Positions 1-64,000 of a stretch of DNA of 64,000 nucleotides are shown here, in pieces (positions within the stretch are counted from its first letter, which is position 1; every line of letters begins with the position of its first letter). The stretch covers positions 1 through 64,000 of the forward strand of contig JALAGF010000414.1 of the NCBI GenBank assembly GCA_030167865.1, read 5' to 3'. The DNA is from Craspedostauros australis (taxonomy: Eukaryota). The translations under genes and the position numbers were made by a program. Below the pieces are notes generated by a model. It was not told the origin of the DNA, did not search any database, and saw only the letters and a list, made by a program, of their open reading frames with translations.

Positions 1-137
1 GCCCCAGGCAACATCATTCTTCACAGCGGATCCAGGAGCAGAAGCCTGATTGGTTTATTTGAAATCCTGTCAGCCAATGATATCAAAACACGAATGCACG
101 ATTACTTTGGGAATCAAGAAGAGCCGAACACAGGTCA

Positions 138-258
138 ACTCATCGATACACAAATTTCGCACGATCAAATCATCGATGCACAAATCATGCACGATCAAAT
201 CAACGATGCACAAACCATGCACAATTCAAATCAATGATGTACAATCCATGCATCATCT
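138..258. repeat. Degenerate tandem repeat, ~30-bp unit x4 (AAATCATCGATGCACAAATCATGCACGATC-like)
   Basis: Four consecutive diverged copies are visible in the sequence. Confidence 0.7.
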
Positions 259-617
259 GCTTATAATTTTGTTAGTCTCTTAGTTGCAAACTACCTCTCT
301 GAGTTACTAATAGTTTACAGAGCCAGGCAGTATCCTCTTCCAAATCAGTCGAATCTACTGCTGGAAAACAACACGTGGTCGTTCCGCTTGCGGCACTCTC
401 TTCAGCAGGTGCAAACCAACTTTCATCTTTTCACTCAACACGAGCGTTGGTGTTGAATCGGTGCATGACTCGACATGTGCGATGTGGCATTGGATTGATC
501 ACTCGTCATCTCATTGCACTATGACAGCACCGCGACTACTCGTATAGGTCTCACTATAAAGGAGTCTAAAGGCCCTCTTGATAAGCAATAGAGAATATCT
601 AATTGATATCATGTTGC

Positions 618-2816
618 TCAGACTTTGTCATCTGCGCTACTCCACTGCATGATGCGTTCACTCCTCAAGCGCCGTTGCTGGAGTGAACTGCTCCACTCCT
701 CTTCCTCAGCAGTGCCGTCCACCTCAATCACTTCGAATGATTTGGTACTCATAGAGCTGGTTCTCATGGAGCGGACGAAGATCACCAATGTCGCCCGATC
801 CATGTATGAATCCACTTGTGCTGTACCCTCATCCTCATCGACAACGTTGTACAGCTCCATCATGGACATACGACTGTACTCATCATCAATACCATCACTC
901 TCCATCCCCCACTGCACAGGACATGAATGCCTCTCATCAGTTGATGGTGTGGAATCAGCTTGCTGAAATCTGGATGAGTGAACATATCTTTCTCATTTTC
1001 AGCTGCCATTCTCATTGCCGCATCCTTCAACACCGCACAGTTGTGTTGATGGGCGAATATCAATGCATCTATCATGGTGCTCTTGGTGAGATGCTTGCGG
1101 GCCAACTCCGCTTCAAGAACAAGCTTGAGTCGCCAGAAGCCGAACTCGTTGGCCGCAAGGATCAGCTGTTGCAGATCGTCCTGTCCAGTGAGGGTGGGAG
1201 TTGGCTGGTGAGAGGCATCTGTATCGTGGTGAGCACTGGTGTGAGCGCTGATATGAGCGCCGACGCGAGCAGCAGCGTTGTCACGAACGCTGTCATGAAA
1301 GGATATCTTGGCTGTGTAGATGCATTGGAGGACGTATCGGACGTGTTTTGGTTGAAGGTTGGGAAGAGGGATGGTTGTTTGGATGGGGGCTGCACCGTCG
1401 TCAGTGCCATCATTCGTGTGGTGATGTTGGATTCCTTTGTCGATCAGTGTTTGAATGGATGGGACGGCGATGATGAGGGCTTCAGCGTTTGCCTTGATTG
1501 GTTGATGGTCGTCGCCCTGTCCACATACGAAGATGGTGTCTGGCCTGTTCTCGGTTTGGAAGGATCTGAGCTGGTCTTCTCCAATGCTGATGTTGGTCCT
1601 CTTGTGGCAACTGTGCTATTGTTCATTCTCTTGTTCCTTCAGCTTCAACTTCTGTCCCAAATGTTCTCGTGGTGGCTCATTCTCTTGCTCCTTCTGTTTC
1701 TCCTCTTCTTCCTCCCGGTCTGGCTGTTGTTGCAATTGTTCAATCTCTTGCTCATTTTGTTGCAAGCGTTGTTGCAGTTTATGGGTTGCAGTGGCTGGGA
1801 CGCTTCATGATCAATATCTTGATTTCGGTCTAATCTTCTGCATCGATCAAATCTTGGGGCGTTTTGTTCTTGTTATTTTGAATGTCGATATCGGCATTGA
1901 CTGATTCGATGAGGTACTCGATGCACTCCAGCTTCCCGTTCATGCATGCGAAATGAAGGGGAGTGTCACCATGGTTGTTTTGGCAGTTGATGTTTGCCTC
2001 ACATGATTCGATGAGGTACTTCACACACTCCAGGTGGCCATTGTAGCATGCCCAATGAAGAGGAGTCCAACCATAGTTGGTTTTGCTGTTGATGCTAGCA
2101 CCACATGATTCGATGAGGTACTTCACGCACTCCAGGTGGCTGTTTATGCATGCCCGATGAAGGGGAGTCCAACCATAGTTGGTTTTGCGGTTAATATTTG
2201 CCCCACATGATTCGATGAGGTACTTCACGCACTCCAGGTGGCCGTTGGAGCATGCCCGATGAAGGGGAGTGGAGCCATCGTTGTCTTCGCAGTTGATGTT
2301 CGTCCCACATGATTCGATGAGATACTTCACACACTCCAGCTTCCCACAATCGCATGCGTGATGAAGGGGTGTGGAATCACGGTTGTTTTGGCAGTTGATG
2401 TTCGCCCCACATGATTTGATGAGGTACTTCACACACTCCAGGTGGCCGTTGTGGCATGCATCATGAAGGGGAGTGGACCCAAAGTCATCTTTGCAGTTGG
2501 CGTCGGCCCCACATGATTTGATGAGGTACTTCACACACTCCAGCTTGCCACGGTCGCATGCGTGATGAAGGGGAGTGAGACCATGGTTGTCTTCGCAGTT
2601 GATGTTTGTCCCACATGATTCGATGAGGTACTTGGCACACTCCAGCTGGCCCTCGAGGCATGCGTGATGAAGGGGAGTATGACCAATCCCGTCTGTAACC
2701 TTGTTGACATCGACTCTTTCGTTCTGCGTCTTCTTCTGCTTCTTCCATTTCTTCAGCACCGACAAGTCACCTGCCTTGACAGCATCAAGGAGTTGTCGGT
2801 CCGTGACATTTGGCAT
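618..2816 (-). pseudogene. Ankyrin-repeat / coiled-coil / BTB-POZ gene, disrupted downstream of the ankyrin array
   Basis: ATG at 2816 opens a 328-aa ankyrin ORF ending at TAG 1832-1830. After a frameshift near 1800-1810 the reading continues as a Q/E-rich coil with another TAG at 1618-1616. BTB-like sequence follows (PDTIFVCG...VLQCIYTAKI...LILAANEFGFWRLKLVLEAEL...ALIFAHQHNCAVLKDAAM). A likely frameshifted tail occupies 618-917. Confidence 0.75.
1830..2816 (-). CDS. Ankyrin repeat ORF (8 TPLH repeats); intact 5' part of the broken ANK-BTB gene
   Basis: Eight 33-aa repeats of the form GxTPLHxACxxGxLECVKYLIESCGANIN, encoded by near-identical 99-bp DNA units. Confidence 0.8.
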   Translation of the reverse strand: MPNVTDRQLLDAVKAGDLSVLKKWKKQKKTQNERVDVNKVTDGIGHTPLHHACLEGQLECAKYLIESCGTNINCEDNHGLTPLHHACDRGKLECVKYLIKSCGADANCKDDFGSTPLHDACHNGHLECVKYLIKSCGANINCQNNRDSTPLHHACDCGKLECVKYLIESCGTNINCEDNDGSTPLHRACSNGHLECVKYLIESCGANINRKTNYGWTPLHRACINSHLECVKYLIESCGASINSKTNYGWTPLHWACYNGHLECVKYLIESCEANINCQNNHGDTPLHFACMNGKLECIEYLIESVNADIDIQNNKNKTPQDLIDAED

Positions 2817-3786
2817 TTTGAGAGGATGGTCGATGGTTGCTGGTCGATTGACGTTGGACGATTGACGTTGGATTGGCCGTCGAGGTGATGAATATGAGTA
2901 GCGATTCGATGTGTGTTGTTGATGTGGTCGAGTATGAGGTTGTTTGGTGTGTGCGTTTGCCTGTGTTTGTCTCCTTCTTGCCCTTCTGGTTTGTCTGGTC
3001 TGGATCCTTCTGTTCCCATCCGCGGCAGAAACGCACACAGACAACAACAAGAAAGAAACACCGCAGCAGTGTTCTGTTGCGTCACATCGTTGAAACGAGA
3101 ATCTTCGACTGATTCGACTACGAGTAAAATCATCGAACAAGATCAACGACTGTTTGGACATCTGTCGAAGCACAACGAATGCGAGAGATCATTGTTTGCT
3201 ATCTTCGACTCGTGTTTGGCAGATGTCACATCGAGATGGATGCATCATGCAATATGATTGGTCAAGGACCGACACAGTATGACACGAAAGTGACATGCGA
3301 GCTCATGTTTGGTGGTCTTGGTAGTTGGGGTAGAATGTCATAATATTACATAATAGTTCCGGGGCTGGCGCGAACACTGCGACAGAACGAGACGTCACCG
3401 CTTCCGAAAACGGTATCGCTGCGAAGCTCTGTGACAATAGTGTGACATTCGCCTTGTTGAGTCGATCGAGTCATTCGGCTTGACGTCGCGACCAATTGTA
3501 AAAAATCCAGAACAACGAAGATCAGGCCAGAAGGAAATCTTTCGCCCCAACAACAGAAATCAGAACAGAAAACCACGGTGCGAAGCAGGCAACAACGCAC
3601 GAAATCGTGAGCAACAGGCGCATGTTTGTGCACTGATGGCATGCAGATTCGGCCATGTGAGGAGGCGGCGTGGCAGATTGTTGAGATGGTGAGAAGTGAG
3701 AGTCATAAAAGCAACAAAGCGACATTGTCAAGAGCAAAGCCAGCAGCAGCAACAACAACAGCAACAAGAACACACTTGATCTTAAG

Positions 3787-4815
3787 ATGGTGCAATCATC
3801 CAACCACGACGCAGAATACGACCAGAAGACCCAATGGTTCCAAGACTTCGAGCCCAAGCTGCCGAGCTTGGAGGGCAAGACCATCGCCATCACAGGATGC
3901 ACTTCTGGAACCGGCTTCATCGTGGCCCGCACCTGCATCAAGAAGAACGCCACCAACGTCCTCCTTCTGAACCGTAAGTCGTCCCGCTCGGACCGTGCCG
4001 AGGAGGATCTCAAGAAGTTCGCCAAAGAGTCCGGCTTCACCACGTCCAACATCGAGACCATCATCTGCGATCTGCAGGACTTCGCCTCCGTGCGCGAGGC
4101 CGCCTCCACCATCAAGTCCAAGTTCGATGCCATCGACGTGTTGTGCAACAATGCCGGCGTCATGGCGTTGGAGGACTACGCCACCAAGGACGGATACGAC
4201 GTTCAGATGCAGACCAACCATCTCTCCCACTTCCTGCTCACCAAGGAGCTCTTCCCGCTGCTCCAACAGGCCGAGAAAGTGCGTGGTGAGGCTCGCATCG
4301 TCCACCACACCTCCGGCGCTCGCCGAACCCCCTCCACACCGCTCAAGGCCGAATACCTCGAGGCCAACGGCGGCGACCTCGGCGGCAACGGCAGCAGCAT
4401 GTTTTGCGGCGGTGCCCGCTGGGAACGCTACCACCAGTCCAAGCTGGCCAACTCCGTCTTCACCAATGCGTTGAAGCAAAAGCTCGTGGGCACCAATATC
4501 AAGGCTTCTGTTGCGGCACCGGGATTGGCCGCGACCAACCTCCAGACCACCACTGGCAAGGCCGGTGGCATGGGCAGCGGGTCCTGGTTCATGCAATTCG
4601 CCCAGTCCGCGGAGGACGGCACCATGCCCCTCCTGGCCGCCTGCTTCGACCCTTCCACCGAGAATGGCGACCTGTGGGAACCCGCCAACCGATACAGCAC
4701 GCAGGGACCACCCACCAAGGTGCCGTACGACAACCTCACCGCCAGCCAGGATGCTGTGGAGCTGATTTGGGAAAAGTCCGAAGAGGCCTGCGGTGTCTTC
4801 AAGATCGGCGCGTAA
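3787..4815 (+). CDS. Short-chain dehydrogenase/reductase (retinol dehydrogenase/WWOX-like)
   Basis: TGCTSGTG, CDL, NNAG, TNHLSHFLL and YHQSK motifs; intronless 342 aa with GC3-rich codons. Confidence 0.93.
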   Translation: MVQSSNHDAEYDQKTQWFQDFEPKLPSLEGKTIAITGCTSGTGFIVARTCIKKNATNVLLLNRKSSRSDRAEEDLKKFAKESGFTTSNIETIICDLQDFASVREAASTIKSKFDAIDVLCNNAGVMALEDYATKDGYDVQMQTNHLSHFLLTKELFPLLQQAEKVRGEARIVHHTSGARRTPSTPLKAEYLEANGGDLGGNGSSMFCGGARWERYHQSKLANSVFTNALKQKLVGTNIKASVAAPGLAATNLQTTTGKAGGMGSGSWFMQFAQSAEDGTMPLLAACFDPSTENGDLWEPANRYSTQGPPTKVPYDNLTASQDAVELIWEKSEEACGVFKIGA

Positions 4816-5460
4816 GCGAATGAATCTTAGCGACAGTGCTCTTCGCGTCGAGGTTTGTGCGAACACAATAGTGCTACAGGCGTAGTGAAACAAGTCAGAT
4901 TGCCGACTGAGCACGGAGCATGAAAGTGTCATGCAGATAGCACAATGCCATGTTTAAAGAAGCAAACAGTTGTTAAAAATACGAAACAGTTGAACAATCG
5001 GTCGTAGTCTGATCGTTATCATTGCCAATGCACACACGACAGATACGGTGGTATGCGTAGCATGGCCATAGTTCCCAGATCTATCACGACCAAGTGTAGA
5101 GCGCTCGCATGGTGTATTGGAGTTATTCTTGAGTCTACCCGCATTGTTAAGGACAGTAGAATATCATACAAAGTGTACATTCTTCTTGGCACCGATACTC
5201 CTTGCGTTGTCTTCTCTTGCTTGTCAACGGACCCATGTCTTCGGCACTGTATCAAGTTTGTCGTGCGCCATCCTTGCCATGCATACTCGTATAAGTAGCA
5301 ATGAGGAGCGCTCCGAAAATAGAGCAGAGTAGGCAATGCCACTCTACCTGATCAAACCGTCATTCCATTTGCCTCCGATCTCTGATTCCGTCGCACAAAC
5401 CTTGCTGATGATGATGCTCTCATCCGTTTCGCATTTCGCATTCTGCGCTATTTCTTTGGT

Positions 5461-6348
5461 CTACTCCGTCACAAATTTGTGTCCCACCGACTCGCGCTTC
5501 TCCAACAGTTCCTCGATGTCGGCTTCGATGGAGATTGGATCCACCTGCTGCGGATAAAAGTGCACCGCAATTCCATTCTCGTCGACCAGATACTTGAAGA
5601 AGTTATGGCGCACCTTCGCACCTGGCATCTGCTTCCGCAAGGCTTGGTACACGGTGTTGTCTTCCAGGGACGACAATCCGAAGATGGGGAAATCGACCTG
5701 CGGAAAATGGTCCGACAGGAATTGGGCGATCTCTGCGTTGGAACCCAACTCCTGGCGGAAGTCGTTGGTGGGGAAGGCGAGGACTGCGAAGCCGCGATCG
5801 TTGTACTTGTGTTGCAGCTGCGCCAGTTGTTGGTAAGTGACGGAGGTCTTGCCTCACAGACATGCGACGTTGACGACCAGCGTGATGAGTCCGTGCAGGT
5901 CGTTCAACGCCATCGGGTTGCCTTGGGCGTCGTCGACGGTTTGGCTGTAGATGGAATGGGGTGGCAGGAACTTCGGAATTGTCAGACCGTTGTGTTCTTG
6001 GTCGTTGTTGTTGTTGCTGCTGATGCCGCTGCCATTCTCGTTGATACCATCGCCATTATTGATATGATTGGCATCCATCGGTTCCAGATTGCGCCGATCC
6101 GCTGCAGCATTGACACCGCGCACGATGGATCGACGCCGCCGCACAGATGGCGGCGCGCGCATGTCCGTGAAGCGATTGTACTTGGCAATGGCCGCCAACG
6201 CAACGAAGCAAAGCATGCCGCACAGCACGACTATGCTGCGCGTGCGTCCTTCCTTCTCGCGCCGCAGCTTGCTGCCCTTTTCGCCATCGTCAACGACATC
6301 GCTGGTGGAACGAGAAGCGCTCACGGCGGATCCCGCCTTGCGCAGCAT
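5461..6348 (-). CDS. GPX: Glutathione peroxidase, probable selenoprotein (UGA 5856-5854 read as Sec), N-terminal membrane anchor, 295 aa
   Basis: ORFs 5854-6348 and 5461-5748 share one frame. The reading is VVNVACL-TGA-GKTSVTYQQLAQLQHKYNDRGFAVLAFPTNDFRQE...HNFFKYLVDENG, with TGA at the catalytic position. Confidence 0.9.
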
Positions 6349-7201
6349 GGGAGGTCGTGGCTGGGCAGTCGAAACGGAGGTGAAAGTGAAAGGGGTGATG
6401 CACTAGTCGATCAGACCAGATTTGATCGGATGAGACGCCTCGCAGCACCGTTCCTTCGATCGTCGATCGAGAAGCTACGACTATGAATGTGGTGTGGATG
6501 ATCTTGGCGAACTGTTTCGTTTGTGGATGGTCTTTGTGCGGGATCTGGTCAAGATGTGTGTGCCTGTCATTTGGCAGAACAATTCGATCTTCTTGGCAGG
6601 ATCTGTGGCGATTGGCATTTTGGGACTGAACAAGTTCCTCAGAAGATCCGAACCTCGGTTGGGCGGAATGCAGAGCGCGTATTTCGACAACTATGGGTAC
6701 GAGCAATGTCACGGAGATAGTGGAGGATAGAAGTGTATGGACTCTCTCTACAGTCTCTACAGAGAGTGATGCCGATAGAGCATGCCCGCAAGGTGGTACT
6801 CATTGGTGTCAACAGTCATGCAGCTGTTTGTTGTTGGTTGGTTGATTCGTGTACATTTGCCTTGCTCTGTTTATCGATTGTGTTGTTGCCATCGAACTCT
6901 AGATGCTTGCTGTGTCGAATGGTGGTGTTTGGTCGCTTGAGCGATGGATTGATTCTACAAGTAGAGAGTAAGGTATGCGCATGCTTTCCACTTCGCTCAT
7001 CATCTGCAAGGAGATCAATTCACATATCCATCCATCCATCCATTCGTCATTCCTTCCTTCTTTCCTTCCCATCAATCCACTCATCTATCTCAAAACACCA
7101 ACACCCACGCCATTCCATCCACCACCCACCAGCGATTCGCTTTCTCGCTCCTCTGTTGCGCGCGCTCAACAACATCCAACTCTTTCCAGATTGCCCGCCG
7201 T

Positions 7202-8258
7202 CTACTTCTTTCCGTACGAAAGCTTCAAGTTGTCTTTCGTCGTCAACTGGAATCCATTCAACTGCCCCAACGCAACGGTGGCCTGCGCTTCCGTCTCAAA
7301 CTCCACAAACGCCAATCCCGCACGCGGCATGCGAACCTCCTTGAATCCACCGTACTGACGGAACAGCATGGAGAGCATCATCTCGTTGCACTCCGCTGGC
7401 AGATCCTTCGCGAACAGAATATGTGACGGCGGTTCGGCCGGAGCAGTGGTCGCCTCCGCCGCATCCTCCTCCACGGCATCCTGCTCCGTGGTGTTGGCCT
7501 GCTGCGAGGATTGCTGGGATTGTTCCTGCGCTCGCTGCATGGCGCGCTTGGCCTTTGGCACGTAGGTACCATCGCGCTTGGCGATGCGATCCGACTTTTC
7601 GTTCGCGTATGCCAATTTGAGGTCCTTGCCGAAGAAGCCGAAACCCTGCTCGGCCTGCAGGGCGGCCGTGGCCGATTGGACGCTGTCGAAGATCACCCAT
7701 GCCTGTCCGCGCAGTCCTTCGCGGCGCAGGGTGATGATTTCGATGACCTGTGTTTTACACACCATCGCAGTTGCGATTGCAGTTGTGAATGGTGACGGGA
7801 GTGCGGTAGCATTGTAGTGTGTCAGTACTCGTATTCCTATTGAGATTGAGACCGAGGTCCATTGATGATGAGTTCATGTGTTGATGGTCGCAGCATCGAT
7901 CGATTGGTCGATTGTTGGATTGGTCCGAGCGTGTATCATTGAACATGCATGAACATAAATCATGAACTTGACACTTGCATACCATACACTCACGCACATG
8001 CATCCCAGGAAGACGACCTGTGCAAATGGGAGCAGATGAATCAGCGGACGTCCACAAACGACCAGGAAACCAAGCAATCCATCATTTGCGCAGCAGCTAA
8101 CACAGCACATCAATAGTAGAGCAACACGCCTTGTCTGCACTCACCTTTCCATGCCTCGTGAACAAGGAATACAGTGCCCGTCGCAGCAGAGGCTTCTTCA
8201 CCTTCCAATCGATGTTGGCAATGTAGAGCGTCGGATTGGGCGTTGCGATGGCTGCCAT
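7202..8258 (-). CDS. SNRPA: U1A / U2B'' snRNP protein (two RRMs); exons 8258-8145, 7747-7202
   Basis: PNPTLYIANIDWKVKKPLLRRALYSLF..HGK|VIEIITLRREGLRGQAWVIF; second RRM PPSHILF...LFRQYGGFKEVRM; GT-AG intron in phase 0. Confidence 0.9.
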
Positions 8259-8960
8259 TGTGTTAGAGTGGATCGCTTGTTGTATTGCAGATTGTTACAG
8301 CGATGGAGCAGCAGAGTGGTTCAGCAGAGAAGCTCAGTGCGGTTATTGCTCACGTTGGATGCAGAAGGCTTGAGTCTCAAGGGATGTCGTCCGCCTTCGT
8401 CTTCATCCACTCGTAGTCTTATCTCATCACTGTCACCAAGAGATGCCTATGTGCATGCCATGTCGGGTGCAGCGGCGGACGATGATGCCATCCTCTCCCA
8501 TCCATCACGCGGTTGCTTCCTCTCATTTTCGTGTGCGGAAAAAGTTTCGTTGGTTGCTTGGTTTGTTTGGTGAAATTGTTGACGCGACGATGGCAAGACG
8601 GTGTTGTGGACAGTCGACTCGTGTGACTAAAGACCTCTTGATGCTGGTGGTAGAGCTCGTGGGCATACTCGATGGACATCTGCGGTGTTCGATCACGATC
8701 TTTCGTTGAAACAACGGCGTCGACCATGGCGCCAACGCTCAGATCTTTCCGTTCGCGCTCTCACGCGAGGAGCACCAACACGAGCACAGAGGAAAGCGAA
8801 AGTCTCCAACACAGCCACTGCACTCGCAACCGGCACAAGCAAAAGGAGACGGACAACAAGAAGGAAGAAGCCAGACCAGACAGCACTTCCCACACTCTAC
8901 ACCAAACCAAATCAAACCAAGACAGTATCAGATACACTCCCTTCATCTAATTTTGCAACC

Positions 8961-10384
8961 ATGTACTTGACGAGATCCGAATACGATCGTGGCGTGAACA
9001 CCTTCTCTCCAGAAGGACGCCTCTTCCAGGTGGGTGCAATGTCGCCTTTGTTGCGGCTCTGTGGCTCTGCGGTGTTGGTGTGAGAGTCGCGAACGCTTCC
9101 ACTCCTGGTCCAGGTCCTGGCTCCGGTCTTCGCCTTGCGGTGTGATCATCTGCGGAGCATGCGCAGATGCATGAGCGAAAGGAACTGGTGTCGACCGAGG
9201 TCAACGTGGAAGTCCTCGGGTTCATGCTCTGAACACTTGTTGCAGAGTATGCGCAGCGGAACCATGTTGTGGAGATACATGCAACCCACGCCAAGACTGC
9301 ATCATGCAGCAACGATCTCACAACACCGTCTTCATCCCTTGCTTCCCTCCTTCGTTTCCATTTCATGTTCTCCCAATGTCCTTCAACCGTGACCACCAAA
9401 TCACACTCCATTTCATCACGAATCAAAGGTCGAATACGCCATCGAGGCCATCAAGCTGGGAAGTACTGCCATCGGAATCCAGACCAAGGAAGGATGCGTG
9501 CTGGCCGTCGAAAAGAGATTGTCATCTCCGCTGCTTGACCCAACATCCGTGGAGAAGATCGCGGAAGTCGATTCTCACATCGGTGCTGCCATGTCTGGAT
9601 TGGTGGCCGATGCACGAACATTGGTGGATCACGCGCGTGTTGAGGCGCAGAATCACACATTCACCTACGATGAACCCATCGGTGTGGAACCATTGACGCA
9701 GGGTGAGTTGATTGCATATGGTCTTGCGCATCAAAGGGTTACGTTCCAATCGTAGTTGAAGGCGCTGATGCCTTGCATATGCGCTTGTGCTTGTGCCAGT
9801 AGCTCTTCCATCGGTGCTCCCATTCCATCCATCAGTTGCATCGCATTCTTCCAACTCACACATTCACATACGCACTCATACACATTCTCCCTCTTTCTGT
9901 CTTCACCTACATGATGTTCCATCAACTGCACTCTTCCAATGTCTCTGTCGGGAACGCAGCCGTTTGTGACTTGGCATTGAGTTTCGGTGAGGGCAGCGAT
10001 GGTGACAACGACCGAAAACGCATGTCCAGACCGTTCGGTGTCGCGCTCCTCCTTGCCGGGTACGACGACCGCAAGGGATGCCAGCTCTACTTCAGTGACC
10101 CGTCAGGTACATTCGTCCGGTACAAGGCGAAGGCCATTGGAGCTGGAAGCGAAGGTGCCCAATCCAACCTGGAAGAATCATATAGCGAGACCCTCACCCT
10201 CCAGGAGGCGGAGGACTTGGCCTTGTCAACGCTGAAGCAGGTAATGGAGGAAAAGATCTCAACAGACAACATCGAACTGGCGCGGGTCACACCAAAGGAG
10301 GGATTTCACATTGCGACGCCCGCGGAAGTTGCGACTGTGTTGGAGCGAATGGCAGCAGCAGCTGCCGCCGCCGTGTCGTCCTAA
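8961..10384 (+). CDS. PSMA5: 20S proteasome subunit alpha type-5; exons 8961-9029, 9429-9702, 9960-10384
   Basis: [39 protein letters not shown]...[10 protein letters not shown]...[10 protein letters not shown]; splice phases are consistent. Confidence 0.96.
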
Positions 10385-10750
10385 ACGCTCTAGAGAGAGT
10401 ATGAGTACATGCAGATGACAACACGATGGTGATGCCAGTGGAGGATAACAAGTAAAGAACGATTGGAACATTGTCCTGCGTATTTCTGTCACCTTCAAGC
10501 ATGGCATTGTACCGTTGCATCTTTTAAGAGTCCTCAGAGTGAACTGTTTCAAGCGTCTGCTCACCTTTTGTGGGATGTCAAGCGGGCAGGCACGCGGCTG
10601 ACTGGCGGGTACTATTCACGGCAGGACACAATACGAGTAGACTATTGTAACAACAGAGCAACCATGCGATAAGTTCAAGCAACTGCATCTCTCTCCGTCT
10701 CTCTCACTAGTTTGCTTGCGTCTCTCAGTTTGCTCTATTTCGCACTTTGT

Positions 10751-13333
10751 TCACCGGTCCTTCGATTTCTTCTTCTTCTTTTCCTTCTTGTGTTTCTTGG
10801 CCTTCTTGTCTTCCTTCTTGCTGGATTTCTTACTCTTCTTCTTGCCATCTGGTGACACGTCTGGTGGCACCATCATCATCTCGGCCTCCTGCTGTGCTGC
10901 CATGATCGCAGCTCGTGCTGCGTCGCTCAGAGTCGACGAGGACGCAGGTGCTGCCGGTGCTTCTTTCTTGTCTTGGATTTCGGCATCTTCCGATTTAGGT
11001 GCAGTTGGTACTTGCGTGGTCGGTAGTTCCTCCACGAAGAATCCGTCGTCGCTGTCGTCATCATCGTCATCAACATTGATCTGAGTCACCACCTGCGGTT
11101 CCTCATCCGAGTCGCTATCCAGAACGAGAGCAGCAGCTTTGGTTGGCGAATTGCTTGCCGGTTGTGCAATTGCTTCGAGTTCGTCTGTGTTTTGCTGTCG
11201 AGCTGAACCCGCCAGCCGATCGTCGGATGGCTGCAAATCATCGCCGTCGCCTTTGGGCTTTGGAGGTTGATGCACTTCTTCTTGATGTGGTTGCTGTTCG
11301 CTTGCAATGTCTGCATCGGCAGCGGAATCGATACGGCCAGGCTCTTCTTCGCTGGTGGTGCTGGACGCACCCTGCCCCGTTGTCTCATCATCTGGGATGT
11401 TGTCCTCTTCGCTTTGGTCAAAGTTCGCTTCTGCATTCTCGGCGGACTCGGTACGATCAGGCTCTTCATCGCTGACAGCACTGGCTTTACCTTGTCTCTC
11501 TGCTTCGTTCGTTGCGCTGTTGTCTTGCACAACTGTTGCATCGACAGTATCAGGACCCAAAGCGCGAGAATCGACGAGCGCCTGTTTGTGCGGTGCGTCG
11601 TCCTGTGTCATAGTTACTTCTTCGGCTGATGTTGGCTGCTTTTCGGCCTGATTATCGGAACTAGTTGGCGTCTCTTCCTCTTCCACGAGATCAGTTTCAT
11701 CCGTGGGCGATGAGTGAAGCTCTTCATTGTCATTGTCTTCGGCGTTGTCCGATTTCGCAGCATCGCTGACTTGCGCTTGTTGTGCAACACCATCTTCGTC
11801 ATCGTCGTCGCTGTTGTATACAGGTTGCGAATCGCGTTGATCGCCGTAGAAATAATCATCGTCATCATCATCACTGCTATTGTTGTTGTTGTTGACAGTC
11901 TGTGATTTCGTTTGCGTTTTCGTTGGTGCTGATGCTTCTTCCTCCTCCTCGTCACTACTGGATGCCAGAAAGTCTTCCAAAGACATTCGGGCAGCAGATT
12001 GCGGAGGTGGCGGTGCTGTGTTTTGCAGTACAACTCTCTTGGGTTGCTGCAGTTGCTGACTTGGTTCGTTGGTGGGTTGCACTGGATTGGCTGTGCCATC
12101 ATGATGATTCGGTTGTCCATTCATGGCTGGGTTGCTGTTGGCCATGCCGGCATTTTGCTGTTGCAGACGATCTGCATCCTCCTTCTGCTTCTGCTCTCTT
12201 TGTTGGCGGATCTTTTCCTTTTGCTCCTCTGCTTCCTTGAGAAAGTCCGCGTAGGACTTGCGTTGGGGTTGATGATCGTACATGGTATGCAGCTGCGCAT
12301 GGATGACATGCAGATGTCTGGATGCCTGGATCTCCTTATGCCGCAGGTAGGAGTGGTAGACGAACCAGTGCACATGAGCCAAACCGAAGTTACTCTTGAG
12401 ACTGATAGGAATGACGTCGATGACGATTTTGTGAGGCGCCGGAATGTCGAACTGTTTCTGAAACGAGGGTGTTTGGAGGAGGTCAGCAATGTAATCCTGC
12501 ACTCGCTCCACGGATGTGACAGGTTTCTGGTTGTTGGCTGCCGGATCCGTCTCACTGGAATTGTTTGGAAGCGGTGGCAGATCCGCGAAGTTGATGCAAA
12601 TGCAAAGGCAGAGTGGATTCTGCAGCAGCATCTGAACCGCATTCGATGCTTGTTGTTGCTGTTGCTGAGACGCATCGGTCCCAGTGCCGTCGTTTTTGTG
12701 AGAAACCGCAGACGATCCGCTCTGTGCGGTGTATCCTAGCTGTCTAAGGAGCAACATGATCATGTTCTGTATGTAATGCTGCGTGTGCTCCCATGGATGG
12801 TGCGGATGCAAGAGAAGGATGTTGAAATCGGCAGCAGCAGCAGAAGAAGAAGCAGCGGTGGCAGGTGTCTGCTTGCTGACATTCGCAAAGTACGTCTCCT
12901 GCCGTTCGGACGAAATGGTCTCAATCTCGAGCTGTATTCTGTCGGGTGTTGCCATCGGAGGTTTGTAGGGAATGATTGCTGGTTTTGGTTGTTGCTGCTT
13001 CTCATCTGGCGCGTTGGGAGAACGGAACGGATTCTTTCCTTGCATCCTTGTTGCGAAAGCACGCTTTCCGGTCTTGGGTCCACCGAGGATGGCACCATGC
13101 AATCGAACTGTCGGCCTGCCGCTGCTTCCGCCTGTACTGGTTCTGCTCCGCCTCTGCATTGGCTGTTGCTGCTGCATAGTTGTACTTGCATTCATTTGCG
13201 CATGTCCGTTGACGCTCCCTGGATGCGGTGCTCCTTGGGCATACATGCCTGACGGATTGTTGGCATGAGCGTTGGGATGCTGGTGCCCATGGTAAGCCCC
13301 ACCATTGACAGGGGCAGACTCTGCTGCGCCCAT
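10751..13333 (-). CDS. RABL6-like atypical GTPase with long acidic tail and Lys-rich C-terminus
   Basis: Degenerate P-loop ILGGPKTGKRAFATRMQGKNPF and SLKSNFGLAHVHWFV resemble RABL6 as I recall it; D/E-rich tail; KKKKKSK end; MGAAES N-myristoylation pattern; 860-aa open frame. Confidence 0.65.
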   Translation of the reverse strand: MGAAESAPVNGGAYHGHQHPNAHANNPSGMYAQGAPHPGSVNGHAQMNASTTMQQQQPMQRRSRTSTGGSSGRPTVRLHGAILGGPKTGKRAFATRMQGKNPFRSPNAPDEKQQQPKPAIIPYKPPMATPDRIQLEIETISSERQETYFANVSKQTPATAASSSAAAADFNILLLHPHHPWEHTQHYIQNMIMLLLRQLGYTAQSGSSAVSHKNDGTGTDASQQQQQQASNAVQMLLQNPLCLCICINFADLPPLPNNSSETDPAANNQKPVTSVERVQDYIADLLQTPSFQKQFDIPAPHKIVIDVIPISLKSNFGLAHVHWFVYHSYLRHKEIQASRHLHVIHAQLHTMYDHQPQRKSYADFLKEAEEQKEKIRQQREQKQKEDADRLQQQNAGMANSNPAMNGQPNHHDGTANPVQPTNEPSQQLQQPKRVVLQNTAPPPPQSAARMSLEDFLASSSDEEEEEASAPTKTQTKSQTVNNNNNSSDDDDDDYFYGDQRDSQPVYNSDDDDEDGVAQQAQVSDAAKSDNAEDNDNEELHSSPTDETDLVEEEETPTSSDNQAEKQPTSAEEVTMTQDDAPHKQALVDSRALGPDTVDATVVQDNSATNEAERQGKASAVSDEEPDRTESAENAEANFDQSEEDNIPDDETTGQGASSTTSEEEPGRIDSAADADIASEQQPHQEEVHQPPKPKGDGDDLQPSDDRLAGSARQQNTDELEAIAQPASNSPTKAAALVLDSDSDEEPQVVTQINVDDDDDDSDDGFFVEELPTTQVPTAPKSEDAEIQDKKEAPAAPASSSTLSDAARAAIMAAQQEAEMMMVPPDVSPDGKKKSKKSSKKEDKKAKKHKKEKKKKKSKDR

Positions 13334-13897
13334 CTCTATGCTTTGGATTCTCCACGACTGCTCGACTCGACTCGAATCGACTCCACTCTATGCTTCTCTA
13401 TTCGTAATTCCACCGTATGTCCTAGTTGCCGTCCCACACTTCCTTCCCACTGATGTGGACGCCAGCTGCAGCCACCACCAACCACGAACGCCTCTCTCTC
13501 TCTCTCTCCCTTGGATCCGGCAGCGGTCGTCGTCGACGCCAACTTTGTTCAAGAGGATGGACGATGGTTTTGTGTGGCCAAGACCACGATCCAGAACACC
13601 AGCGCGAAAAAACAAGAGAATCTCAATTCCGGATCGTGTTCCAGTCCAGCGAATCGAGTGGGAGCGCCAAATCCAACACGATCTTCTTCCTTCCGCGCCA
13701 AGTCACAACAAGTCACGACAGGCGGAGACACGACAGGAAGAGAGAGGGAGACCAAATCTCCATCCACCTGTTCTCGTCACCACCGAATCACAAAGCCCAC
13801 AGCCACCACACAAACAGAGAACCAAACCCAGGCAACGACTGCGCACCACAAAGGACAAACCACAAACATCTCACTCAACTCTATTACACATTCTATC

Positions 13898-14608
13898 ATG
13901 TCCTCCCCCGCCCTGCAAGCCAAGGCCAACGGCCTCAACGCCAAGATGGAAGGCGCCGCTGGCGAAGTCCTCGATGAAATCGATCGGCATCACATTCGCA
14001 AATTGGCGCGCGCGTCCTTCGTGTGCGCTACCAAATGCTACGACAAGGCCGGCACGAAGGGACCTGCGGATGTGCTGCAGAACTGCGTGCAGCAGTGTCA
14101 GCTGCCTTTCCAACGCGGCAACGCCCTCGTGCAGCAGGTATGTAGAGGGCCATAGTTGCAGCGTACGAGTATTGTGTTTTAGGAACGCAATGTGATGTCG
14201 TATCTGTTTGCGTTTGGGAGTAACGTTGGTGGTACCTACTCTGACGAATGGCTGCTGTCTGTGTACCGTACTCTACAATACTGTCATGCCACTCTATACC
14301 ATGCTATGAATCCCATGAACCACCACCACCACTCATCGACTCAATCACCCGATCATCAACTTTTCCTCCCATACCGACGTACCGTACCATGCGCACTCGC
14401 ACGAGGACCACAGGAAATTGGACAGTTCCAGAATCGTTTGAATCGCAACATGACGGAATGTCAGGAAAAGGCCAGAGACTTGATGACGGACCCCAACCAG
14501 ACGCAGAAGGTGGAGAATGCGCTCATTGACTGCATGGCAAAGACCGTCGATCATCACATCGCATTGCTGAAGCCCATGAAGCAGCGGATCATCGCGTCGC
14601 TGAAGTAA
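13898..14608 (+). CDS. FAM136A-like (DUF842) CX3C protein; exons 13898-14137, 14414-14608
   Basis: CATKC...CVQQC...QQ|EIGQFQNRLNR...CQEKARD...CMAKTVDHHIALL; phase-0 GT-AG intron. Confidence 0.85.
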
Positions 14609-14791
14609 AGTGGAGAGTAATACTGATAGGGCAGATCATACGTACTTCTATGTAGTGCAACGATGGAGCGGAATCAATCAGAGTAGTGTTGCTGTTCTCA
14701 ACTCGTACGCCGCAGTCGAATTGAATCGAATTGAACCGATGTGGAGTACCATGCCCAATTGAGAAGGAAAAACGCATTGGCGCATCCATGA

Positions 14792-16906
14792 TCACAACAT
14801 CAAATCCCGAATCCTCGTGCGCAGCAGTTGGCTGATGCGTTCGCGTGCCGCCACATCTTGAACGACGACCCAGCCATCGCCCGTCGTGCTGCGCTTCAAA
14901 AATCGACCGCCCGTCTCCTTCTGCATCATCACGATCGTCTCGGCAATCACCGTCTTTTCATCCTTCGAGGACATGCGATATCGATTCAGGTAGGATTCGA
15001 TGGTGGCGTGCAGCAGCTGGTTGCCTGGGAAGAACTTTTGGATGCGGTTGCGTCGGAAGAGGACGTCACGGGAGCTGGGTTGCAGGATGAGCTCGGAGTA
15101 TTTGGCGTCGCGTTGGGATTCGTACTCGAACTGGTCGAGCATGTATTTCCAAAAGTGATCTGTGGTGACCACCGTGTCGCTTTCTTCGTCGATGGGGGAG
15201 TATATGTTGGGGATGCCGAATTGCATCATGGCGTACTTGCATTCCACGTGTGAGCCTGCGAGTTGGGAAAACGCACAGATTAATAAAGAAGGGAAGTATG
15301 GCAAAGTATAATACAAAGCATGGTAAGACAGACAGTGGAATGAATGAGAGAGTGAGTCGATGTAGACATGTGTGCGCGAACAGAGAACTCGCATGATTGT
15401 GGTGGAGCAGAGTTTGGCATTGGAATTGCCACAAAGCAACGATGCCTCACATCGCCATACCATTGCACTCCGCAATACAACAGAACATCATCGAGCACAA
15501 CACGAGTACCGTACTCGTACAATGCAGTGGAACGCAACATTGCGCAAAGGTCCAACTCACCAAAATGACTACGAAATCGAATTCGAGTTTGATACGCGAG
15601 GAGCATCTGCAGGAGGCTGACGAGCATTTTGATGTTGGGATCATCGTAGCACATGTGGAAAGCACCGTATCGCACCGGGACAGCATTCAGGAGCTGTGAG
15701 GATTGGCGGACGTTGTCAGTGCTGGACGCCTTTGGATCGAGACCGACGTTGTAGGCGATGCCCACCAATCCGTTCGTCTGGACGCTCTCGTGCCGTTCGA
15801 GGAAGTTTGTCAGGATGTAAAATCCTGCCTTGATCTGTAAGGATGTGAAATGGAGTAGGGTGGAGCATGGTGGAGTTGAATTGAATGGAATTGCATGATC
15901 AAGGAGAGGAATTGCAGTACGAGTATGGGTTGTGGATTTTGAGAAAGGCACGCACCCATTGGATGACGTACCCGGACAGAGTGAGTGGTGAGGCGCACGA
16001 AAATGAAAAATCGAGTTGCAACGCATCACATCATTTCGGTATGTTGTACATATTCCTGCCTGGGATGACCATCTGTTTGTGGCAACGGCATAACACCAGA
16101 CGTCACTTCGAACAGCCCAACCACAGCAATGCCGCAAGGACTCAACGACGCAATGACACACTCACATTCGTCCTCCACTCGGCCACACGCTCATGCGCGA
16201 TGGAGGACACCCAAATGCCAACGTATCGACCCACGGTATCACGAAAGTTGGGAAACAACTGAAATGCCCCCAACCGCACGGCCTCCTGCGTCTCCGCATC
16301 CAGATCGAGAAACCCGATGGGCTTGACCAACTTATCGAGACCGAACAGCTCCATCTTGAGCTGGAAAAAGGCCAGCACACGCTGCAAGGCCTGCGCGACG
16401 TTGTAGTGATCGGCCCGCAAGAAGAGGAGGAGGAATTTGCGATCGTGCACGTATTCGGGCGACAGGAAATGCGCCATCTCGTAGCTGCGCGTGATGGAAT
16501 CCTTGCTGGAACGACGGATGGTCTTGGCCAAAGTCGCGATGAGCTGTTCCACGCACTCGCTCATGGCGGGTTCGTTGCCTTCGATGCCATTCTCGTGCGG
16601 CAAGATGCCGTGGATCTCCTCGTGCAAGGTGTTGCGCTCCTGCAAGGACATGCTGTTGAGCTCCTTCGTCAGCAGCATCTCGCCTTCGGTGGGGTTCTTG
16701 GCTCTTTTACCACCCTGGTCTTCCTGCTTGTGACGCTGCGGCGATACGTGCGGCGTCACCATCGCAACCCTCGCATTCGGTGGTGGAGTTTCCGGTGCCC
16801 GCGACGGCAGCATGCAGGGGATTCCGCAGAACGACCTCGAGCCATCGTCGTCGCTGATGGCTGTGAAGCCCGTGTCAAAGTGGGTGTTATCGAATCTGCG
16901 CTTCAT
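14792..16906 (-). CDS. Diatom-expanded CRAL-TRIO-like + DUF6824 protein; exons 16906-16166, 15834-15561, 15255-14792
   Basis: LTKELNSMSLQERNTLHEEIHG, FLLLFLRADHYN, VPVRYGAFHMC, RFRSHFG|SHVECKYAMMQFGIP; C-terminal PSSRDVLF..GN...GGRFLKR...W...ARERISQLLR. Confidence 0.82.
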
Positions 16907-18708
16907 CGTGGTTGCTGTTCTGCTTGTTGCTCTGATTGTTTTGTTCTGACTGTTTTGTATAATAGAATAGAACTTTTGAGTGAGCACCCGTGCTGATGTG
17001 TTAGGAGGCAAGTGTAGGACCTACAATGGCGCGAGTATGATGATCTACACACGAGTGTTGGGGTTGAATGAAGAATGGGTCGGCTGGTGGAATCGATCCA
17101 GACGCTCTCGTGCAATGTTGTGGGACGTGATGTGATGCGATGCGCGGGTATGTGGCTCGTATGGCATATGGTACGATATGACAGAATAGATCGTAATGCT
17201 CGAGTTTTGTGTGGTTGTCTGGCAGAGCGATGTGCTCGTGCTCGTGTTCGATGGAATCGGCGGATTCTTTGCGCCTCTCTCCTCTGATGTGTTGGACTCT
17301 TCCTGTCTGGGTGTTTGTGTTGACGCGAAGGCAGACTTGTGTTTGCTAATGATACCGTCTTCGACAATGATGCTGTCTGCTTGTCTTCTCCACTTCTGTA
17401 TCATCCACGACCACACGTTTCGTGTGATGTTCTCCTGAGCGATCTTTCGCACGACAGCCGCGCCGAAATCTCTGATGTCGCAGCCGCACTCGAACTCCTG
17501 ATCAGCACGGCGTAGATGGCCCACAGTGCACGAACACAAGATGGAGAAACCGATCCTGTGACCAAAACGGAACTGAGCAATCAGAGATGGGGAGTCTTGT
17601 CGGTGCGGGTGCGGGTGCGTAGTGAGTATTGCGCGGCGGACCTTGTGTGGATGATGCGATGCAACGAGTCTGCTCCACTCTGCTCTACTATTATTATCGT
17701 GTGATTTGTTAGACGAGATGATTTTATTCCAGAGACAGTGCAACACCTTGGAGGCAACGCTCACGATGACGGTGGCGATGGCGATGACACCGCGCCCAGT
17801 GATGGTCTTGTTGCTCTCACCCTCGCTCTCACCCTCTTTCGCTTGCTTGCTTCTCCTCTCCCTCTTCGGTGTGTTGGCGCCAATCTGCGACATGGCAGTC
17901 CTGCGTCCAACCACCCCACGCAATTCTGTCCAACAAGTCACTCGGGAGTTGAGCGAGACATGAAATGCCTCCAAAACATCCAACGCGGGCCAAGCAAGCA
18001 GCGTTTGTCTCCTCCGCTTCGACTTCGCCATGTTTCCTCAGACATCGATGCGACACGATCAGTTCGCCTGACCAGCCTTTTTCGCCTACTCGTACGAAGG
18101 ACGAACGATCGCACAATCGACCCGATGGACTGAAGCAATCCGACGAGAGGAACCAAGAGGCGTTCTTATCTCCATGTGAATCTTGCTTGCATCTTGGCTG
18201 GTGACTGAATTCATCGAATCTTCTCGGTTCGTCGTACAAAACCTACGCACCTGTACGAGGTTTCGCTCACTTCGTGCGAATCAAAGACCCCGAATCGTTG
18301 GGCAAGAGCGCGCACGTTCGTGTGCGCCCAAGACGCATTGGCTAACGACAACATCATCATCGACATCATGCCCACATGATGCATGGGTTCGTTGTGATGG
18401 ATGTTTGGAATCAAGAAGAGGCGAGCGGCACAGGAATACAGCAGAAGTATTAACAGAGCAGAGCGGAGTGAAGAGCGGAGATCGCACAGAGCCGTACTCT
18501 GCCTCGGACTCCGTCAGCTTCAGCAACGCTTTCCAATCGACAGAGAACACCGAATCAACAAGGGCGACGGAGATCCTCACTTGCAAATCCGAGTGAACCA
18601 GACACAACAATCGAATCGGCAACATCATCAAAGCAACCGGAATTACCCTCGACGAGCACTCTATCCAGATTCCTCCTTCACCACCACCACTGCAACGAGA
18701 ACGGCAAC

Positions 18709-20907
18709 ATGCTTCGTCTGATGAAAGATAAAGCCAACGAGGAGCAGCAACAGCTCCATCGCAACGCGCATCACACCACACCCCAGAAGAAGTTCTCGCT
18801 CCAATCCGCCCCATCGCAATCGCAGCATCCGATTTCTGCCATGGCGCCCAAGATCGTTTCCCACGTGCCGATCTCCGTCGGCACCAGAACCTCCTCCTCT
18901 GAGCAGAGCGCATCCGACAGCACCATCTCCTCGACAAGCAACAGTGCTGGCACGGACATCCATCGGACGAACATAACGACGACTCCATCTCCTCTGCATG
19001 CATCAACACCAGCTTCGGCGACGAGCACAGCGTCCACCACAACTTTCACAACAGCGACAACTGCGACAAAAGTTTCACGATCGAAATTCTCTGGAGATTC
19101 CTTCGTTGAATCTTCGCTCACCCCTCCACGCACGTCTCTCGATCACGGAGTCGAATCTCAAAAAATCATCAGCAACAGTAAAAGCAACAGCAACAGTCCT
19201 TCCTCCGTAGCCGCCACCGGCAACAAACGCAAGGCGCACAGGGTATCAATCGACGAGCAACAGCAGCAACAGCCCAATGCGGAAACTATTGCAACTGTTG
19301 CAACGCCGGTTCCACCATCACCACCGTTGCAAGCGTTCGCCCAGCCAATCAACAAGCGACTCAAGCGATCAATACATCTTCCAACCAGCCACCACACCAT
19401 CAATGTCATCGCCGCAACCACCAATGGCTCGCTGCAGCAGCTGCACCAGCAGCAACGCCACGCATCGCCCACTGCTGCTCCAATCACGTTGCTGCGTCAA
19501 CCGGAGGATGATCACTATCTCAACGACCTTCACATCTTCGTGCGTCGAAACATCGAGGTCTTCGCAGCAACCACGGCGGAGCTGTCCCAGCCAGCGCCAG
19601 GGAGGAAACATCCCATCCGCATGCACCAGGTCGGTCTGCGATGCATCCACTGCCGAGACCTGCCGCACAAGAACCGCGTCAAGCGGGCCGTCTGCTACCC
19701 AACCTCCGTCAGCCGCGTCTACCATTCTGTCTCGGATATGAAGTTCGATCACTTCATGCACTGCCCCAAGCTGCCCCACGATCTGCGCCAGCGCTTCCAA
19801 GACCTCAAGAATGACAGGAGGCGGTGCAACCGCAGGACCAAGGCCGCCGCATCTTCCAGCGGCAACGCGACGGCGTCCACCGCGCAGTACTACTATGACT
19901 CTGCCATTCGCATGGGCATGGTGAATGGTCGTCATGGAATCTTCTTTGACAACGCCACCAAGACCAACAACAGCAGCAGCAGCAACAAGAACAGCAAACC
20001 AGCCAGTGCTCCACTGGCGCAAACCCAAAACACTCAAGCTACACCACCAACATCTCAACCACATCAGGTGTCGCCGTACCATTCCAAGGCAGCTTCCTTG
20101 CTCACCTCGCTTTCCGTGCTGCAGTGCCATCCGTCAATGGCGCCAATGATGCCCGCAACATCAGTAGGGTCGACCACGGCTCTAACCACTGCAACGTCAG
20201 CAGCCACGGCAATAGCAGCGGCTCCATCTCCGCCTTCTTCCATCATGTACAGCCTACTGGCGCATGGTGCCAGTACACCTCCTCTGCCAGGGGTTTCGGC
20301 ACCATGCACAAAGGCGCCAACGCAAAGCATCAAGACGGGGATTCCATTGGCAAGCTCCGACGATCCGGCCGCCTTGAATCCTCTCCACTGCTTCGTCCGA
20401 CGCAATATCGAAGTCTTCGAGGCCAACGCCGAGCACATCGCCGCACCGGCACCAGGCCGCAAGGCCAAGGTCACGCTGGGTCAGGTCGGCATCCGCTGCA
20501 CCCACTGCGCGCAGCTGCAACCACGGCAACGCGTCAAACGCGCCGTGTGCTACCCCCCGTCCGTCGCTGGCATCTACCACTCCGTCTCCAACATGAAGTT
20601 CGACCACTTCGCCAACTGCAAGGGCCTTCCCGCCAAGGAGCGCGACGAGTTCCTGCAGCTCAAGAAGTCCTGCTCGCGCCATCGTTCGACCAGCCGTCTT
20701 CCCACCTCGACCACGGCGCAGTACTACCAGGAGTCGGCCATGCGCATGGGGCTCGTCGACACAAGCGAGGGCATTCGATACGTGTCCAAAGTTCAGACGC
20801 AGCAGTCCACGGAGATCGCTGCCCTGTTGCCGCCGTTGCGTGCCAGGACGCAGATCTCCTCTGGCATCTCGGCCCTGATGATGGCGGCCGCCCAGACCAT
20901 CGTCTGA
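18709..20907 (+). CDS. Uncharacterised protein with two copies of a Cys/His-rich domain and S/T/Q-rich linkers (start could be 18709, 18721 or 18841)
   Basis: 732-aa open frame with a duplicated LHxFVRRNIEVF...PAPGRK...QVGxRCxHC...KRAVCYPxSV...YHSVSxMKFDHFxxC...AQYY..SAxRMG module. Confidence 0.85.
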   Translation: MLRLMKDKANEEQQQLHRNAHHTTPQKKFSLQSAPSQSQHPISAMAPKIVSHVPISVGTRTSSSEQSASDSTISSTSNSAGTDIHRTNITTTPSPLHASTPASATSTASTTTFTTATTATKVSRSKFSGDSFVESSLTPPRTSLDHGVESQKIISNSKSNSNSPSSVAATGNKRKAHRVSIDEQQQQQPNAETIATVATPVPPSPPLQAFAQPINKRLKRSIHLPTSHHTINVIAATTNGSLQQLHQQQRHASPTAAPITLLRQPEDDHYLNDLHIFVRRNIEVFAATTAELSQPAPGRKHPIRMHQVGLRCIHCRDLPHKNRVKRAVCYPTSVSRVYHSVSDMKFDHFMHCPKLPHDLRQRFQDLKNDRRRCNRRTKAAASSSGNATASTAQYYYDSAIRMGMVNGRHGIFFDNATKTNNSSSSNKNSKPASAPLAQTQNTQATPPTSQPHQVSPYHSKAASLLTSLSVLQCHPSMAPMMPATSVGSTTALTTATSAATAIAAAPSPPSSIMYSLLAHGASTPPLPGVSAPCTKAPTQSIKTGIPLASSDDPAALNPLHCFVRRNIEVFEANAEHIAAPAPGRKAKVTLGQVGIRCTHCAQLQPRQRVKRAVCYPPSVAGIYHSVSNMKFDHFANCKGLPAKERDEFLQLKKSCSRHRSTSRLPTSTTAQYYQESAMRMGLVDTSEGIRYVSKVQTQQSTEIAALLPPLRARTQISSGISALMMAAAQTIV

Positions 20908-21805
20908 GCATACTCTCTCTGGAGAGCAGTGCCAAGGTATCCTACATTAGAGTTGGAACTCAATTTTGAACAATACCAATAAATATACATCAGCAACAAT
21001 TACAACATTATGAGTAACCTCGCATTTAGAAGACATCTTGATTTCTATCAGCATAGTTGGAGGACTGCACTCTTTCCTCTTTGGACCATACTCTATGGAT
21101 GCGGACGGAGCACATGGATTTGCATCTAATGTTGCAGTTCTGGGTGTGCGTATCCGAACTGTTCTTCACTCTTCGTTGTTCTTGCTTCGTGTGCGTAGCC
21201 TTTCGGACGTGAACAAGTTGTTAGAAGCCGCGGTAAATGTGTTCAAAGGGTAATTTAACTGCGTTTTCTGTTTTGTCCATCACTGGTTACGTCTGCCCAT
21301 CTTTCAGTATCGATTTTGGCAAGCGAAGCATCTTCCACGTACCTATCTGCACAGCTCCACCTTCACGGACAGCCTCGTGCATTGGCGTGTCTGCTCCAGA
21401 CCCAATCGCTCTTGCTACACCTGCTGGTTGACAGATCCACGGAAGAGTCGCAATGAGGGATGCTCCGCGATTATCTGTGCTCTTGTCGACAAACGTGGAA
21501 TCCAACAGGATGGCAACTGCCAACTAACTCATTCATCTCCTCGCAGATGTAGCGGAACGTGTGCAATTGGTGCTGCTCTGGGAATCAGTATTGAAGTATT
21601 GTGATGTGTTGAAAATGGAATATTTACATCTGTTGCTACGGTGCTTTAGCTGGGTTCTATTCAACAGGTTCATGGAAGTGCATTCATAATCGTGCATGAT
21701 ATTGGTGGTGTATTGGTACATTGGGACTTTGCATCTGCGGAGGATTGCGGAAAACTGTTGCGCGCATGTGCTTGTCGCATGGTTTCATGCTTGGTCGCTG
21801 GTGTT

Positions 21806-22498
21806 TCACGCGGCTGTGCAGAGCGTGTGACCTTTCTGCTGGAGGTTGCTGTCTTTCTTGATGGCCTCGAGAATTGCAAGGTTGGCCTGAGTGAACGATG
21901 GCTCGGCGGCGGTTGGCGCTGTTCTCTGGATCTCGATCATGCGCTGGTTGATGAAGCTGTTGGTCTCGAGCAGCGTCTTGAGGTCGATGTCGACCTGGAT
22001 GCTGGCTTCGAGCCTGCGGCTGCGCTTGGCCTTGGAGGAGGATTTGTACTGTCCATGCAGGGAGTCGCGGAAGTGCTGTCCGACCTTCTCCCTCGCCAAG
22101 TGGTCGCCGATCTCGTGCCATCGACCGCTCTGGAACTTGACGAAGCCGCCATTCGGGCTGGCATCGCGGATCTCGTCGATCACCTGCGTCACGATCTTCG
22201 ACTTCTCCACGCGGCTGTTGGCGTCGGCGTAGAGGCTGAGGTGGCGCTGGATGCGGCGCTTGAAGTTGCGGTTGCCGCTGTGCATGCGTGCCTCCTTGCC
22301 GGTGGCGCAGATGACGTCGAAGGGACCTGGAGTGAAGTCATCCGAAAGCGGAGACATCTTGCCGATTCGGCTGGTGGTCTTCTGAGTGACGTTGGTGATT
22401 GGGGCAGGCATGACGATGTTGAGCGCGATTGGGATGCTGCTGCTGCCGAAAGATGAGACGAGGTTGTTCTGGGAGTTGGTGTTGCTGATGGCTGGCAT
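21806..22498 (-). CDS. DUF6824 domain protein (alternative upstream start at 22729 would add polyQ)
   Basis: PGPFDVICATGKEARMHSGNRNFK...Y..A.SRVEKSKIV..VID..R...GGFVK...W.EIGDHLAREKVGQHFRD. Confidence 0.85.
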   Translation of the reverse strand: MPAISNTNSQNNLVSSFGSSSIPIALNIVMPAPITNVTQKTTSRIGKMSPLSDDFTPGPFDVICATGKEARMHSGNRNFKRRIQRHLSLYADANSRVEKSKIVTQVIDEIRDASPNGGFVKFQSGRWHEIGDHLAREKVGQHFRDSLHGQYKSSSKAKRSRRLEASIQVDIDLKTLLETNSFINQRMIEIQRTAPTAAEPSFTQANLAILEAIKKDSNLQQKGHTLCTAA

Positions 22499-22570
22499 GA
22501 TTGCTGTTGTTGATGCTGTTGCTGATGTGATTGGGTGATTGGGAAGTTGAGCGGTGTAGTGACTGTTTGA

Positions 22571-22693
22571 TTGTTGTTGTTGCTGTTGTTGCTGTTGTTG
22601 CTGTTGTTGCTGTTGTTGCTGTTGTTGCTGTTGTTGCTGTTGTTGCTGTTGTTGCTGTTGTTGCTGTTGTTGCTGTTGTTGCTGTTGTTGCTG
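22571..22693 (-). repeat. (CAGCAACAA)n microsatellite, 41 Gln codons in frame with the DUF6824 ORF
   Basis: Near-perfect 9-bp periodic array, (GCTGTTGTT)n on the + strand. Confidence 0.95.
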
Positions 22694-24875
22694 TGAATTT
22701 GATTTTATGAGGAGGAGAGGACACATCATGGATCAGGCCTGTTCGTGTCCACGATGCACAACGCCCAACGCGCAGAACAACATGCACAAAGACAAACAAC
22801 AGAGACACAAAAGCTGGATTCCGACGTTCGCTGTCATCGTCGCCACACCGCGCTTTGCTCTTTGTCGTGGTTGTTTTTCTCGTTCACGGTTGCCTCCTCT
22901 GTGATTCAACTCGGTTTGCCACAACCAAAACGACGACCAAAGTGTGATCTGTGATTGTCAGCACGCAGAACGTGTTCTTGATCGAAAACGAAATGCAAAC
23001 ATCTAACCTTCGGTAGCGCAACGATTGCCAATCGGCTTTCAGCTTCTGGTCGAACCCTAAGCAAAACACATGACTAAATTTCTCGCATCTCCAACTGTGA
23101 CAGAACAGGGAATGATACGAGGCGACGTACAGACGCCATCGTTAAGCAACATCGACGAACAGGCAAAAGGCAGTCACATTTTGTCCACATTGGCCGGTTG
23201 CGATGGTGTCGTTGCTCGTCGCGCGTCGATGTTGGTGTGGGACAGGTGGGGTATGGACACGGACACACATCCTCCCTCCCCTGTGACCTTGTGCTCACTT
23301 CCCACCATCGCACTGGGCTTGCACCATGGCTCCCACAATGGCAACCTCCTGCATGGAAGGATACCAGTCGCCACGAAATCGAAGTGTGTTACGATACCTG
23401 CGCACGGTGGAATGGACATACAAATACTCCTTTGGTTTGATAAGGTATCTACCAATACCAGCGACGTGCGGAAGAAGCCGCCAGAGAGACAGAGAGAGAG
23501 AGAGTACTCTTCTCTGCGTCTCTCGAGGCAGCATTCTATTCCGTTCGGAGCTGCATTCGTGCATCTTTTTATACTAGTACCACACTAACACTCCTGCTCA
23601 CACTGTGACGCAATCAAGCTGTACGACCGACCCATGCAAGGCTCAGCTGCCCACCATACGTACAACGCAGCGTATCCCCACCAAGCAGTATCGGATGTTC
23701 ATCTCCCCCATCCGAACACTGAAAATAAGCGAGGCACGCGGAATGGTCCACATGGTCGACCTTCCCGTGCCCTACCAGTACGGTCTATGAAACAGCTACA
23801 CCGACAATGATCTCCTCAGGGGCCGTCACTTCCAATGTGGACAGCAGGATGAGAGTTGAGCCAATCGTGTGAAATGCAACACCTGTATCGTCAATGGTGC
23901 CATGTCCCGTTGCATGCTGAGAGACGTACGAGCTGGTACCAAGGTCAACAACATGAGGCGTTTTGTCTCGTCGGAGGTTCGGATCCTGGCGAGATCATTT
24001 TGGCCAAATTGTGTCGGCGCACCCATTCATGACCAAGCGGGATTCACTACAGGTTGTCCCCGTTTGATCAACTCGACTAATTAATTACCCGTTACTATTT
24101 TGCGCAACACGCGAAAAAGACAGCGCTGGAATCGCCGTTGCTGTGTGACGAAAACGAGATCGAGGAGCAGCAACCAAGAACCAGCAAGCGATCAGCAAGC
24201 AACACCCACACAGCAGCAACTGCGGCATCACCAACACCACCAGCACAAGCCCCTTGAAGGTACGGCAATGACGCCGCTGACGGCGATGGGATTGCAGGAA
24301 GCGCGATGACATGATGCACCGTTTGGAAAGGATTCAACAAGCGTGAAGAACGTTGCAGGAAATGGGTTTGTTGGGTGGCGCTGGGCGAAACGGAGCAGCT
24401 GAGTCTTCTGATCTGCTGTCCCGGAAGGGCGCTGAACGACCGCTGGACCAACAAGATGGACTGATGCGCGGTACAGCGAATGTTGCGACACGGCGCAATC
24501 GACGATGAGGAGGATCCCCATCTGGTGAATAAACAGATGAACTGGTGGCTTCTATCTGAGCGCGGAGATCAGCGCCATCCAGCATCACCAACGGAATGAT
24601 CCTCCGCATGCTGCTCCAGGAAGGCCAACATGAAGTCCGCCAACGCAGCACATTCTGAACCACCCAACATCCCCAGTCCTTGAACGAAGCAACACCTTGA
24701 AGTACCTGCAAACGGCGTTGCTTTCAAACACTCACGGATGCTTGCTTTCCATTTCACTTCATTGACGCACCGTTGAATTCGCATCCCACAAACATGCACA
24801 CACGCAATCGATGCCAACAACAATTTTGCAAATGCTACAGAACGATTTCAGAACAGTCACCACGAATATCACAAA

Positions 24876-25064
24876 ATGGTCGAGTCAAGAAAGCCAAACA
24901 AGCTGTACGCCACACACCCAAAGGGATATGGAAAGGGATCCCGCGCATGCCGCGTCACTGGACGTGAGGGTGGTGAAGGTCTGATCCGCAAATACGGAAT
25001 TAACATGAAGCGTCAGGTGTTCCGTGAGCGCGCCCTGGACATGGGATGGATGAAGTACAACTAA
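24876..25064 (+). CDS. RPS29: 40S ribosomal protein S29 (uS14), variant lacking most zinc ligands
   Basis: LYATHPKGYGKGSRACRV...GLIRKYGINMKRQVFRERALDMGWMKYN; ACAAAATG start context. Confidence 0.93.
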   Translation: MVESRKPNKLYATHPKGYGKGSRACRVTGREGGEGLIRKYGINMKRQVFRERALDMGWMKYN

Positions 25065-27153
25065 ATCCGCGCGCCTTGGTGGATAGAAAATAAACAGGAG
25101 ACTTACCGGCCACCTACTACTACTACCACATCAAACAACCAATGATATCGAGTTCTATGGCTGTGCAATTAGACCTGTTGCGCATGTGGCCGCCCAACCA
25201 TGAATACTGTTTGGCATGTCCAGTTGCTGTCAAAATGTGGAGACGATACTGTGCGGTTTGGCTACCACAATTGCCCAACAAGAGTGCAGAACAACAACGG
25301 TATCGAGGAACGGATTACCACCTATTGTATCAAATTGCCTGTGGACAGCGATGATCTTGAGCAATCTGAAGATGTCTTGATGCGGACCCATTTACAAGCA
25401 AACGATTCTTTGTCTCTCTCTCCAGCTTCTTATCTACTCACACACCCTCCCAATGGGATATTTCAGCGTACGACGCAACAGGAAGTAACAGAGCATGCGT
25501 ATTGATGGATAGGCAGGGATTGGAGTGATCTGTGGTACTGCTCCCATTCAAGCCAACACCATCCACTTGATGAAAGAACTCCTTGGCTGATTTCTTCAAT
25601 GTTCTTGCTTGCTACCTGCCATGATCGCAGCGACGAAGTCCAGAAACGACATCTCAAGAGCACGGTTTGTTGGCGTTTTCCTACGTGCTCATACTCTATC
25701 TTCGTTTCGTAGATGGTGATACGATGTTGTGTCCTTTTTGGGTTCTGCGTGAACCGGAGAAGGTCATAGTACGCGTCCTCGAATAAAGTAGCCATAGATC
25801 AAAAAGTCATCCTCCGATGTGAGACAAGTTGAATGTCTCGCGTGCGACAAGATTCACAACGGCGATGTGTACTGACACGAAACACGGACATGTTCCAGTT
25901 CCCCCAAAAGCGACGGCACAACGAAGCACATGGATCCGTGACGACGACAAAATCAAACTTTGCCGAAGTGCCTTCGCATGGATCACCGTGAACGGTGATC
26001 CTGGTGTTCCACCACTGCGTGTGCAACCATTCGCGGCTTCACCCCCTTGCGCGGCGTATTTGCATGGCTGTGCCTGCCAACACAGAGTTGGCTTGAGCAC
26101 CAGAAGCACTAAAATACCTGCGCACGGTTCTACCACACGATCACGAGTAGAGGAGTGAAACCGGCGACACAGCGCGCGCTGGAGAGGAAGCGGCCAACAC
26201 CTCCACCACCAACAAGCAACAGACACGAGGAGACCAACACTGCAACAGCCCAGGCCTCCAGGGTACACTCGCAGCAACCAAGACCACCAACAACCTGCTC
26301 GCAACCCCCTGGGGAAAGCACGTCACAGGAAAGACCAGATAAGACCACAACAAGGCAAGACATCGAGCGGACGCACACGCAGGAGCAGAGCAACGCAGAC
26401 ATCGTCTTGTTGTGCACGAACTCTCCTCCGTTGTTTTGGGGGTCTCCGAGATCTCTCCCTTCGCCAAACATCCTTCGATCTCGTTCCGTATCAAACCCTG
26501 TGGTTGATCGTCGCTTAGAAGTTGCGCCTACAACAGAGACAACTACAATAGCAACATTACAACGACGACATCGACAGCAACGATAACATCGACATCGATA
26601 ACACAACCTGGCAGAACCGCAGAGAAGGCAGACAGTAGAGACTTTCATCCATCAGCAAGCAAGCAACCAACCAACCAACCAGGCAGGCAGTCATTCGCCA
26701 TCACCAAACTACCTTGGCCGAGACATCTCATCAGACACCAACAAACACTGCTTGACGGATCGGTTGCCAAGACCAACAGGGACCTATCATACCATACCGC
26801 ACACCCTCGCACTGTTAAACACAGCGAACCACACTCTACCGTATCTGCGAATACCAGACCAAGCCACACAACACACTACAACACAACACAATAGAGTAGG
26901 TGCGCCCATTCGCAATACCACTTCCACGCAAGGACACAAGCACACAACTGCACATCACGTCAAGCCAAGCCAAGCCACTTCAGGCGACGCTATCCGTACA
27001 TCACACAACATTACACTACTCTACTCTACTCTACGCCACGCAGTCTATCTACACTGGAGTAAAGGCAGAAGCAAAGCCAAAGGCCAGCACAAACACAGAC
27101 AAGCAGTGAGCACCACACGCAGGCTGTGGTTGCAACAACGATAGCAGTTGAGG

Positions 27154-29281
27154 ATGGGATGCGGCTCATCTGTGCCTGACGGGCCAGGCCCAGGCAAATC
27201 AGAAGCGGCCCTGCAGAGGCGGCCAGGAGGAGATGACCCCGCAGAGCTCGCCAAGTCCAGCGGCATCGACAGAGACCTGGACAGAGCCAGGCAGCAGGAG
27301 GAGCTCAAGGTCAAACTGCTGCTGCTCGGGGCGGGAGAGTCAGGAAAGTCCACCATCTTCAAACAGATGCGCATTCTGCACGGATCTCCAAGGTCAGAAG
27401 ACGATCAGAGGATGTACGGAGTCGTCGTGCGTTCCAACATCATCACGGCCATGCGCAAGCTGTGCCAGCTGCTGCGCACTCTGGGCCTGGAGGAACAGCT
27501 CGCGCAGGACGCGCCCACCGATCCGGAAGACCCCACCACGCCGAAGGAAGCCTTTGACATGCTCATCGCGCATCTGGTGGAGAACACGGCGGAGCCCATG
27601 GGCGACACGGCGAATGGAGGCGGTGAGGACTGGGTTGGTCACAGCGCAAGAGCGGGCCTTGGACCCAACAACGATGCCAAGCAGTTCCTGCAGCTGTGGA
27701 AGCCCATGAAGATCCTCTGGGATGTAAGTTCATGCATGCACATCACAGTGAATTGTATTGCGTTGCATTGTATTGTATTGTATTGTATTGTATTGTATTG
27801 TATTGTATTGTGTTGTGTTGTGTTGTGTTGTGTTGACCGAAGTTGAGATGACTGATGTGCATGCGCATGCATGCGTGGAAATGGTGGAACATGGAGCGCC
27901 CAAGTCAATGAATGCAGCGCTGCAGTTTCGCCCTTGCATCGTCGTTCACAACAACAACAACACAGCAACAGCCCGGCTGCTTGCCTGGCTGTCGTATTAA
28001 TGTTGCTGCATTCAACTCACCTTCCCATTCCCCACCTGTCTCTATCTCTATCCCTATCCAACTATCTCATCCAACCACGACATGTCAACATCTGCTCTCC
28101 CCAACTGCAACAATCACATGAACGAACACCGACAACGACGCAACCAACACCAGTCAACCACCATGAGAGAGGTCTGGCAGAAACGATCCCAAGCCAACAT
28201 TATCGATGGACACAACGAGTATCTGCACAACATAACGCGCCTCGCCGCCCCCACCTTCCGCCCCACCACGCAGGACATCCTGCTGGCCCGTGTCAAAACT
28301 ACGCAAGTCGTCATGGAACGGTACCGCATCGATGGGATCGACTTTGAGATGTACGACGTGGGTGGCCAGCGGTCCGAGCGCCGCAAATGGATTGACTGCT
28401 TTGACAATGTGGACGCCGTGATTTTCGTTGCCGCTCTGTCCGAGTACGACCAAACACTAGCCGAGGCCAGGAGAACGAACCGCATGGTCGAGGCGCTGGA
28501 ACTCTTCAAATCGGTCTGCAACAACAGAGCATTCGCCAACACATCGATCATGCTCTTCCTCAACAAGAAGGACGTCTTCGCGGAGAAGATCCTCTACAGC
28601 GACATCCAGGCCCAGCCGCCCTTCCGAGACTACGCAGGACCACCCCACGAATTCAACAGCGGCGTCCTCTACTTCATCCAAAAGTTCAAGGACTGCTTGA
28701 TCAATGACGACTTCAACGACTCCTTCATTCATGTTACCTGTGCAACTGATACCAACAACAGTAAGTGCAAACGGAGGCCGTCCAAGTCAATTCAACTCAA
28801 GTCAATGCGGCATATCTCAGTCCAGTTCAGCCCAGTTCTTTGCGCATCATCTCTCCACGCCCTCACCATCTCACCCATTCTTCGTGCCTTCTCGAACAAC
28901 ATATGCTTTGCCCTCACATTTGCTTTTGCACCACCATTGCTGCGTACTCGTATGGTACCATTACCCACTCTGACACCCAACCACAGTGGAATTCGTGTTG
29001 GATTCCACAAGAACAATCATCATGACGGACGTAAGTGTTACAAACCTGCTGCTGACCCTTGCCAATCTCGATTGTCGGACGAGCACCTTGTCTTGGCCAT
29101 AGTGCAATGCCCTGCTTCTGCCATGCAACATGTCTCACCCCTCATTTCCTTCCTCTCCCACGAACGATTCCGGTATGATGATACCAATATTACTACTTTC
29201 GACACCGACATCCCCAACTCCATTCCCGCATCGTGCCAAACACAGAACTTGCGACGATCGGGATTCCTCGGGTCTAGTTAA
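27154..29281 (+). CDS. Heterotrimeric G protein alpha subunit; exons 27154-27723, 28154-28760, 28987-29030, 29246-29281
   Basis: MGC N-terminus; GAGESGKST, ARVKTT, DVGGQRSERRKW, FLNKKD and TCATD motifs; GT-AG introns in consistent phase. Confidence 0.95.
27753..27835. repeat. Compound pentanucleotide microsatellite (TATTG)n(TGTTG)n in G-alpha intron 1
   Basis: Visible directly in the sequence. Confidence 0.9.
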
Positions 29282-30640
29282 GGAGTGGCGCTGTGTCCAG
29301 GCCATGGCCAGATCATGCCATGTCATCTGTCCGACGCACTTTGTGTAACTGCGTGCGCATTCATGGTCTGGTGCAGTTTCATGCACCAAGTACCTTTCCA
29401 AATGCCTACTGCGCGATGCGTCGACCCCGGTTCAACGGCTGGACGGCTTGTTTCGGAAAGGTCCGACCATGCTCCGTGTCGCATGCTGAACTGTGCGGAA
29501 GATGGATGGATGGATGAACAATGGACAGCAGGAGGATGTGATGGCTTTGTTTTGCCGTCTGCACCTCCTGCTGCTTCTGCTTTCGAATCGCGCGAGAGCA
29601 TTCCTGGCGGACGTTGCTTCCTTCGTTTGGGTGAAAGGGAGTACCATGCAACTACTACATACGAGTGCAGTCCTGCTCTATCCTCGTCTACTCTACTATT
29701 GTGCAAATCATAGTGTACGTCCGCACAAAAGCCAGGAATGCAGACACATCCACGCACACATGACGGAGGGAACAAGCCAAGAGGAAACAAATCAAGAACA
29801 CGCACAATACTATTACTTTTTGTTAATGTCACGGTGAGACCATCAATCCTGGAGACATCTCTGCTCCTCTTCGCACTACTTGACATTATATTCATACGGA
29901 TGGTACATTGAATCCAGTAGTGCAGAGCAGGTTACTTGGACTCTTCCATTGGGCCATTATCAAACAAGCGTATATTATACAAGAGCAGATGGGATATGAT
30001 CTTGCTGTGCGAGTATGGTATGTGTGGCAGGAGAGTCGCCTTCTGCCCTGGATGCTTTCACTTTGGTCCAAGTTGCTGGACTCTCTCTAGTTTTGCCTTG
30101 TCTACATTCATGTTCTTCGTTGGGGCTCGCGCGGAGAAACAGCGCTTTGTACCGTTATAAATAACGTCGATTGTCGATCAAACGAGACGCTCGACCAAAT
30201 GGACAGCAATGCTGTGTGTGGATCTGCAGACAATTCAAAAATTGACCCATGAGGACAGCATTGGATTCGAGTTCGGTGGGACGTTATTTCGTGTCTTCGG
30301 CCGAGCCAGCCAACGCGACAGCACCAGAAAAAAGAAGAAACACCGCGCAACAGGACAGCAAGAACAGCAACCACGATGGGGGCGTTGGCTTCCTGAATCA
30401 CACCGCTTCCAAGACACGCCAACTCGTGGGAGAGGAGACCAGCCTCCTCCCGAATTCACATCGTCTGACCGACAAGAAGAAGACCAAACGGATACGAACA
30501 GACACACCAAGGCAGCCGCATCCACCCCTCTGCCAAGACAGTGCACAAAGCAACACGAACAGAACCAGAAGGGACTTCGGTGTAGCAAACGAACGAACGG
30601 CAACGGCAATACCAATAACAATACCAACACCAGCAACACC

Positions 30641-32200
30641 ATGTCCGCTTACCCAAAGGAACCGGTCGGTAACATGGCCACCTTCAACATCAACCATGGC
30701 TTCACCGAGGCCTTGGTTCGTGGTATGCGATGCTCCTTCCTCAAGGACTCCGATTACCATCACCTGACCCAGTGCGAGAGTCTCGAGGATGTTGCGCTGA
30801 ACCTTAACGAGAGCGACTACAGCGAGGCCCTCGCCGATCTCGACTCCCTGACTCCCAACGCCCTGCAGAAGGTCGCCGTGGAGAAGGTACGTTGCGGTGC
30901 GCTACAATACGTTACGTTACTTTCTTTATTTGGCATTTTGGTGGTTCAGTGTGCTGAAGCGTTGGCGCGTTGGCTTGCAGTTCGATACAACCAATGTGCC
31001 ATCTCTGCATGGATCTCTGCTGAGCCTCTGCTGAGCATTCTAAAGCACGCACGAACTAACACACACAACTCCACTCTGCCTGTCTCCATACTCACCATCA
31101 CATGGGGTTTGGTCTGCGCTGATCTGCACACCCTGTGACGATGCTTAATTCGTTCAACAACATCATGTAACGTGATGCAATGTGCTGTAATGTGCTGCAA
31201 TGTGATGGGACATTGTCAATTATCACTCGCCACTTCCACCGCAACAACTATCGCCAATACTGTGACTCTGTTCCTGCAGCTCGTCGATGAATTCAAGTAC
31301 CTTCGCATGCAGTCGGTGCAGCCACTCTCGAAGTTCCTGGACTTCATCTCCTACGAATACATGATCGAGAATGTGATGCTCCTGTTGAAGGGCGCCCTCA
31401 GCGGACGCGACATCAACGAGCTCCTCGAGCAGTGCCACCCTCTGGGTATGTTCAAGGAGTCCGTCATGAGGAGCATCCCCACATTCGAAAACTCGTCGCG
31501 CGGATACTCCGACCTCTACCAGACAGTCCTCGTCGACACTCCCGTCGGCCAATACTTCGCCACATTCCTCCAGGAATCTGCCGAGGCCAGAGGAGGTGGA
31601 TCCCGCAACGTCCTCGAGGAGGTTGAGATCGAGATCATCAAATCGTCGCTCATCAAGTACTGGTTGGAGGACTTCGCCAACTTCTGCGACACCATGGGCG
31701 GAGACACAGGAAGCCTCATGGGCGAGATCTTGAGAGTGCGCGCCGACACCAACGCCATCAACATCACCCTCAACTCCTTCGGCACACCCCTCAACGAGCC
31801 AAACATGCGCGTCACGGACCGAAAGCGCCTCTACCCAGCCGTCGGACATCTGTACCCGGTCGGCACCACCATGCTCACCGATGTCGGTGACGAGGATGAG
31901 CTCGGCAACGTCCTCGAGCTCTTTCCGCAGTACGCCGGAATCTGGAACCTCCATGCCTCTGGATCCGTCGAGAAGAGCATCGATGATGCCTTCTATGAGC
32001 GCGATGTGCAGATGCTGGAGCTCGCCTTCGAGAGCCAGTTCCACTTCGGCGTCTTCTACGCCTACGTCAAGCTGAAGGAGCAGGAAATCCGCAACCTTGT
32101 ATGGATCACTGAATGCATCCTGCAGCAGCAGAAGGATGAGATCGAGAAGTTCGTCCCAGTCTTCTCCCAGCACGCACCATGGCGCGAGAAGAAGCGATAA
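30641..32200 (+). CDS. ATP6V0D: V-type ATPase V0 subunit d; exons 30641-30886, 31280-32200
   Basis: FNINHGFTEALVRG...LTQCESLED...EK|LVDEFKYLR...YMIENVMLLLKG...CHPLG...QFHFGVFYAYVKLKEQEIRNLVWI.ECI. Confidence 0.96.
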
Positions 32201-32986
32201 ACGCCCACAAACGAGCTTGGCACGATGAGTTGCAACGCATTGAAAGTGCCGACTCACGTGCAGCAGCCACGAAACAGGAAGAGTGTGTCCAAAACAAATC
32301 ACCGAATGAACACAAGAAACACAAACTCACATGTACCACAGACCAAGCACTAGTATGCGACGATTTAACCAAATAAAAAGCAGAAACATCACAGGATGCA
32401 ACATGATCCTCTACGCGTATTCTCGTCTGTCTCTAAAGGGACAGAGAGAGAGAGAGATGTTGTGATGTTGTCGTGCGAAAGACTATCTTCTTTCTATCTA
32501 GACTACGAGCTCTGAACAGAATTCCAATACAGAGCTCGAGCCCCACTCTCTAGTCGTACTTGTCGCATCGTGTCGTGTCGTGCGGTTCAAAGTCCGCGCG
32601 ACAGATTTCGTCATCGCGAAGAAACACCACGAACACACGCGCACATCTTTCTTCCTCTCTCTCTTGTTGCCGTTGTTTTTGCCGTGCGTTGTTGTGGTGT
32701 TGTTGTGTTGTCTTGGTGTGGCAATTGGCACAACAGCAAAAAACACGACACAACAGCAACGGGTCTTCGCAACACGCAGCAGCGCAAGGCAACGAGAGTA
32801 TCCTCTGGTTTTGCCTTCTCCTGCAATCGTCTCTCTCCTCTGCGTTTGTATCCAGACACGAGACGAGGCTGTGACCCACTCAACACAGACGACTTCGACG
32901 CAGCACTCCAGCGCAAGTCCAACGCACTGACCATACCAAACCATATCGCACAAGCCCAGAACAGCCCAACGCGTTGAACCGCCAAG

Positions 32987-35900
32987 ATGTCGATGAAACT
33001 GAGAGACCTGATCCGCAAGGTGCGGGCCTGCAAAACGGCGGCGGAAGAACGTGCCGTCATTGCCAAGGAATCCGCCATGATCCGTACCGCCATCCGCGAA
33101 GAGCAGGAGCATTACCGGCACCGCAACGTCGCCAAGCTCCTCTTCATGCACATGCTGGGTGAGTACTGCTCTCGAGTATCTGTGGCCCGTTGTTGCATTG
33201 CATTGGCAGGCCATTTTCAGCTTGCGGTCATTGATCCGGTTGGCAGTCCCGTTCGTGAACCAGATCTGCGCTGCGCCTTGTCATTGGGATGCAATCTAAC
33301 TGTATCCGGATGGTGCAGTGGGCAGGATGATAGCAATGATTATGATGATAAGGTGGCGACGATGGCACACCAATCAACCAAACAATCAATGTACTCTGTC
33401 TCTCTCTCTCTCTCAATTCACATGCTAACCCCATGCTTGCCTTCCATTCTCTCATCCTGCCGACAATGACTGGAACATGAACTGTTCGGACGCGTTGGTG
33501 CACGTCCAACACCATGACCTATTGATCCATCTTCGATACTCCACTGCACCACGCTCGATCATCAATCAACTGGCATCTACTCGTACGCTGATGCTGATGA
33601 TGTTGATGCTGGATGTGTGACGTTGGTGTTGATATTGATGTTCGGGGATACGATGACAAACGATTGACGAATGATCAACACGCACTTCCCGACGATTGCA
33701 TGGTTGCGTTTATTCATGATGTGGTCCGACATGTCTCTGGTCCCTCCACTTTGCCATCGTTGACATCACCAATGCCACCGCTGTCCCGTGACATTACGAT
33801 GAATGGACAAAACTCGTGACAAATGGAATACAATGAACAATGAACAATAACCGGCACTCGTACGTTGGCGACACAGGTTATCCGACTCACTTCGGACAGC
33901 TGGAATGCATGAAGCTCACGGCTTCGCCGCACTTCCCCGAGAAGCGAATTGGATACCTTGGGATGATGCTGCTGCTGTCGGAGGAGGCGGACGTGCTCAT
34001 GCTGGCAACGAACTCGCTCAAAAACGATCTCAACAGCCAGAACAAGTTCGTGGCAGGGCTGGCGCTCTGCGCGATCGGCAACCTCGCCACGGCGGACATG
34101 TCTCGTGACCTCGCGCCGGAGGTGGACAAGCACCTCAAATCGTCCCGCCCGTACCTGAGGAAAAAGGCCAACCTTGCCATGGCGCGCTGCCTGACGAAAT
34201 GCCCCGATCTGGTGGAGGACTTTGTGGATCGGGTGGTCAGCCTGCTCAAGGACAAATCTCACGGCGTCCTCATCACGGTCGTGCAGCTCATGACGGAGGT
34301 CCTGGTCATCGATTACGAAAACGCCATCGAGGAGGACACCGACCCATTCTCAACAGACTGCCGAAGGGCCTTCCTCAGGCTGGTGCCCATGCTGGTCAAG
34401 ATGCTGCGGAACCTCCTGTCATCCGGCTACTCCCCAGAATACGACATCGCCGGCATTGCCGATCCCTTCCTGCAGGTGCAGCTCCTGACGTTGCTGCGGC
34501 TCCTGGGTGCCAAGAACGAGAAGGCTTCGGAGGAAATGAACGACGTGCTCGCGCAGGTTGCCACCAACACGGACACATCCAAGAATGCAGGAAATGCCAT
34601 CCTGTACGAATGCGTGCAGACAGTCATGGGCATCGAATCGGAGGATGGGCTGCGGGTCCTCGCCGTCAACATCCTGGGACGCTTCCTGCTGAACCGCGAC
34701 AACAACATCCGCTACGTCGCGCTCAACACCCTGTCGAGATGTATCGTGGAACAGACGCATATGACATCCGACAAACATGATGTCTCGCCCAGCGGACAAA
34801 ACGCGTCGGCAAACAGCGCGCTGTCCGCGTTGCAGAAGCACCGCAATACAGTCGTCGATTGCTTGAAAGATCCGGACGTCACCATCCGACAGCGGGCGCT
34901 GGAGCTCATCTATCACTTGGTGAACCACGATAACGTCCGCACGCTGACCGCCGAGCTCCTCAACTACCTCGTGCTGTGCCCGCGGGAGCATCGCAGCGAT
35001 ATCTGCACCCGCATCCTGCGTGTCGTGGACCGATTCAGTCCCGACGATCGCTGGCGAGTCGACACCCTCATCACCATGATGACCATCGCAGGACGTGAGG
35101 CCTCGTATGATGTGCAATCAGCCACCATCGTCTACATCTCCCGAGCGCCAGAGGACGTCCATGCCTACGCCACGCACAAGCTGCTGAAGGCTATCCGTGA
35201 CGATGACGGCAGCCAGCGCGGATTGCTCGCGGTCGGCATTTGGTGCATCGGCGAGTTCGGTGACCTTCTGCTCAAGCCGTACTCGCACGCACCGACGCCG
35301 GGTGTTAGTGACGCCAACGGGGCTCCGGTGTCGTTCATGGAGATGAACCCATCGGACGTCGTCCAAGCGGTCGACACGGTCATCAACCGACATTCCTGTA
35401 CAGAGGAGGTCAAGCAACGTGCGCTGACCTGCTTCGCCAAGCTGACGGACCGATTCGCCGACAAGGGCGACGCAGCGGCATTGTCCCGTCTTGACGGTCT
35501 CATCAAGAAGCATCAAGGATCGCACAGCCTCGAACTGCAGCTGAGATCCTGCGAGTACGATGCCCTGCTCCATGCCGCCAAGGGAATGAAGCTGGTCATC
35601 GCCAAGCCATCCAAGCCCGATGAAGAGGACCTCTTCGGTGTGTCCGATGCGGCTGCCGGTGGCGAGGTCAGCGCAGGTGTCAAGGCGGCGGCAAAGGACG
35701 CGCTTGCGCGCATGCCTGTGGTCGACGTGAAGATGCTGCAGCGACGACAGGCCGCCGATGCCTTTGCCGAAGGCAGGAAGATGCCAGGCATCGTCGCTCC
35801 ATCGGGTGGAGGTTCCGGCAGCGATGATCTGCTGGACATCTTCGGGGGCGGTACCACTGAAGCCCCTGCCGGAGCTGCTGTCGCCGACACTGCAGCAACA

Positions 35901-36935
35901 GCAGACGCAGGAGGAGAAGGCGCGAAGAGCGACTTGGACATCCTCGCCGACGTCTTCGCAGCTTCGTCCGCTCAGCCAGCCGCAGGAGCCGGCAGCGGTG
36001 GATACGATCCATTCTCGAATCCTGCACCAGCGGCCGCCGCCGCTGTCAACCCGCTCGATCTGTTCGGTGCGCCCGCCTCACAAGCACCCGCTCCCGCAGT
36101 CAATCCCATGGACTTGTTCGGTGCCAGTGCGGCACCTGCACCTGCTGCCACGAATCCAATGGATCTGTTCGGCGCGGCGGCAACATCCACCACAGCACCA
36201 ACGCAAGTCGACATGTTTGGATCGGCTGGTGCTGGTGTAGCCGCACCACCGGCGGCAGCATCCAACTCGCTGGACATGTTCGGAGCAACTCCTGCTGCTG
36301 CCAGCGCGCCGGCGCCAGCGGTCAGCACGGATCCGTTCGCTGCCATGGTGACACCCGCCCCAGCTGCAGCAGCACCGGCCGCGGCGACAGGTTCCCTGAA
36401 TCCGCTCGATTTGTACGGAGCTCCAGCGCCAGCCGCGCCGACAGCGTTGCTGGATGTGTTCGGTAGCACCCCAGCACAGCCTCAGCAGCAACAGGCAGCG
36501 CCGGTTCCAGTTGCCAACACAATGACCACCCCTGCTGTCAGTGGAGGTGCCTCATCCGAGTCCGTGACTGTACCAGGTTTCACTCACAGCGGCCTGACGG
36601 TTGACTTCGTGTGCACCAAGCCTGACAAATGGAACAGCCAGATCTCAGAACTGGTGGCCACCTGCAAGAACGCTGCTGGCGCACCAATCCACGGTTTCAA
36701 CCTCCAGTGCGCTGTTCCAAAGTACGTCACGAAGGAGATGGAGCCCGCTTCGTCCACGACAATCCCCGTCACCGGCGGGAACAACCCAAAGCTCGTCACG
36801 CAAAAGATCAAGGTTACGAACACGCAGCTGGGATCGAAAAAGCTGATGCTCAAGCTCAAGGTTGGATTCACGCTGAACGGGAACAAGATAGAGCATATGG
36901 CAACGTGCTCCGCGTTCCCACAGGGAACGTACTAA
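32987..36935 (+). CDS. AP1G1: AP-1 complex gamma subunit; exons 32987-33158, 33877-36935
   Basis: [25 protein letters not shown]...[48 protein letters not shown]-terminal gamma-ear (QCAVPK...VTQKIKV). Confidence 0.97.
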
Positions 36936-37254
36936 GGTACTACGTAAGATGTCACACCTCCTCCAACTGGATCAAATAGTTGAACAAGCGATACGCTACA
37001 CATGCCAAGATCTGCCATTGCTGCTGCCTGCCGCTGTCATTGTCGTTATTGTTTGCTGTTGGGGTAGATCGTAGAACATGGGTAATACTCCTTGTGATAC
37101 GGTTGAGTAGCTTTGTTTTTAGTTATTGTTTTGTGATGTTTTAGCATTCTGTGTTATCAGAACGGTGATGTTGCAGACGCCATTGGCACACGGAGTGTGT
37201 GCAGCCTTACGTGCATCGCAATGTGAGGACGACCAGAAGATGTTTCTGCTTGCA

Positions 37255-38385
37255 CTACGAACTCTTCTTGATGCCCTTCACGATGTACATGGGATCCGAC
37301 CGTCCTGGATTGGGTGAGATGTCGGTGCAGGAGGGTGGTTCGAACAATCCTGAGTAGTGATAGAAAGATCCCACGATAAAGATGTGCTCGAGATCATTGG
37401 TCTGAAGCCAGATTTGGAACGCCTTTGTCGGGAAGCAGCGGTTGCTCATGGAGATGTAGCACACGCCACCTGGACGCAGGACGCGACCGATCTCCTCGAA
37501 GATCTGTTTTGGCTTATTGAGGTAATCGATGGAGACGACGCACGTGACGACGTCGAAGGAGTTGTCTTCGAGCGGGAAGACGGGATCCTCGTTGAGGTCC
37601 TTGACGACGTAATCCGTGAGCTGCGGGTTCTGGCTCAGCTCGTAGTCGTTCATGCCGAGACCGACGACCTTGCCGCCCTTGAAGTCCTTCGGGTAGTGCG
37701 ACACCCAGGAGCTGCAAATGTCCAGGACATCCTGGCCTTCTTTGAAGTTTTCGGAATAGAACTTGGTGAGGGCGGCGACCGCGGAGTCATCGATGTGATA
37801 GACCAGCCGTGGGCTGTCATAGAAGATTCTGTTTGTGCATTGCGCATTTGGTGATTCATCAGTTCATGGATGAGTGAGGACCGTCGGGAGAAGTAGGGTA
37901 GAGTGATGTGTCGAGCATGAAGATTGATGCAAATAGTTGATGAGATGTATTAGAGTATGAATATATGTGGGCATGAAGCATTGTGCGCAAGGGGCAGCCC
38001 CCTGCTTCTCCACTCTCTTGCCATCTTCCTCTTGTGCACCAGCCAACCACACGACGTTCCGATGGTACGGGTGCTCTGGTATCGCATTGTGCCGCATTGT
38101 GTGACATGGCATGAAAGGATATGAGTAGGCCACAATACACAAAACAACAGGAAATACGCACCCATCATCGGATTCATCCATTCGGGTGAAGTCTGTATCT
38201 GTGTAGGGCCATTCGGCAGGCCACTTCGGTGCCTGCAGCACCTTCTCCGCTGTGTTCTTCAACGCGACTGGGTATCGGGAACCGGCTACCCTGCGGGAGG
38301 GAAGGAACGCCACGGTGGACATGAAGGCGCATGTGATCACTAGCAACGCCAGCAACGTCGATAGGAGGCTTTGTCGGGTCGTCAT
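37255..38385 (-). CDS. SAM-dependent methyltransferase (Methyltransf_11-like), probably plastid-targeted; exons 38385-38162, 37828-37255
   Basis: FTRMDESDDG|IFYDSPRLVYHIDD...VLDICSSWVSHYP...SFDVVTCVVSIDYL...SNRCFPTKA; signal peptide followed by VAF-LP (ASAF-type). Confidence 0.9.
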
Positions 38386-39053
38386 GGTACGTTGTACGTT
38401 GTATGTAGTACGTAGTGTGTTGGTATTCGGTGGGAGAGAGTGCGAGTAAGAAGTGTGCTTGCGTTGTGGGTGTCATTGACGATCAACGATCAGCTTGCCA
38501 TTGCGTGGATTGTGGAGATGTTGGGCATTGGCATGTTGCCTCGTTTTGTTGGCGTTGCTGTTGGCGGAACGCTGATCTCTGGATCTTTGGAGGGAAATGT
38601 GTGATGTGGACTGACGTGTTTTGTGGAGAATCAAGTCACCACTGGAAGCCCAGCTTTGGATCTTACCTTGGCGTCGGTGTCGTAGCTCGTACTCGTACTC
38701 GTACTCGTGCCATCCGAGCCACGAGTATGCCCAACTCCCAAGGGAGGCACCATCCAGAGCTCATAACGTAATCGCAGTGTCCTAGCATAATATATAAGGT
38801 CTTGTTCCTAATCCATGGAGTACTTGTCATAAAAGTTCAGTCAAAGTGATGTTCCATCATCGTAGGTAGCAACAAGCGAAGGGAGGAACGAAGATCTCGA
38901 AACTTGCACAGTCAAGATGACTTGCTGGACGCACTGCTATTAGTAGGATCTGAATAAAAGAATGCTTGCGACTGGGTGATGCAAGCACGGAGCCCAGATC
39001 TCATGATCCTCCCAATAGAGAAAGTCCCATCATAATCACTCATCCGTTGTCGT

Positions 39054-40093
39054 TCATCGGTTTGAATCTGGAACCACCAACGCGCTTATCTCAGGCCTGC
39101 AGGATTCCACATCGATGAGCTGCCATCTCAATTCACGAGTGATTTCATGTATTTGGCATATCACATGCAACAGCGCAACCGTATTGTGGCACACCAACGC
39201 AGTTGTTGAATGGATAGTCATGTGTGGTGAACATCACAGAGGTAGCAAGAGTTCGTCGAGTTATGAGGAGAAAGTGAGTGAGTGGCTGAATGATGAACGA
39301 TCGCAGCTTTCGAACAAGCTTGCCTCCCAAGAAGAGCAAGCACACAAGTATGTGTGCATGTATCCACAGCGGCCAGCACACTCACCGTCGCCAGGAAGAA
39401 GTCATGATGCGACAATCCTTCCAACACCCTCGTATGACATCGGATCGTCGTCCGCACCTGCCACACCTTCTGCCGCGGAACGATAACGCGTTCCAAGTGA
39501 ATCGAAGGGAAGTGATCATTCATCTGCGCCACGGCCGCCATCTCCTTGGCGAACGCTGCACCCGACAGATAGTCAGGATGCACGAACGTGCGCATGATGG
39601 CGACTTCGTCCGTGTCGAGCTCCCATGCCGCATCCAACGTCAGGAGGAGTTCGCGGGCGCGTGCTGCGTCCAGCGGCTTGCCATCCTGGCCGTACGGATC
39701 GCACTTTTGGTTGGGTCTGCGTGCGAATGGATCGGGACGTGTGGGAGTGGGTTTGGCAGCGTCGTCGCTGAGGTTGCGGCGTTGCGCGTCACGATTGCGC
39801 AGGTGCGGTTTATTGCGCTCGGGTTGGAACCTTCCAATCATGTGGAAAGATGAATGCGATCGTCGCACAGCATTGGCGTTGCTGAGATCTCTACCACCAC
39901 TGTCACAACCAACCATTGTCTTGGGAGCAGCGCCAGCGTGGATCGAATGGCGGAGAAATGCTTCCGCGGTGATCCACGCTCGTTGCCTGCCAAGATGGAA
40001 TCGTGTGACTTGCGAGCCTGTGGCTGGTCCATCGACAGCAGCGCCGAGGTGAGCGCAACGTCGCATGACGCTGTGGTTGGAGAATGCTCTCAT
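39054..40093 (-). CDS. Pterin-4a-carbinolamine dehydratase-like protein with N-terminal extension; exons 40093-39386, 39119-39054
   Basis: W.L...IMRTFVHPDYLSGAAF...AQMNDHFP...CHTRVLEGLSHHDFFLAT|LIDVE; Arg/Ser-rich N-terminus; start codon uncertain. Confidence 0.75.
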
Positions 40094-40288
40094 CGTTGAT
40101 GCAGATGGTTCCTGATACCTGTTCCCTGATGTCTGGTCTGTGTGTGAGAATGTAAGGCAGGTACACACGAATATGTGCAGACACGCGCGGTGGATTGGTT
40201 CGTTACCGCGATGAAACGCAGTGTTGTTGTGTCGTCCGTCCATTTGCAAACTAGTTAAACCAAAATATCGCCAGATTACGAAACAACA

Positions 40289-40361
40289 ACCCGGTTAGCT
40301 CAGTCGGCAGAGCGCTCGGCTTTTAACCGTGTGGTCGTGGGTTCGATCCCCACATCGGGTG
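40289..40361 (+). tRNA. tRNA-Lys(TTT)
   Basis: Acceptor stem ACCCGGT/ATCGGGT, A box TAGCTCAGTCGG, anticodon loop CTTTTAA, B box GGTTCGATCC, downstream T-run. Confidence 0.93.
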
Positions 40362-41153
40362 CTATATTTTTGGAAGCCACTGTTGCGACGTCCCAAGCAG
40401 CTATCGTCACTGTCGCTTTCCCTTTTGCTTGTCTCCAAACGATGTCTCTCTCTCTCGTTTGCATCCTGATCGATCCTCCGGGCGACGTTGTCTCCTTCTT
40501 CTTCGACCCACGCCTCGTTCGCATGGCCGGGACGTTGCTGGAGAGTGCGGTTTCTTTGCGTGTTGGAAGACTTCTTTTCTGTCTTCCCGTGGAATTCTGG
40601 AAGATGGAGGCCTCATCGCCGAAGAGCATCGACCGTGGTGCTCGAAGTAGGTGTTGCATCCTTTGAGGTTCCTGCCTCGCTGGTGAAGTGAGATCGCGAA
40701 TGTTCCTGTTGGTACTCTTGCTCTCCACTCTGTCTCAGTATCTCTTCGCAGGCTGTTCCAACAAGAGTGTTGTCCATTCCAACAATGTTGTTCTTGCAAC
40801 AATGCGACGAAGGCAACAACCACCAAAACATCAAACGTCAGGCCAATCTAAGGAGTTGCGCAATAATTTATATCCAGCAGTTTCTTGTCACGAATTGCAC
40901 AAGCACAGCTGAATCGTGGGGTCCAAATGACCGAAACTCACAACGATCGCCACGATTCCCATTCGCGACCTTCATCCAGATTGATCCGTTGGTTCTTTGT
41001 GTTGATCATACATCGTATTCTGCATCTGCTCACTCTCTCCACATACCACCATTCTGCTATTGTTCAAGTGAAGATCGTTCCTCGCCACATCCCTTTCCTT
41101 CTATTCCATCCAATTGACCTCCCACTGCTCAAGCGATCTGCAGTGGTACCATC

Positions 41154-42824
41154 ATGTCTTCCGAAGCCACGCCATCGACGACGGTGGCTGCTGCAGCCGC
41201 AAGGCACCTGTCAACCATGGAAAAGATCGCACGGTTCTTCCTCTTTGGTGCGCTGGGATCGATGGCGTTGAACATCCTCTACGTCGTCTCCATGCACAAT
41301 CAGCACGATCCCATGGAAACCTTCATCGATCGGCACGTGCACAGCAACATCGCATCGAGACTGCAGTCGCAGGCCGTGGCAAAAGGCGACCCCGATGCTC
41401 TGTTGGATTGCAGTGTCCATGGGGGACCGTACACTGAGAAGGAGGTCATGGACGTGGTGTACTGGAAGGACATCCCTTCCGACAGCAAGTACGTGTCGCC
41501 ATTTTACGATCCCAACACCGTGCGGTACCTTTCGTTCGAACCAGACGGCGGCGGATGGAACAACATCCGCATGAGCATGGAGACCGTGCTGGCGATTGCT
41601 GTGGCGACCGGCAGGACGCTCGTGCTGCCACCGAGCCAGAAGATGTATCTCCTGCACGGCAAGACTTTCTCCTTCGCGGATTTCTTTCCCTTGCAGGAGA
41701 TCGCCGCGGAGCACGAAGGATTGGAGATCCTGACGATGGAGCAGTTCCTCCTTCGGACGTCGGGGCAGTGGCGCGACAAGGAAACTGGCGAGATCAGCCT
41801 TCCGCCGGGAAATCGCACCAGCTGGGATGGCGCCACGGGAAAGGTCAACTACAAGCTCAATCCTTGGTTGCAATCAATATCTATGCATCCCGAGTGGGAC
41901 AATCGCAAATGCCTGGCAGCGTTTCCAGCGTCGACGGATCCGGAGGATGAAGCCAAGCTGGAGGCCATTCTAGAGGAAGCGCTCGTCGGGTCACCGACGT
42001 ACAAGGACTTCATCGGCAAGCCGCATGATGTGGACGCACCGCCAGCAGAGCGTCTGGCGGAGTCATTGGCGGAGCGCAGCAAGCTCTGCATATACAACCG
42101 GGAGATGCAGGAGGCGCCGCTGATCCATTTCAGCGGCAAGCGCAGCATGCCAGGTGGTCGGCTGCTCGTCCATTTCTACGCGTTTCTCTACTTCCAAGAC
42201 TGGAAGCAGGACTTGTGGATGAAGCGCTTCGTCAGAGACCATGTGCGATACATTGATGTCGTGCAATGCGCCGCGGCGCGCGTTCTGTCGGAGGTGCGGA
42301 AACGAGCCAAGGATGGCATCTTCGACGCCTTCCACATCCGCCGTGGTGACTTCCAGTACAAAAAGACGAGGATCAGCGCGCAAGAGATATACGACATATC
42401 GAAAGAAGAGATCCCGCAGGACACCACGGTGTACGTCGGCACGGACGAACGCGACAAGAAATTCTTCAATGACATGGCGTGGCGCTACGACCTCCTCTTC
42501 CTCGACGACTTCAAGGACGCCCTGGGCGACGTCGATAAGAACTACTACGGCATGATCGATCAGATCGTCACGAGCCGCTCGCGAACCTTCTTTGGATGCT
42601 GGTTCTCCACGTTCACGGGATACATCACCCGCATGCGTGGTTACCACGCCGTCGGTAGAGACGATGGCATCACCGACAGCTACTATTATGCATTGGCGCA
42701 GAACAAGTACGCGATGCGAGAATTCTACCCAGTCAAGCAGGCATTCTACTCTCGGGAATTCCCAGCATCTTGGAGGATGCTCGATTACGATGTGAAGGAT
42801 GATATCAAAAAGCAATCGAAATAG
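41154..42824 (+). CDS. GDP-fucose protein O-fucosyltransferase family (type II membrane)
   Basis: N-terminal TM segment; FEPDGGGWNNIRMSME, GRTLVLPP, HIRRGDFQY, YVGTDE, GMIDQIV..SRTFFG.WFSTFTGYI. Confidence 0.9.
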   Translation: MSSEATPSTTVAAAAARHLSTMEKIARFFLFGALGSMALNILYVVSMHNQHDPMETFIDRHVHSNIASRLQSQAVAKGDPDALLDCSVHGGPYTEKEVMDVVYWKDIPSDSKYVSPFYDPNTVRYLSFEPDGGGWNNIRMSMETVLAIAVATGRTLVLPPSQKMYLLHGKTFSFADFFPLQEIAAEHEGLEILTMEQFLLRTSGQWRDKETGEISLPPGNRTSWDGATGKVNYKLNPWLQSISMHPEWDNRKCLAAFPASTDPEDEAKLEAILEEALVGSPTYKDFIGKPHDVDAPPAERLAESLAERSKLCIYNREMQEAPLIHFSGKRSMPGGRLLVHFYAFLYFQDWKQDLWMKRFVRDHVRYIDVVQCAAARVLSEVRKRAKDGIFDAFHIRRGDFQYKKTRISAQEIYDISKEEIPQDTTVYVGTDERDKKFFNDMAWRYDLLFLDDFKDALGDVDKNYYGMIDQIVTSRSRTFFGCWFSTFTGYITRMRGYHAVGRDDGITDSYYYALAQNKYAMREFYPVKQAFYSREFPASWRMLDYDVKDDIKKQSK

Positions 42825-43336
42825 CTACGATAATACTATTGTATTATGTAATATGTCAGTCTGCTGGCTCTGGATGTCGTTATGCTCACATACCTGCGTT
42901 GGTGTCATGGAATGAACCAAATATAATAATGGGTGCAATTCTTGTTCTGTGCCAGTGTAGAGGAGGAGAAGCACGAGGTTGGAGAGAGTGGCGACTCTCT
43001 TGTTTGTGTCGAGTACACGAATCACGGATGCAATTCGAATCACGAAGAGGTTCTGATCGAGGTTGCGTTCGTTGCGTTCGTTGTGTTTGGTCCACCTCTT
43101 CCCCATTCTGCCGCGTCTCTCCACCATTCACATCACTGCACCCTTGTACATATACTTGCAAAGTGCATTGCATTGCATGGTGCCTGCCCATGAGGCTATC
43201 GTAATTTTATGCGTTGAGCGTCCTTGTATTGCATTGAAGGCTGGGTTCATTGCAATACGAGTGAGGGGATTCGTTCTCGCATCGTAACGACCAACGTGAC
43301 AGCTACTCGTAATCTGAATTCGACCAACTGCCGACG

Positions 43337-44707
43337 ATGGTGGCTGGACCCAGAGCAACGCGCAGACGGCCAGCATATGATTCTTCCTGCGATACGCAAA
43401 GCAATGACAACCAGGGCGAGAAATCGATTCCTTCATCCGAGAGAAGCAAGGCATGGTTCATCATCCCATCACTCTCCAGCTTGCATTTGGCTCTTGAACG
43501 AAATTGCGTGATAAAGTTCATGTTTGGCGTCGCGGCTATTGCTGCGCTTGGCGTCATGGTCGTATCCAACAATGCTGGTGGATGGCAGACACAGCCATAC
43601 TTGCGCGACAGCGATAGAAATAGCAATAGCATCAATGGCGGCAGAGACGGTGTGATGAGGAAAGCATCACCATCATTATCATCTTCGATACCTCCAGGTC
43701 ATGCACCAACACTGGGTGCCAATTCAAATGGCTCAATTCCCAATCCACCGGCCATCGAACGCGCTACGAACATTCACGCGCAAAGTAATGCTGCGTCAAG
43801 CACATTCCAACACGTGCCTTCGCCCAACGGCAACAACAACAATCGACCGCCTCGAACGAATCAACAGACTCCCAAAGTGCAAGGCAACAACAAGGATTGG
43901 AAATGGTTCGATGGAGATCTGAACGAGTACTACAATTCATTGGAGAAGGACATCCAACGCGACCCGAACAAGGTGGATAGCTACGCGGTGCACAGGTGGA
44001 TGGGACCAAAGCGAAGCACGCAAGAACAATACAACATATTGAATGAGGCGTTTGCACGGTACATGCCCGTGCAGTCCCATCTGAAGGTGCTGGATGGTGG
44101 ATGCGGGCTGGGCGCCGGCCTCATGTGGATGGAGGAACATCACCCGCATTGGGATCTGAGGGGGTACACCATCTCCGAGGAGCAGCATAGGTTCATCGAA
44201 ACAAAGCTGCCCCAGCACAAATTCAAAACCAATCTGCGATCCTTCAACGAACTGGAAGCGGGAAGCCAGTATGACATCATATTCAGCATCGAGGCGTTCA
44301 TCCATTCCACCAACATATCTCAAACCATCCAGCAATGGTCCGACCATCTGAATCCGGGCGGCATCATCTGCATCATCGACGATTTTGTCGCGTCCGACAT
44401 CACGGACAAGACTGATGCGGGCATGCAGGAGTTTGCAAAGTCATGGCTCGCTAACTCCTTGTTCACGCCATCCGATCTGCGCTCCGTGGGACAGAAATTC
44501 GGATTGGAGGTCGCCGAGAATCGTGATCTGACGAAGGAATACCGCATCATCGAACTGAACTATCGCAATCAGAAACCCAACATCCACCCGTTCGGCGGTC
44601 GCACGCACCAAGGGTGGATGGGATCGAAGTGGCGGCAGAGGTTGACAGTGGAAGGCAAGCTCACGTACAATCTGATGGTGCTGCAAAAGGCTGCCGCGGA
44701 TGCATGA
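43337..44707 (+). CDS. Class I SAM-dependent methyltransferase with N-terminal hydrophobic anchor (alternative start 43520)
   Basis: VLDGGCGLG, GYTISEEQ, YDIIFSIEAFIH, LNPGGIICIIDD; hydrophobic FGVAAIAALGVMVV. Confidence 0.87.
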   Translation: MVAGPRATRRRPAYDSSCDTQSNDNQGEKSIPSSERSKAWFIIPSLSSLHLALERNCVIKFMFGVAAIAALGVMVVSNNAGGWQTQPYLRDSDRNSNSINGGRDGVMRKASPSLSSSIPPGHAPTLGANSNGSIPNPPAIERATNIHAQSNAASSTFQHVPSPNGNNNNRPPRTNQQTPKVQGNNKDWKWFDGDLNEYYNSLEKDIQRDPNKVDSYAVHRWMGPKRSTQEQYNILNEAFARYMPVQSHLKVLDGGCGLGAGLMWMEEHHPHWDLRGYTISEEQHRFIETKLPQHKFKTNLRSFNELEAGSQYDIIFSIEAFIHSTNISQTIQQWSDHLNPGGIICIIDDFVASDITDKTDAGMQEFAKSWLANSLFTPSDLRSVGQKFGLEVAENRDLTKEYRIIELNYRNQKPNIHPFGGRTHQGWMGSKWRQRLTVEGKLTYNLMVLQKAAADA

Positions 44708-45166
44708 AGGTCGCGTCTTCCCCAGAGAGAGAGAGAGAGAGGCGGGTTTTGAAGCGTGACACTGTTGCACTTGGTATGTACTAATACGAGCGGTTTTCAG
44801 CCAGAGACTATGCGGAACGGAATTTGAGATTGATCCACCCGATCCATCCTCGTCATTTAGTCCGTTGAATCGATCTACTGTTTTAGTCCCGCAGAACCGA
44901 AACGCCAATGACTGAAATCGAAAAAGACCCAACAGCCCAACACAAACAAACAACAAGATCGAACGCGCGTGGTTTCGTGTGTGCCGAGAACGCAATGATC
45001 GCGCACAACGCAACAACACCAAACAAGACAGCAAGAAACACAACGACAACAACAGAGAAGCAAAGACACAGAGTCACAGCAAAGACCCACACCGCAGCAA
45101 CGCAGGCATCAAGAAGAACACAAAGGCAACAACAACGACAACCATTCGATCCGGATTACCTTCACC

Positions 45167-46318
45167 ATGTCGGAACCAGATGAGCTTTACACCCTTCGTG
45201 CCCAGTTCTGGCTGGGGCACTACGGCATGGCGCTTGAGGAAGCCAAGGCCGTCATGCGATGTCCGATGAGCCCGGCGTTGAAGAGCGAACGTGAGGAACT
45301 TGCTCTGCGGTGCCAGCTGGGGTCTGGGCAAAATGACAAGGTCATCGCAGCTGCCCAATCTTCCGCATCCCCAGGTGAGTCCAGCCGACGTCCCTCACAT
45401 TTCCCCCCTCCTATTCGCATGACCCAAACGACCCGTCTAGGATCCTCGTACCAAATGGAGATTGATCTCAACCCGCAATTTTCTCGCATTCACCCCACTC
45501 TCACTTTTCTTCCTCTGGATTGCATCCCTTCCATCTCCACTGTCACTTCATTCTGTGCTAACTCCACATACCGAACGTGTATGGCACCAATACAAAATGC
45601 GCATCTATCTGGTGAAACGATGATAAAATGATGTGGATTCGCAGCCATCCGCGCCTTGGGACTCAGAGCCCAGTTCGACATGATGGATGAGGCAGGAAAG
45701 CAGGGCTTGGTCCCGCAGCTTCACACGATGTTGGGCGATGGCGTCACCCCATCCGTGCAGCTGACAGCCGCCCACGTCTTCCTGGCCAGCGGCATGAAGA
45801 AGGAGGCCTTGCAGTGCGTTCATGAGGGACAGACCATGGAGCACAAGTGCCTTGCGTTGCAGATCTACCTCCAGATAGACAGACTCGACTTGGCACAGAG
45901 CGAGCTCGCCACCATGAAGCGAATGGACGAAGATTCTGTCCTGTCGCAACTGGGCAGCGTTTACATCGCTCTGGCGACCGGATCCAGCATGGCCAAGGAG
46001 GCAGTGCACACCCTCAATCAGCTGTCGGAGCAATACGGACCATCCACCTTCCTGCTCAACCTCATGTCGTGCGCCTACATGTCCGGCGAGATGTACGAGG
46101 CCGCCTTCCAGCAACTCGAACAGGCGCGCACCGACTTTGTCGCCGACAGCGATACCTTGGCCAACATGATCGTCTGCTCGCAGCATCTCGGAAAGCCAGT
46201 CGCACCACTCATCCAGCAACTCAAGACACAGTACCCATCTCACTTCATGGTCAAGGGTCTGGAGATGGTGGAAGGTGCTTTTGAACGTGAAGCCATTAAG
46301 TACAAGGTGACGGCTTAG
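45167..46318 (+). CDS. COPE: Coatomer epsilon subunit; exons 45167-45374, 45645-46318
   Basis: MSEPDELYTLRAQFWLGHY; LQIYLQIDRLDLAQ...DEDSVLSQL; DTLANMIV; HFMVK...AFER. Confidence 0.92.
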
Positions 46319-48057
46319 AGAGGGAAACGTGCAAGATGATAACGATAGAGAAGGAAGAATGGAGAAAGGATTGGGTGAAACTGATCGGCGTGATAATGCA
46401 TTCCACATAGTACCATCGCCAATACTATTGGCACACAAACTGAGCCAAGCCAAGATCCAAACCAGCCAAGCCCCCAATCAACCTCCCAGCCTCTTCCCCA
46501 CAAGGATACAAAGCTGTTTGTCAATGGACTGGTTATACGAGCTGGAATGGGACTCTAGATGAGATTGTGCCTCTTGTTGTTGCTTCCGTCTCCTTCTGCT
46601 CTTGGGTATCGCTCCGTCCACTTGTGCCTCGACTCTGTTGCCCAACATACAAATCGAGTGGAGTACATCTCTCTCCAGACGCCTCTGGCACCTGTTCACC
46701 TGGCAAGGAAGGCGCCCCAGATATCTGCCGTGCTGCTGAGATACGCCACCACCTCCTTGCGACGTTTAGTGCTCGTGTTTAGATACATTCGAGTCAGTTG
46801 GCGGTGTTCTGCAAGTTTGTGGTTCGTCTGCGACAGATTCCTGCGACCTCCGCCAATTCCCACCGACAATCTTGGAAGCGGCTTCCTGTGAACGCCCACC
46901 CCAATTGTCCAGGCATGATCAATGGCCGCCATTCTGCTCTCTGGGAGCGACTCCATGACGGACAAGTGTCTCAACCTCGCACCCAAAGAAGTCTCCGCCT
47001 CTCTGGTCACCCCTGTGGACCGTCGTCCAAGACCCGTCCACCTCACGATCACTCCTCGAACTGATGTAACAGTTGGCTTCGTGTTCCGAAAGCGGCGAAC
47101 TTACCTGTCACGCCACATAACACCTATGGAGCGTACCATGGATCGTACCACACATCCAGGCAGCGGCTACTGATACCGCCGTGCAGGATTGTGGGGGAGC
47201 CCGCGCTGCTCTGACATTTTTTGCGGTACCATATCTTGTCTTGTTTTGTATCTGGAGTTTCTGGGTGCGCCTGGGTGAATCAGTCTTTTGAGAAACTGTC
47301 CCGAAAAGGTCATCCGGAGGGGTGAAGCATCTCCCTTTGCAGTTTTATTTGTCGCGACCAGTGTCTCGTGACCGGATTCTGGAGACGCCGCAACCTCTCG
47401 TGTCAGAGTGGGACAGTCATCGCAACAATTGATGCGCCCTGGCCAAGGATGGAAGGACTGTCATTGGCGAGAGCTCGAATGGCGCCGCGGCTTCGAATAA
47501 ATGTATGAACTTTCATTTCCTCTCCACCTTTCTCCCCTCACATGAACACACGCAAACGATAGCTTGCGGAGCCCAATCCACAGGCGGTGCGAGCACATGA
47601 TGCGCACCTGTACTCTCACGAGCCAGAGCGCACCATCTTTCAGGTGAAGACGCACATGCTGCACAGGGACAAGAGAGGGCCGAGGCTCAAGGGGAAAAGA
47701 GAGCCGTCGACTGGAACAAGGCAAGACGCGAAACATGGGAGAGGTCGACCCCAGACCGAAACGAAAGATCGGCCAGGGGGGTGTACGCCACATCGACTTT
47801 AATTCAGCTTCGCCTCTTGTCAACGCGCACGTTGGCAGATGGGCATGATTTCCTAGTCGCACGTGGAACCCACGACGCTGACCTGCCATCACAAAATGAA
47901 CAGTTCATCAGCGCCACAATTCAATCTCACAAGAAATCTGACGATCAACCCGCCAAGTGACACCGACACCGCCAACAGCAAGCATATCTCACAAACACCA
48001 CCAACGTAAGACAGCATTATCCTCGTATTGTATTATAGAATAGGATACTGATATAAT

Positions 48058-51000
48058 ATGACGACCGTCGCAAGCCCACACGCACTCGGAGGACTATCTT
48101 CCATCACGCCTACCACCACCCACAACGAAGATTTCAACGAAGAGACTTTCGAGACGACGAAGATGGGGCCCACGCCTCGGCAAGGAGATGCAGGTAGTGG
48201 CAATGTGAGTGTTGATGGATCCTCACAATTCAGCAACGGTAACTTGTTTTACCAGGAGCTTGCCTTTGACAAGGTTGGACTGATCGGAAGAGAGAAGGAG
48301 ATCCGAGTGCTGAGGCAAGCATTCCATACCACCTGCAGAAAGACCAAACGCAAGTCTTCTTCCATCACCCAAGCCAATCTTAGCATTGCGGACCATAAGC
48401 ATGACCAAAAGCAGAAACAGGAGGAGGAACAGGAGCACTCTCTCGTGACAGCTTCAGAGAGCGAACCTTCCCATGATCCAAGCATCGAGCAGAACAGCCA
48501 AGCAGTCGCAGTGGAGCCGATCTCAAAGCGGACCCTCGTTCTCATTTCGGGCCATTCCGGCAGTGGAAAGACCGCGCTCGCCATGCATGTGCGGCACATA
48601 GCATCAGGCAGCTCCCGCAACGGAGACAGCGACAGTGACGGCGGCCAGCGCGCATTTCACGGATTCTTTGCATCCGGCAAGTGCGAGATCTCCCAGAAGA
48701 ACGCCGAAGAACCCTACGCCGGCATCAGGCCCGCTCTCCTGGATCTGTGCAATCAGATCCTTTGTCTGCCCCGAGATGACGACGGCGGCGTGTTCGGCGC
48801 AGGCCGCCTATCGTCCGATGCTGACACAGCCTCAACAAGATCAGGATCGTCAACAAGCAGCAACCAGAGGTTGGCAGATGACCCTCGCAGGCTCTGCGAC
48901 CTCCGAGCGCTTCTGAAGCGCGGGTTGGCCAAAGGAGAGATTCAAGTCCTTTCCAATGTTCTACCAGATCTCCCACTCGTGATCCACGGCGCTGATTTCG
49001 AAGGGATCGATGCCAGCTTCGGAAACACAGGCACCGACATGTCGTATTCCAAAGATGACGAGTCTGTCGCTAGCATGTCAACGCATCTATCCAACCGCAA
49101 CAGCCGCGACCCTAGCAAGCCGTGGGGCGATCGCGTTGGCTACAAGGCTCACGGTGATAGACTGAAGTTCGCCCTGCGACGGTTCGTGCAGATCGTCTGC
49201 AACTACTGTCCGCTGATCTTCGTCGTTGACGATCTGCAATGGGCCGACGATGCTTCTCTGGGCATCCTCAATTCCTGGATGATCGATAGCAGAAACTCTT
49301 CGCTCATGGTGATCGGATGCTACCGATCCAACTTGCTCGAGGAGAACCGGACCCTCAAGACCACCCTCGTAGCACTCGACGAATCAAAGCGAGAGCGCTC
49401 GCTCCGCATCGTCAAGCTTCCTATCCAAGACCTGGAGAAGCATCATATCAACCGGCTTTTGGTGGGCCTTCTTCGTCCCGAGGAATTCATTCAACGTGAC
49501 CACCTCGAGAGCAGCACGCATGAGGATGCAACGAATGACAGCTCGGAGTCCGTCCAGGTGCTCGCCAGTATCGTCCATAGCAAGACGGACGGCAATCCAT
49601 TCTTCATCCAGCGTTTCCTTCATTCTCTGGTCCACGAACGATTGCTGCAGTACGATGAGACCGCCCACGCATGGACGTGGGATGACGAAGGCATCCAGGC
49701 AGAGTCGCCATCCACCGACAACATCATCGAGTTGCTGAAGGTCAAGCTCATGCAGCTTCGCCATGCCCGTCAGATCCTCCCGATCGCAGCCTGCTTGGGA
49801 GCATCGTTCTCCTATGCCACGGTCTGCATCGTCATGCGTGGCCTCTCCATCCACTCGGCTCATTCCGCCTTCATCATCAAGCTCTTCGGTATCAGCCGCT
49901 TCATCTCGGCGAATGAGATCTCGAAGATGCTGCGAGTCTGCGTGCGGGAGGGTCTACTCGAGGGATCGAGCAAGATGAAGGCGCACGGGTCGTCGTCGTC
50001 GTCGTCGTCGTTGTCAACGTCCTCACCTCCATCATCTGGCGCCAAGCATTCCAAGACGTCCTCCAAGAAGAAAGCCTCGATCTACAACTTCATCCACGAC
50101 AAGGTCCAAGAGGCTGCGCTCGATCTGGTAGATCCGAATCATCTCCAAGAGCTGAAGTACCGCGTCGGAGAAATCTTGCTGTTCGGGCTATCGACAGAAG
50201 AACTTGATGACAAGATCTTCATGGTCACCAACCTGCTCAATGCCAGGGCCGATCTCATCCCCGACTACTTCAAGGGCGATCGTCGGAAGCGAGCCATCAT
50301 GCTCAATTTCGACGCTGGCAAAAAGGCCATCAGCTGCTCCGCTTTCCGGTTGGCATCCACGTACTTCAAGGTCGCCATGAACATGATGCCGCCCAACCAT
50401 TGGGAAGTCATGAAGCAGGAAACGCTGGAGATTTACTCCGCGGCTGCTGAATGCGCATCCGTCAACTCGGACCTTGCTCGGGCTCGCACGTATTGCGACA
50501 CCGTCATCAACTCTGGCTGCGATATTCTGGACAAGATCGATGCCTACCTCACCCTGATCGATATTTCTGTGGCCGGGGCTGAAATGAAAGGCAAAGACTC
50601 GGTCGCCAGCGAGATCTGCATCTCCGTCCTTGCTCAGCTTGGTTGCAAGCTGCCCAAGGCTGGATTGAGAAGATCCTTCCGCGTCGTCACCTCAGTCTTT
50701 GGGCTGAGGCGTCTTGCGCGCTCGATGACGACGGAATCGATCGGAAGTCTTCCTGTAGTCACCGATAGGCAAGAATTTGCAATCATGGCGATGCTGGGGC
50801 GACTCACCACGGCTTCCTTCTTCTCCGACCCAGAACTGATTCCCATCATAACCTTAAAATCCATCCGCCGAACGCTGAAGTTTGGTGTGTCAGCGCAGTC
50901 AGCGAAGGCCGTCATGTTCCATGGCATCATCATGGGGTCCGTTATGGATGACTTTCAGGCCAGGAGCAACCTCGCGAAGGTTCTGTTCAAGATGGTGGAC

Positions 51001-51960
51001 ATGGTGAACGATCCAAACACGACGCTAGAAGCCTCCAATGCTTGCGAATCCATGCTGCAGCACTGGACGCAACCGATTGAGGATACGAAAGACACATTCA
51101 TGGAGACATATCACACTGGCATGGCAATCGGGGAAGTGGAAACCGCGGGATGGGCCGTATTGACTTCCCTGGGCGTTGATCTCATCATCGGGACACCTCT
51201 GCACGAGATCGATGCCATCCACGCGACGTATTCCAAAGTGCTGCTGGACTTCCATCAAAAGCTCCAGCACGCGTTGATGTTGGTTATGTGGCAAGCCGAT
51301 CTCAACCTACGTGCTGAGTCGAAGCATCGCATTTTGCTGGTGGGTGACGCGTTCGACGAGCGGTATGCAGCAGAGGGTAGCAACACAACCATCGTCGAAG
51401 CACAAACGAGCGCCATGATCTTGCACAAGATACGCCTGTGCGCGGTACTCGGCGACTACGAAGCAGGAGCCAAGATGTCGGTGGATGGACTCAAGGCCTA
51501 TCTGGCATCGTCCATGGGTGGGGCCATGGGGAGCAACCTCATGTTCCACAGCGTCCTTTGCTGGTATGCTGCTTCGCACGCCAAACCAGCCAACCGCGCA
51601 TACCGCAAGCTCGCTCGGAAGTACCACAGGCTCCTCAAGGATTGGAAGAAGCAAGGCCACCCCAACTGCCCACATTACATCACCATCCTGGATGCTGAGA
51701 AGAGCTACTTGGACGGACGCCTCAACACCGCAAGAGAGCACTACAAAGAGGCCATCAAGGCCGCTGCGAAACGGGGGTTCATTCACGATCAAGCCATGGC
51801 CAGCGAACGCCTCGGCGATTGTTCGATGGACTCCAGAGATGAGAAGAGTGCCAAGCAGTCGTACCGCGAGGCTGTGCGACTCTTCACGCAATGGGGGGCG
51901 ATGAGGAAAGTGGACGAGTTGAAAGCGAAGGTGGTACGTATTTTCGACGACTCAGCGTAA
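48058..51960 (+). CDS. STAND-class AAA ATPase with C-terminal TPR-like helical region (bacterial multi-sensor kinase core-like, no kinase domains), 1300 aa
   Basis: LIGREKE, Walker A GHSGSGKT, Walker B LIFVVDDLQWAD, GNPFF, FIHDKVQEAA; C-terminal Y.EAI.AA...GFIHDQAMASER...WGAMRKV; intronless. Confidence 0.9.
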   Translation: MTTVASPHALGGLSSITPTTTHNEDFNEETFETTKMGPTPRQGDAGSGNVSVDGSSQFSNGNLFYQELAFDKVGLIGREKEIRVLRQAFHTTCRKTKRKSSSITQANLSIADHKHDQKQKQEEEQEHSLVTASESEPSHDPSIEQNSQAVAVEPISKRTLVLISGHSGSGKTALAMHVRHIASGSSRNGDSDSDGGQRAFHGFFASGKCEISQKNAEEPYAGIRPALLDLCNQILCLPRDDDGGVFGAGRLSSDADTASTRSGSSTSSNQRLADDPRRLCDLRALLKRGLAKGEIQVLSNVLPDLPLVIHGADFEGIDASFGNTGTDMSYSKDDESVASMSTHLSNRNSRDPSKPWGDRVGYKAHGDRLKFALRRFVQIVCNYCPLIFVVDDLQWADDASLGILNSWMIDSRNSSLMVIGCYRSNLLEENRTLKTTLVALDESKRERSLRIVKLPIQDLEKHHINRLLVGLLRPEEFIQRDHLESSTHEDATNDSSESVQVLASIVHSKTDGNPFFIQRFLHSLVHERLLQYDETAHAWTWDDEGIQAESPSTDNIIELLKVKLMQLRHARQILPIAACLGASFSYATVCIVMRGLSIHSAHSAFIIKLFGISRFISANEISKMLRVCVREGLLEGSSKMKAHGSSSSSSSLSTSSPPSSGAKHSKTSSKKKASIYNFIHDKVQEAALDLVDPNHLQELKYRVGEILLFGLSTEELDDKIFMVTNLLNARADLIPDYFKGDRRKRAIMLNFDAGKKAISCSAFRLASTYFKVAMNMMPPNHWEVMKQETLEIYSAAAECASVNSDLARARTYCDTVINSGCDILDKIDAYLTLIDISVAGAEMKGKDSVASEICISVLAQLGCKLPKAGLRRSFRVVTSVFGLRRLARSMTTESIGSLPVVTDRQEFAIMAMLGRLTTASFFSDPELIPIITLKSIRRTLKFGVSAQSAKAVMFHGIIMGSVMDDFQARSNLAKVLFKMVDMVNDPNTTLEASNACESMLQHWTQPIEDTKDTFMETYHTGMAIGEVETAGWAVLTSLGVDLIIGTPLHEIDAIHATYSKVLLDFHQKLQHALMLVMWQADLNLRAESKHRILLVGDAFDERYAAEGSNTTIVEAQTSAMILHKIRLCAVLGDYEAGAKMSVDGLKAYLASSMGGAMGSNLMFHSVLCWYAASHAKPANRAYRKLARKYHRLLKDWKKQGHPNCPHYITILDAEKSYLDGRLNTAREHYKEAIKAAAKRGFIHDQAMASERLGDCSMDSRDEKSAKQSYREAVRLFTQWGAMRKVDELKAKVVRIFDDSA

Positions 51961-53231
51961 AGATACGGCTCTGTGTGGTTTGAGGAGCTCTGGAGTACTC
52001 CACTCGTACACTCGTCGAGAGTGCTGTTAGCCATGGGAGGACGCTACCGGTGCAAATGCATGCATGCCGACATGCCGGGTTCGAGAATGCGTCAATACCA
52101 GGTAGGTATTGCGCAGCGTACGAGAGCAGAGTAGAGTCTTGGGGTTGATCGATGGTGTAAATAGACAGTGTAGCAAAACACGATTAAAAGTAGAATACTT
52201 TACTCCAAGCGCATCTTGCAATGTCATCAAGTTTTGTGCCTGGCTTCCCTTGCCTCGTGCTTTGGTGGAGGATCGAGAGGGTCACATTTTAGGCAACCCG
52301 AACGAGGCATGACCACCTCAGCTCCACAGGCAATCTCAAAAGTCAGAGCAATACCTTGACATCGCCCTGGCTGTCATTACTGTATGAGTACAACGTAGCG
52401 AATCTCATATTTCAACAGTCGCAAACACTCAGAACGATGAAGTCACAAGGCGACTTCAATGTTTGGGTGCCGCAAGCAAGTGTTTCTCCCACAGAAACGA
52501 GGAAATCTCCACCACCAATACCTCGGTGACGTTCGTCTCCCCACAACCGCATTACAGCTCGTACGGATAGCTCGCATTGGTGGGTACCGACGGAACCTCT
52601 GGTCGCCAACAAAGGCAACGCCAAGAGAGACCCGACATTGATTTGCTCTATTTGGAGGCGCCCGAGTGTGATGAATGACAGTGTGCGGTACCAGTGGTAA
52701 CGGGTGCCCCAGCCGCCATTCTCCGGAGCCCAGCAGAGCAAGTGCTTTGCGGCCGCCGTTGGGGGTGCGAAAAGCTCTCGCAGGCCGCCCGGGTAACCAG
52801 CTCATGAACTCGAGTATAGTACTCCGCAACAGGATGACATCCCGACATCGTCTCGCATTCCGCCCATTCTCCAAAACTTGTGCGCGTGGGAAATGCGATT
52901 ACTCCACAGTTACTCTACAAGCCAGAGCGTTTCACGGTTGATTCACTCGGACAGGCTTGGAAAACCTTGAATGAATAAATGCGCCATGTTCGGTCTGCAT
53001 GTCGGTCGTGCATGGTTTCAATCTACGCTTGCAGGACACTCTACTTGTTCCAACACCAGTCCATCCCAAGTGACACGCAGGGATGCCAAAGACCATGCAT
53101 ACTCGTCCTAGTAGAGTGACAGTATATATATTGCATGCCACATACACATAGTAGTGCACTCCATGTTGTAGTTCCCTCTTCCGTTCGTACGAGTTTCTTC
53201 TCGCAGATACTCGTATGGCGCCGTGCACTAT

Positions 53232-55037
53232 TCAACGGTATCGAAAGTTGCGTCTCTGCTGTTGATGCCGCTGTTGCGATTGCTGCGGCCGCCGCTTATC
53301 TTTGCTTGGGATCTTGCGAATGAAAAACATCAAGCCCAACCTCCTCGCAACACTTTCGTATCCGCCGTACTCGTGAATCTTGGCATCGAGATCAGGACGT
53401 TCCCAGATGTCCAGCTTCTCGGCTGTGGGCATCCGCAGGTAGGGATACTTCAACGGAGGCTTGTGCACAAAATGATCCTCGCGGACAAGCCCAAGCAAAT
53501 CGATTGCAAATACCAAATCGAATGGGCCCCAATTCATATCATCTCCGTAGTAATTGGAGTGAGATGCGCCCGGTTGATCCTGAAGCAAGCTAGATGACGA
53601 AGTTGATGCTCGCCGTGCGTCTGCGTTCCTGTCGCTCATGCCAAACTTGTTGGCGACGAATTTGCGACCTCCGTAGTACGTCACGAGCTTGGCCAATTCT
53701 GGATTCCTATCGCGGACTTCCACCATGACAGGGAAGCGCGAATAATCGCCATCATAGTATTCATCCAAATAGGATCGCAGGAATACGAGCATTTGGTACA
53801 GACCTTCGAAGTACCACCAATCCCGAAACTCCACCATCCCTGCTAGGCGGCCGATCGCCCGAACACCGCCGTGACGCTTTATGGCTTGATGCAGGTCGTA
53901 CCGCCCCTCCTTGATGAGTTCGCTTGCGCGCGGCATCCAAACGGATGGCCGTTGGTGCTCTGCCTGGTACCCGTCTACGTAATCAAACAACTCCTTGAGG
54001 ATGGTTCGGAGATCCCAGAAATTCTTTGGGCGTCTGATGCCGTTGTACGTCCATTTGGAATCGTCTGTGCTGCTGCTGCTATTATCACCGCCGTTGTTGG
54101 TGACGGATGTTACATTGCTGGATTTGGCAACGACATCTTCGTTTGCAGTGTCAGGATGGCAGGGATCATCGCCGGTGTGTTGTTGCTGCTTGGGTGATGA
54201 CGGCGGCTTGAGAAGGCTGAGATTGGAATCAGCCTGGACCAAGGCATTCATGAACGACGGCATCCTCCGGACTGCATCCGTCCACCTACCTGGCATGATG
54301 ATGGTTCGTTCATTTCCCAGAAGCATGGCAAGCTCACTGCGTCCAGTGTACTTGGCTATCATTGCGCGCAGATCGTGCCTCCCCCAATAATTGAGTAACC
54401 TTTCATTTGGGATGACGATGATGTTGTTCCTGTCTCTGTTTCTGCTGCTACCATTGTTGACACCCGTCCGTGTCGCATGCTCCGATTCCGTTGCATGATG
54501 AGAAGGACGGATCAGCGTCTCCAGATCCTGGGCGATGCCCGCATTGTGCGACCATGCATGCTGCAGCTCTGCCTCGACATTGTCGAGATTGCTCCAATAA
54601 TGCCGCGGTTTCCGATTCTGATGTCGCCGTCGGCGCTGCATCTTCGATCGAGAATTGCTGGCGGGTGCGTCACGCGGCACGAAGGACTTTGTTGATGGTT
54701 TTGGTTTCGGTGTTGGAGGCACTTTAACTTGAGGCGTTGCTTTTGATGTCGTTGTTGCCATTGCTGTTGTATTGATCTGCATGTTGCCAACGGAATAGGT
54801 GCCGACGTCATCCGCGCCACGTTTGGACGCAAGTGACGACGCAGCAGGCCGCGGGTCGAGCGCTGATAGTCTTCGCTGGTTGCGGCTGAACGATCGCGTC
54901 GATCGTTGATTTATCATCGTTGGAGGAGAGTGCCTGCTGGCCCTCACGTTCCCCGTCGCTGCAATGGCATGCCGCGGCTCGAACGAAGCGACATGTGGAA
55001 TCGTCTGCAAGCAACAGGCCCGTGCGAATAGCAACAT
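53232..55037 (-). CDS. Uncharacterised repeat protein (four 'GRxDL...GG...VA..LG' modules), possibly plastid-targeted; start uncertain (frame open to 55307)
   Basis: Long open frame with repeated modules; hydrophobic N-terminal stretch followed by VASF-EP and an R/S-rich segment. Confidence 0.78.
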   Translation of the reverse strand: MLLFARACCLQTIPHVASFEPRHAIAATGNVRASRHSPPTMINQRSTRSFSRNQRRLSALDPRPAASSLASKRGADDVGTYSVGNMQINTTAMATTTSKATPQVKVPPTPKPKPSTKSFVPRDAPASNSRSKMQRRRRHQNRKPRHYWSNLDNVEAELQHAWSHNAGIAQDLETLIRPSHHATESEHATRTGVNNGSSRNRDRNNIIVIPNERLLNYWGRHDLRAMIAKYTGRSELAMLLGNERTIIMPGRWTDAVRRMPSFMNALVQADSNLSLLKPPSSPKQQQHTGDDPCHPDTANEDVVAKSSNVTSVTNNGGDNSSSSTDDSKWTYNGIRRPKNFWDLRTILKELFDYVDGYQAEHQRPSVWMPRASELIKEGRYDLHQAIKRHGGVRAIGRLAGMVEFRDWWYFEGLYQMLVFLRSYLDEYYDGDYSRFPVMVEVRDRNPELAKLVTYYGGRKFVANKFGMSDRNADARRASTSSSSLLQDQPGASHSNYYGDDMNWGPFDLVFAIDLLGLVREDHFVHKPPLKYPYLRMPTAEKLDIWERPDLDAKIHEYGGYESVARRLGLMFFIRKIPSKDKRRPQQSQQRHQQQRRNFRYR

Positions 55038-55744
55038 GACATGGAGTATGACGTGGAATATGGTGGGGAACACCACAGACCGAGGCCGCTTCGTCTTGGC
55101 AGATGCCAAGCCCGCGCAGGACTCGGTTACTCTTCTACCATGAGCGACTCCGCAGTGAGCGTGGGTGCCATGTTGCATCTCGCACTGGATCTTATCGATT
55201 TGTGACACCGGTGTTGCTGTCATCGCATTCCATTCATCGTGCGAGGGCGTTGTCGGAGTTTGTGCTGATCGACGATGTGGATCCTGTTGCCGAATTGGCG
55301 GCCACATGCTCTGTTGTGGAGAATGCTGTCAGGGATTGGACCAACACCGCCTTCGCCAAGAGCGTCCAGATTGTTTCGCTATCACTTCCACGTGGAACGA
55401 GCTTTTGTCCGACACTTCCACAAAGTTGAGAACAGAAGGCAGCCCACGATGGTGATGGTACGGACGACAATCGCCGGAGCAAGCAATCATTATCCTTTTC
55501 ACGGCCACCAACAGAGAACATCAACAAGCTGATCTCTAACACTCACAGATATCGATGTCTCCAGAGTGTTCTATGTATAGTAGTCTGATCATGTTTGTGT
55601 TGTGATGGTCGGGACAGATCTGTGAACAGCTATCGTGCAATAATTTCACAGCACAATGATGCGTGGAGGACTCAATTGTAGTATATTTAAATTCAATTTT
55701 GACCAACAGCGTCAGCACAACAGCAGCAAGAATCTGCCAGTTTC

Positions 55745-55816
55745 AGCTGCGTGGCGCAGAGGAAGCGTGCCAGGCTCATAACCTGGAGGTCGGTGGATCG
55801 AAACCACTCGCAGCTA
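55745..55816 (+). tRNA. Initiator tRNA-Met(CAT), copy 1
   Basis: A1-U72 pair, anticodon loop CTCATAA, initiator-type T-loop GATCGAAAC, downstream TTTTT. Confidence 0.93.
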
Positions 55817-55939
55817 CATTTTTGCACGAAAGTGTCGTCAATGGGCAACGCGCGGCTTTCTTTTGGCTGGACTTTGAGCACCTCCGTTGCACTGGAAGTT
55901 AGGAGAGTGCAACACTCGCAGCAAGGATCAGCTTGTATC

Positions 55940-56011
55940 AGCTGCGTGGCGCAGAGGAAGCGTGCCAGGCTCATAACCTGGAGGTCGGTGGATCGAAACC
56001 ACTCGCAGCTA
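55940..56011 (+). tRNA. Initiator tRNA-Met(CAT), copy 2
   Basis: Identical 72-nt copy starting 195 bp after copy 1. Confidence 0.93.
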
Positions 56012-56304
56012 CACTTTTACACGATGGACTCAGCGAGGGAAGGGTGTGTGTTTCTTTTGCATGAACTTGGAGCATCCCGATGCACTCGAACTTGAGAGGC
56101 TGTGGCATTCTCTCTCGAGGGACAGAGAGGGTTTTCTTTTTTAAGGCTGGCCAATGAAGCGCTCCATGAAATGCTCCATTTATACTCCTTTGAACTCGGC
56201 TCAACCAGTCCGTAGTCGGTCTTATCGCATCATGCTTCTCCCTTCTGCTACGGTAACAATGGATGCAGTCAACATCGCATCACTCAGAACCAAACTCCCT
56301 ATTA

Positions 56305-57133
56305 GGGAGTTATTGCATGTAAAATGAAGCCACCCCTGGAACCTGTCGTGGCGACAACGAGTGGGGAGCCCTCCCGAAAACGTTTGCATCGGCGTTGGAT
56401 CTTGGAGGGACTGGATTTAATCTGTGTAGTCGTACATCTGGGTCGTGATTGCTCCCTTCCCTCATTCTTTCGTAGAATTTGTTGGCACCACATTTCCATC
56501 CCGAAGCCGGAGGACCTGATGGCAAACCAATTCTTGATGTTCTCTTCTCCAGACCGACAATGTTTTTTGCACACACCTTCTCCCTGCCTCCTCCTGCCCA
56601 TCAGTTCCGCTTGGGTGCTTCCCTCTCCCCCATCACCTTCTCTTCACATGCCATTGCAGCTCCATATCTCAACGACCTGGGGTTGTTCCAGCCTCAGTTC
56701 GCCTCTTACGCTCACAACGTCAGCATGCTCACAAAGGACTTGGTGGACAACACCATTGGGTTCATCGACGGGATATTCAGGGCCACATGCTGACTGATGT
56801 ACAACCAGCAGATGACATACTCTGGGCACAAGCATATGAACAGGATTGAGTTCCAGGGAATTGTTGGTGTGGATGGCTTGATCCTGCATTTCTATGGTTC
56901 AATCCTTGGAAACTGCCACAATTTGTTCATGCTCCACGAGAGTGGCGTCAAGCCAAGGATGAGGGAATTGATACCTCTTCCAGGGTTCCAAAGGCCATAC
57001 CGTTTGGACAGTGATCCAGTGTATCACAATGGCATTCGTGTTTGATGCATTTTGCAATGCAGCTGAGGGTTCCCCACAAGCTATGTGTAATAGGAACATG
57101 CCCTCTGCGCGGATCTGTGTCGAATGGGAGTTC
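56305..57133 (+). mobile_element. Degenerate PIF/Harbinger (DDE_Tnp_4-like) transposase remnant
   Basis: IGFIDG...C*...YSGHKH...FQGIVGVDGLILHFYG...LHESG...DSDPVY...SARICVEW, with stops at 56791 and 57043 and a frameshift. The left end TTA|GGG at 56302-56307 is tentative. Confidence 0.8.
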
Positions 57134-60108
57134 TATTGGAGCGTGAGCGAAAACGGACATCGAATCAAACAGGTCGAAGATGTCACGCTGAGCGCAGAAA
57201 GCGCGAGAGCACAAGCAACACAGAGGATGACTGATGAGAACAGGTCAGCCGCTGTCATCGACAAGAACAAGAACAAAGACAAGAGCAACAGCAGAAAAGC
57301 TCATAATCCCAATTAGGTTACACCATCAACATCATCATCTGTATCACCACATTCCGTTAGTTTATACGACCTCGAGAGCTCACTACGTTGTGCCACACCG
57401 ACGAGACCGCCGACGCCGCCGCCGCAGAGATTTGAGAGAGAAGGCACGGGCACGGGCACATTCTAATCCGGAAGGCAATCACGAGTTGAGGAGGGATTTC
57501 GCGTATGCAGAGAACAGAAGTGCGGACAGAAGAGAGAGAGAGAGAGAGAGAAGATGTCGCGATCCACTGGGATTAACACCGCGTCTGGGTTCCAGATGCC
57601 CAAAGAACCACCAGATAAAACAACAACGACGATTGCCTTCCTGACTGAGAGCATGGGTTTTAGCAGAGTGTTCATCGATTGTATGACATTCTTCACCAAG
57701 CGACAAGTCGACAAGGGATTGGAACTCAGCAGGGTCCTTGGGAACATGTGCCACATCGGTGGACGTGGCCCATCCATCATGGTGATGACGACCAGAGTAC
57801 CAGCCATGCTCATTCCGCTGTTACAGGACTTCGAACTGCTCATGTCCTTTGCAGAGTACATTGAGGTGCACAAAGACCTATCTGACATTCCAGACGGAGC
57901 ATCCATCCTTTGCGTCAAGACAGACATCCTTGACGTTGAAGACTTTGACAACTACGTGTCAGTACACCCACACCCAAAGATAGCAGTGCTTCACCAAGCT
58001 GTCAGGAAACAGCAGCCAAGGAATGCAGAGAACTGCATGGCATGGTATGGCATGGACGCCACCCAAGCAGCCGTCTACTCCAAGTTTGTCCAAGGAACCA
58101 TCGAGACGTTCGACGACCTCAAGACCACCATAAACAAAGAAACGAAGGCAGGATGTACTGCACCATCCATCAGCCAACGAGCAGGAATAGCCAAGTCACC
58201 AGAATGTGTGGTCCCTGCAATGCCTGCGGTAGTGGAGGTTCCAGAACTGCACAGCTCTCCAAGCTTTGATGACGTGGCAGCAACCATTTGTCGAACAAGT
58301 GCATCCATCCCCGACATGAATGCACCAGCTGATGCTGTTAGCAAGCACAGATGGCTGCACATGTGAAAAGCATGGAACACATCAACAACAAGCAAGGTCT
58401 GAAAGACCCTGATGAACAGCCATCGCCAATGCAACTACACACATTTGCATACGACTCCACAGACAAGTCCGTCAGTGGTACTGTATCTACTTCCGGTCGA
58501 TCCCAACAAACAGCTGAAGAGCTCAAGTGGGTGGTCTGGAAGACAAGGGCGAATACCGCCGCTACTGTACCCTTCAAGCAGAACTTTGTGTGCAAAAGGG
58601 CTGGACAACCGACCACCATATGCCCTGGCAAAACTGCCAGTGACTCAAGTGCGAATCCTCCGGATTGGGCATTGCCGCACTCCAAGGATTCAGGGGGAGA
58701 CCCACTGGCCACCATGATCGTGGCAACGCCAAGTGTTAACCACATCCCAAAGCTACAAGATACAGCAAAGAAGAAGAAACGGACAGGAGTCCAACAAGAT
58801 ACACTGCCAAGGCGATCTGCCAGACCGAGACAACTGAAACAACGAGCATTTGGACTACGGATGCTCCACGAAACTCTACACAAGGTCCTATTCCGTGGCA
58901 CTGACCAGGAACACATGAAGCTGAAAGTGTTGTGGGCAAGCAGTGGCAAGTCATGGTACCGACTTGACGGTGTGCAACTCGACGATCCGTTCATCATTGT
59001 AAAGTATGCGAGGGCCAGGAAGTTGCAACATCACCCATTCTTCAGGTGGACCAAACCACTGATGACGACAAACAAGGAACATCATCACACCCTTGCTGCA
59101 AATGCAACGAAGAAGACGAGCAAGAGAGGCACAAGAATCAAGACCGCCCTGTCAGCCAAGACATACATCAAGCGAGCTTGCACGCGCATCGAACGAGTGC
59201 TGACGAAGAAGCTGCGTCGTTGGGGAACACTCATGGCGGAATCCTACCATCCCGAAGCAGACAAGAGCGCATTGTTGTCTGGCATCGAGAGCAGCAAGTA
59301 CAGGACGTTGATTGGCTGCGCAAACTGGATTATCACCCTTGGGCGATATGACATTCAGTATGCTGTGATGGCCCTTGTGAGGTTCTCCATGTCTCCCCGA
59401 GCGGGACATCTGAAGGCAATGGAACATGTGTTTGGATACCTGAAGTGCCACAAACAGGGGTGACTTTTATGTGATCTAAACCCTCCAACACTACCAACAC
59501 CATCCATCGAGCTGTCAGAACAATGGAAGGAGTACTACCCTGATGCTGCTGAAGAACTACCAAGTTCCATGCCACCACCGAAGGGCAAGGCTGCACACAT
59601 GATGGTCTACGTAGACGCTGATCATGCTCACAATTTAGTGACCAGGAGATCCGTCACCAGGATAATCGTCAAGATCAATGGCATGGTGATACGAACTTTC
59701 TGAAAACGGCAACGAACAGTGGAGTCCTCGATCTACAGTTCAGAACTGGTCGCCGCACGTACCGCTGTGGACACCATCATTGAGCTGAGGAATGCGCTAT
59801 GCATGATGGGAGTCCCACTGGCCGGAGCAACGCGCATGTTCGGAGACAACAAATCCGTCATGTTGAACACCACAATCCCATCCAGTGTCCTCAAGAAGAA
59901 ACACTGCGGTATTGCATATCACAGAATCAGGGAAGCCATTGCAGCAGGGATACTGCAATTCGACCATATCGACTCGGCAATGAATGAAGCTGACATTCTC
60001 ACAAAGCCAGTGATGAAAACAGCATTCATCCAGCTGCGCCGCATGTCCCTATTCAGAAGACCCCCTCACATTTCCCCGGATACATATACGACCCGTGTGA
60101 GTCAATAG
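57134..60108 (+). mobile_element. Internally deleted, decayed Ty1/Copia (CoDi-like) LTR retrotransposon
   Basis: RT C-terminus (YHPEADKS...YRTLIGCANWIITLGRYDIQYAV..RF...PRAGHL) and RNase H (YVDADHA...TRRSVT...KRQRTVESS...SELVA...GDNKSV...LKKKH..IAYHRIREAIAAG); in-frame TGA at 59461 and 59701; putative 5' LTR 57134-57359. Confidence 0.85.
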
Positions 60109-61159
60109 CGGTGCGGTCCCTCCAGGATTCTTTGATTTTGGACCTTCAATTCAGATGAAACTTGGCACACATACACTTTAACATACTTAGATTCACAATT
60201 AGAGATTGAAGCTCCAGAGAGGTCGTACTTATAAAGTTATGAGATGATGAAGTTGGGCAGGCTACCTCTAATGGAGCCCACGATCTGTCGTGTTGTTTTT
60301 CTCGAGTTTGGGACTATCTCATGACATTTTGGTTTGTTCACGAGTTCGAGAATCTGTTTTTCGTTGGTTGGAGGCAAAACTTGATGCCGATTTCCGCATA
60401 GACGGGCAGACGGAAAATTATTGGGTACTCACAACGTGGTCAACTCGCGGTGTCAACGTGTGCAGCTGCCCAAACTGCTCTTCCCCTCCTCATTCTCGTT
60501 TCACTGCGTACAGGATTATGATGGTGAAGGCGGTACTTCCAATGGACAGGGGATAGTCGAGCTTTAAAGCTCCTGAAAGAGTGAGGCGACGATGGAGAAT
60601 GGGATTGACATCCTCAGTCTCGTGCATTACCGTGTTGTACTGTGGCGAATGTCCTTGTTCACATGTGTTCGATCTCAGTCGTTCAATTCAACCCTTGTCG
60701 AAGAAATCGTCCCAAGTCTTTGAAGGAAATCATTTATGAAGTATTGAAGTACATGTAGTCTTCTGGGTGGCAGTGAGTAAGCTGGAGAAGAAGCAATGGT
60801 GGAACCCCTTTAGTCGCCATCAATCCAAAGCGGGAGAGGCCATTTTAAATATTGGCTCGCGTAACCCCCATTAACGTTAATCGTGTTCCATGGCAACGAT
60901 CTACGCAATTTCGACTACTGAGAAATGTGAACGTTTGAAATTCAAATTTGAAATTTCCCGATGACTCTCGTATTTTATCATTGACATTTGTCAAACGTCA
61001 TCATCAGTATTCCTTGTCCAATCACTTCGTCTCATCATCATGACGTGTGTATGCGGGTGCACGGACAGACAGTAGCTGGTTTTCGCAAGGCCTCCAAACG
61101 CAACAAATTCAACGCATGGTTTGGTGGGAGGCGTTGGGTGGACCAACAGATTCGTCCCA

Positions 61160-61233
61160 NNNNNNNNNNNNNNNNNNNNNNNNNNNNNNNNNNNNNNNNN
61201 NNNNNNNNNNNNNNNNNNNNNNNNNNNNNNNNN
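61160..61233. other. Assembly gap (74 N)
   Basis: N run flanked on both sides by the same 15-mer AACAGATTCGTCCCA. Confidence 0.97.
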
Positions 61234-64000
61234 AACAGATTCGTCCCAACAACACCATCCACCACAGAAACTGAACAACAACGCAATTGCATCCAGCACA
61301 GCAAGTCAACCAGGGCCACAGGTCAACCTTATCATTAACAACGACTCCATTGTGGCCGTCGAAGATATGCTCAGTGTGTGCTGAGCAGAATGACACTGCG
61401 TAGTTCAGTATCGACAGCATCGTCGACGACCATGAGACACCACCATCTCATGAACACACCGGCGGAGTCATCTACCAAGCTACTCCACCAGCACCTACCG
61501 CAGCATTGTCAGCGGATGCAGCAACCATTGTCAACAATTTGTACCAACACACAAGGAATACAAGTATGGTTGAAGGGCAATGGTGGATCTGGAGCTGCAT
61601 CTCCTTGCACTTCCACTGCAGGCCAAATTCTCATCCTACATGATGTCAATGGGCAAAGGGCAGTGACGAGCAGTCAGCAATGCACAACGAGCTGCGAATG
61701 GCATGCATCAGGGCAACAACAACCTCAACAACACTGGCATCACAGCGGCAAGGACAATGCTCAGTGAGTTGGTGCATTCAGAGCCTTGTGGATGGCTGAG
61801 CATTGAGCCTGTGGAATGAACATCACAGTAGTCTTCAGAAGTTGTATATTNGGCTGATGGTCAATAGCAGAGCATCTGGCTGGAAGCAACTGATGGGCAG
61901 AGAGCACAGCATACAGTACAGATCTCATCAATGTATGTCGCAACAGACGGAGAGCACTACATCCCATCAAAAGCATGAAAGGCAACATCCGGCAAACACC
62001 AACACACATACTAATCACTGGCACCACACAGAATGAAGAGCGCAGACTGCTTCCTGAAGCAACCAACCGATGAGAAGACTGCATTCAGCAAGATCCAGGA
62101 ATATTGTTATTGATCAACAAGTAGTAGGCAGTTTCCAGAAGAAGCAAAAGGGCTTCCAACCACAGCCAATGAATTCCTACACGGCTCAATATCGAGAAGA
62201 GTATCTGGCTTCAACCAGGTACTAGTGGGTTAGTAGTGAGCACCACCACATGACATTTGGCAACCAGTAGTGAAGCAATGAAGNNCATTCAGAACGAGGA
62301 GCATCCAACCACAACCAAATCCACAGAGAAGATCCAACAGGAAGCAACCAGCAGCAGAAAAGGATCAAGCATCGAATACTCTGCAAAGTAATTGGAAACA
62401 ATCAAGAAACTACAAATCCCCAACACCAGAGTACCCAACAAAGAGCATAGTACATGCAGCAAAGTATCTCAAAACGATCAACAGATCACTCTGCATCATT
62501 TGGCAGAGAGCAGAGCCCACAGGTCACAGCTGCAGAGCCCACAGGGTACATAACAGAGAACACCTGACTGAGTTCTGTTGGCTGCAACCAACAAATCAGC
62601 AGAGTATTTGTTAACAATCACTTGTTCCAGTTTGATTTGTCATCACCTACATCAATGCCACTCATTGATCATTGTGCTCTAATTGATGTTGCTCCTCTGG
62701 CATCCCACGGAATGCTGTCTGATGCGGATGCGCGCCTGCACACACTACAGATTCTGCGTGGCTCAAATGTCAAACAGCATGAGCATCGTACGATCTACAA
62801 TTCCATCCACAAAATCCATTCCAAACTGTCGCCGCTCGCCGCTCCCAAACGCACGAACAAACCAACACAAACGAACGCAAATGAATGGGCAGACAAGTGA
62901 TCACTCCGCACAACAAACAAAATCCACAATTCAGCAGCGCAAACCAACCAACAGACAAACGACCAAATCCATGAATGGCAGAACACACAGAATGGACAAA
63001 CTGCTGCACCAATAGATGCCAACCAAACATACAATACCGCTCTTCGCATCCGAAGATCTTTTGCAGCAATGGTCAACTACTGTGCTCATCAGCCAGTCCC
63101 CCACAGCTGTCAATGCCATAAATGCCATCAACAACCAACCAAATCATCTTGCATGTCCAGCAAGAAATGGTGGAATGCATGGTACCATCAATGCATCGAA
63201 GCCATCATGCCATACCAAAGGATTCCCACCATGGCTAAATCACAAAGATCATCTGTGCCTGCGTTGTCCTCGAGAGTCCGTACCATTCCTCCCACACCAC
63301 TGCCACTGTTGCACACATGAAAGGATTGTTTGAGAACATATTCGTGGGATGCATGGAGTGCGCAGGGTACCTACTCGAGGAGCTCTGCAATGGCCATGCT
63401 GACAAGCAGTTCATGAAGAATGTTGCCAAGGACCCAGGCATCCTCGTCTGTGCCATCAGGTTGATTTGCGCCAACCTGGATGCAGTTCTTGTCTTCTCAT
63501 CCATCCAATCGTGGAGGCCATGCGCTTCCAGTACATGCGCTGGCTTGGACGTAAGTGTTGACTCACAACCGCAGTCGCAGCAACCCATCACCATCACTGT
63601 AGCAATTGCCCATCATGTGTTTGTGTGCTGCACTTCAAACACTTGCACACCAACACAATCACACCCATTCTCTCCTTTTCCTTTTCTCGTCATCCATACT
63701 TTTCATCCACTCCACATCATCCTGATGGGACCAAGTGCAATGCAATACACAATTGCAGGGCTTCCAGACAACCTCCAGTTCCTTGTCGCCACAGCCATGC
63801 AGCACACAACACACCGCACTCTTCACGCAGCACACAGTACACAGGCCTACTCGTAAGAACTACTTTGCCTCAATCAACACCAACTTCTGTCCATATGCTG
63901 GCATCGACCCAACTGTCGCTACAATCATGCACAAGCCAGGCGTTGATACCACCATGAACCTCATCAATTTCGCCCACTTTGTGGGAGCATCCTTTCAGAA

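What the first reader, a model, noticed from the sequence alone, without database searches (positions are those of the whole stretch)
24876..25064. Zinc-free (C-minus) eukaryotic ribosomal protein RPS29/uS14
Seen: the protein reads SRA-C-RV-T-GREGGEGLIRKYGINM-K-RQ-V-FR. Established: eukaryotic RPS29 carries a C-x2-C...C-x2-C zinc ribbon (CRVC...CRQC), and bacteria have C-minus S14 paralogues used under zinc starvation. Here three of four ligands are replaced (T, K, V), a short Gly-rich insert is added, and the rest is conserved in an intact ORF. Inference: this is a zinc-sparing cytosolic ribosome adaptation in a phytoplankter, either constitutive or a low-zinc paralogue swapped in on demand.
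Basis: partly seen in the sequence, partly recalled or inferred. Interest (0 to 1): 0.78.

Follow-up and report, generated by a model that had tools for sequence, protein, structure and literature searches.

The report
Diatom ribosomal protein S29 without zinc site
This is the normal, expressed gene for small ribosomal protein S29 of a diatom, and like the S29 of all diatoms examined it has lost three of the four cysteines that hold a zinc ion in most other eukaryotes.

Summary
Window 24876..25064 (+) is an intact 62-codon ORF that matches Pfam Ribosomal_S14 and 57 solved uS14/S29 chains. It keeps only the first of the four zinc-ligand cysteines (C25; T28, K45, V48 replace the others) and has a two-residue Gly insert.

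It is not a peculiarity of this genome. 110 of 111 scorable sequences show the same pattern, including named diatoms, a Parmales alga and two dictyochophytes.

Evidence that the gene is alive:
- 18 of 18 full-length metagenomic orthologues are intact.
- dN/dS against the window is 0.04-0.15.
- A public run holds an identical, colinear contig covering the ORF and ending in an A-run. The same run holds a spliced contig of the neighbouring gene.

So this is the constitutive diatom RPS29, not a dead retrocopy.

I found no four-cysteine copy in the window or among named diatoms in two protein searches. No whole genome was available, so the low-zinc swap model is unsupported but not excluded.

Similar ligand losses occur in fungi. 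Kluyveromyces lactis is one, and its 40S structure is solved. Zinc economy as the driver is therefore plausible but unproven. Seven literature searches found no description of the diatom-wide loss. Interest is moderate.

The parts
24876..25064 (+). RPS29/uS14 coding sequence: 62 codons plus TAA, no intron
   Evidence: ORF. (PF00253, 36.6 bits). (57 solved uS14 chains). (an RNA-derived contig is colinear across it with 0 differences).
24948..24950 (+). Codon of Cys25, the only zinc-ligand cysteine retained (ligand 1)
   Evidence: tgc. Cys in 77 of 78 rows of alignment A1.
24957..24959 (+). Codon of Thr28, in the place of ligand 2
   Evidence: In A1: T 62, C 7, S 6, Q 3 of 78 rows.
24960..24980 (+). 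Loop G29-G35 (G-R-E-G-G-E-G). It is two residues longer than in four-Cys S29.
   Evidence: gap in the target opposite G32-G33; loop of 7 residues against 5 in all 7 four-Cys rows. The G-R-x-G-G-x-G pattern is conserved in the diatom-type rows.
25008..25010 (+). Codon of Lys45, in the place of ligand 3
   Evidence: K in 67 of 78 rows of A1, C in 7.
25017..25019 (+). Codon of Val48, in the place of ligand 4. This is the most variable of the four positions.
   Evidence: In A1: V 37, T 13, A 11, C 9, S 4, Q 2, E 2 of 78 rows.
25065..25145 (+). 3' untranslated region of 81 nt. AATAAA lies at 25089-25094. The end of the transcript is at 25145.
   Evidence: the contig ends at 25145 with a loose end of 8 A. 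AATAAA position.
24230..24875 (+). 646 nt upstream that lie in the same RNA-derived contig. They hold 18 ATGs. It is unclear whether this is a true leader or an overlapping transcript merged by the assembler.
   Evidence: contig 24230-25145. (uATG count).

Best explanation
This is the ordinary, constitutively used gene for cytosolic small-subunit ribosomal protein uS14 (RPS29) of a diatom.

In the lineage that includes diatoms, Parmales and dictyochophytes, the four-cysteine zinc site of the protein was dismantled long ago. Ligand 1 stays Cys. Ligand 2 became Thr or Ser, ligand 3 became Lys, and ligand 4 became a small or aliphatic residue. The knuckle loop gained two residues, giving G-R-x-G-G-x-G.

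Shown here: family membership, ligand loss, lineage-wide conservation, purifying selection, and presence in processed RNA.

Inferred:
- The protein sits in the 40S head like other uS14.
- It carries no structural zinc.
- Its fold is held by the lengthened Gly loop, the conserved Lys and Arg, and the surrounding rRNA.
- Each diatom ribosome therefore needs one zinc ion fewer.

Whether selection for zinc economy, selection for a redox-insensitive protein, or neutral compensated drift fixed the change is not decided by this evidence.
For: Identity:
- PF00253 above its cut-off.
- 57 solved uS14 chains matched.
- All 50 top Foldseek hits of the model are uS14 chains, although the model is of low confidence.

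Lineage-wide trait:
- 110 of 111 scorable sequences (110 database hits and the window's own protein) have Cys at ligand 1 and no Cys at ligands 2 and 3. One further hit, P0092, has a deletion there and was not scored.
- Named sources: Seminavis, Thalassiosira oceanica, Amphiprora, Eucampia, Ditylum; Discostella, Cyclotella cryptica, Stephanodiscus, Thalassiosira punctigera and T. minuscula; Parmales sp.; Florenciella and Rhizochromulina.
- Several of these records come from transcriptomes (MMETSP), so the orthologues are expressed.

Selection:
- 18 of 18 full-length metagenomic loci are intact 62-codon ORFs ending in a stop.
- dN/dS against the window is 0.042-0.148 in the 14 pairs that are not saturated. 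The other 4 are saturated at synonymous sites.
- pN < pS in 164 of 171 pairs. The other 7 are pairs of identical proteins.

Expression of this very gene:
- Run X1 holds a 924-nt contig on 24230-25145 with 0 differences, ending in a loose run of 8 A, 51 nt (25095-25145) after an AATAAA.
- The same run holds a contig of the neighbouring G-alpha gene that skips three GT..AG introns. Its contigs therefore derive from processed RNA.

Precedent that a uS14 with 1 of 4 Cys works in a eukaryotic ribosome:
- The best PDB match (3j80_d, 5it7_d) shows C-x2-S ... D-x2-S in the printed alignment.
- 3J80 was built on Kluyveromyces lactis 40S subunits (passages of PMC4217140).
Against: - No whole genome was available, so a second, four-Cys copy elsewhere in this genome is not excluded.
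- No metal measurement or ribosome structure exists for a diatom, so 'zinc-free' rests on ligand loss alone.
- Cys25 is kept in 77 of 78 rows of A1. Loss of the zinc site does not explain why.
- The structure model is poor (mean pLDDT 66.5). It says nothing about how the loop replaces the metal.
- Other ochrophytes (pelagophytes, brown algae, raphidophytes, a pinguiophyte, Tribonema) keep four Cys. Marine phototrophy as such does not predict the loss.
- Fungi from zinc-replete habitats lost ligands too. This weakens a purely adaptive zinc-sparing reading.
- The run's kind is recorded only as 'RNA?', which is a guess.
Confidence: 0.8

Rival explanations
1. Low-zinc swap paralogue. The genome also holds a canonical four-Cys RPS29, and this Cys-poor copy is induced and exchanged into ribosomes when zinc is scarce, as with the Zur-regulated S14 pair of Bacillus subtilis.
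For: - The bacterial precedent is described in PMC13090322 (passages).
- Both forms exist within ochrophytes: four-Cys in Aureococcus and a Pelagophyceae strain, Cys-poor in dictyochophytes and diatoms.
- The whole genome could not be searched.
Against: - There is only one S29-like locus in the 64 kb. The next best tblastn hit has E 0.07.
- No named diatom is among the 120 listed hits of a four-Cys pelagophyte query (217 hits).
- No named diatom is among the 120 listed hits of a profile of 11 four-Cys sequences like the pelagophyte query (6 from named ochrophytes, 5 unnamed; 3291 hits). Non-diatom MMETSP transcriptomes do appear in both lists.
- The Cys-poor form is the one found in diatom transcriptomes grown in ordinary culture (names).
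- No variant letters were seen in run X1 at 90% likeness.
Confidence: 0.06
2. Ancient separate gene lineage. The Gly-insert/Lys type is an old paralogue, or a laterally spread gene, shared by several marine protist groups. It is not simply the diverged orthologue of the four-Cys ochrophyte gene.
For: - With ligand and insert columns removed, 27 of 28 rows of this type form one group (support 92/94), apart from a group of 12 four-Cys rows that includes all seven from ochrophytes (87/85).
- The same type, fused to a ubiquitin-like domain, occurs in the dinoflagellate Yihiella and in several unnamed marine groups.
- The pelagophytes have four Cys, whereas the dictyochophytes have the Cys-poor type. 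These two classes are close relatives by my recall of ochrophyte phylogeny.
Against: - Only 47 columns were used, and many forks are unresolved.
- The AU test does not reject a tree with all 21 named ochrophyte rows held together against 9 named outgroup rows (p 0.233). Faster change after loss of the metal site would give the same picture.
- Yihiella is a very long branch (2.8).
Confidence: 0.1
3. Dead or decaying retrocopy of RPS29 that happens to keep an open frame.
For: The gene has no intron.
Against: - 18 of 18 orthologous loci are equally intronless and intact, with dN/dS 0.04-0.15.
- An identical contig ending in an A-run is present in a run that holds spliced RNA.
- Length and motifs are conserved across 110 homologues.
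Confidence: 0.01
4. The site still binds a metal. Cys25 and new ligands (a neighbouring residue, another protein, or rRNA) hold zinc or another ion.
For: Cys25 is kept in 77 of 78 rows of A1. It is also kept in the independent fungal losses.
Against: Thr, Lys and Val/Ala are not metal ligands. No His, Asp or Cys appears consistently nearby. One marine group has Ser at ligand 1 and no Cys at all (P0286; P0157, P0158 and P0161).
Confidence: 0.03

Closest known systems
Canonical eukaryotic and archaeal uS14 (RPS29, 'type Z' S14) with a C-x2-C...C-x2-C zinc site
   Same: Same Pfam family. 45-58% identity to solved chains. Same length class (56-62 aa). Same conserved K-G-S-R, L-I-R-K-Y-G and R-Q-x-F-R motifs.
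   Different: Only ligand 1 is Cys. There is a 2-residue Gly insert in the knuckle loop and a 4-6 residue longer N-terminus.
uS14 of Kluyveromyces lactis in solved 40S/80S structures (3j80_d, 5it7_d)
   Same: It is the best PDB match (E 4.2e-15). It is a eukaryotic cytosolic uS14 with Cys at ligand 1 only, and it sits in a working ribosome (K. lactis origin from passages of PMC4217140).
   Different: The replacements differ (Ser, Asp, Ser against Thr, Lys, Val). There is no loop insert. It is a separate loss within yeasts. No paper discussing it was found.
Bacterial Cys-minus S14 paralogues used under zinc starvation (Bacillus subtilis S14 C+/C- pair)
   Same: A member of the same protein family that lacks the CxxC zinc ligands (passage of PMC13090322).
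   Different: In bacteria the two forms coexist in one genome and are switched by a zinc sensor. The classical bacterial Cys-minus S14 is also a longer protein (recalled). Here no partner copy and no regulation were found.
Fungal Cys-poor S29 (Diaporthe spp., Saccharata proteae, Starmerella bacillaris 'S29B', Jaminaea rosea)
   Same: Ligand 2 is Thr, and ligands 3 and 4 are mostly not Cys (Starmerella keeps Cys at ligand 4). Diaporthe and Saccharata also have a 2-residue longer loop.
   Different: Ligand 3 is Ser or Gly, not Lys. The loop is G-D/E-K-K-x-x-G. In the tree they do not group with the diatom type.

Membership tests
uS14 / RPS29 (Pfam PF00253 Ribosomal_S14) | Profile match above the curated threshold | tested here: met
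   36.6 bits against a cut-off of 27, E 3.8e-9, profile positions 3-53 of 54.
uS14 / RPS29 (Pfam PF00253 Ribosomal_S14) | Sequence similarity to uS14 chains of solved ribosomes over the whole protein | tested here: met
   57 distinct chains at E<=0.001. The best is 4.2e-15, covering residues 10-61.
uS14 / RPS29 (Pfam PF00253 Ribosomal_S14) | uS14 fold | tested here: inconclusive
   AlphaFold2 model with mean pLDDT 66.5 and pTM 0.38. All 50 top Foldseek PDB hits are uS14 chains with TMq about 0.6, but the model is of low confidence.
uS14 / RPS29 (Pfam PF00253 Ribosomal_S14) | Incorporation into the 40S head | not testable with these tools
   Needs ribosome purification with mass spectrometry, or cryo-EM.
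Zinc-binding subtype of uS14 (four-Cys, C+) | Four cysteines in C-x2-C...C-x2-C | tested here: not met
   C25, T28, K45, V48.
Zinc-starvation paralogue pair (bacterial C+/C- S14 model) | Cys-minus copy that lacks the zinc ligands | tested here: met
Zinc-starvation paralogue pair (bacterial C+/C- S14 model) | A four-Cys partner copy in the same genome | tested here: inconclusive
   None in the 64-kb window. No named diatom among the 120 listed hits in each. The whole genome is not held.
Zinc-starvation paralogue pair (bacterial C+/C- S14 model) | Induction by low zinc | not testable with these tools
   No zinc-contrast expression data were reachable. Supplements of the diatom zinc proteomics paper PMC9010474 are closed.

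The most novel reading that the evidence does not exclude
The Gly-insert/Lys type of S29 is a distinct, ancient zinc-independent gene lineage. On this reading it once coexisted with the four-Cys form, or moved between lineages, in marine protists (diatoms, Parmales, dictyochophytes, at least one dinoflagellate and several unnamed groups). It became the sole copy where oceanic zinc scarcity favoured it. Some living protists would then still carry both forms and swap them, a eukaryotic counterpart of the bacterial C+/C- ribosomal protein switch.
Probability: 0.1. Interest if true: 0.65.

Novelty: new variant of a known kind. Interest (0 to 1): 0.36.

Why it matters
Ribosomes are thought to be a large intracellular zinc store. 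In a passage I read from one diatom zinc-proteomics paper (PMC9010474), zinc supply to ribosomes is assumed to be a cellular priority in diatoms.

If the main bloom-forming phytoplankton build every 40S subunit with one zinc site fewer, that lowers their minimal zinc quota. It should be counted when ribosome numbers are converted into trace-metal demand.

A recent survey of six model eukaryotes states that Rps29/uS14 keeps its CxxC motifs across eukaryotes (PMC13090322). The diatom-wide loss here, together with the fungal losses, shows that this does not hold generally.

The practical yield is modest. It gives a testable prediction for ribosome metal content and structure in diatoms. It also gives a natural example of how a small zinc knuckle is replaced by a Gly loop and a Lys.

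Tried and rejected
- **Whole-genome search for a second copy:** not possible, because no genome is held for this window.
- **Sequencing runs:** no RNA holder is listed on record. X1 is labelled 'RNA?', which is a guess. I treat its contigs as RNA-derived only because of the three GT..AG joints and the A-run seen. X2 and X3 laid nothing, which is no evidence either way. Contig depths (280, 85, 6.7) cannot rank expression, so I did not use them.
- **Structure:** the AlphaFold2 model is of low confidence (pLDDT 66.5). It gives no geometry for the former zinc site.
- **ESM Atlas:** returned only the family name.
- **Earlier findings of this scan:** nothing by sequence, by place or by several words. 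One unrelated note on an RPS29 intron in a green alga turned up.
- **My regex:** it misplaced ligands 1 and 2, so only ligands 3 and 4 can be counted there. 97 of 147 matched rows have Cys at both and 50 do not. 3 rows were unmatched; by eye two have Lys and one Thr at ligand 3. These are the 150 representatives nearest the query, so this is not a family-wide frequency.
- **Tree with all columns:** partly circular for the Cys-plus/Cys-minus split. I repeated it without ligand and insert columns.
- **AU test:** paralogy is not required (p 0.233).
- **Literature:** seven searches found no paper on zinc-ligand loss in diatom or other eukaryotic RPS29. The library lacks most subscription journals. 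Supplements were closed, so zinc-limitation proteome tables could not be checked.
- **Taxa of several unnamed Cys-poor groups:** P0094/P0101, P0116/P0121, P0286, P0124/P0421 and P0107 could not be identified.

Full report
**What is there**

Window 24876..25064 on the + strand is an uninterrupted ORF of 62 codons ending in TAA. Its product matches Pfam Ribosomal_S14 (PF00253) at 36.6 bits against a curated cut-off of 27. It also matches 57 distinct chains of solved ribosomes, named uS14, S29 or S14, with a best E-value of 4.2e-15.

The printed alignment to a canonical chain (7olc_Sd) places the residues as follows:
- C25 lies opposite the first Cys of C-x2-C...C-x2-C.
- T28, K45 and V48 lie opposite the second, third and fourth Cys.
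- A two-residue gap in the target lies opposite G32-G33.

I checked the four codons by hand on the sequence: tgc 24948-24950, act 24957-24959, aag 25008-25010 and gtg 25017-25019.

**It is the standard diatom protein, not a peculiarity of this genome**

A word-indexed search of 5.8 billion proteins returned 111 relatives. One of them (P0092) has a deletion in the knuckle, so I did not score it.

Of the 111 scorable sequences (110 hits plus the window's own protein):
- 110 have Cys at ligand 1 and no Cys at ligands 2 and 3. The commonest patterns are C/T/K/V (54), C/T/K/T (20), C/T/K/A (13), C/T/K/S (8) and C/T/K/C (5).
- One (P0111) has four Cys.

The sources name these organisms:
- Seminavis robusta, Thalassiosira oceanica, Amphiprora, Eucampia and Ditylum.
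- Discostella, Cyclotella cryptica, Stephanodiscus, Thalassiosira punctigera and T. minuscula.
- A Parmales alga of the Bolidophyceae.
- The dictyochophytes Florenciella and Rhizochromulina.

Many of these records are peptides from culture transcriptomes. In a tree, the window's protein sits inside the diatom clade (support 98/96) and is closest to Amphiprora at 90% identity.

The surrounding window is ordinary eukaryotic nuclear DNA. It encodes ankyrin repeats, a short-chain dehydrogenase, a G-alpha subunit, V-ATPase subunit d, an adaptin and others. 11 of the 22 long ORFs I scanned have Pfam families.

**It is alive**

A scan of metagenome contigs gave 23 loci. 18 of them cover all 62 codons, and all 18 are intact ORFs of 62 codons followed by a stop.

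Against the window's gene:
- Non-synonymous differences are 0.05-0.18 per site, and synonymous ones 0.52-1.05.
- dN/dS is 0.042-0.148 in the 14 comparisons that are not saturated. The other 4 are saturated at synonymous sites.
- pN is below pS in 164 of 171 pairs. The remaining 7 are pairs of identical proteins.

One public run (X1, coded) holds 94% of the sampled words of the region. Laid on 20000-30000, it gives a 924-nt contig on 24230-25145 with no differences. The contig is colinear with the genome and ends at 25145 with a loose run of eight A. That end lies 51 nt (25095-25145) after an AATAAA at 25089.

The same run gives a contig of the neighbouring gene that skips three GT..AG introns. 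The run's kind is on record only as a guess, but the spliced contig shows that it holds processed RNA. The retrocopy or pseudogene rival is therefore refuted.

**Is there a four-Cys partner?**

The whole genome is not held. Three partial tests were possible:
- Within the 64 kb there is one S29-like locus, and the next best tblastn hit has E 0.07.
- A search with a four-Cys pelagophyte S29 (P0314) gave 217 hits, of which the best 120 are listed. They include four-Cys proteins of other ochrophytes: Aureococcus, a Pelagophyceae strain, Fibrocapsa, Heterosigma, Ectocarpus, Discosporangium and Phaeomonas. I checked these sequences. No named diatom is in the list.
- A profile of 11 four-Cys sequences like that query (6 from named ochrophytes, 5 unnamed) gave 3291 hits, of which the best 120 are listed. 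This added Tribonema, again with no named diatom.

Non-diatom culture transcriptomes appear in both lists. I could not see the unlisted hits. This counts as moderate evidence against a diatom four-Cys copy, not as proof. The swap model gets about 6%.

**How singular is the loss?**

A full HMMER pass over 1.84 billion representatives found 586 relatives. I read the best 150, which are the ones nearest the query, so this is not a family-wide frequency.

Of 147 rows my script could place, 97 have Cys at both ligands 3 and 4 and 50 do not. Three rows went unplaced; by eye two have Lys and one Thr at ligand 3. My script misplaced ligands 1 and 2 in that call, so I read those by eye.

Cys-poor forms fall into several types:
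- **Diatom type:** the G-R-x-G-G-x-G loop and Lys at ligand 3.
- **A marine group with no Cys at all:** Ser at ligand 1 (P0157, P0158, P0161, P0286).
- **A type with a three-residue longer loop:** P0165, P0173, P0124.
- **Fungal types:** named Diaporthe, Saccharata proteae, Starmerella bacillaris 'S29B' and Jaminaea rosea.
- **A dinoflagellate form:** Yihiella yeosuensis, where a Cys-poor S29 of the diatom type is fused behind a ubiquitin-like domain.

The best PDB match of the window's protein is itself Cys-poor. Chains 3j80_d and 5it7_d read C-x2-S ... D-x2-S. 3J80 was built on Kluyveromyces lactis 40S subunits (passages of PMC4217140). A eukaryotic ribosome with a uS14 that has one Cys of four has therefore already been solved, though I found no paper that comments on it.

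**Single loss or old paralogue?**

I removed the four ligand columns and the insert columns and rebuilt the tree. 27 of 28 diatom-type rows then form one group (92/94). The exception is the very long Yihiella branch. All seven four-Cys ochrophyte rows fall in a separate group of 12 four-Cys rows together with greens and animals (87/85).

That pattern would fit an old separate lineage. Faster change after loss of the metal site would fit it equally well. With 47 columns, the AU test does not reject a tree that holds all 21 named ochrophyte rows together against 9 named outgroup rows (p 0.233).

By my recollection of ochrophyte phylogeny, pelagophytes (four-Cys here) and dictyochophytes (Cys-poor here) are close relatives. 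This leaves a real but small chance of paralogy or transfer, which I put at about 10%.

**Mechanism**

Shown: the protein is a uS14 that is conserved, expressed and lacks three of four zinc ligands.

Inferred from the family's known role (a small protein of the small-subunit head whose zinc knuckle is structural):
- The diatom protein occupies the same place without a metal.
- The lengthened Gly-rich loop allows the two former knuckles to pack.
- The conserved Lys45 (67 of 78 rows) and Arg30 add contacts, probably to rRNA phosphates.

The conserved Cys25 (77 of 78 rows) is unexplained. The consequence would be one zinc ion fewer per ribosome.

The cause is open, and three readings remain:
- **Zinc economy.** This is plausible for oceanic algae.
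- **Escape from a redox-sensitive CxxC site.** A 2026 paper links oxidation of such sites to zinc release (PMC13090322, passages).
- **Neutral compensated drift.** The fungal cases (a dairy yeast, plant-associated moulds) show that zinc-poor water is not required.

**Comparison with what is known, and novelty**

The gene belongs to the uS14/RPS29 family. It fails the defining feature of the zinc-binding subtype. It resembles the bacterial Cys-minus S14 only in lacking ligands. The defining partner copy and zinc regulation of that system were not found.

The proteins are public and annotated as 40S ribosomal protein S29. Seven full-text searches found no description of the ligand loss in diatoms or other eukaryotes. 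A recent survey states that Rps29/uS14 keeps its CxxC motifs in the six model eukaryotes it compared (PMC13090322). A diatom zinc-proteomics paper assumes zinc supply to ribosomes is a priority (PMC9010474, passages). Its supplements, which might list S29, were closed.

I rate it a new variant of a known kind, of moderate interest. It is a correct and apparently undescribed lineage-wide trait with a clear test. It is not a regulatory swap and is not unique among eukaryotes.

Noticed in passing
window 24230-24875 (+): The RNA-derived contig that carries RPS29 starts 646 nt upstream of the ATG. This stretch holds 18 upstream ATGs, including two 57-codon ORFs that overlap the start. That is odd for a ribosomal-protein mRNA. 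It may be a merged overlapping transcript rather than the true leader.
   Followed up: partly
window 27658-29984 (+): A G-protein alpha subunit gene (PF00503, E 7.6e-70). Three GT..AG introns (27724-28153, 28761-28986, 29031-29245) are confirmed by a spliced contig of run X1.
   Followed up: partly
window 30209-32197 (+): V-ATPase subunit d (PF01992) is split over two adjacent ORFs: profile positions 2-61 in 30209-31135 and 63-338 in 31172-32197. This is presumably an intron or a frame change between them.
   Followed up: no
proteins P0193, P0426, P0185 (Yihiella yeosuensis and unnamed): A Cys-poor S29 of the diatom type is fused behind a ubiquitin-family domain (PF00240 plus PF00253) in a dinoflagellate transcriptome. 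This would be a ubiquitin-like fusion to a ribosomal protein other than the familiar eS31, eL40 and eS30 cases, which I recall.
   Followed up: partly
proteins P0157, P0158, P0161, P0286 (unnamed marine sequences): A group of S29 homologues with Ser at ligand 1 as well, so none of the four zinc-ligand cysteines is left.
   Followed up: no
proteins P0299-P0302, P0104, P0427, P0431: Fungal S29 proteins with lost zinc ligands in Diaporthe spp., Saccharata proteae, Starmerella bacillaris ('S29B') and Jaminaea rosea. I did not check whether these fungi also keep a four-Cys copy. If they do, they would be candidates for a eukaryotic paralogue pair.
   Followed up: no
protein P0162 (MMETSP0033, name starts 'Dol'): A 103-aa protein with two S14 stretches in tandem (PF00253, 2 stretches) in a culture transcriptome.
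   Followed up: no
window 21809-22729 (-): An ORF with a DUF6824 domain (E 4.3e-20). It is the nearest long ORF upstream of RPS29, on the opposite strand.
   Followed up: no
window 61160-61233, 61851, 62284-62285: Runs of N (77 in all), that is, assembly gaps or masked bases.
   Followed up: no
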